From the IMG/VR virus record IMGVR_UViG_3300032225_000625, positions 1 to 29,845 of that record: 29,845 nucleotides of DNA. The stretch is one strand, 5' to 3'. Both the position numbers and the translations under genes were made by a program. Positions 1 through 29,845 of this stretch are shown here, piece after piece. Position 1 is the first letter of the stretch; every line of letters begins with the position of its first letter. A model generated the notes under the pieces. It saw only the letters and a program-made list of their open reading frames with translations. It searched no databases and was not told the DNA's origin. This DNA comes from a virus (taxonomy: Duplodnaviria; Caudoviricetes).

Positions 1-987
1 AAGGCTCTGATGGCCCGCAAGGCCGCTATGGGCGCTCCTGCGATGGCCGCCCCAGGTATGCCCGCCATGAAGAAGGGCGGCAAAGCTGATGACAAGGCCC
101 AGGACAAGGCCATGATCATGAAGGCCTTTAAAGAGCACGACGCGCAGGAGCACAAGGGCGGCAAGGGCACCAAGCTCAAGCTGGCCACGGGCGGCGTTGC
201 CAACGGCATGAAGACCGGCGGCAAAGTGCATAAGGTATCTGGACATCCAGAAGGCTCTCATGAGCACCACAAGCATATGGCGAAGCACTATGCCAAGATG
301 CATAAAGAAGGCGGTTCTGCCCATCACCACAAAATGCATGAGCACCACAAAGCTATGTGCAGTGGCGGAATTATGCACAAGGCTGCTGGCGGTTCGGCCC
401 TTGATAAAGACGAAACCAAGACGACCATCGAGGGTAACGCGAATAAATTCGTTAAGACCAAAATGATGAGTGGCAAAGCTGACCCAGGCTACGAAAAGTA
501 TGCCGCTGGCGGCACCGTGGAAGGCAATGAAGGCGCGTTTGAGAAGACCAAGATGGAGCGCAAGAAAACCAATCCTGGGTACGAGCGCTACGCGACTGGC
601 GGTGTCGTGAACGGCATGGCTACTGGCGGCTTGACCAACCCGATGAAAAAAGGCGGTGCCGCAAAAAAGCACTACGCCACGGGGGGCAGTGTTAGTACTG
701 GCCGCGCCGTGGCAATGCCAAAGCATTTTGTCTCGCAGCCCATAAGCAACAGCCGTCAGTCTGGCACCTTTAAGAAGGGCGGCTCAGTTGATTCCGATTT
801 GGTCGACGCTTCTAAAGGCGCCTACGACCGGTCTATCGGGCCGGGAGCCGACGAAATAGAGATGGCAAGAGCTTTCCGAGATCCAATTGGTAGCATGAAA
901 AAGTTGCTGGGGGTAAGCCCCGCGCCAACGGAAAAGCAGGTCGTCCACACCGGTGGGTACAAAAAAGGCGGCAACGCCAAGTGCTGA
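1..987 (+). CDS. Basic Lys/Gly/His-rich phage protein with repeated (M/Y/F/L)-(K/A)-x-G-G motifs; possibly 5'-partial
   Basis: The frame is open from base 1 (K-A-L-M...), with the first ATG at 10. It has about 15 GG-ending motifs (MKKGG, YATGG, FKKGG...), a His-rich tract and an internal duplication (TIEGN..KTKM..PGYE.YA.GG x2). A terminator follows. Confidence 0.8.
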   Translation, partial: KALMARKAAMGAPAMAAPGMPAMKKGGKADDKAQDKAMIMKAFKEHDAQEHKGGKGTKLKLATGGVANGMKTGGKVHKVSGHPEGSHEHHKHMAKHYAKMHKEGGSAHHHKMHEHHKAMCSGGIMHKAAGGSALDKDETKTTIEGNANKFVKTKMMSGKADPGYEKYAAGGTVEGNEGAFEKTKMERKKTNPGYERYATGGVVNGMATGGLTNPMKKGGAAKKHYATGGSVSTGRAVAMPKHFVSQPISNSRQSGTFKKGGSVDSDLVDASKGAYDRSIGPGADEIEMARAFRDPIGSMKKLLGVSPAPTEKQVVHTGGYKKGGNAKC

Positions 988-990
988 TAG

Positions 991-1020
991 GTAGGGGGCT
1001 TAAAATGCCCCTTACTTTTT
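991..1020 (+). terminator. Rho-independent terminator
   Basis: Stem GTAGGGGGC / GCCCCTTAC (one G-T pair), 7-nt loop, then TTTTT, directly after the stop at 987. Confidence 0.75.
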
Positions 1021-1037
1021 AATTATTAGGTGAAAGC

Positions 1038-1352
1038 ATGAAACCAGTAAATCTATCGGTAACGGGTGTCGGCAACTCGGCTGTATTTGCGGTCGATAAT
1101 TACGTCGCACCGGCCAATATGGGCATGGCTGTCGTCGTAACCGGCACAATCACCTACAAGGTCCAGTACACCTTCGACAACATATTTGCTACAGGGTACG
1201 ACCCGACTGCGGGTAACTGGTTCGACCACCCAACGCTGGTGGGTACCACGTCCTCAAATTCCAACATTGCGTATCCGGTAACCGGCATCCGGTTGACTAC
1301 GACTGCGGGAACCGGTACCGCCACCTTGACAATCATCCAAGCGGGGAACTAA
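1038..1352 (+). CDS. Hypothetical beta-rich virion-associated protein (104 aa)
   Basis: SD-like AGGTG upstream of the ATG; Thr/Val/Gly-rich beta-strand pattern; tightly packed in the operon. Confidence 0.75.
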   Translation: MKPVNLSVTGVGNSAVFAVDNYVAPANMGMAVVVTGTITYKVQYTFDNIFATGYDPTAGNWFDHPTLVGTTSSNSNIAYPVTGIRLTTTAGTGTATLTIIQAGN

Positions 1353-1354
1353 CC

Positions 1355-1909
1355 ATGAGCATTGCCACAAGCATCACCGGTGGAAGCGCTTCAAGCCAGC
1401 TCATGGACTTGCTGACCGTCATGGCCGATCCAAATGCGTACAAGGCCAAACTTGACGCGCTGGAAGCAGCCACTGCCGAAAACAAAAAGTACGTAGAGGC
1501 CCTTGGTCCGGCCAGCGAGATCGTAGATCTGCGCGACAAGGCCAAGGCTTCACGTGAAGAAGCGGATGCCTATAAAACAACCACAACAGCAGAAGCCGAC
1601 GCTGTTTTGGCAGCCGCAAAAGACCAAGCAGCCACGATAGTCGCCGACGCCAAAGACCAAGCCAAAAAGTTGGTCGAGGCAGCCAAAGTAAAAACCGATG
1701 CCGCAAATGCGCTGATGGACAAGGCTTCCGGTGCCCAAGCGCAGGTTGACGCGGCAGTTGCAGCAGCTACCGCTGCCCAAGCCGACTACGAAACCAAAGC
1801 CGCTGATTTGGAGGCCCGCATGACCGCAGCCGCCATAGCCCAAGCAGAAGCGGAAGCCTACCGGGACAGCTTGGCGGCTAAAGCGCAGGCGTTTGCCAAG
1901 GGGCTGTAG
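1355..1909 (+). CDS. Ala-rich coiled-coil hypothetical protein (184 aa)
   Basis: Heptad-like Ala/Lys/Glu/Asp composition with AKDQA x2; 2-nt gaps to both neighbours. Confidence 0.75.
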   Translation: MSIATSITGGSASSQLMDLLTVMADPNAYKAKLDALEAATAENKKYVEALGPASEIVDLRDKAKASREEADAYKTTTTAEADAVLAAAKDQAATIVADAKDQAKKLVEAAKVKTDAANALMDKASGAQAQVDAAVAAATAAQADYETKAADLEARMTAAAIAQAEAEAYRDSLAAKAQAFAKGL

Positions 1910-1911
1910 CG

Positions 1912-4278
1912 GTGTCCGTCGCCCCATATGCGGGCGTAGTAGCGCTCGATAACTTCAAGTCGCCCACGGCAAGTGAGGACGGACTCCAGGGGCAGGTACC
2001 TAAACCCCTTGCTGGGCAGCAGACCTACATCCTTTCCGCGTCTGGGTGGGTTGCAACGGGTAGCGGCGGTATTGGCACGGTCACTTCTGTGGATGCCACC
2101 GTACCGGCATTCTTGTCTGTCTCTGGGGTTCCCATAACCACAAGCGGGACTATCGCAATCACGTACTCGGGTACCGCTTTGCCCGTGGCAAACGGCGGTA
2201 CGGGCGTCACCGCATCAACAGGCGCAAACAGCGTAGTTTTGCGGGATGCAGACCAAAATATTACCGTAAATTCAATTTCTGAGGGGTACTCAAACGTAGC
2301 GGCAGCCGGTACTACAACGGTTCTTACGGCGGCATCTGTACCAAATTATGTGGTTACCGGATCTGGGGGCCAAACTTATCAGCTACCCAATGCCACAACA
2401 TTACCGAATGGCGTTAATTTTACTTTTAACAATAACCAAACCAGTGGCGCAATTACCGTAAACAATAATTCAGGGACACTTATTGTTTCTGTACCATCTG
2501 GCGCGTTTGTTGATGTAAGTTTATTGTCTAATGCTATTGCTGCGGGTTCATGGGATATACATTTTCAATCGCCATCGAACGTATCGTGGTCAACAAATAC
2601 ATTTAGTTACGCGGGTTCAATTACAAACGCAACATGGAACGGAAACGTAATAGCCTATAACCGTGGCGGTACAGGCCAATCATCTGTGTTTGTTGCTGGC
2701 GGGGTTGTTTATGGCTCTACAACAACTGCGATGGCGGTTACCGCTGCGGGAACTTCAGGACAGGTTTTAACGTCCGCAGGTGCAAGTGCACCTACATTTT
2801 CCTCAAGCATTGATGGCGTTACTATCGGCGGCACAACACCCGCAGCAGGATCGTTCACTACGCTTATCGGTGGCGCGGGCTCGGCCAACTACGAACAGAT
2901 CACGGGCGGGGCAACGACCAAGGCTGTACAGTTCCAAACGCTTGGTACAGATGCCAACATCTCAATGGCGCTCCAGCCAAAAGGCACAGGAGCCATTGAC
3001 CTTGCTGCTGGTTCTAGCGGTGTGAATATCTCAAACGGTGGTACTGTTACCGCTGTTACTATAACTGCTGGCGGTGCATCATACACAGCTATTCCAACAG
3101 TTGTAATACCCGCGCCAACAACAGCAGGTGGTGTACAAGCTGCTGCAACTGTTGCTATGTCGCACTTAAGTAGCTCTACTATTTCTAGTGGGGGTACTGG
3201 GTACTCGGTAAGCGATACACTAACTATTGTGGGTGGAACAACGGGGACCGCGGCGACATTTACTGTTACTAGCGTATCCAGTGGCGTTGTGACTGGTATT
3301 ACAAGACTAAACACATCTACGTACACTGTACTACCTTCAAGTCCTTCAGCAACAACTGTTAGCCCTGCTGGTGGAACTGGCTGTACGATTGCTGTTAGTT
3401 GGGCTATTAACAGTGCTGCTGTTACTATTACCACAGCAGGTAGTGGTTACGTTGAACAACCTACCATAACCTTTTCAGGCGGTGGTAGTGGTAGTGGTGC
3501 TACAGCATATGCTGTAGTTGGGGCAGGTTCAGTTATTCGTGCACTAGGAGCAACTGGAACACAATCGCTAGACGTTTATACACCATCAAGCATTACTTCT
3601 TCTATTCCGGCATTTCGTTTTAGAGATAGTAGTAATGCCGATAGCTATCCAATGGTTTGGAGTTATGCTGGTTCAGCAAACATTATTGGTCAAGGCAATT
3701 CAACTGGTACAATGCGTATCGGGGCAAATGGAACTGGGTCAGTAGCATTTAGCACAAGCGGAACTACTACTATTGACCAAATGCGTGTTTCCCATACAGC
3801 TTCCGCTGTTAACTATGTACAGATAACCGGGGGAACGGCAGGAAATCCTCCTGTTATTTCTGCACAAGGCGCAACAACACCTGACCTTGACTTAACCTTA
3901 ACACCAAAGGGCGCGGGTCGTATAAACATTACGACCAGCATTAAGCCCAAGGTAAGTAGCGCAACCAACGTCACCTCACCCCTGGCTTGGAATAGCACTT
4001 CTTTTGACGAATACGCGATCACTGCCTTGGCTAATGCCCTGACGATCAATGCCGATGCAAACACCTCCCCCGCTGACGGCCAACGGATGATGTTCAGGTT
4101 CAAGGACAACGGCACTGCACAGACATTAACTTGGACAACTGGCTCAGCAAGGGCGTTTCGTGTCGTTGGCGTTACCCTGCCTACGACCACCGTGGCCTCG
4201 AAGTTGGTGTATATCGGCTGCATATACAACGCCGCTGATTCCCGTTGGGATGCGGTAGCCGTGTCGCAGGAAGCGTAA
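1912..4278 (+). CDS. Tail fibre/spike-like protein (788 aa)
   Basis: GTG start; Thr/Gly/Ser-rich; phage fibre-type motifs (GTVTSV, LPVANGGTG, GTSGQVLTS, IGGTTPAAGSFTTL) and GSGY-type modules. Confidence 0.75.
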   Translation: MSVAPYAGVVALDNFKSPTASEDGLQGQVPKPLAGQQTYILSASGWVATGSGGIGTVTSVDATVPAFLSVSGVPITTSGTIAITYSGTALPVANGGTGVTASTGANSVVLRDADQNITVNSISEGYSNVAAAGTTTVLTAASVPNYVVTGSGGQTYQLPNATTLPNGVNFTFNNNQTSGAITVNNNSGTLIVSVPSGAFVDVSLLSNAIAAGSWDIHFQSPSNVSWSTNTFSYAGSITNATWNGNVIAYNRGGTGQSSVFVAGGVVYGSTTTAMAVTAAGTSGQVLTSAGASAPTFSSSIDGVTIGGTTPAAGSFTTLIGGAGSANYEQITGGATTKAVQFQTLGTDANISMALQPKGTGAIDLAAGSSGVNISNGGTVTAVTITAGGASYTAIPTVVIPAPTTAGGVQAAATVAMSHLSSSTISSGGTGYSVSDTLTIVGGTTGTAATFTVTSVSSGVVTGITRLNTSTYTVLPSSPSATTVSPAGGTGCTIAVSWAINSAAVTITTAGSGYVEQPTITFSGGGSGSGATAYAVVGAGSVIRALGATGTQSLDVYTPSSITSSIPAFRFRDSSNADSYPMVWSYAGSANIIGQGNSTGTMRIGANGTGSVAFSTSGTTTIDQMRVSHTASAVNYVQITGGTAGNPPVISAQGATTPDLDLTLTPKGAGRINITTSIKPKVSSATNVTSPLAWNSTSFDEYAITALANALTINADANTSPADGQRMMFRFKDNGTAQTLTWTTGSARAFRVVGVTLPTTTVASKLVYIGCIYNAADSRWDAVAVSQEA

Positions 4279-4280
4279 TA

Positions 4281-5153
4281 ATGGCTCAAGTAATACTTAC
4301 CGGCTCAGGCACATGGACGCTTCCAGCGAATTGGAATGATAATGTCAATACCATTGAAATATATGGCGCAGGAGGCGATGGTGCGGCAGGAACGGCTACT
4401 GCATCTGGGGGTGGCGGCGCGGGTGGGCCTTACTATGTATTCTCCAACGTACCTTTTGCCACCCTTATTTCTCAAGGCTATGTTACAAATTTAAATTACA
4501 ACACTAAATTTCTTGTTGTTAATAGTAATGTTGCGTACTTAGGTATTGGTACTCCTGATGGTGTAGCTTATGGCAGTATACTTTTAAGTACAGGAGGAGA
4601 TAATGCTAGTGGAATTACGGGAGGTGCTTTTGGTACTGCTACTACAACCATAAATAATGTAGATTATTTAACAAGTTCTACTGCCCGTGGTGCAGGGGGT
4701 AACGGAAGAACAAACTCAACAGCCGCAGGCGGCGGTGGCGGTGGTGCAGGTGGCCCCAACGGAAATGGTGGCGCAGGCGGAGCAAATAGCACAACCAATC
4801 CAACAATAGGCCGAGGCGGGGGTGGCGGTAATGGTGGCACGGCTGGCTCTGGTACATCTGCAACGGCTGGTACTGCAGGTACAGGCGCCGGTGCTGGAGG
4901 CGCAGGCGGTGCAGCATCTACATCAGGTAGCGCAGGTAACGCAGGTACATCGGTTTACTCAGGCGGTGGCGGCGGCGGTGCTGGTGACGGCTTAACGGCT
5001 ACATCCGGTGGTGCTGGTGGCCTTTACGGCGGTGGCGGCGGCGGTGGCGCATCTTCTTTAATTTCAACTGGCGGTTTAGGTGCTGCCGGTATCATTATCA
5101 TCACCTACACTCCCATTGCAACAGCCGCTGGCAATATGTTTTTAATGTTTTAG
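4281..5153 (+). CDS. Glycine-rich tail-associated protein (290 aa)
   Basis: ATG at 4281, 2 nt after the upstream stop, preferred over the 4245 start. N-terminal GSGTWTLP..IEIYGAGG, poly-Gly tracts and C-terminal GAAGIIIITY are typical of phage glycine-rich domains. Confidence 0.75.
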   Translation: MAQVILTGSGTWTLPANWNDNVNTIEIYGAGGDGAAGTATASGGGGAGGPYYVFSNVPFATLISQGYVTNLNYNTKFLVVNSNVAYLGIGTPDGVAYGSILLSTGGDNASGITGGAFGTATTTINNVDYLTSSTARGAGGNGRTNSTAAGGGGGGAGGPNGNGGAGGANSTTNPTIGRGGGGGNGGTAGSGTSATAGTAGTGAGAGGAGGAASTSGSAGNAGTSVYSGGGGGGAGDGLTATSGGAGGLYGGGGGGGASSLISTGGLGAAGIIIITYTPIATAAGNMFLMF

Positions 5154-5160
5154 GAAAATC

Positions 5161-5430
5161 ATGGCACTCATTAAATCAATCGACACAGACTACGGCATTC
5201 CAGCTTCGTACTGGAACATTGGCGCAGTCCAAGAAGATTTCAAAGGCCAAGGTACTGAAGTCACTTTCTACGGCTACGCATCCAAAGAGGCCCGTGAGGC
5301 TGGCAAGCAGCCCCTGTCCGCAGGCAAAGTAGCCATCTCGGGCGCTGAATACGTGGCAGGCGCAGACCGTGCTGCCTTATACTCCATCATCAAGCAGAAG
5401 CCTGAATTCGACGGCGCTGCAGACGCATAA
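5161..5430 (+). CDS. Hypothetical protein, possible tail fibre accessory (89 aa)
   Basis: AGGA SD upstream; small ORF following fibre genes. Confidence 0.7.
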   Translation: MALIKSIDTDYGIPASYWNIGAVQEDFKGQGTEVTFYGYASKEAREAGKQPLSAGKVAISGAEYVAGADRAALYSIIKQKPEFDGAADA

Positions 5431-5438
5431 GGAACGAT

Positions 5439-5945
5439 ATGCCCACCAAGTCACCCGCCCAACACCGTCTGATGGAAGCTGCTGCCCATACCAAGGGCGG
5501 CTTTGGGGGCGTGCCCCAAAAGGTCGGCAAAGAGTTCGTCAAGGCCGACAAGATGAAAGAAGGCGGCTTGTACGCCAACATCCACGCCAAGCAGGAGCGG
5601 ATTGCCAATGGATCAAAGGAGCGCATGCGCAAGCCTGGCTCCAAGGGCGCGCCGACCGCTGAAGCCTTCCGCGAGTCCGCCAAAACCAAGAAGATGGCCG
5701 ATGGCGGTGTCGCAAGCCTTGGGGGCATGGTCTCCAGCACACCCAACGTCCCCACGGTGGCTTCCCGCGACAACAGCCGGGACTTGCAGACGCTCCAGAA
5801 ACCAATGAACAATCCCCAGCAGATGGCGAATGGGAGCATCCAAGGTGGCGACGGCGAAGGACCCTACGGCTACAAAAAGGGCGGCCACATCACCACCCGG
5901 CGCGTGTCTACTGGCAGCGCATCAAAAAAATCTTCCAATTGGTAA
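5439..5945 (+). CDS. Small basic protein with xxxGG motifs (168 aa)
   Basis: AAGGA SD; contains MKEGG, MADGG and YKKGG, the same motif as the ORF at 1-987; Lys/Arg-rich. Confidence 0.75.
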   Translation: MPTKSPAQHRLMEAAAHTKGGFGGVPQKVGKEFVKADKMKEGGLYANIHAKQERIANGSKERMRKPGSKGAPTAEAFRESAKTKKMADGGVASLGGMVSSTPNVPTVASRDNSRDLQTLQKPMNNPQQMANGSIQGGDGEGPYGYKKGGHITTRRVSTGSASKKSSNW

Positions 5946-5950
5946 ACGCC

Positions 5951-6211
5951 ATGGCCAAGAAAGACAAAACCCCCTCGTTGGCCGTAGGCCGGGGCGAGAA
6001 GCTGTCTGTTGCCAAGGGCGCCGGACTGACCGCCAAAGGCCGCGAGAAGTACAATCGCGAGACAGGATCGCACCTCAAGGCCCCACAGCCCAAGGGCGGC
6101 GCGCGCAAGGACTCGTTCTGCGCCCGCATGAGCGGGGTAGTGGAACACTCAAAGGGTGACGCGCCTCGGGCCAAGGCCTCATTAAAACGCTGGGACTGCC
6201 CCGGCTGGTAA
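5951..6211 (+). CDS. Small basic phage protein, DUF6321-like (86 aa)
   Basis: GLTAKGR..YN...RKDSFCARM...SLKRWDC signature, recalled from memory as DUF6321-type; ATG at 5951. Confidence 0.65.
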   Translation: MAKKDKTPSLAVGRGEKLSVAKGAGLTAKGREKYNRETGSHLKAPQPKGGARKDSFCARMSGVVEHSKGDAPRAKASLKRWDCPGW

Positions 6212-6220
6212 GGAAACAAC

Positions 6221-7294
6221 ATGGCCTACTCCGGCACCATTGGTCAGACCGTAATCTCAGTACAGACGCTCATCGACCACGGTGCCCGGCGCTGTGGAAA
6301 GCTGGCCGAGGAGTTGACGGTGGAGCAGGTGCAGTCGGCCAAGGAGTCGTTGTTTTTCTTCCTGTCCAACTTGGCCAACCTTGGCATCAACTACTGGGCC
6401 ATCAACAAGACCGTTATTGGCCTCAATGCCAATCAGTACATTTACAGCCTGCCGGTGGGCGCCGTGGACGCGCAGAACGTGCTCTACAGGCGAATGAACA
6501 GGCCGGTGGGTAGTTACACATCATCCGCAGGCGGAACGGCCCAGAACGCCGCTGACAGCGACTTGGCGACATACTGCCAGCAGACGTCCCCCAACGGCAA
6601 CATCGCCGTGGTGTACGGCACCAACAACCCTCAGTACATCGGCTCGGTGGGCTTCATGCCCTACATCGCCGGTGGCGGCAGTGGGACATGGAGCTACGTG
6701 CTGGAATACTCTACCGACGGATCCACTTGGAACAACCTGGCTACCGGCACCAGCGTCGCCGTGGCGGATATGCAGTGGGTATGGACGGACATTGACCCTG
6801 GCCAGAACGTCCAGTACTACCGAATGCGCGCCACCGGCGGCACCACGCTGGCCCTGCGCGAGCTGTACTTTGGCAACAACAGCACCGAGATCACGATGGC
6901 GCGGCTGAACCGCGACGACTACACCAACCTGCCCAACAAGAACTTTACGGCCAACCAGCCCTTCCAGTTCTGGTTTAACCGCACGATCCCGCAGCCCACG
7001 ATGCAATTGTGGCCAGTGCCATCAGATCCGTTCGTCCAGATGACGGTGTGGTACTCCCGCCAGATCATGGACGTGGGCGCGTTGAACGGCCAACTGGAGA
7101 TACCCCAGCGCTGGTACGAGGCCGTGCTGATGAATTTGTCGCACCGAATGAGCCTTGAGCTGCCTGGTGTGCAGATGGACCGCATCGGTTACCTCGAGAA
7201 AATGGCCGCGCAGTACCTGAATGACGCCGAGAGTGAAGAGCGAGACAAATCGCCGATTTACCTCGCCCCTAACATTTCAATTTACACCCGGTAA
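6221..7294 (+). CDS. Putative head-tail adaptor/tail tubular-like protein with an inserted discoidin (F5/8 type C)-like domain
   Basis: AAGGA SD; helical N- and C-terminal regions (LANLGINYW; LWPVP; IPQRWYEA) flank a beta-sandwich segment with NAAD..LATY, LEYSTDGSTW, QYYRMR and LRELYF. Confidence 0.6.
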   Translation: MAYSGTIGQTVISVQTLIDHGARRCGKLAEELTVEQVQSAKESLFFFLSNLANLGINYWAINKTVIGLNANQYIYSLPVGAVDAQNVLYRRMNRPVGSYTSSAGGTAQNAADSDLATYCQQTSPNGNIAVVYGTNNPQYIGSVGFMPYIAGGGSGTWSYVLEYSTDGSTWNNLATGTSVAVADMQWVWTDIDPGQNVQYYRMRATGGTTLALRELYFGNNSTEITMARLNRDDYTNLPNKNFTANQPFQFWFNRTIPQPTMQLWPVPSDPFVQMTVWYSRQIMDVGALNGQLEIPQRWYEAVLMNLSHRMSLELPGVQMDRIGYLEKMAAQYLNDAESEERDKSPIYLAPNISIYTR

Positions 7295-7641
7295 TGCCTA
7301 AATTCCTTGACACCCTTGGCGGTTCCGACATCGCCATATTCGTGTGCGATAGGTGCAAGATGAAGCGCGCCCATGCGGAAGCGCGCAACGACCCCAACTT
7401 CCCAGGCCTGTTGGTGTGCGCGCAAGGGTGCGCGGACGAGAAGGACCCATACCGTCTTGCTCCCCGGCCCACGGAGAAGATCACCATCCGTTTTCCACGT
7501 CCCGATGTTAATATTGACGTGGTACCGGATGGCATCACGACAGGCGGTCCCAACAACTGGGTGCTGTCGCCTGAACAGAACACGCAGGTACCTACAAACA
7601 ACGGCAACCTCGACACTCTCAGTCTATCACCGGGGCAATAA
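7294..7641 (+). CDS. Hypothetical Zn-binding protein (115 aa)
   Basis: CDRC and CAQGC cysteine pairs; TAATG stop/start overlaps at both ends. Confidence 0.7.
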   Translation: MPKFLDTLGGSDIAIFVCDRCKMKRAHAEARNDPNFPGLLVCAQGCADEKDPYRLAPRPTEKITIRFPRPDVNIDVVPDGITTGGPNNWVLSPEQNTQVPTNNGNLDTLSLSPGQ

Positions 7642-9071
7642 TGGCAAACGTAACTATCACCCAACTGCCCACAGCGGGCACCCTTGCGGGAACAGAGTCG
7701 GTCCCGATCGTCCAAAACGGCGTCACGGTGCAGACCACTACGGGCGCAATTGCTGGTACCGCAGTCCAAAACCAGACGTTCATCACGGTGAACCAAGAGG
7801 CGTCACTGCCCAACAGTCAGGCTTTAGCACAAGGAAACGGTATCCAAGTTACGCCAGGAGCACCCCAAGGCAACATCACCGTGGCATTGGCAAATAGCTT
7901 TGCGGTATCGGGCAGCATCACCGCAAGCAACATCAACGGCATCATAGGCGCCACAACCCCAGCAGCGGGCTATTTCACCAACATCACGGGCTCTGCTAAC
8001 GCCGTCATCAGCGTTACCGACAACACCAACGCTGCTCTACGCATCACGCAGCTTGGTACAGGCAATGCTTTGTTGGTTGAGGATGAAGCAAACCCAGACA
8101 GTTCGCCGTTTGTGATTGACGCACTGGGTAATGTTGGGATTGGTGGACTTCCAAATACTGCTACTACATCTCTAACCGCATGGACTGATACTAGTGTTTG
8201 GACAAACCTTACTATTGGAAAATCAAATAATGGAGATAATTCTCCAAATTTTAGTTTAAATAAATCACGCGGAACCAGAAACGCTCCTGTAATAGTAAAC
8301 AGCAATGACAATTCAGGCTCAATACTTTTTACTGGTTATGATGGAAGCACTTATGTAGCCATGGCAACCATTAGAGGTTATGTAGACGGCACACCCGGCA
8401 CCAACGACATGCCGGGGCGCTTGGTATTCAGCACCACTGCCGCCGGTGCAAGTTCACCGACTGAAAGAGTCAGGATTACCTCCGCAGGCAACGTAGGAAT
8501 CGGCCCCGGCGTAGCACTTGCAAATTCTATTCTTACACTTCAAAAAAGTATTACGGGTAGCTCAACCTCCGCAGGAATTTATAACCCCTCTACAATTCAA
8601 TCTGATGTTACAGGCGCGGCAAACATAAATTGGACTAATGCCTCTACGGCGGCAAGTGCTTTCACGCTAGTCACCTTGCGCCATTATATTGCTGCACAAA
8701 ATACTATCGGAGCGGGATCGACTGTTACAAATCAATACGGTTTTGTTGCCGATGCATCACTCACAGGAGCCACCAATAATTATGGTTTTGTTAGCAGCAT
8801 ACCTGCGGCAGCAAATCGATACAATATTTACTCATCTGGTACTGCGGATAACTACTTTGCTGGAAGCGTAGGGGTTGGAACTACTGCGCCAAATGCGTCA
8901 GCGCTCCTAGACGTACAGAGCACCACCAAAGGGGTGCGCATGCCCAACATGACTACGGCGCAAAAGAATGCGATTGCTAGTCCTGCAGCAGGTCTGATGG
9001 TGTTTGATACCACGCTTGCAAAACTTTGTGTTTATACCGGCGCTGCTTGGCAGACCATTACCTCTGTTTAA
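7641..9071 (+). CDS. Tail fibre-like protein (476 aa)
   Basis: N-terminal MANVTITQLPTA..ESVPIVQNGVT; repeated GNVGIG and ERVRI; KSRGT..DMPGRLVFST module; C-terminal SALLDVQSTTKG..P.MTT..PAAGLMVFDT. Confidence 0.75.
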   Translation: MANVTITQLPTAGTLAGTESVPIVQNGVTVQTTTGAIAGTAVQNQTFITVNQEASLPNSQALAQGNGIQVTPGAPQGNITVALANSFAVSGSITASNINGIIGATTPAAGYFTNITGSANAVISVTDNTNAALRITQLGTGNALLVEDEANPDSSPFVIDALGNVGIGGLPNTATTSLTAWTDTSVWTNLTIGKSNNGDNSPNFSLNKSRGTRNAPVIVNSNDNSGSILFTGYDGSTYVAMATIRGYVDGTPGTNDMPGRLVFSTTAAGASSPTERVRITSAGNVGIGPGVALANSILTLQKSITGSSTSAGIYNPSTIQSDVTGAANINWTNASTAASAFTLVTLRHYIAAQNTIGAGSTVTNQYGFVADASLTGATNNYGFVSSIPAAANRYNIYSSGTADNYFAGSVGVGTTAPNASALLDVQSTTKGVRMPNMTTAQKNAIASPAAGLMVFDTTLAKLCVYTGAAWQTITSV

Positions 9072-9081
9072 GAAAATCACC

Positions 9082-9399
9082 ATGGCCAATACCTACACCT
9101 ACAAAATCAACAACCTGATCCGCGACCCAAATGGCATCGTGGTTACCGCGCACTTCAGTATTACTGCGTCGGACGGTGTTGATAGCTTCACGCACAACTA
9201 CAGCTTCGGGTTTGCCAACAAGCCGCTCACCCCCACATTCTTTGCAGACCTCACCGAGGCCAAGGTAATTGGATGGATTAAGCGCGACGCTGGTGCTGAG
9301 AATCAGTACGAGGCCAGTGCGGATGCCGAGCTTGCGGCCTACAAACTCCGCAAAGCGGCACCCGCGGTTACGGCTGGCGTGCCTTGGGCTACCGCGTAG
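9082..9399 (+). CDS. Small tail fibre-associated protein (105 aa)
   Basis: ATG at 9082, 10 nt after the fibre stop; FADLTEAKVIGWIK and terminal GVPW resemble small proteins that follow phage fibre genes. Confidence 0.65.
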   Translation: MANTYTYKINNLIRDPNGIVVTAHFSITASDGVDSFTHNYSFGFANKPLTPTFFADLTEAKVIGWIKRDAGAENQYEASADAELAAYKLRKAAPAVTAGVPWATA

Positions 9400-9463
9400 G
9401 TAGCCCACCGCACCCGTTGCAGTACCGATCAACGGCTTCTTCGCATTCTTCTAAGGACAGACC

Positions 9464-11467
9464 ATGGCCCAGGCAGGTTACACCCCCATCAAGCTCTACT
9501 CAAGCTCTACGGCGAGTGCCGCGCCATCATCATCCAACCTGGCTGCTGGCGAGCTGGCCATCAACACCAATGACGGCAAGCTGTTCTATAAAGACTCTGG
9601 TGGCACGGTGCAAGTAATTGCATCCAAAGCGGGGAACGTCAACGTGGCATCCTTCAGCGGGGGTACTACGGGGCTGACACCAAACACCGCCGCCACGGGC
9701 GCGGTAACCCTTGCGGGAACACTTGGCATTGCCAACGGTGGCACAAACAGCACAGCAACTCCTACCAACGGTGGTGTTGGCTACGGTACAGGGACTGCGC
9801 ACGCATATTCAGCGGCAGGCACGTCCGGCCAAGTTCTGATCAGCGCGGGTGCAGCGGCCCCAACATGGAGCGCAGTAACGGGCTCAGGCTCGGTGGTGTT
9901 GGCAACAAGCCCAACATTAGTAACCCCTGCACTGGGCACTCCTAGCGCATTGGTCGGAACCAATATTACTGGCACTGCTGCGGGCTTAACCGCCGGTAAT
10001 GTCACGACCAACGCCAATTTAACTGGGGCAGTAACGAGCACTGGTAACGCCACCTCGCTTGGGTCATTTAGTTCTGCACAACTTCGTACCGCATTAACAG
10101 ACGAGACCGGTACGGGATCGGCGGTATTTGCCACAAGCCCAACACTGGTGACCCCCGCATTGGGCACCCCAGCAAGCGGCGTGGTGACCAACCTGACCGG
10201 CACGGCCTCCATCAACATCAACGGCACCGTGGGGGCTACAACGGCCAACTCGGGCGCATTCACCACGCTGAGCTCTACCAGCGACGCGACTATTAACAGT
10301 CTGACTGTTGGGCGGGGCGCAGGTGCAATTTCCACGTCAACAGCTTTAGGAGCTACCGCGCTATCCACTAATTCAACAGGTGCTTTTAATACTGCAATTG
10401 GAAATTTTGCACTGTACTCAAATACAACCGCAAGCAACAATACCGCTGTCGGTTCTACGGCGATGTATACAAACTCAACGGGTGCCAGCAATGTTGCTAC
10501 GGGAGCTAGTTCGTTATATGCCAATACGACTGGTAGCTTTAACACCGCCGGTGGTGTTTTAGCTCTACGCAGCAACACCACCGGCAGTAACAATACTGCA
10601 CTGGGCGAAGAAGCACTACAAGCCAATACGACTGCCGATAACAATACCGCTGTTGGCTTCCAAGCATCTTACACCAACCAAACAGGCACCGGTACTACCG
10701 CAATTGGCTATCAAGCTTTGGCTTTAAATACCGCTAACTATCATACGGCAATTGGCGCAAGTGCGCTTGGTTCAAATACTACTGGAACAAGTAATACTGC
10801 GATAGGAACTGGTGCCGCAAGCAGTAGTGTTAGTGGCTCTTATAACATTGCTATAGGTAGAGACGCATATCAAACAACCGCTGGTAGCGGAAATTACAAT
10901 ATTTGCATTGGGCATCAAGCAGGCGTTAGCTTTACCTCTGGCAACAATAACGTAATTCTCGGTGCCTACTCAGGCAATGCCGTTACCTCTGGCAACAATA
11001 ACGTAATTCTCGGTGCCTACTCAGGCAATGCTGCGCCCATCTCCAACACCGGCAGCAACTGGATCGTTCTAAGCGATGGCGCGGGTAATGTGCGCCAAGC
11101 AATGGACTCAACGTCTGTTCAGTTTCTTACTGGTGCAGTAGTTACATACTCCCCCGCGCCAGCAGCAACAATCAGCGCGGCCACAACGCTAACTAATGCT
11201 CAACTGCTACCCCAGATTGTGGTTACTTCTGGCACTACCTTTACGTTGACGTTGCCTTTAGGCACCACCTTAGAAACATTGATAGCTTGGGCAGGGGTTG
11301 ATATTGGTTTTGAGTTTTCAATAACAAATACCGCGTCTGGCGCAATCACCCTAGCCGCCAATACCGGGGTAACAATCGTGGGTGGAACGGGTACGTCCAC
11401 AGGTAGTTCAACCCGATACCGTATCCGTCGTACTGCAGCCAACACCTTTATTGTGTACCGCGTTTAA
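9464..11467 (+). CDS. Tail fibre protein with Mtd-N-like N-terminus and YadA/Hep_Hag-like beta-roll repeats (667 aa)
   Basis: AAGGA SD; L..GELAINT.DGKLFYKD N-terminal motif; ATSPTLVTPALGTP x2; more than 10 repeats of about 17 aa of the form NTA(I/V/L)G..AL..NTTG. Confidence 0.8.
   Translation: MAQAGYTPIKLYSSSTASAAPSSSNLAAGELAINTNDGKLFYKDSGGTVQVIASKAGNVNVASFSGGTTGLTPNTAATGAVTLAGTLGIANGGTNSTATPTNGGVGYGTGTAHAYSAAGTSGQVLISAGAAAPTWSAVTGSGSVVLATSPTLVTPALGTPSALVGTNITGTAAGLTAGNVTTNANLTGAVTSTGNATSLGSFSSAQLRTALTDETGTGSAVFATSPTLVTPALGTPASGVVTNLTGTASININGTVGATTANSGAFTTLSSTSDATINSLTVGRGAGAISTSTALGATALSTNSTGAFNTAIGNFALYSNTTASNNTAVGSTAMYTNSTGASNVATGASSLYANTTGSFNTAGGVLALRSNTTGSNNTALGEEALQANTTADNNTAVGFQASYTNQTGTGTTAIGYQALALNTANYHTAIGASALGSNTTGTSNTAIGTGAASSSVSGSYNIAIGRDAYQTTAGSGNYNICIGHQAGVSFTSGNNNVILGAYSGNAVTSGNNNVILGAYSGNAAPISNTGSNWIVLSDGAGNVRQAMDSTSVQFLTGAVVTYSPAPAATISAATTLTNAQLLPQIVVTSGTTFTLTLPLGTTLETLIAWAGVDIGFEFSITNTASGAITLAANTGVTIVGGTGTSTGSSTRYRIRRTAANTFIVYRV
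10932..11031 (+). repeat. Perfect 49-bp direct repeat, period 51 bp
   Basis: TTACCTCTGGCAACAATAACGTAATTCTCGGTGCCTACTCAGGCAATGC at 10932-10980 and 10983-11031, encoding TSGNNNVILGAYSGNA twice. Confidence 0.95.
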
Positions 11468-11476
11468 GGTGTAACC

Positions 11477-11944
11477 ATGATCGACCCCTTTACCGCTTTC
11501 GCTGCAGCCCAAGCGGCCATCAAAGGGGTGCAAGCCGCCATTAAGATGGGCAAAGACATCGGGGCTATCTCCGGTGACCTGATGAAGTTTTTCGAGGCGA
11601 AGGATGTGGTGGCCAAGGCCGCTACCAAGCCGGGTAAATCGGACACCGCGCAGGCCATTGAGATCGTCATGAAGGCCAAGCAGCTACAGGATGCCGAGAA
11701 CGAGTTGAAGCAGATGCTGATCTGGTCAGGCAACGCCGACACTTGGGAAGCCATACTGCGCGAGCGCAACAAGATTGTACATGACCGCAAGGCGCAGGAG
11801 AACGCGATGGACAAGGTAAAAGCGAAGCGCAGAAAAGAGATCGAGGAAGTGGTGGAGATGGTGCTGTTGGTTGCCCTTGCCGCCATAGTCGTTACCTTAG
11901 TTGCATGGGGCACTATGGAATATGTTGACTTCATGAGGAAATAA
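11477..11944 (+). CDS. Membrane-anchored coiled-coil protein (155 aa), lysis region
   Basis: AAGGTG SD; helical body and a C-terminal hydrophobic segment VLLVALAAIVVTLVAWG. Confidence 0.7.
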   Translation: MIDPFTAFAAAQAAIKGVQAAIKMGKDIGAISGDLMKFFEAKDVVAKAATKPGKSDTAQAIEIVMKAKQLQDAENELKQMLIWSGNADTWEAILRERNKIVHDRKAQENAMDKVKAKRRKEIEEVVEMVLLVALAAIVVTLVAWGTMEYVDFMRK

Positions 11945-11945
11945 A

Positions 11946-12440
11946 ATGGATGAATTACTCACGCTCCTAAAAGGTATTGCACCTGCCGTCGCTACTGCTG
12001 TCGGTGGCCCCCTTGGTGGTCTTGCTGTTACCGCTCTTGCCAATAAGTTTGGTGTGGCTGATGACGTTCAAGCCGTGGCGAAGGCCATCGCAGGAGACCC
12101 AGAAGCGGCGTCCAAACTGGCTGAGCTAGACCTGCGCCAGTTTGAATTGGAGAATGCCGACCGCAACTCCGCACGCCACATGCAGGAGACTGCCCTCGAT
12201 CAAGACGACAAGTTTGCCAAGCACTTCATCTACTGGTTCGCGTGGTTCTGGAGCGTTGGCTCTATGGCCTACTTCTTCGCCATCACCTTTGGTCAAGTGC
12301 CAGCAAGCGGCAAGGATTTCGGAAACATCATCTTGGGCTTCCTGCTGGGCACCGCCGTGGCCACCATCATCAGCTTCTTCTACGGTAGCTCCAAGTCTAG
12401 CAAAGACAAGACCGACGCAATGAAGGAAGCGATTAAATGA
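11946..12440 (+). CDS. Putative holin (164 aa)
   Basis: GAGGA SD; N-terminal APAVATAVGGPLGG, D..SAR motif, two C-terminal TM segments and FFYGSS with a charged tail; lies upstream of the endolysin. Confidence 0.6.
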   Translation: MDELLTLLKGIAPAVATAVGGPLGGLAVTALANKFGVADDVQAVAKAIAGDPEAASKLAELDLRQFELENADRNSARHMQETALDQDDKFAKHFIYWFAWFWSVGSMAYFFAITFGQVPASGKDFGNIILGFLLGTAVATIISFFYGSSKSSKDKTDAMKEAIK

Positions 12441-12453
12441 AAGCGGACTAACC

Positions 12454-12459
12454 TATAAT
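12454..12459 (+). promoter_or_regulatory. Candidate -10 box for a leaderless HNH transcript
   Basis: Perfect TATAAT 6 nt upstream of ATG 12466; no clear -35. Confidence 0.4.
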
Positions 12460-12465
12460 AGTGGG

Positions 12466-12897
12466 ATGACTAAATGTAGCATGCCAAATTGTCCTCACGA
12501 AGCTATTGCCAAAGGTTTTTGCAATGCTCATTACATTAGACAGCGGCGCGGAAAAAATATGGACATTCCGGTGCAACAGTACAACAAAGAAAAAATTTGC
12601 ATAGAATGTGGAAAACCTACAAATGGTAAAGGTGGTTTTTTAAAATGCCAAAAGCATTATACCTTACATAAGCGTAAAGAGTTAAAGGACAGATTGATTA
12701 AGCAATTGGGTGGAAAATGTGCAATGTGTCAAGGAATTTTTCCTCCGTCTGTTTTTGATTTTCATCACTTGCAAAATAAAGTAGAAGACATTTCATCCAT
12801 GTTTTTAAACCGAACAGAATCCGCAATAGTTAAAGAACTGGAAAATTGCATTTTGTTATGTGCTAATTGCCATCGAATACACCATCATGAAAAATAA
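12466..12897 (+). CDS. Free-standing HNH endonuclease with N-terminal Zn-finger-like repeats
   Basis: CxxC...FDFHH...CILLCANCHRIHH HNH core; two C..C..C..HY units; visibly AT-rich relative to its flanks. Confidence 0.85.
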   Translation: MTKCSMPNCPHEAIAKGFCNAHYIRQRRGKNMDIPVQQYNKEKICIECGKPTNGKGGFLKCQKHYTLHKRKELKDRLIKQLGGKCAMCQGIFPPSVFDFHHLQNKVEDISSMFLNRTESAIVKELENCILLCANCHRIHHHEK

Positions 12898-13396
12898 TTT
12901 TGACGCTGCGCTGGCCCACGTACTTGCCTCGGAAGGGGGTTTTAGTAACCATAAACTTGACCCCGGCGGTATGACCAACCTCGGCTGCACCAAGGCGGTC
13001 TGGGAGGAGTACGTTGGCCACCCAGTGTCGGAGGCCGATATGCGCGCCCTGACACCCGCTTTGGTGGCGCCACTGTACAAGCGCAAGTATTGGGACAAAG
13101 TGGCGGGTGATTCGCTTCCTTCTGGTTTGGACTACGCGGTATTCGACGCAGCCATCAACAGCGGTCCTGGGCGTGCGGCCAAGTGGCTGCAGGAATTGGT
13201 GGGTGTTACCGCCGACGGGGCGATCGGCCCCGGCACCCTGGCCGCAGTGGGCAAGATTCCTGCCCAAAACCTGATCGCGCAGTACAATGACAAGCGCCTA
13301 CAGTTCCTTGAAAGCCTCCCAACTTGGGGGGATTTTGGCAAGGGATGGGGTAACCGAGTGGCGCATGTGCAGTCCGCCGCTTCACAATTAGCATGA
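12887..13396 (+). CDS. Endolysin, glycoside hydrolase family 108 (ZliS-like) with peptidoglycan-binding region (169 aa)
   Basis: EGGF.NH..DPGGMTNLG, YWD, FDAAINSG, LQ..VGV.ADG.IGP.T and FGKGW.NR; ATG at 12887 preferred. Confidence 0.9.
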   Translation: MKNNFDAALAHVLASEGGFSNHKLDPGGMTNLGCTKAVWEEYVGHPVSEADMRALTPALVAPLYKRKYWDKVAGDSLPSGLDYAVFDAAINSGPGRAAKWLQELVGVTADGAIGPGTLAAVGKIPAQNLIAQYNDKRLQFLESLPTWGDFGKGWGNRVAHVQSAASQLA

Positions 13397-13404
13397 GGCC
13401 GTTT

Positions 13405-13626
13405 ATGGATACCCAGTCGATCATTAACTCCGCACTTGGCCTTATCGCATTTTTGGGCGGGTGGGTGTTGAACAACATCACTCGAACCATGGACCGCCTT
13501 GACTTAGAAACGCGCGGCATGCAACGCGACTACGTCACCAAGAACGATTACCACCGAGACATCGACGAGATCAAGGCCATCTGCAAGCAGATTTTTGACA
13601 AACTTGATGCCAAGGCCGACAAATGA
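13405..13626 (+). CDS. Small single-TM protein (73 aa)
   Basis: GAGG SD upstream of ATG 13405 (alternative start 13393); N-terminal hydrophobic helix followed by a coiled coil. Confidence 0.7.
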   Translation: MDTQSIINSALGLIAFLGGWVLNNITRTMDRLDLETRGMQRDYVTKNDYHRDIDEIKAICKQIFDKLDAKADK

Positions 13627-14264
13627 CTACACCTGCCGCCGTCCAAACTTACGACAACCTTACTTCTACGGTGCTTCAATACCTGGAGCGTAGTGACGCG
13701 GCGGTGGTCAATTTCATCCCCACGGCCATCATGCTGGCCGAGTACGAGATCGCGCAGGACATAAAGACCTTGGGCCAGATGCTGGTGGCTGATGGCGCCA
13801 TGACGATCAACAACCCCGTGATCGCCAAGCCCGCGCGCTGGCGCAAGACGGTGTCAATGACCCTGACCACCACGGCGGGCCAGAAGCAGCCGATCTACCT
13901 GCGCAAGTTGGAGTACCTGAACAACTACGCCCCCGACGTCACCGCAACGGGCACGCCGCTCTACTACGCCGACTACGACGCCGATCACTGGTTTGTGGCA
14001 CCCACGCCTAGCGCCAACTTTGCGTTTGAGACGCTGGTGTACACCCGACTGCAGCCGCTGGCCTCCGACAACCAGACCAACTGGCTGACCCAGAACGCCC
14101 CCAACGCCATGCTGTACGGCACGCTGAAGCAGACTGCACCGTTCCTGAAGGACGACGCCCGTCTGCAGGTGTGGAATGGCCTGTTCGACGCCGCTATGGC
14201 CGCGCTGAAGGCCGAGGATCAGCTTCGTATTGGTGACCGCCAAGCCATCGCACAGGACTCTTAA
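13623..14264 (+). CDS. Putative head-tail adaptor protein (213 aa)
   Basis: TY..L...V..YLER, I.LAE, G.P.YYA, VAPTP, TNWLT.NAP..LYG.L and PFLK.D.R pattern of podovirus adaptor-like proteins; ATGA overlap. Confidence 0.6.
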   Translation: MTTPAAVQTYDNLTSTVLQYLERSDAAVVNFIPTAIMLAEYEIAQDIKTLGQMLVADGAMTINNPVIAKPARWRKTVSMTLTTTAGQKQPIYLRKLEYLNNYAPDVTATGTPLYYADYDADHWFVAPTPSANFAFETLVYTRLQPLASDNQTNWLTQNAPNAMLYGTLKQTAPFLKDDARLQVWNGLFDAAMAALKAEDQLRIGDRQAIAQDS

Positions 14265-14266
14265 CT

Positions 14267-15490
14267 ATGCCCTCATACACCAACCCCTTCTCCGGCCAGA
14301 CCATCAACCCCGCCTCGGTGAGCTATGAGGCGTTGTCGATCAGCGTCAACACCGAGTTGCAGTGGCCGGTAAACGGCAACACCAACACGCCGGTGAGCAG
14401 CATCATTGATGTGACGGCCACCACGACTGGGTTGCTGCTGAAGATGCCGCCCGCGCAGCAGGTGTCGACCGGCCAATCCGCGTTGATCCGCAACGTGGGA
14501 ACCAACACCTTCACGGTGACCGACAACTCGGGCAACACCATCGTGGCTGTGACCTCGGGCGTCTCGCAGTTCATCTTTGTGACCGACAACACCACGGTCA
14601 ATGGGGTGTGGTCATCGGTGGTGTTCGGTGCGGGCACGTCGTCGGCGAACGCCGCCGCGCTGGCGGGGTATGGCCTTGCGGCGTCGGGGTTAACCCTGAA
14701 CCAGGTGTACCCCGTCTTCTCGTACGGCTCAAGCACCACCCTCACGGCGGCCAACAGCGCTGACCTGAGCGTGTGGACAGGCGGCGTCGGGACACTGACG
14801 CTACCTTCTGCCGTTACCGTGGGCACGGGCTGGTTCATCACCATCAAGAACAATGGCACGGGGATACTCACGCTTACCCCGGCAGGTGCTGAGACGATCG
14901 ACGGGAACGCCAGCCAGCAGCTCCAGTTAGCCGAGTCAATTAGCCTTGTGTCTAACGGCACGAACTGGAGCAGCTTCGGTATCGGGCGGTCCAATACCTT
15001 CGCCTACACCCAGCTCGCATTGTCGGTGACCGGCGGCACGCGCACGCTGTCCTCCGTGGAGGCGGCTAACACGATCCAAGTGTACTCGGGGGCGCTTACC
15101 AGCAACGAGATCATAGTGGTGCCGTCTACCGTGCAGCTCTACACGTTCACCAACAACACCACGGGCAGCTCGTACTCGTTTACCGTGAAGACTGCCGCCA
15201 GTGGCGGCGCGGTAGTGACAATACAGCAAGGAACCTCGCTGGTGCTCATTTGTGATGGAACGAATGTCTACAACGCGGCGTCGGGTTCTACGAGCAACAT
15301 CGGGTCTTTGACGGTGGGCGACGGCTCGTTAGCCACGCCGTCGATCAAATTCAATTCGGATCCCAACACAGGTATCTACTTGAGCACTGTGCCAGGTGCA
15401 TTAGGCTTTGTGGTCGCAAATGCTTTGGCGGGGTACTTCAATTCCACGGGGCTTACTGTCACCAACGGTATCAGCGGGGGCACGTTCTAA
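14267..15490 (+). CDS. Virion tail protein (407 aa)
   Basis: Thr/Ser-rich beta protein with repeated L.LP.A..V.TG...I(K/R)N.G modules; lies between the adaptor and hub genes. Confidence 0.65.
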   Translation: MPSYTNPFSGQTINPASVSYEALSISVNTELQWPVNGNTNTPVSSIIDVTATTTGLLLKMPPAQQVSTGQSALIRNVGTNTFTVTDNSGNTIVAVTSGVSQFIFVTDNTTVNGVWSSVVFGAGTSSANAAALAGYGLAASGLTLNQVYPVFSYGSSTTLTAANSADLSVWTGGVGTLTLPSAVTVGTGWFITIKNNGTGILTLTPAGAETIDGNASQQLQLAESISLVSNGTNWSSFGIGRSNTFAYTQLALSVTGGTRTLSSVEAANTIQVYSGALTSNEIIVVPSTVQLYTFTNNTTGSSYSFTVKTAASGGAVVTIQQGTSLVLICDGTNVYNAASGSTSNIGSLTVGDGSLATPSIKFNSDPNTGIYLSTVPGALGFVVANALAGYFNSTGLTVTNGISGGTF

Positions 15491-18400
15491 TGACCCAAAA
15501 AGTCATAGCCATGGAGATCCCTCCGGGGATACAGCGGGACGGAACCCAGTTTGATGCCCCCTGCTACACCGACGGCAGGTGGGTACGGTTCCAGCGCACG
15601 CGGCCTCGCAAGATTGGTGGCTATGACGCGGTATTCTTGAACGCCTCGGGTATCTCCCGTGGCATGGCCATGAGCACCGTCAACGGCTTTAATTACGTGG
15701 TATCGGGCTACAGCGGTGGCTTGCAACAGTGGATCACCAGCCCAGTGGGCGGCGTTGGCTCGGGCCCGTACACGTACACCCTGAGCAACTTCACCTCAAG
15801 CGTCTACAACCTGTGGCAGTTTGACATTGCCTACGATTCCACCGGCAACAACACAAACAACCTGGTGGCGCACCCTGGGCAGAACTTGTCCTTCATGACG
15901 TCTTCTACGGCAACGCCCGTGCTGTACGGCACGTTTCCAACTAATGCCGATGGCACCCGCACGATGTCAAAGGTGGGCGTGTTCACGGCAAACGCCAACA
16001 CCACGAATGGCAGCGCCGCAGTCACGCTGACAGCGGCAAACGTGCGCGTGGGCGCGGGGCAAGCGGTGACTGGTACGGGCATCCCCGCTTCCACCACGGT
16101 GTCATCAGTGGTGGGCAACACCATCACGCTGTCCAACGCGGCCACGGCCTCCACTACCGCGCCCTTGTCAGGCGTGACCTTGACCGGTACGGCGGGGCAG
16201 TTCTCCAACACGGCCACCACAGGCCTTGCCATCGGGCAGTTAATCAACATCAGCGGATCAACCACGGCTACAGCCTTGAGCGGCCTGTACGCCACCAACG
16301 CTTCGGGCCGCTTTAACTACAGCGGAACCGCGCTCTCGGTGGGAACTCCCATCACAATAAGCGGCTCCGCGACCAACACCGCCTTGAGCAGTTCCTACGC
16401 CATAAGCACCGCGGGGGGATTCTCTTGCGCGGCGTCGGCCACCCCGCTCAGTGTCGGGCAGCAGGTAATTGTCAGCGGAACCGCTACCGACACCGTGCTT
16501 GGCACGGTTTATTGTACAAACACCACCGCCAACTTCACCTGCACCAGCGCCACGCCTTTGGTAATCGGCCAGATAGTCACGGTAAGCGGCGCGACCACGG
16601 CAACCAGTCTGACCAACGTCTACACCACGGGGCTGGCCGGGACTTTCTCCTGCACCAGCACCGGTACCCTTGCGGTCGGGCAAACAGTAACGGTGAGCGG
16701 TACGGCTGCGGCTACCGCATTGAGCAATGTGTACTCCACTGGGGCGGCGGGCACATTTGTTTGCAGTAACTCAAGCACCACCCTGCAAGTCGGGCAGACC
16801 GTCACCATAAGTGGGTCAACCAGCACCACAGCGCTGTCCAGCGTGGTGATCACGGGTACGGCGGGTACCTTTCAGTGCGCAGCCTCACCGGTTACTTTGT
16901 ACGTTGGGCAGCCTGTTGTCATCAGCGGCACGTTTGGCGGCACGGGAAGCATCACAGGGTACTCCTCACCAACAACGTATTACATCATCACAACCAACGG
17001 CACCACCACGTTCACGCTGTCAACCAGCTTGGGTGGAGCTGCGGTCACCACGGTGGCCGGTACGCCAACGGGCGTGACATACACCCTGAGCGCTGCGACC
17101 ATCAGCGGGTACTCTACCCCTACGACGTACTACATCATCGCCACGAACGGGGTGAACACCCTGACGCTGTCAACCACCTCAGGCGGCGCGGCGGTGACGA
17201 GCACGGTGGGCGCCACCACGGGCTGGACCGTCAATGCCAATGCCTTGGCCATAACTGGGTACTCTACCCCGACCACCTACTACATAACCGCTACCAACGG
17301 CTCCTCCACGTTCACGCTGTCCACCACATCGGGCGGCGCTGCGGTGACCACTACCATCGGTGCAGGCACGGGGCTGACGTTAAACGCCAACGCGCTATCA
17401 ATAACGGGGTACTCTACCCCCACCAATTACTTTGTGATCGCCACCAACGGCTCGTCCACGTTCCAGCTATCTACCTCCGCAGGCGGTGCCGCTGTGACGA
17501 CGACCGCTGGGCCGAGCACTGGCCTGACCTTCACGGCCAAGGCCTCAAACATTGCGGCTGCCACGTACTACATCATCGCTACCAACGGCGGCACCACGTT
17601 CACGTTGTCCACAACGCCCACGGGCAGCGGCGTCACCACCACCATTGGGCCGACTACCGGCCTGTCGGTGACCGCGCAGGCCACGGTCATTACGGGCTAC
17701 ACCAGCCCCAAGGTGTACTACGTGATAGCCACGGACAGCGCCTCGTACTTCCAACTGTCCGCCACCAGCGGGGGCGCGGCCATCACAAGCACAGTCGGGC
17801 CGGTGACAGGCTTGTCGTTCTCCATAAACACCCCTTCCGCCCTGAGCGGGGTGGCAATAACGGGCACCGCCGGGCAGTTTTCTTGCAGCGCGTCGCCTGC
17901 GCTACTTCAGGTCGGCCAGCCGGTAGTCATCAGCGGCGCCTTTGGTGGGACGGGATCCATAACGGGGTACTTGAACCCCACTACGTATTACATCATCACC
18001 ACCAACGGCACGACCACGTTTACTCTATCGGCCACGCTGGGCGGCTCGGCCATCACCACCACGGCGGGGACACCCACGGGCCTGTCCTACACCCTATCGG
18101 GCGCGGTAATAACGGGGTACCCTGGGACATCAAGCTACTACATCATTGCCACCGACGGCACGTCCACGTTCCAGATCTCTGCTACATCGGGCGGCACGCC
18201 GCTGGTGACGGCCATAGGCACCACGACCAGCCTGACGTTCACCGTGTCCAATCCGGTCGCGTTGACCTTTGACAACAACATCTCAGTGTCCGGCGGGTGC
18301 GTGATACTGCACCCGTACCTGTTCGTGTACGGCGACAACGGGCTGATCCAGAACTCCAGCGCGGGCGACTTCTCAAACTGGGTGTCCGCCGACGCCAACT

Positions 18401-19557
18401 CCAACAACGTGTCCACAGGCAAGATCGTCAAGGGTCTACCCATCCGAGGCGGCTCCACGTCGCCGTCTGGCCTGTTCTGGGCTGTCGACGCCCTTATCCG
18501 TGTGTCGTTCCAGCCGTCATCCGCTGGCGGCCAGAACTTCTACTGGACATACGACTTGGTGAGCAGCCAGACCTCAATCATGTCGTCAAGCTGCGTGATT
18601 GAGTACGACGGCATCTTCTACTGGATCGGCGTGGACCGGTTCCTGTCCTACAACGGCGCGGTCCAAGAGATACCCAACGAGCTGAACCAGAACTATTTCT
18701 TTGACAACGTGAACATCGCCCAACGCCAGAAGGTATGGGCCAGCAAGGTGAGCCGGTACGGTGAGATATGGTGGTTCTACCCCAAGGGCACCGCCACGGA
18801 ATGCACCGACGCCATCATCTACAACGTGCGCAACAAGTCGTGGTACGACGCCGGTGAGGCGCCAGGGGCGCGCCGATCTGCGGGAGTGTTTTCCGAGGTG
18901 TTCCCCAAACCCTTCTGGGCGGGCAATGAGTCTTTCGGTATCACCTTCAGCCAAGGGTTCGCCACGGTAAACACCACCACGACTTTGACCCTGAACGCGG
19001 CGGATAACCGTATCATCATCGGGATGGCCATAACTGGGCAGTACATCCCCGTCAACACGACCGTGACCAACGTGGTGGGGGTTACCGTCACGATGTCCAA
19101 CGCCGCCACCAGCAGCGGCACGATAACGGTCACGTTTACCGGGCAAAACTACAAGCTGTGGCAGCATGAGACGGGCTACGATTCTATTGACCTGACCAAC
19201 GTCACTGCCATCCAGAGCTACTTCGAAACCAACAGCGTGGGCACTTTGGGTGGGCTGGTGGGCACCCAGCAGCAGCCTGGGGATAACTTGTGGACAAGAT
19301 TGGAGCGCGTGGAGCCCGACTTCGTGCAGACGGGCACAATGACGGTGACGGTCACCGGTCAGGGCTACGCCGACGACACCGTGGTGGACTCCGACCCCTA
19401 TCCGTTTGACCCGACTACGCTTAAAATCGACATGCGAGAACAGCGCCGTGAGATGCGGCTGCGGTTTGAATCCAACGTGGCGGGTGGGACGTACCAAACG
19501 GGCCGTGTGCTGCTGTCAATGACCACCGGCGACTCCAGAAGCACGGGCAACCCATGA
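15490..19557 (+). CDS. Tail hub/nozzle (P22 gp10 stabilisation-like) protein with a large nested-repeat insertion (1355 aa)
   Basis: N-terminal PGI.RDGT..WVRF..PRKIGG; propeller-like C-terminal part (FYWIG.DRF..YNG.V, EIWWFYP, IIYN, LWQHETG, R.EPDF); about 700 aa of Thr-rich repeats inserted. Confidence 0.7.
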   Translation: MTQKVIAMEIPPGIQRDGTQFDAPCYTDGRWVRFQRTRPRKIGGYDAVFLNASGISRGMAMSTVNGFNYVVSGYSGGLQQWITSPVGGVGSGPYTYTLSNFTSSVYNLWQFDIAYDSTGNNTNNLVAHPGQNLSFMTSSTATPVLYGTFPTNADGTRTMSKVGVFTANANTTNGSAAVTLTAANVRVGAGQAVTGTGIPASTTVSSVVGNTITLSNAATASTTAPLSGVTLTGTAGQFSNTATTGLAIGQLINISGSTTATALSGLYATNASGRFNYSGTALSVGTPITISGSATNTALSSSYAISTAGGFSCAASATPLSVGQQVIVSGTATDTVLGTVYCTNTTANFTCTSATPLVIGQIVTVSGATTATSLTNVYTTGLAGTFSCTSTGTLAVGQTVTVSGTAAATALSNVYSTGAAGTFVCSNSSTTLQVGQTVTISGSTSTTALSSVVITGTAGTFQCAASPVTLYVGQPVVISGTFGGTGSITGYSSPTTYYIITTNGTTTFTLSTSLGGAAVTTVAGTPTGVTYTLSAATISGYSTPTTYYIIATNGVNTLTLSTTSGGAAVTSTVGATTGWTVNANALAITGYSTPTTYYITATNGSSTFTLSTTSGGAAVTTTIGAGTGLTLNANALSITGYSTPTNYFVIATNGSSTFQLSTSAGGAAVTTTAGPSTGLTFTAKASNIAAATYYIIATNGGTTFTLSTTPTGSGVTTTIGPTTGLSVTAQATVITGYTSPKVYYVIATDSASYFQLSATSGGAAITSTVGPVTGLSFSINTPSALSGVAITGTAGQFSCSASPALLQVGQPVVISGAFGGTGSITGYLNPTTYYIITTNGTTTFTLSATLGGSAITTTAGTPTGLSYTLSGAVITGYPGTSSYYIIATDGTSTFQISATSGGTPLVTAIGTTTSLTFTVSNPVALTFDNNISVSGGCVILHPYLFVYGDNGLIQNSSAGDFSNWVSADANSNNVSTGKIVKGLPIRGGSTSPSGLFWAVDALIRVSFQPSSAGGQNFYWTYDLVSSQTSIMSSSCVIEYDGIFYWIGVDRFLSYNGAVQEIPNELNQNYFFDNVNIAQRQKVWASKVSRYGEIWWFYPKGTATECTDAIIYNVRNKSWYDAGEAPGARRSAGVFSEVFPKPFWAGNESFGITFSQGFATVNTTTTLTLNAADNRIIIGMAITGQYIPVNTTVTNVVGVTVTMSNAATSSGTITVTFTGQNYKLWQHETGYDSIDLTNVTAIQSYFETNSVGTLGGLVGTQQQPGDNLWTRLERVEPDFVQTGTMTVTVTGQGYADDTVVDSDPYPFDPTTLKIDMREQRREMRLRFESNVAGGTYQTGRVLLSMTTGDSRSTGNP
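16159..18255 (+). repeat. Array of 8 A-type (about 37 aa) and 8 B-type (about 50 aa) protein repeats
   Basis: A units start at about 16159, 16270, 16378, 16492, 16603, 16714, 16828 and 17836. B units start at about 16951, 17101, 17251, 17401, 17551, 17689, 17959 and 18109. Confidence 0.9.
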
Positions 19558-19781
19558 TTGCACAGGTCTACGATCCCCGGAACATGGAGTGGGGCTACTG
19601 GTGCGCCCTCATGTCCGAGCTGTTTGCGGCCAACCAACTCGGCACTGTGCCCGAAGGCCAGTGGCGAACTTGGGCGGATGCGTTATCGGGCATTGGCCGC
19701 TTCCCTGGCGTGCCGGACAGCCGTGGCTTTGCGACATGGCAGGACTGGGCTTTTGCACTGAATAACGCACTGAGGAAATAA
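19554..19781 (+). CDS. Trp-rich hypothetical protein (75 aa)
   Basis: ATGA overlap with the hub gene; fills the gap to the next gene exactly. Confidence 0.7.
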   Translation: MIAQVYDPRNMEWGYWCALMSELFAANQLGTVPEGQWRTWADALSGIGRFPGVPDSRGFATWQDWAFALNNALRK

Positions 19782-19783
19782 TT

Positions 19784-21490
19784 ATGCCGATAGACAGAAA
19801 CGGTAATGAAATAATAACCGCCGATACCCCCGGCGCGGTATTTGATGAAAGTAATTCACGGCGCGGCGGGTATTGGCGCATGCCAACTGCGGCAGAGCAA
19901 GCAGATATTTCTTTAAACGCCCAGATTGCGGGACTTCCTCAAAATATTCGAGACGCAATGAATTTGGGGCAATTGATACCACAGTATTCAACGGTATCAA
20001 CGGGTGCAGGCCGTGGAGGGCAAGTTAGCGTTAATAACGGCATTACCGGCTTTATTTCTCCCGGAGCTAACGACACCACTATTTCCTACGACCTTTTCGG
20101 GAATAAAACCGGCCAAACTCAAAATCAACATGGCGGCGGCGGGTTTCTTGGCGACCTTATCAGCAGCGTCGGTAGCGGAGTAAGTGACTTTCTTTCGGAC
20201 CCAGCAAAAGCAACCACCAATTTATTTGAGAACCCCGGCGTTAAAGAAGCGGCGCTGATTGCGGCTACCATATACGCACCTGAGCTTCTAGGTAATCTTG
20301 GGACGGAGGCAGCGGTAACCGGCGCGGGTGCTGATGTCGCTGCGGATACTTTGGGATCGGGAATCGTAGAAGGCGGCGGCCTTGATGCCCTTGCCACCGG
20401 CGCGGGCACCACTGCTACGCCAGCATTTCTACCGGAAGCGGCGCAAGCGGCCTCCACAACGGCGACATTGCCTACCGCCGCTACGGGGGCGCTGCCTGTT
20501 ACCGAAGCGTTAACCGAGTTTGGCGGTTACCCATCTTTGGATGCATCCGAGATGGCGGCGTATCCCACCTCTGGGATAGTTGGCCCTATTCCTGCCGCCG
20601 CTAGTGGTCTGACCGCCGCTGAACTGGCCGCTTCTGAGATGGCGGCGTACCCTACTTCTGGGATAGTGGGGCCCGTGCCAGAAACAGCTCTGACTGGGAT
20701 CGCTCCACTTGGAGTACCTAGCGCCGCAGAGTTAACTAGCGGATTGAATTTTGCCGACCTTACCAAGGGCGCGTCCACTATCAATAGCTTGCTCAATTCG
20801 TTCAAACAAGGCGCTACGCTCGGCTCCCTTGACGGGTCAAGCAGCTCGGGCAGTTCCAACGGATCGCGCTTGGGTTCGGACTTGGCTAGGGTCGGGCAGA
20901 TGGGCTCAGGAAACTCGCTGTTGCACGCCGTGCAGGGGCTCTACAGCGGCTCTCCCACGGGCTTTGCTGAAGGCGGCTCCACGAGTTCTGGCTTGGACAA
21001 CTACAACCCCCTGAAGGGGGACACCGTGAAGGTTGGTGATGTGGGCAAGAACATCACGCTGTCCAAGGATTTGGCCTCACTGTACGGGGACAACGTCCTT
21101 GCACACGGGGGCCAGCCGCATGTGGACCCCAGGCTCATGGCGCTGATACGGGCACGGGCAAATCCTGCGGACAAGCAGCACCCCAACTACGACGGCACTC
21201 CGGTGTTCCGCACGGGCGGGCTTGAGGGCCTGGGCGGCAAGTACGTTGAGGGTAAGGGCGACGGCACCAGCGACGACATCACGGCAATGCTCGCTAACGG
21301 GGAATACGTCTTCAGTGCAGACGTGGTGTCGGCCTTGGGCAACGGATCCAACAAAGCGGGTGCCGAGAAGCTCAACGACATGGTGCATTCCATACGTGCC
21401 CGCGCGCGGTCCGCGCCGCCTGACAAGTTGCCCCCAGACGCCAAGTCGCCGTTAGAATACCTCAAACCCTCCAAGGGGAAACAAGCATGA
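19784..21490 (+). CDS. Putative internal virion/ejection protein (568 aa)
   Basis: GAGGA SD; low-complexity Ala/Gly/Thr; C-terminal G.GDGTSDDI.AMLANGEYV motif; FAEGG, LAHGG and FRTGG motifs. Confidence 0.6.
   Translation: MPIDRNGNEIITADTPGAVFDESNSRRGGYWRMPTAAEQADISLNAQIAGLPQNIRDAMNLGQLIPQYSTVSTGAGRGGQVSVNNGITGFISPGANDTTISYDLFGNKTGQTQNQHGGGGFLGDLISSVGSGVSDFLSDPAKATTNLFENPGVKEAALIAATIYAPELLGNLGTEAAVTGAGADVAADTLGSGIVEGGGLDALATGAGTTATPAFLPEAAQAASTTATLPTAATGALPVTEALTEFGGYPSLDASEMAAYPTSGIVGPIPAAASGLTAAELAASEMAAYPTSGIVGPVPETALTGIAPLGVPSAAELTSGLNFADLTKGASTINSLLNSFKQGATLGSLDGSSSSGSSNGSRLGSDLARVGQMGSGNSLLHAVQGLYSGSPTGFAEGGSTSSGLDNYNPLKGDTVKVGDVGKNITLSKDLASLYGDNVLAHGGQPHVDPRLMALIRARANPADKQHPNYDGTPVFRTGGLEGLGGKYVEGKGDGTSDDITAMLANGEYVFSADVVSALGNGSNKAGAEKLNDMVHSIRARARSAPPDKLPPDAKSPLEYLKPSKGKQA
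20543..20674 (+). repeat. Imperfect 45-bp direct repeat, period 87 bp
   Basis: ASEMAAYPTSGIVGP is encoded twice (about 20543 and 20630) with only synonymous differences. Confidence 0.85.
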
Positions 21491-22479
21491 CCGATTTCAC
21501 CCAATCGTCGCAAGTATCGTCGTCCACGCCCACGGGCGGGCTGGGGAACGCCTACCTGACGAACACCGCCGGTGCGTTGAACACCAACACCGCTGCGTCG
21601 AACAACATCGTGGACCCGACGACGGGCCAGCTCACCGCTGCTGCTAGGACGGCATATGACCCCAACGCCTTGCAGACACAGGCCTTCACCAACGTGGCGG
21701 CCAACCAAGGCAATTACATCCCCGGCCTTACGGCGGCGGGCCAGACCATTGCGAATGCCGGTCAGACCGATATCACCGGCGCGGCCAACCCGTACCTGAC
21801 AGCGGGCACCAGCAGCGCTGCCGATCTGGTGGGCGGGTACATGAACCCCTACGTCCAGAACGTGGTGGACCAGATCCGGCTCGCCAACCAGCAGAACATC
21901 CAACAGAACCTAACACCAGGTCTTACTGCCGGTGCGGTGGGCGGCGGGCAGTTTGGCTCGCAGCGGGGTGCCAATGCCTTGGCCATGGGCATCTCCAACG
22001 CCAACATCGGGGCGCTGGGCCAACAGTCGCAGGCGTTGCAGTCCGGTTACAGCGAGGCCCTGAAGGCCGCCATGCAACAGCGCGCCAACCAGGTGGGCGC
22101 TGGAAAGACAGCCGAAGAAGCCGCCACTGCTCAAGGCGCTTTGGGTCTTAACACCGGCGCGGCTCAAGCAAAGATCGCGCAACAGCTACAGTCACAAGGG
22201 CTGGCGGACACTGACGCGCTGCTGAAGGCTGGGAACGCGCAGCAGACCATCGCAACCAACCGCCTGAACGCACCTCTAGACATCCTGGGCAAGACCCTGT
22301 CGAACACCTCAGGCGTGGTGCTGCCGACGGCAAGCACCACTGAGCTGAATATGTCACCGCTGTCCCAGATCAGCGGTCTGGCTGCGCTTGGCGCGGGGGC
22401 TATTACGAAGGATAAGGCGACTGGAAAGTCTCCTTTGGACGACTTCTTGGAAGCGTACAAGAAACAGTTTGGAGGGTAA
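21487..22479 (+). CDS. Putative DNA ejection/pilot protein (330 aa)
   Basis: YMNPY..NVVD and GQFGSQR motifs; Gln/Ala/Gly-rich helical; position typical of podovirus ejection genes. Confidence 0.6.
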   Translation: MTDFTQSSQVSSSTPTGGLGNAYLTNTAGALNTNTAASNNIVDPTTGQLTAAARTAYDPNALQTQAFTNVAANQGNYIPGLTAAGQTIANAGQTDITGAANPYLTAGTSSAADLVGGYMNPYVQNVVDQIRLANQQNIQQNLTPGLTAGAVGGGQFGSQRGANALAMGISNANIGALGQQSQALQSGYSEALKAAMQQRANQVGAGKTAEEAATAQGALGLNTGAAQAKIAQQLQSQGLADTDALLKAGNAQQTIATNRLNAPLDILGKTLSNTSGVVLPTASTTELNMSPLSQISGLAALGAGAITKDKATGKSPLDDFLEAYKKQFGG

Positions 22480-22482
22480 ACC

Positions 22483-24102
22483 ATGGCAACAGCATCACCC
22501 TTGGACATCCTTAACGCAGGTATGCAGGCTACGTTAAAGTCCCCAATTATTGGTAAAACGGATGAGCAGGTAAAGGCAGAGGCGGACGCCCTTGATACTG
22601 CATCGGAGGCTTTAGCACAACGCTACGCGCAGCCAAACTGGTTCAATGTAGCCGCAGGTTTTTTGAAGCCCCAGTTGGGCGGCTTTGGTGCATCCCTGGG
22701 AAGCGCCGCGCAGGCGTTGGGTGAGAATTTAGAAAAACAACGCGAAAACCAGTTGCCTTTGTACGCGGTGCGGGCGCAAGCAGGCGCCATGAAAAGCCAG
22801 ATGGCCAACCGTCAATTGGCGGCAAAGGCTTATGAGGATGCTAAAAGAGGTAATTTTGATCCAGAAGGCCTTCCTGCTTTACAGGCTACCTTAACTTCCT
22901 ACGGCGCTCCCGAGTTGGCGGATTCTGTGGGCAAGATGATTGAGACGAGGCAAAAAGATCGTGGTTTAGCATCAAGCGAACAGGGCAATGCAGTTGCCCG
23001 TATTACTCTGGCTCGGTCTATGGGCGTGGCTCCTAACCCAGCCGATCTGGCCCTAGTAGCCTCAGGTTCCCCTACTGCTATCAAAAAGCCCGAGGCAACA
23101 GATACGACGGCACCGAAAAAAATGCTGGAGCTCACTGCGCCCGAAATTACACCACCTAAAATTACACCGCCAACAGTTGAGGCACCCGCAGCGGGAGAGC
23201 TTGAGAAAAATAGGCCAGTTGGGGCATTCGATTTTGAACGAACCACGCTGCCCAGTGTTGATCGTGCTATAGCGGCTATACCAGATCAAACAGAACGAGA
23301 ACGCGCAAAAAAAGCTTTGGATACGCAAGTCGCCTCCATGCCAAAAAAAATTCTTTCCTCAGAATACAACATGGAATCCGGATTGACTCCTGATCAACTT
23401 GCCAAAGTTGTCAAGCCTATGGAAGATATTGCAGAATCCCGCTACGCGGGTTTGATGATAGGTGCGCCCGAACAGTATGCCCCGCGTGCAAGGGTACTGG
23501 ATAATCAAATTAATTTAATAAAAAACAATAGTAAGCCAGATAAGCCAGATGGTAGCTCTCCTGTATCACGAGTAACTTCAGTTCTATCCCAAGGGAAAGT
23601 ATTTGATGGAATATTAGCGGCCTTAAATGAGGGTGTTGGCATAAGTTTAAATGGTTTAAGCGCTAATTTGCGTGCACCTATTGAAACCTTTATTCGCGCT
23701 AATTTTGAAAAAGAAGATAGAGAATTGGCGATGGCTATGGCCAACAACTACGCTTCCATTGCCCTAATGCAACAACAAGTTGGAAAAGTAAATCCAAACT
23801 CTGCGCGTAATGCTGAAATAGGTTTGTACAACAGCCTTACTCCAAACATGGATACAACACCAAACGCCGCTATGCGATCCCTGTTACACTTAAAACACGA
23901 TCTGGATATGACACGTGCGCAGTATGAGCATGTAACTAGCATATTAACTAACAAGCACCCTACTTTAACATTGAAACCAAAAGAATTGGCTCGTTTTAGC
24001 ACGGCATTTGATCCTCAGTATTTAGAAAAAATAAATGAACCTTTTGCTGAAAAACATAACCAAGTAGAATCAGCTTTTCAACGTTCTTTAGGTAAAAAAT
24101 AG
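22483..24102 (+). CDS. Putative internal virion/ejection protein (539 aa)
   Basis: GGAGG SD; helical with a Pro-rich linker (PEITPPKITPP); inferred from position only. Confidence 0.55.
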   Translation: MATASPLDILNAGMQATLKSPIIGKTDEQVKAEADALDTASEALAQRYAQPNWFNVAAGFLKPQLGGFGASLGSAAQALGENLEKQRENQLPLYAVRAQAGAMKSQMANRQLAAKAYEDAKRGNFDPEGLPALQATLTSYGAPELADSVGKMIETRQKDRGLASSEQGNAVARITLARSMGVAPNPADLALVASGSPTAIKKPEATDTTAPKKMLELTAPEITPPKITPPTVEAPAAGELEKNRPVGAFDFERTTLPSVDRAIAAIPDQTERERAKKALDTQVASMPKKILSSEYNMESGLTPDQLAKVVKPMEDIAESRYAGLMIGAPEQYAPRARVLDNQINLIKNNSKPDKPDGSSPVSRVTSVLSQGKVFDGILAALNEGVGISLNGLSANLRAPIETFIRANFEKEDRELAMAMANNYASIALMQQQVGKVNPNSARNAEIGLYNSLTPNMDTTPNAAMRSLLHLKHDLDMTRAQYEHVTSILTNKHPTLTLKPKELARFSTAFDPQYLEKINEPFAEKHNQVESAFQRSLGKK

Positions 24103-24112
24103 GACTACCGGT

Positions 24113-25393
24113 ATGGATGACACCAACGAGTATGATGAATATTTTGCGCCCGTAAAAGATAAAACCAAAGCCGTAAATAAAATTTTGGCGGAAGTCGCTA
24201 ATGCGCCCGTAAAAAAACTTGCTACGGCTGTTTTGGAAGAAAGCAACCCTCACGATAACGACTTTACTACAGAAGGCAATAGCCTTCCCACAAAACCTTT
24301 TTGGACTCCTGAAAAAACAGCGGCAGCCGTAGGGGGAGCGGGCGGGGCTTTGTACGGAGCGGCTAGGACACCGGCGTATAGTCCTGCTTTCACCGAATGG
24401 GCTGCCAAACACTATGGGATTCCCGTGGAAGACGTAGCGGGGTATATGAACATGCGAAACCCAGCTCCACCAACTTCACGGGAGGCCGCGCGGGCAATAG
24501 CGGCTAGGTCATCCGCAATCCCGGCAACAACGCCGATTTCAAATTTGGTAGAAGAGCCCCCTGGTGGCCATGAAAGATGGCTCGCACCGCGTAGCGCGGT
24601 TCCCGTACCAAAAGCTCTTTCCGACCAGATGGTGACCATGACAGGTGGCGCGGGCACCAAGGGGTCTGGGGAAGAGATACTGGCGCGCCATGCTGCGGGT
24701 GTAAATAAAGTGCAAGAGCTAGGATATGACCCTTTTACCATGGAGAAGAAGGGCTCGTTCTATATCCCACCCGAAGGCAGGGCCCGGCCTCAACCTCCGC
24801 AAGTCTGGAACAGGCCCCGAGCAGTAGGTCCCGCCCCATGGACCTCGCCCGAGTTTGCGGTGCCCAAAGTTCCTTCCGCGCCCGTCGGGGCGGCACCGGT
24901 TTCCCCCTTGCCAACCGCAGCCCCAGCGGCCAGTGAAGAGTCCTTGCGCGCGGCTTTGGAGCAGAATATTCAACGCGCTGGGGGTCTAGCCAACGTAGCC
25001 CAACGGGGCGCTTCTGCGGGACTTGGTGCCTTTGGTGCGGGTATGGGTGGCCTGCAACTGCTCGATGCCTTGCGCAGTATGCGCACCGGTTTCCGCCCAG
25101 ATAACGCCCTGCAAGCCGCCGAAGGGGCTGGGTTTTTGAGCGCGATGAAATATCCTAAAGTTGGCCTACCCGTGGCTGGAACCGCAAAAATGGCTCGGTC
25201 TGCAAGCGATATGTACAACGAGGGGGTGACTCCTGAAAGAGCGGCGGCGATGGCCAGCGGCGCGGGGCTTATCGCTATGCCCAAGTTTCCGGTACTAGGG
25301 GCGCTCGCCCAAACTCCTGAGCTGTATTTTGCGTTGCAAAAGTGGCGTGCGGAACACCCAGCAGAGAACGACTACCCTATAGAACTGCATTGA
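24113..25393 (+). CDS. Hypothetical protein, possibly internal virion (426 aa)
   Basis: AGGA SD; Ala/Gly/Pro-rich with a C-terminal duplication (G.G...M.(Y/F)P..G); last gene before the terminator. Confidence 0.6.
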   Translation: MDDTNEYDEYFAPVKDKTKAVNKILAEVANAPVKKLATAVLEESNPHDNDFTTEGNSLPTKPFWTPEKTAAAVGGAGGALYGAARTPAYSPAFTEWAAKHYGIPVEDVAGYMNMRNPAPPTSREAARAIAARSSAIPATTPISNLVEEPPGGHERWLAPRSAVPVPKALSDQMVTMTGGAGTKGSGEEILARHAAGVNKVQELGYDPFTMEKKGSFYIPPEGRARPQPPQVWNRPRAVGPAPWTSPEFAVPKVPSAPVGAAPVSPLPTAAPAASEESLRAALEQNIQRAGGLANVAQRGASAGLGAFGAGMGGLQLLDALRSMRTGFRPDNALQAAEGAGFLSAMKYPKVGLPVAGTAKMARSASDMYNEGVTPERAAAMASGAGLIAMPKFPVLGALAQTPELYFALQKWRAEHPAENDYPIELH

Positions 25394-25472
25394 GCATCTG
25401 CAGGATACCCACGAGGGTAAGAATTGCAATCACTTTTATCCATGCTACCGTAGTGCATTTTAGGATTTTCAT
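25377..25472 (-). CDS. Candidate 31-aa hydrophobic membrane peptide
   Basis: GAGGAG SD 8 nt upstream of the ATG; MKILKCTTVAWIKVIAILTLVGILQMLNAVL. Confidence 0.45.
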   Translation of the reverse strand: MKILKCTTVAWIKVIAILTLVGILQMLNAVL

Positions 25473-25502
25473 CTGAATGTCTCCTCGATCTGAAAAGGTC
25501 TT

Positions 25503-25532
25503 AGCCCCCGTCACTGGGGGCTTTTTTTTTTT
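25503..25532 (+). terminator. Rho-independent terminator ending the late module
   Basis: AGCCCCCG-TCAC-TGGGGGCT hairpin running into about 11 T, at the convergence of the + and - modules. Confidence 0.9.
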
Positions 25533-25773
25533 ACATCCCACCCCGTTTCTCAGTGAGCGCCAGCGCCACCAGGGGGTTGATGGACTGCACAAACTCAATG
25601 CACAGCTCGCGCTCCTTGCGGGCGTACATGAGCGCCACCTTCTCCTCGACTTTGCGACCGAACTCAAGGATGTCGAGGTTGTCGGTGTACAGGCCGTTGG
25701 GGTCTACGGGGCTGTTTGGTGACTGGCACTTGCAGTCCATGAGAACCATTTTGAGGTCGTGTTCTGTGAGCAT
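25531..25773 (-). CDS. Hypothetical protein (80 aa)
   Basis: AGGAG SD before MLTEHDLK...; this start avoids overlap with the Cro-like gene. Confidence 0.7.
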   Translation of the reverse strand: MLTEHDLKMVLMDCKCQSPNSPVDPNGLYTDNLDILEFGRKVEEKVALMYARKERELCIEFVQSINPLVALALTEKRGGM

Positions 25774-25784
25774 AGCTTCTCCTA

Positions 25785-25812
25785 TTGATGTAACTCGGGG
25801 TTTGATTATAAT
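25785..25812 (+). promoter_or_regulatory. Sigma70-like promoter for the Cro-like gene (leaderless); the -10 lies in a palindrome
   Basis: TTGATG-16 nt-TATAAT, 6 nt before ATG 25819; no SD; ATTATAAT reads the same on both strands. Confidence 0.55.
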
Positions 25813-25818
25813 GCGGGC

Positions 25819-26019
25819 ATGACGCTCGCTGAATACTTTAAAACTGATGTGCGGGGTGCCAAGGCCGAGATGGCCGAGTACCTCAAGATCACACCCACGT
25901 GGATGGCCCTGCTTATCGCGGGGACGAGACAACCTTCGCCCGTGCTGGCTCTGGCGATTGAGGAAGCAACGCAGGGCCTTGTGACCCGGCAAGAGCTTCG
26001 GCCAGATATTTTTCGCTGA
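25819..26019 (+). CDS. Cro/YdaS-like HTH transcriptional regulator (66 aa)
   Basis: HTH segment KAEMAEYLKITPTWMALLIAG followed by R.PSP..A.AIE.AT.G.VTR.ELRPDIF, typical of Cro/YdaS-like proteins. Confidence 0.85.
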   Translation: MTLAEYFKTDVRGAKAEMAEYLKITPTWMALLIAGTRQPSPVLALAIEEATQGLVTRQELRPDIFR

Positions 26020-26140
26020 TAGCCCTGCGCCACGCCGCCAGCAGCAGCTTGTTGTCCTCGCGCAGCACCTTGTTCTCCTCGCTCACCTCCTCGGCGTACT
26101 TCGCCAGGTTCTCCGGCTTCCAGCTCGCAAAATCAGCCAT
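25913..26140 (-). CDS. Hypothetical coiled-coil protein (75 aa)
   Basis: AAGGA SD; start overlaps the helicase end; its 3' end overlaps the Cro-like gene convergently by 107 bp. Confidence 0.6.
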   Translation of the reverse strand: MADFASWKPENLAKYAEEVSEENKVLREDNKLLLAAWRRAISEKYLAEALAGSQGPALLPQSPEPARAKVVSSPR

Positions 26141-27515
26141 TTTTCTTCCTTCGTTTTTTCATTGCGTCCAGCAGGATGTCCTGCACCCTGCGCTTGGTTG
26201 TGAGCCGTTCTAGCACCAGCTCGTCCACGGTGTCCCTGGCGATGATGCGGTGAATGAAGACCGGGCGGTCGTACCCGGCCTGCAACTGGCGCGTCGGCCC
26301 GATCCGCTCGATGATCTGCAGGTGCTCCTCAAGGTTCCAATTCGGTGAGAAGAACACCAGGATGTTGCCGCCGTCCTGCAAGTTTAGCCCGTGGCCAGCG
26401 CTTGCCGGGTGGGCGAACAACACCGGTATCTTGCCCGCATTCCAGTCCTTGATGGTGCCGGGGTTCTTGTCCAAGTGCCGCCCCTGCGGGAAAGCCTTAA
26501 GCAGCCGCTCCAAGTCGCTCTTGAAGTTGTAGGCCACCAGCACCGGCATGCCTGCCGCCTCCTCAATGACCGACTCCAAGGCCTCCAGCTTGGCCTTGTG
26601 GGTTTCGGTCCAGTTCTTGCGGGTGTCGTCGGTGTAGGCCGCGCCAGCGGCGAGCTGCAGGCACTTGATGGTCTTGGCCGCCGCATTGAAGGCCTCCACC
26701 TCAATGCCCTCCAGCTCGGTGTACATCTCCTTTTCCATGTCCTGGTAGTGCTTGCGCGCCTTGGGCGGCAGGTCCACCATGATGTCATTGACGATGGGCT
26801 CGTGCAGGTCGAACCAGTCCTTGGCCTCGATGGTCAGGCACACGTCGCGCAGCCGGTCCTGTATGTCGGTCTGGGCCGAAGCCGTGGGCGTCAGGCTGAA
26901 GCCATCGTAGCCCTGCTGGAACCAGCGCTGGCTGAACGCCGTGTACGTGCGGCCCAGTCGGGTGCCCGCGTCCAAGAACCACGCCTGCCCCCACAGATCC
27001 TTCAGGCCGTTGCTCGCCGGTGTGCCGGTCAGCTCAATCAGCCGCTTGATGCGGGTGTGGGCGATGCTGCCCAGCGCTTGGGCGCGCTTGGTGCCCTGGC
27101 GTAGCCGGAAGTTCTTGACCTTGGTGGACTCGTCGAGCACCACGGTCCGATACGGCCACTTGTCGCCCCAATGGGCAACCAGCCAGACGAGCTGCTCGTA
27201 GTTGGTCACGTAGACCTGGGCGGGGGCCTTGATGGCCGCGATGCGCTCGCGCTCGGTGCCCGTGATCACGGACACGTTCATGCCGCGCAGGTGGTTCCAT
27301 TTCAGCACCTCGTTGGGCCAGGTGTCGTTGGCCACCCGCAGGGGCGCCACGACCAGCACGAGGCCATCCTCGACCATCTGGAGCGTGTCCAGCGCCGTCA
27401 GGGTAGCCACGGTCTTGCCTGTGCCCATACCGGCCCAGATCGCGCACCGTGGGGTGTCGAGGATGTGGTCAATGATCATGCCCTGATACGGGCGGGGGGT
27501 GAACTCAGACCTCAC
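26133..27515 (-). CDS. SNF2-family (SF2) helicase
   Basis: PRPYQ, Walker [29 protein letters not shown] and QIIERIG; GTG start overlaps the methylase TGA (alternative ATG 27524). Confidence 0.9.
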
Positions 27516-28338
27516 TTGATGCACTCAATGAAGACCTGCGCCGCTTGAGCGTTAATTGCGTTTCCGTAGGCGCGCAATCGTCCCACTCTTGAGGAAGCCC
27601 CATTAACCAGCGGGAATGTGCCGGACTCAACTGGCCGCCACTTTCCATCCCGGCAGAGGAGCCAATCAGCAGCTCCCCAGAAGCCGTTAGTCGGGCCGGG
27701 CCGTCCGTTAGGAATGCCGCATCGGCTAGTGATTTCCCGTTTTTGCGATCCCGCTCGTCCCGTGTGGCTGACCCCAAGTTCTGGCAAGATGCTGTTGGTG
27801 TCGGCCATCCCGCCAACGGCACCATGTCGTTCAGTTGCATCCCGTACCCCCGAGCTTTGTGATTCGTCGCTCCCGCCGTGTCCCGGCTCTGCGGTGTCGG
27901 CCAGCCCGATAGCTGTGCCGCTACGTCCAGCGTATCCGTGCTTATCTTGCCGTCCCGTATCCTGCCCCCCTCGTACCCACCCTTGTGATCCCTCGTTGAC
28001 GGTGTCGGCCAACTCGCCAATACCGTTACCGATGACAGACTTGGCCCCTTGTTCCTCATTACTTCGTTCAAAGCCCCCTGTTCCGTCCGAGAATCCTTGT
28101 CCGCTTCTGACGCTTTTGGCGTCGGCCACCCAGTAGAGGCGGTCTCGGATGTGCGGAGCACCGACGCTCGCAGACGGGAACGGGACGGCCCCGAAGGCGT
28201 AGCCCACGGCTTCCAAGTCAGCTTGTACAAGGTCGAGCCAAGGCTCTGCGTCCTTGCTCGCAACCTGCTCTCCAATGACCGTTGCAGGGCGACACTGCTC
28301 AATGAGGTGGTGAAAGGCGGGCCAGAGATGCCGCTCAT
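27505..28338 (-). CDS. Out-of-frame nested methyltransferase beta-like polypeptide (about 277 aa)
   Basis: The frame is open from 28515 to 27505; internal SD AAGGAGG precedes TTG 28344/ATG 28338; four WPTP repeats and [16 protein letters not shown]. Confidence 0.65.
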
Positions 28339-28618
28339 CGTCAAACCCGCCTCCTTTACCTGCCGAGCTGAAAGGCTGGCAAGGACAGCTTCCTGTCCAT
28401 ACTGGGCGATCATCTGGCCAACCTGCTCTGCGTAGGGCAAGGCTCCAGACTCCGATGCCTGCAAAGAAGTGGCATTGGGTGTAGTGCTTGAGTTCGTTTG
28501 ATGTAACATCTTCAATACTCCGTTCGTCTACGATGCCGGGCGCGATGTGCCCAGCGGCTATTAAGTTGCGCAGCCACTGGGCCGCGTAGGGGTCGATCTC
28601 GTTGTAGTAAGCGGTCAT
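27512..28618 (-). CDS. DNA (cytosine-C5) methyltransferase, alpha-type polypeptide (368 aa)
   Basis: Motif [33 protein letters not shown] and X LRAYGNAI. Confidence 0.85.
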
Positions 28619-28911
28619 GCCAGCAGCGCGTCAACGCCCTCCAAGCTGTCGATCACCACCACGCGCTGGCCCACGGCCCGCATGCGCGTGTGCTCGCGGA
28701 GCTGGTGCGGCTCGGCGACTTTGCCGGTGGCCTTAAGCTCCACCCAGAGAACAGTGCCCCACATCCCGTCAATAAATTTCTGTTTGGTCACGGGGAACAT
28801 CACCAGCCGGTCGGGCGCGCCGCGCCGCCCGATCCACTTGACCTTGCGGACCTCGCCGCCCATCTCCTTGACCCTCTTCACAAGGTACTTCTCGATGTCT
28901 GATTCGCGCAT
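28615..28911 (-). CDS. VRR-NUC domain nuclease (98 aa)
   Basis: MRESDIE..., GAPDRL and WVELK (PD-(D/E)xK); lies between the polymerase and the methylase/helicase. Confidence 0.85.
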   Translation of the reverse strand: MRESDIEKYLVKRVKEMGGEVRKVKWIGRRGAPDRLVMFPVTKQKFIDGMWGTVLWVELKATGKVAEPHQLREHTRMRAVGQRVVVIDSLEGVDALLA

Positions 28912-28912
28912 A

Positions 28913-29845
28913 TCAACCCTTCCTGTATCGGTATGTCTCAAAGCCTGCTGCAGCCAGCGGGATATCGGGCGCCCAGCTTGGGTTGGCCGCCAGCAGGCTG
29001 GCCAAGTGCTTGGCGTTGTACTGCGGCTCGTCGGGTGCCTCCGCAATAATTTCATCGTGGACGGTGAGCACGATCTGGTAGCCCGCCGCCTCAATCAGGG
29101 GCATGTTGGCCGCCATGATGTCGCGCGCCACGGCCTGGCATAGGTTCTCGAACAGCTTGCCGCCGTGGGTGCTGATGCGCGTCCACTTGCGGGTGTACTG
29201 GTCCACGCCCATGTACGTGATCTTGTCGCCGTCCTCAACCTTGGGTGACGGGTAGCACATGGCCCGGCCCGAGGGCAGCCCGAGCACCAGCCAGTTCTTG
29301 CTGGCCCGCACCTTCAGGCCTAGCTCGTTGAAGGTGTTGCCCCGGTTAAGCAATGCCTTAATCACCAGATCCTTGAGCGCGGCCCAGTAGTTGGTGATGT
29401 TGGGGTGGGCGTCGCGCCACATGCGCTTCAGGACGTCACAGGCCACGAAGGCGTCCTCAGACAGCCCGTACATGGGCCGCTTGTCCTTCTTAATCCAGTC
29501 CAAGAACTTGTCGGCCTTGGCCACCACGTCATCGGGCGCATCCAGAAGCACCTTGTCGGCCAGGTCGTCCAAGTTGATGCCATAGACCCCCGCGAACGTC
29601 GCAAACGCGCCCACGCCGCCCTCGTAGCCGAGCGCCAGCTCCTGCACCTTGCCCACCTGTCGCTGGTCGTCTGTTACCGCTCCAGGCGCCACGCCGAAGG
29701 ACTTGCTGTAGGCCAGCTTGTACAGGTCGGGGCCGACCTTGGCGTCGAAGTCGCGGAAGGCTTGGAGCTTCCATTCCTCGTTGGCCAGCCAGCTCTGGAC
29801 CCGGCCCTCGATGTTGGACAGGTCGGCCACCACCAGCTTCTTGCC
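28913..29845 (-). CDS. DNA polymerase family A, C-terminal part (5'-partial)
   Basis: Motif A VVADLSNIEGR, motif B RQVGKVQELALGY and motif C TVHDE; the frame is open to the window edge. Confidence 0.92.
   Translation of the reverse strand, partial: GKKLVVADLSNIEGRVQSWLANEEWKLQAFRDFDAKVGPDLYKLAYSKSFGVAPGAVTDDQRQVGKVQELALGYEGGVGAFATFAGVYGINLDDLADKVLLDAPDDVVAKADKFLDWIKKDKRPMYGLSEDAFVACDVLKRMWRDAHPNITNYWAALKDLVIKALLNRGNTFNELGLKVRASKNWLVLGLPSGRAMCYPSPKVEDGDKITYMGVDQYTRKWTRISTHGGKLFENLCQAVARDIMAANMPLIEAAGYQIVLTVHDEIIAEAPDEPQYNAKHLASLLAANPSWAPDIPLAAAGFETYRYRKG

Follow-up and report, generated by a model that had tools for sequence, protein, structure and literature searches.

We describe a phage nozzle (tail hub) protein whose insert at aa 223–925 is probably a recursively self-inserted domain array, a reading to which we assign a probability of about 0.8. 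The protein is encoded in a window of 29,845 nucleotides, the whole stretch of DNA that was analysed (virus record IMGVR_UViG_3300032225_000625). In the proposed architecture, the first three strands of each six-stranded small β-barrel would come from an A unit (37 aa) and the last three from a B unit (50 aa). The chain would run outward via A1–A7, reverse at an FGGTGS hairpin turn, return via B1–B6, form the A8B7 side barrel and end in B8, with barrels closed in order from tip to base, seven levels deep plus one side branch. In the predicted fold, a domain is built from an N-terminal and a C-terminal segment, between which a further copy of that domain is inserted. Nested insertion, as put forward in the original prediction, is favoured by every in silico check which that prediction named, at the level of structure prediction and comparison.

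Results

Order and junctions of the A and B units

Regular expressions, followed by HMMs, identified eight A units and eight B units within the ORF at 15490–19557, in the order A1–A7, B1–B6, A8, B7, B8, confirming the counts and order first read from the sequence. The units span aa 224–922 (nt 16159–18255), with A anchors ([VI]G[QT]x[VI]x[VI]SG) at aa 248, 284, 322, 359, 396, 434, 472 and 808, and B anchors (Y[YF][VI][IT]xT[ND][GS]) at aa 497, 547, 597, 647, 693, 743, 833 and 883. HMMs iterated on homologues recovered all eight A units (i-E ≤ 4e-13) and all eight B units (i-E ≤ 1e-17), and revealed no further full-length A or B unit elsewhere in the protein. A comparison by hhalign detected no relation between A and B (probability 0.4%), and descent of the two from a single diverged unit was rejected.

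There are only two A-to-B junctions, and both share the turn ISG(T/A)FGG-TGSITGY; elsewhere one A runs on into the next without the turn, through linkers of 1–3 residues. Both features had been correctly anticipated. The two AB units (16828–17100 and 17836–18108) are indeed the closest pair, but with 70/91 aa and 184/273 nt identical they are not the near copies first described, and the ITGY start ascribed to the B repeats is missing from B5. Within the protein, the A-unit and B-unit similarity matrices correlated at r 0.51 under nested pairing (rank 877 of 40320 permutations), and at r −0.29 under parallel pairing. Since 1 in 9 strings would be balanced if eight A and eight B were arranged at random, a lone balanced 8:8 string is weak evidence, and the weight comes from homologues.

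The insert lies in a podovirus nozzle gene

Profile matches and synteny identify the host protein as a podovirus nozzle, or tail hub. In a profile search, phrog_3287 aligned aa 1–1332 onto profile positions 1–507 of 524 (E 6.2e-17), and the C-terminal part gave weak matches, over its aa 84–190, to gp16, the nozzle protein of Vibrio phage VP1 (8zkm_E, E 4e-4; 8zkk_O, E 7e-4). No Pfam family was found in the protein at E ≤ 0.01, including Phage_stabilise (PF11134); four homologues carry a precomputed PF11134 annotation, which was not found at E ≤ 0.001 on rescanning two of them (P0083, P0106). The adaptor SU10_adaptor (PF24175, E 1.9e-21) lies at 13623–14264 and a fibre-like ORF at 14267–15490, ahead of the nozzle gene, giving the adaptor-fibre-nozzle order of Caulobacter phage GB2A. 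Megablast of positions 13000–20000 of the window against phage genomes returned no match. Solved podovirus nozzles contain six subunits, and each subunit here would bear one arm.

Table 1. Features of the nozzle gene and its insert, with predicted pairing partners
Feature	Position (nt)	Strand	Evidence
Nozzle (tail hub) gene, P0001, 1355 aa	15490..19557	+	phrog_3287 match, VP1 nozzle match, synteny
Hub N-terminal part, aa 1–160	15490..15969	+	146/150 identical to insert-free L003
Predicted contiguous small barrel ahead of array ('C-type'), aa 161–222	15970..16155	+	model-1 residues 1..75
A1, aa 224–260, first half of outermost barrel, predicted partner B8	16159..16269	+	HMM i-E 1.5e-14
A2, aa 261–297, predicted partner B6	16270..16380	+	split-chain contacts 1:128-130/2:581-583, 1:115/2:594
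A3, aa 298–335, predicted partner B5	16381..16494	+	contacts 1:151, 1:162-168 / 2:533-535, 544, 567-569
A4, aa 336–372, predicted partner B4	16495..16605	+	contacts 1:177, 189, 203-205 / 2:498, 521-523; model-1 170-173..524-526
A5, aa 373–409, predicted partner B3	16606..16716	+	model-2 1..263/264; model-1 211..474-478
A6, aa 410–447, predicted partner B2	16717..16830	+	model-2 35-40..212-216; model-1 246-247..423-425
A7, aa 448–486, putative stalk tip, FGGTGS turn at end, predicted partner B1	16831..16947	+	junction ISGTFGG-TGSITGY; model-2 ~73..162
B1, aa 487–536, predicted to close tip barrel with A7	16948..17097	+	HMM, models 1 and 2
B2, aa 537–586, predicted to close A6	17098..17247	+	models 1 and 2
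B3, aa 587–636, predicted to close A5	17248..17397	+	models 1 and 2
B4, aa 637–682, predicted to close A4	17398..17535	+	model 1, split-chain contacts
B5, aa 683–732, without ITGY start, predicted to close A3	17536..17685	+	split-chain contacts
B6, aa 733–783, predicted to close A2	17686..17838	+	split-chain contacts
A8+B7, aa 784–872, predicted contiguous side-branch barrel inside outermost barrel	17839..18105	+	junction ISGAFGG-TGSITGY; model-1 622..711
B8, aa 873–922, predicted to close outermost barrel with A1	18106..18255	+	residues 714-762 (alignment numbering) in confident split-chain interface
Hub C-terminal part, aa 926–1355	18265..19554	+	421/430 identical to L003; weak VP1 nozzle match

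Most relatives keep A and B units in balance

In 97 of 121 homologues and in 129 of 142 further database representatives, A and B occur in equal numbers and in balanced bracket order; these proportions do not count independent events, since homologues share ancestry. Among distinct unit strings, 24 of 38 are balanced, including AB, ABAB, AABB-type, AABABB, AABAABBB, ABAAABBB, A5B5, A7B6ABB and AABA6B6ABB. At the thresholds used, 24/121 and 13/142 proteins are unbalanced; the cases inspected (nine per set) show split, partial or diverged units, some left without clear cause. A set of 80 nozzle loci was picked by the hub domain (hub C-terminus) alone, not by units: units are missing from 61 of them, 14 carry AB and five carry 5:5, 7:7 or 8:8. 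All 19 array-bearing nozzles are balanced. The expectation that homologues would hold A and B numbers equal was thus borne out, with no independent variation.

Comparison with the insert-free relative L003 (654 aa) revealed the insert directly as a clean presence/absence cassette, aa 223–925 being absent exactly between hub flanks that are 97–98% identical. The number of barrels that the strings would encode differs among relatives (0, 1, 5, 7, 8, 9). In the 7:7 relatives, a stretch the size of an A (36 aa) and another the size of a B (50 aa) are missing, each from the middle of its array. The assignment of the missing level is ambiguous: MAFFT gaps place it at A4/A5 and B3/B4, whereas by unit identities B5 is the one without a best match. 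In the 9:9 relative, 88 aa, the size of an A plus a B, are inserted at one site after A1. The A/B module is widespread and comprises 378 clusters at 50% identity, and phmmer found no sequence relative of the insert in the PDB at E ≤ 1.

Predicted structure of the insert

The structural evidence is prediction, with topology read from the first and last aligned residues of structural matches and from one contact list. AlphaFold2 and ESMFold2 predict the barrel fold and the pairings A7–B1, A6–B2, A5–B3, A4–B4, A3–B5 and A2–B6. Model 1 comprises the whole insert and model 2 the A5–B3 piece (AlphaFold2), and for each the 50 listed VIA-align matches were used.

The A5–B3 piece gave a pLDDT of 95.6 and pTM of 0.86, all five models scoring at least 94.5, and DSSP assigned three strands to each A and three to each B. 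In model 2, the limits of the VIA-align ranges coincide with unit boundaries for three levels of nesting (approximately 62–78 aligned residues, Z 4.6–6.8): A7B1 (approximately 73..162) in 33 of the 50 listed matches, A6..B2 in nine (approximately 70 aligned residues) and A5..B3 in seven (62–74). The whole-insert model has a pLDDT of 61.5, with A1 and B8 under 50. Its listed matches contain the same barrel classes, plus A4..B4 and A8B7. Over the two models, the A6..B2, A5..B3 and A4..B4 barrels have approximately 70 aligned residues across ranges of 177–357 residues. A3–B5, A2–B6 and A1–B8 are absent among the 50 matches listed for the whole-insert model, and Foldseek against the PDB gave nothing for either model at E ≤ 1e-3. 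The 'C-type' barrel ahead of the array, which is kept in L003, matches small phage barrels in model 1 (best 8eci_2, Z 8.0, rmsd 2.5, 72 aligned); all other fold matches are middling, with Z below 8.

The outer levels were probed by folding A1–A4 against B4–B8 as separate chains. The ipSAE was 0.74 (runs 0.71–0.78), with the best control at 0.00; the mark used for this score is attained in 116 of 157 solved complexes and in 2 of 215 mismatched pairs. Runs shared at least 95% of contacts, and partner pLDDT was at least 88. The lowest-error contacts fall in A4–B4, A3–B5 and A2–B6, and 24 of the 25 lowest-error pairs join bracket partners, the remaining one lying at the B4/B5 boundary and touching A4. 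No A1–B8 pair occurs among these 25, and A1 (residues 64–66 and 68–103, alignment numbering) and B8 both lie in the confident interface; the predicted A1–B8 pairing is the least well supported of the set. B7 lies outside the A1–A4 interface, and just three A8 residues lie within it, consistent with A8B7 as a barrel standing alone, which model 1 predicts as contiguous.

Folded alone, the A1–A4 piece had a pLDDT of 32 and the B piece 53–56, rising to 88–91 together. Several forecasts of the original prediction are matched by these models: an anti-diagonal pairing of A7 with B1 through A2 with B6, A1 and B8 also lying at the interface; a side branch; and loss of confidence in unpartnered A-only or B-only pieces next to a confident AB-containing one.

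Alternative explanations

Domain swapping offers a different account of the pairing, in which A and B half-barrels would join neighbouring nozzle subunits, tying the ring together with no single-chain arms. It would likewise need equal A and B counts, and A–B pairing does work in trans in prediction, but A7B1 and A8B7 each form one contiguous domain, and the chain therefore reverses on itself. The branched strings AABABB and AABA6B6ABB also parse as single-chain brackets, the same arrays are present in other virion proteins, including a tail sheath, and the single-chain A5–B3 models are confident; we consider swapping improbable. A shade less probable still is that the A units and the B units build two independent solenoids or fibres, equal in number through shared duplication or chance, onto which the predictors falsely impose pairing. 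Such arrays would fit the plain tandem DNA repeat found by TRF in B2–B4 (17107–17505, period 150, 2.7 copies, 73% matches), the low-confidence whole-insert model and the weak covariation across bracket partners: mutual information with APC totals 248 for nested pairing versus 212–228 for shifted, parallel and random pairings, the top pairs are dominated by lineage signal, and the best candidate, A13/B26, is no better than its shifted control. Against them, no clean A-only or B-only array was found in 263 proteins and 80 loci, a lone AB unit is much more frequent than any other form in the 142 new representatives, unpartnered pieces lose confidence, and two different predictors agree on the register.

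The remaining alternative bears solely on function and does not conflict with the nested fold. The array may be a passive, dispensable nozzle decoration, stabilising or shielding, with no role in host contact; we hold this to be a doubtful but serious possibility. The relative whose near-identical hub lacks the array entirely and the unit-free majority of hub-picked loci speak for this reading, as does a search of the protein that found no binding motif or enzyme family. Fast gain, loss and length change on near-identical hubs are, however, usual for adsorption parts in general phage biology, and the same barrel class occurs in tail tips, tail tubes and tailspikes.

Discussion

The predicted recursively self-inserted array suggests how a hub could grow an appendage. 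Because an insert in a hub loop has to start and finish side by side, a rod built from one loop would call for a chain that runs out and back. Such an arm would probably act in reaching or binding the surface of the host, and differing depth among relatives would tune its length. Folding would begin at the tip, with A halves waiting for B halves. Our judgement is evenly divided on a broader proposal, in which phage tail appendages would generally be built by self-nesting of one small barrel, a rule that has so far gone undescribed. Loops would grow arms of programmable length, gaining or losing levels as matched half-domain pairs or whole AB units and folding as a tip-first zipper with more than 250 A residues waiting, to a depth (seven here, eight in relatives) beyond the six-level case discussed below.

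If the fold is right, the relatives provide a natural series of 0 to 9 barrels on a nearly identical hub, usable for studying the folding of deeply nested domains, how distant repeat arrays stay number-matched in evolution, and how phages vary tail-appendage reach. Annotators would also be warned that A...A B...B strings represent split domains, not two repeat families.

Recursive self-insertion is already known and is not a new category. Si3 of cyanobacterial RNA polymerase is a solved, branched, recursively nested domain array; in the reports (PMC10895346, PMC11515920, PMC13114784), copies of one small β domain are inserted into one another, domains are assembled from distant chain segments, the chain doubles back into an elongated body and nodes host more than one insert. 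The original remark on the novelty of a deep, branched form must be corrected accordingly; for phage tails, the open-access literature searched yielded no description of nested or recursive domain insertion. Si3 occupies the trigger loop of RNA polymerase β′ (RpoC2), whereas the present array lies in a phage nozzle loop; a 2026 domain-insertion survey quotes six levels for Si3, versus seven predicted here. Unlike in Si3, the halves are regular enough to be written as A/B strings, and relatives vary in depth between 0 and at least 8. When the whole-insert model is searched with Foldseek, chains of the Si3 structure 8emb fill the first four places, at non-significant scores (E 5e-3, TM 0.05–0.10); a match at TM ≤ 0.10 does not establish an SBHM/HABAS fold (CATH 2.40.50.100) for the unit. 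Si3 is absent among the 50 VIA-align matches listed for either model, which are EF-Tu domain-2-like and phage barrels. As the host is a nozzle and not RNA polymerase, the array is Si3-like in architecture, not an Si3 family member.

In periplasmic adaptor proteins and the outer domains of flagellin, an out-and-back chain has both ends at the base, and the returning segment completes each domain. The array would share with such hairpin-topology proteins (EmrA, ZneB, flagellin) an out-and-back rod with domains completed on return. EmrA (4tko_B) and ZneB (3lnn_B) are among the listed barrel matches, with discontinuous chain ranges, and Foldseek with model 2 lists a flagellin (9au6_A) first (E 1.1e-2); phmmer against PDB sequences found no sequence relation to these proteins. 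They nest different domain types over three to four levels, whereas here one domain would be nested in its own copies.

The same hub occurs without an A/B array in GB2A gp067c (510 aa; 45% identity over 36% of the query) and in L003, which also shares the gene order. As for the barrel itself, AB compares with domain 2 of EF-Tu, SelB, eRF3, Hbs1 and aEF1a at three levels with Z 4.6–6.1, below the tool's trust level; over phage insertion domains and EF-Tu-like barrels together, the values (Z 4.6–6.8, rmsd 2.6–3.7 Å, 62–89 aligned) fall in a Z range common for unrelated small barrels. The best listed matches per AB barrel, at all nested levels, are FCWL1 (9jlf_E), Mystique tail tube (9n71_B), lambda gpJ (8iyk_J), Chi tail tip (8vjh_D) and phi92 endosialidase (4hiz_A). 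The phage tail insertion domains listed are contiguous single copies, whereas those of the nozzle insert are predicted to be nested.

Host gene and anatomy of the array

The array lies in the tail module of the window (an IMG/VR virus record of 29,845 bases, estimated completeness 44%). A phrog_3287 match spans its 1355-aa ORF end to end (aa 1-1332 to profile positions 1-507 of 524), which therefore represents a ~520-aa protein stretched by ~800 residues. The C-terminal 426 aa weakly match gp16, the nozzle protein of Vibrio phage VP1 (8zkm_E, E 4e-4; 8zkk_O, E 7e-4). Caulobacter phages, GB2A among them, are the nearest annotated relatives; they share the gene order but have a 510-aa version without the insert. 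Because of the profile match, the VP1 match and the Caulobacter phage synteny, the "tail hub" of the original prediction is correct when taken to mean a podovirus nozzle. In BFVD the best match (50% identity) comes from an uncultured phage, a protein of 1409 aa that is uncharacterised.

Elsewhere in the window, an ORF for an HNH endonuclease (several PHROGs, best E 2.2e-18) runs into the start of an endolysin gene with Glyco_hydro_108 and PG_binding_3 domains (12466-12897 and 12860-13396), and the pair sits inside the structural module. The 357-aa product of 6221-7294 combines a discoidin domain (F5/8 type C, E 1.4e-6) with a weak match of SU10-adaptor type (E 9.8e-4), which makes its gene, located upstream of the fibre genes, a second adaptor-like one. 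ARAGORN called a 95-nt tRNA-Thr (CGT) at 21561-21655 (-), within a + strand ORF (21487-22479); judging by its length and location, this is likely a false positive.

The array was described as eight ~37-aa A units and eight ~50-aa B units, and the anchors were found exactly there, in the order A1-A7, B1-B6, A8, B7, B8 over aa 224-922. Profile HMMs iterated on homologues scored every unit strongly and detected no further full unit elsewhere in the protein; no sequence relation between A and B units was detected. As claimed, the FGGTGS turn is confined to the A-to-B junctions, the sole such junctions in the protein. A-to-A linkers measure 1-3 residues. The two contiguous AB units are the closest pair, but at 77% protein and 67% DNA identity they are not the near copies originally proposed. 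TRF reported a DNA-level tandem repeat spanning B2-B4 (17107-17505; period 150 nt, 2.7 copies, 73% matches) and none comparable in the partner units A4-A6.

Coordinates of tail-module genes and of ranges matched in the AlphaFold2 models
Feature	Position	Strand	Evidence
SU10-type adaptor	13623-14264	+	PF24175, E 1.9e-21
Fibre-like ORF	14267-15490	+	tail module
Nozzle ORF, 1355 aa	15490-19557	+	tail module
A7B1	about 73..162 of A5-B3 model		33 of 50 matches listed, VIA-align
A6 to B2	35-40..212-216 of A5-B3 model		9 of 50 matches listed, ~70 residues aligned over 177-residue span
A5 to B3	1..263/264 of A5-B3 model		7 of 50 matches listed, VIA-align
A4 to B4	170-173..524-526 of whole-insert model		3 rows among matches listed, VIA-align
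A8B7	622..711 of whole-insert model		1 row among matches listed, VIA-align
Contiguous barrel ahead of array	aa 161-235		15 rows among matches listed, best 8eci_2, Z 8.0 (whole-insert model)

Balance of A and B units among homologues

A word-indexed search with aa 224-930 returned 573 proteins at E <= 0.001. Among the best 120 of these and the query itself, iterated HMMs gave equal, bracket-balanced strings in 97 of 121 proteins, accounting for 24 of 38 distinct strings. Nine of the 24 unbalanced proteins were inspected: in P0049 and P0035 an A unit is split by a foreign insert of about 80-110 aa and hence counted twice, P0116 has a partial match of 12 residues, P0069 is an N-terminally truncated fragment, and the remainder contain unassigned gaps of unit size. 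In P0049 and P0035 (both aa 213-327), the A half-unit is interrupted by an 80-aa domain of another type, a heterologous nesting inside a half-domain.

Eighty viral loci were also retrieved blind to the insert, by the hub C-terminus only; 61 lacked units, 14 had one AB and five had 5:5, 7:7 or 8:8, so that all 19 unit-bearing loci were balanced. When 1.84 billion representatives were scanned in full with HMMER, 378 clusters reached E <= 1e-3; the 150 listed included 142 new proteins, 129 balanced and 13 unbalanced. Nine of these 13 were inspected and showed A-sized unassigned gaps ahead of excess B units, or partial units, which explains part of the cases. No clean A-only or B-only array was seen among the 121 homologues, 80 hub loci and 142 further representatives. 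The predicted equality of counts and balanced order prevails in all three samples.

Predicted pairing of inner and outer levels

The AlphaFold2 model of A5-B3, the three innermost levels (aa 373-636, 58-row alignment, register checked), reached pLDDT 95.6 and pTM 0.86; none of the five models fell below pLDDT 94.5. Each A and each B contributes three strands. Topology was inferred from the VIA-align match ranges (50 matches listed per model). All 50 listed for A5-B3 are small six-stranded barrels (Z 4.6-6.8), including EF-Tu domain-2-like, reductase FAD, phage tail-tube, tail-tip and tailspike barrels. Apart from one odd row, they fall into three range classes whose ends coincide with unit boundaries, as nested, discontinuous barrels predict. 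The whole-insert model (aa 161-940, 23-row alignment) is weak (pLDDT 61.5, pTM 0.37; A1 and B8 below 50), though the same three classes recur among its matches listed.

For the outer levels, A1-A4 and B4-B5-B6-A8-B7-B8 were folded as two separate chains by ESMFold2 with a custom alignment. The pair scored 0.74 (range over three runs, 0.71-0.78), whereas none of three controls exceeded 0.00. Among reference cases, 116 of 157 solved complexes reach this mark, as do 2 of 215 mismatched pairs, counts that are only a rough guide here given the custom alignment. The runs share at least 95% of contacts, with partner pLDDT at least 88. Alone, the A piece gave pLDDT 32 and the B piece 53-56, and together 88-91. 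Twenty-four of the 25 contacts with the lowest error join A4-B4, A3-B5 or A2-B6, and the other lies at the B4/B5 boundary, touching A4. B7 stays outside the confident interface and A8 gives three residues only, as expected of a self-contained side barrel. A1 and B8 both lie within it, but no A1-B8 pair is among the 25, making this the least well shown pairing. We know of no like complex, which makes it improbable that the predictor scored well by reproducing a structure from its training. The split-chain model supports A-B binding, short of showing it. The anti-diagonal pairing originally proposed is thereby predicted from A7-B1 through A6-B2, A5-B3, A4-B4 and A3-B5 to A2-B6.

Gain, loss and spread of the module

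In relatives with 7:7 units, 36 aa are missing from the A array and 50 aa from the B array, each as one stretch. MAFFT puts these gaps at the bracket partners A4/A5 and B3/B4; by unit-by-unit identities the exact level is ambiguous. A 9:9 relative has a single 88-aa insertion after A1, as long as one complete AB unit. In L003, an insert-free relative with a 654-aa nozzle, the flanks are 146/150 and 421/430 identical and aa 223-925 are absent. From this clean absence and the indel pattern, the array therefore behaves like a self-contained cassette with meeting ends, as an out-and-back fold requires. As a weaker line, the A-unit and B-unit similarity matrices within the protein correlate when units are paired as nested (r 0.51, 877th of 40320 permutations) and show no correlation under parallel pairing (r -0.29). 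Residue covariation between bracket partners is slight and does not clearly exceed that of shifted controls.

A second optional cassette occurs in the same hub (aa 1148-1220; window 18931-19149). It resembles the small barrel at aa 161-222 (motif ...IGMAITGQYIPVNTTVTNVVGVTVTMSNAAT...), and alignments of two related loci, L007 and L023, lack aa 1148/1151-1205/1208. Four homologues (P0067, P0071, P0075 and P0094) carry a nested AAAABBBB array; the 1438-aa P0067 contains Phage_sheath_1C (PF17482, E 2.1e-14), so the module is common to nozzle and contractile-sheath proteins.

Homologue counts, indels and predicted inner and outer pairings all favour the nested-domain reading of the original prediction, to which we assign a probability of roughly 80% at the level of prediction and comparison. 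A stalk of small barrels, seven levels deep, would grow from one nozzle loop, its basal barrel hosting a side barrel. Its position, modular gain and loss, and the barrel fold's company in tail tips suggest a role in reach or adhesion, with length tuned by depth.

Comparison with known recursive systems

The open-access literature searched does not describe such arrays for phage tails. The best PDB rows from Foldseek for the whole-insert model were the four chains of 8emb, the Si3 insertion of cyanobacterial RNA polymerase, at non-significant values (E 5e-3, TM <= 0.10). The hairpin-topology periplasmic adaptors EmrA and ZneB are among the VIA-align matches listed. For Si3, eight non-tandem sandwich-barrel hybrid motifs are described, SBHM-2 to -5 being assembled from distant chain parts (PMC10895346), as are HABAS domains recursively inserted one into the next (PMC11515920); a survey from 2026 cites a recursive architecture of six levels whose nodes bifurcate (PMC13114784). 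The principle of recursive self-insertion, branching included, is therefore already solved. With a shared fold no more than possible, recursive nesting is what Si3 and the phage array, as predicted, would have in common.
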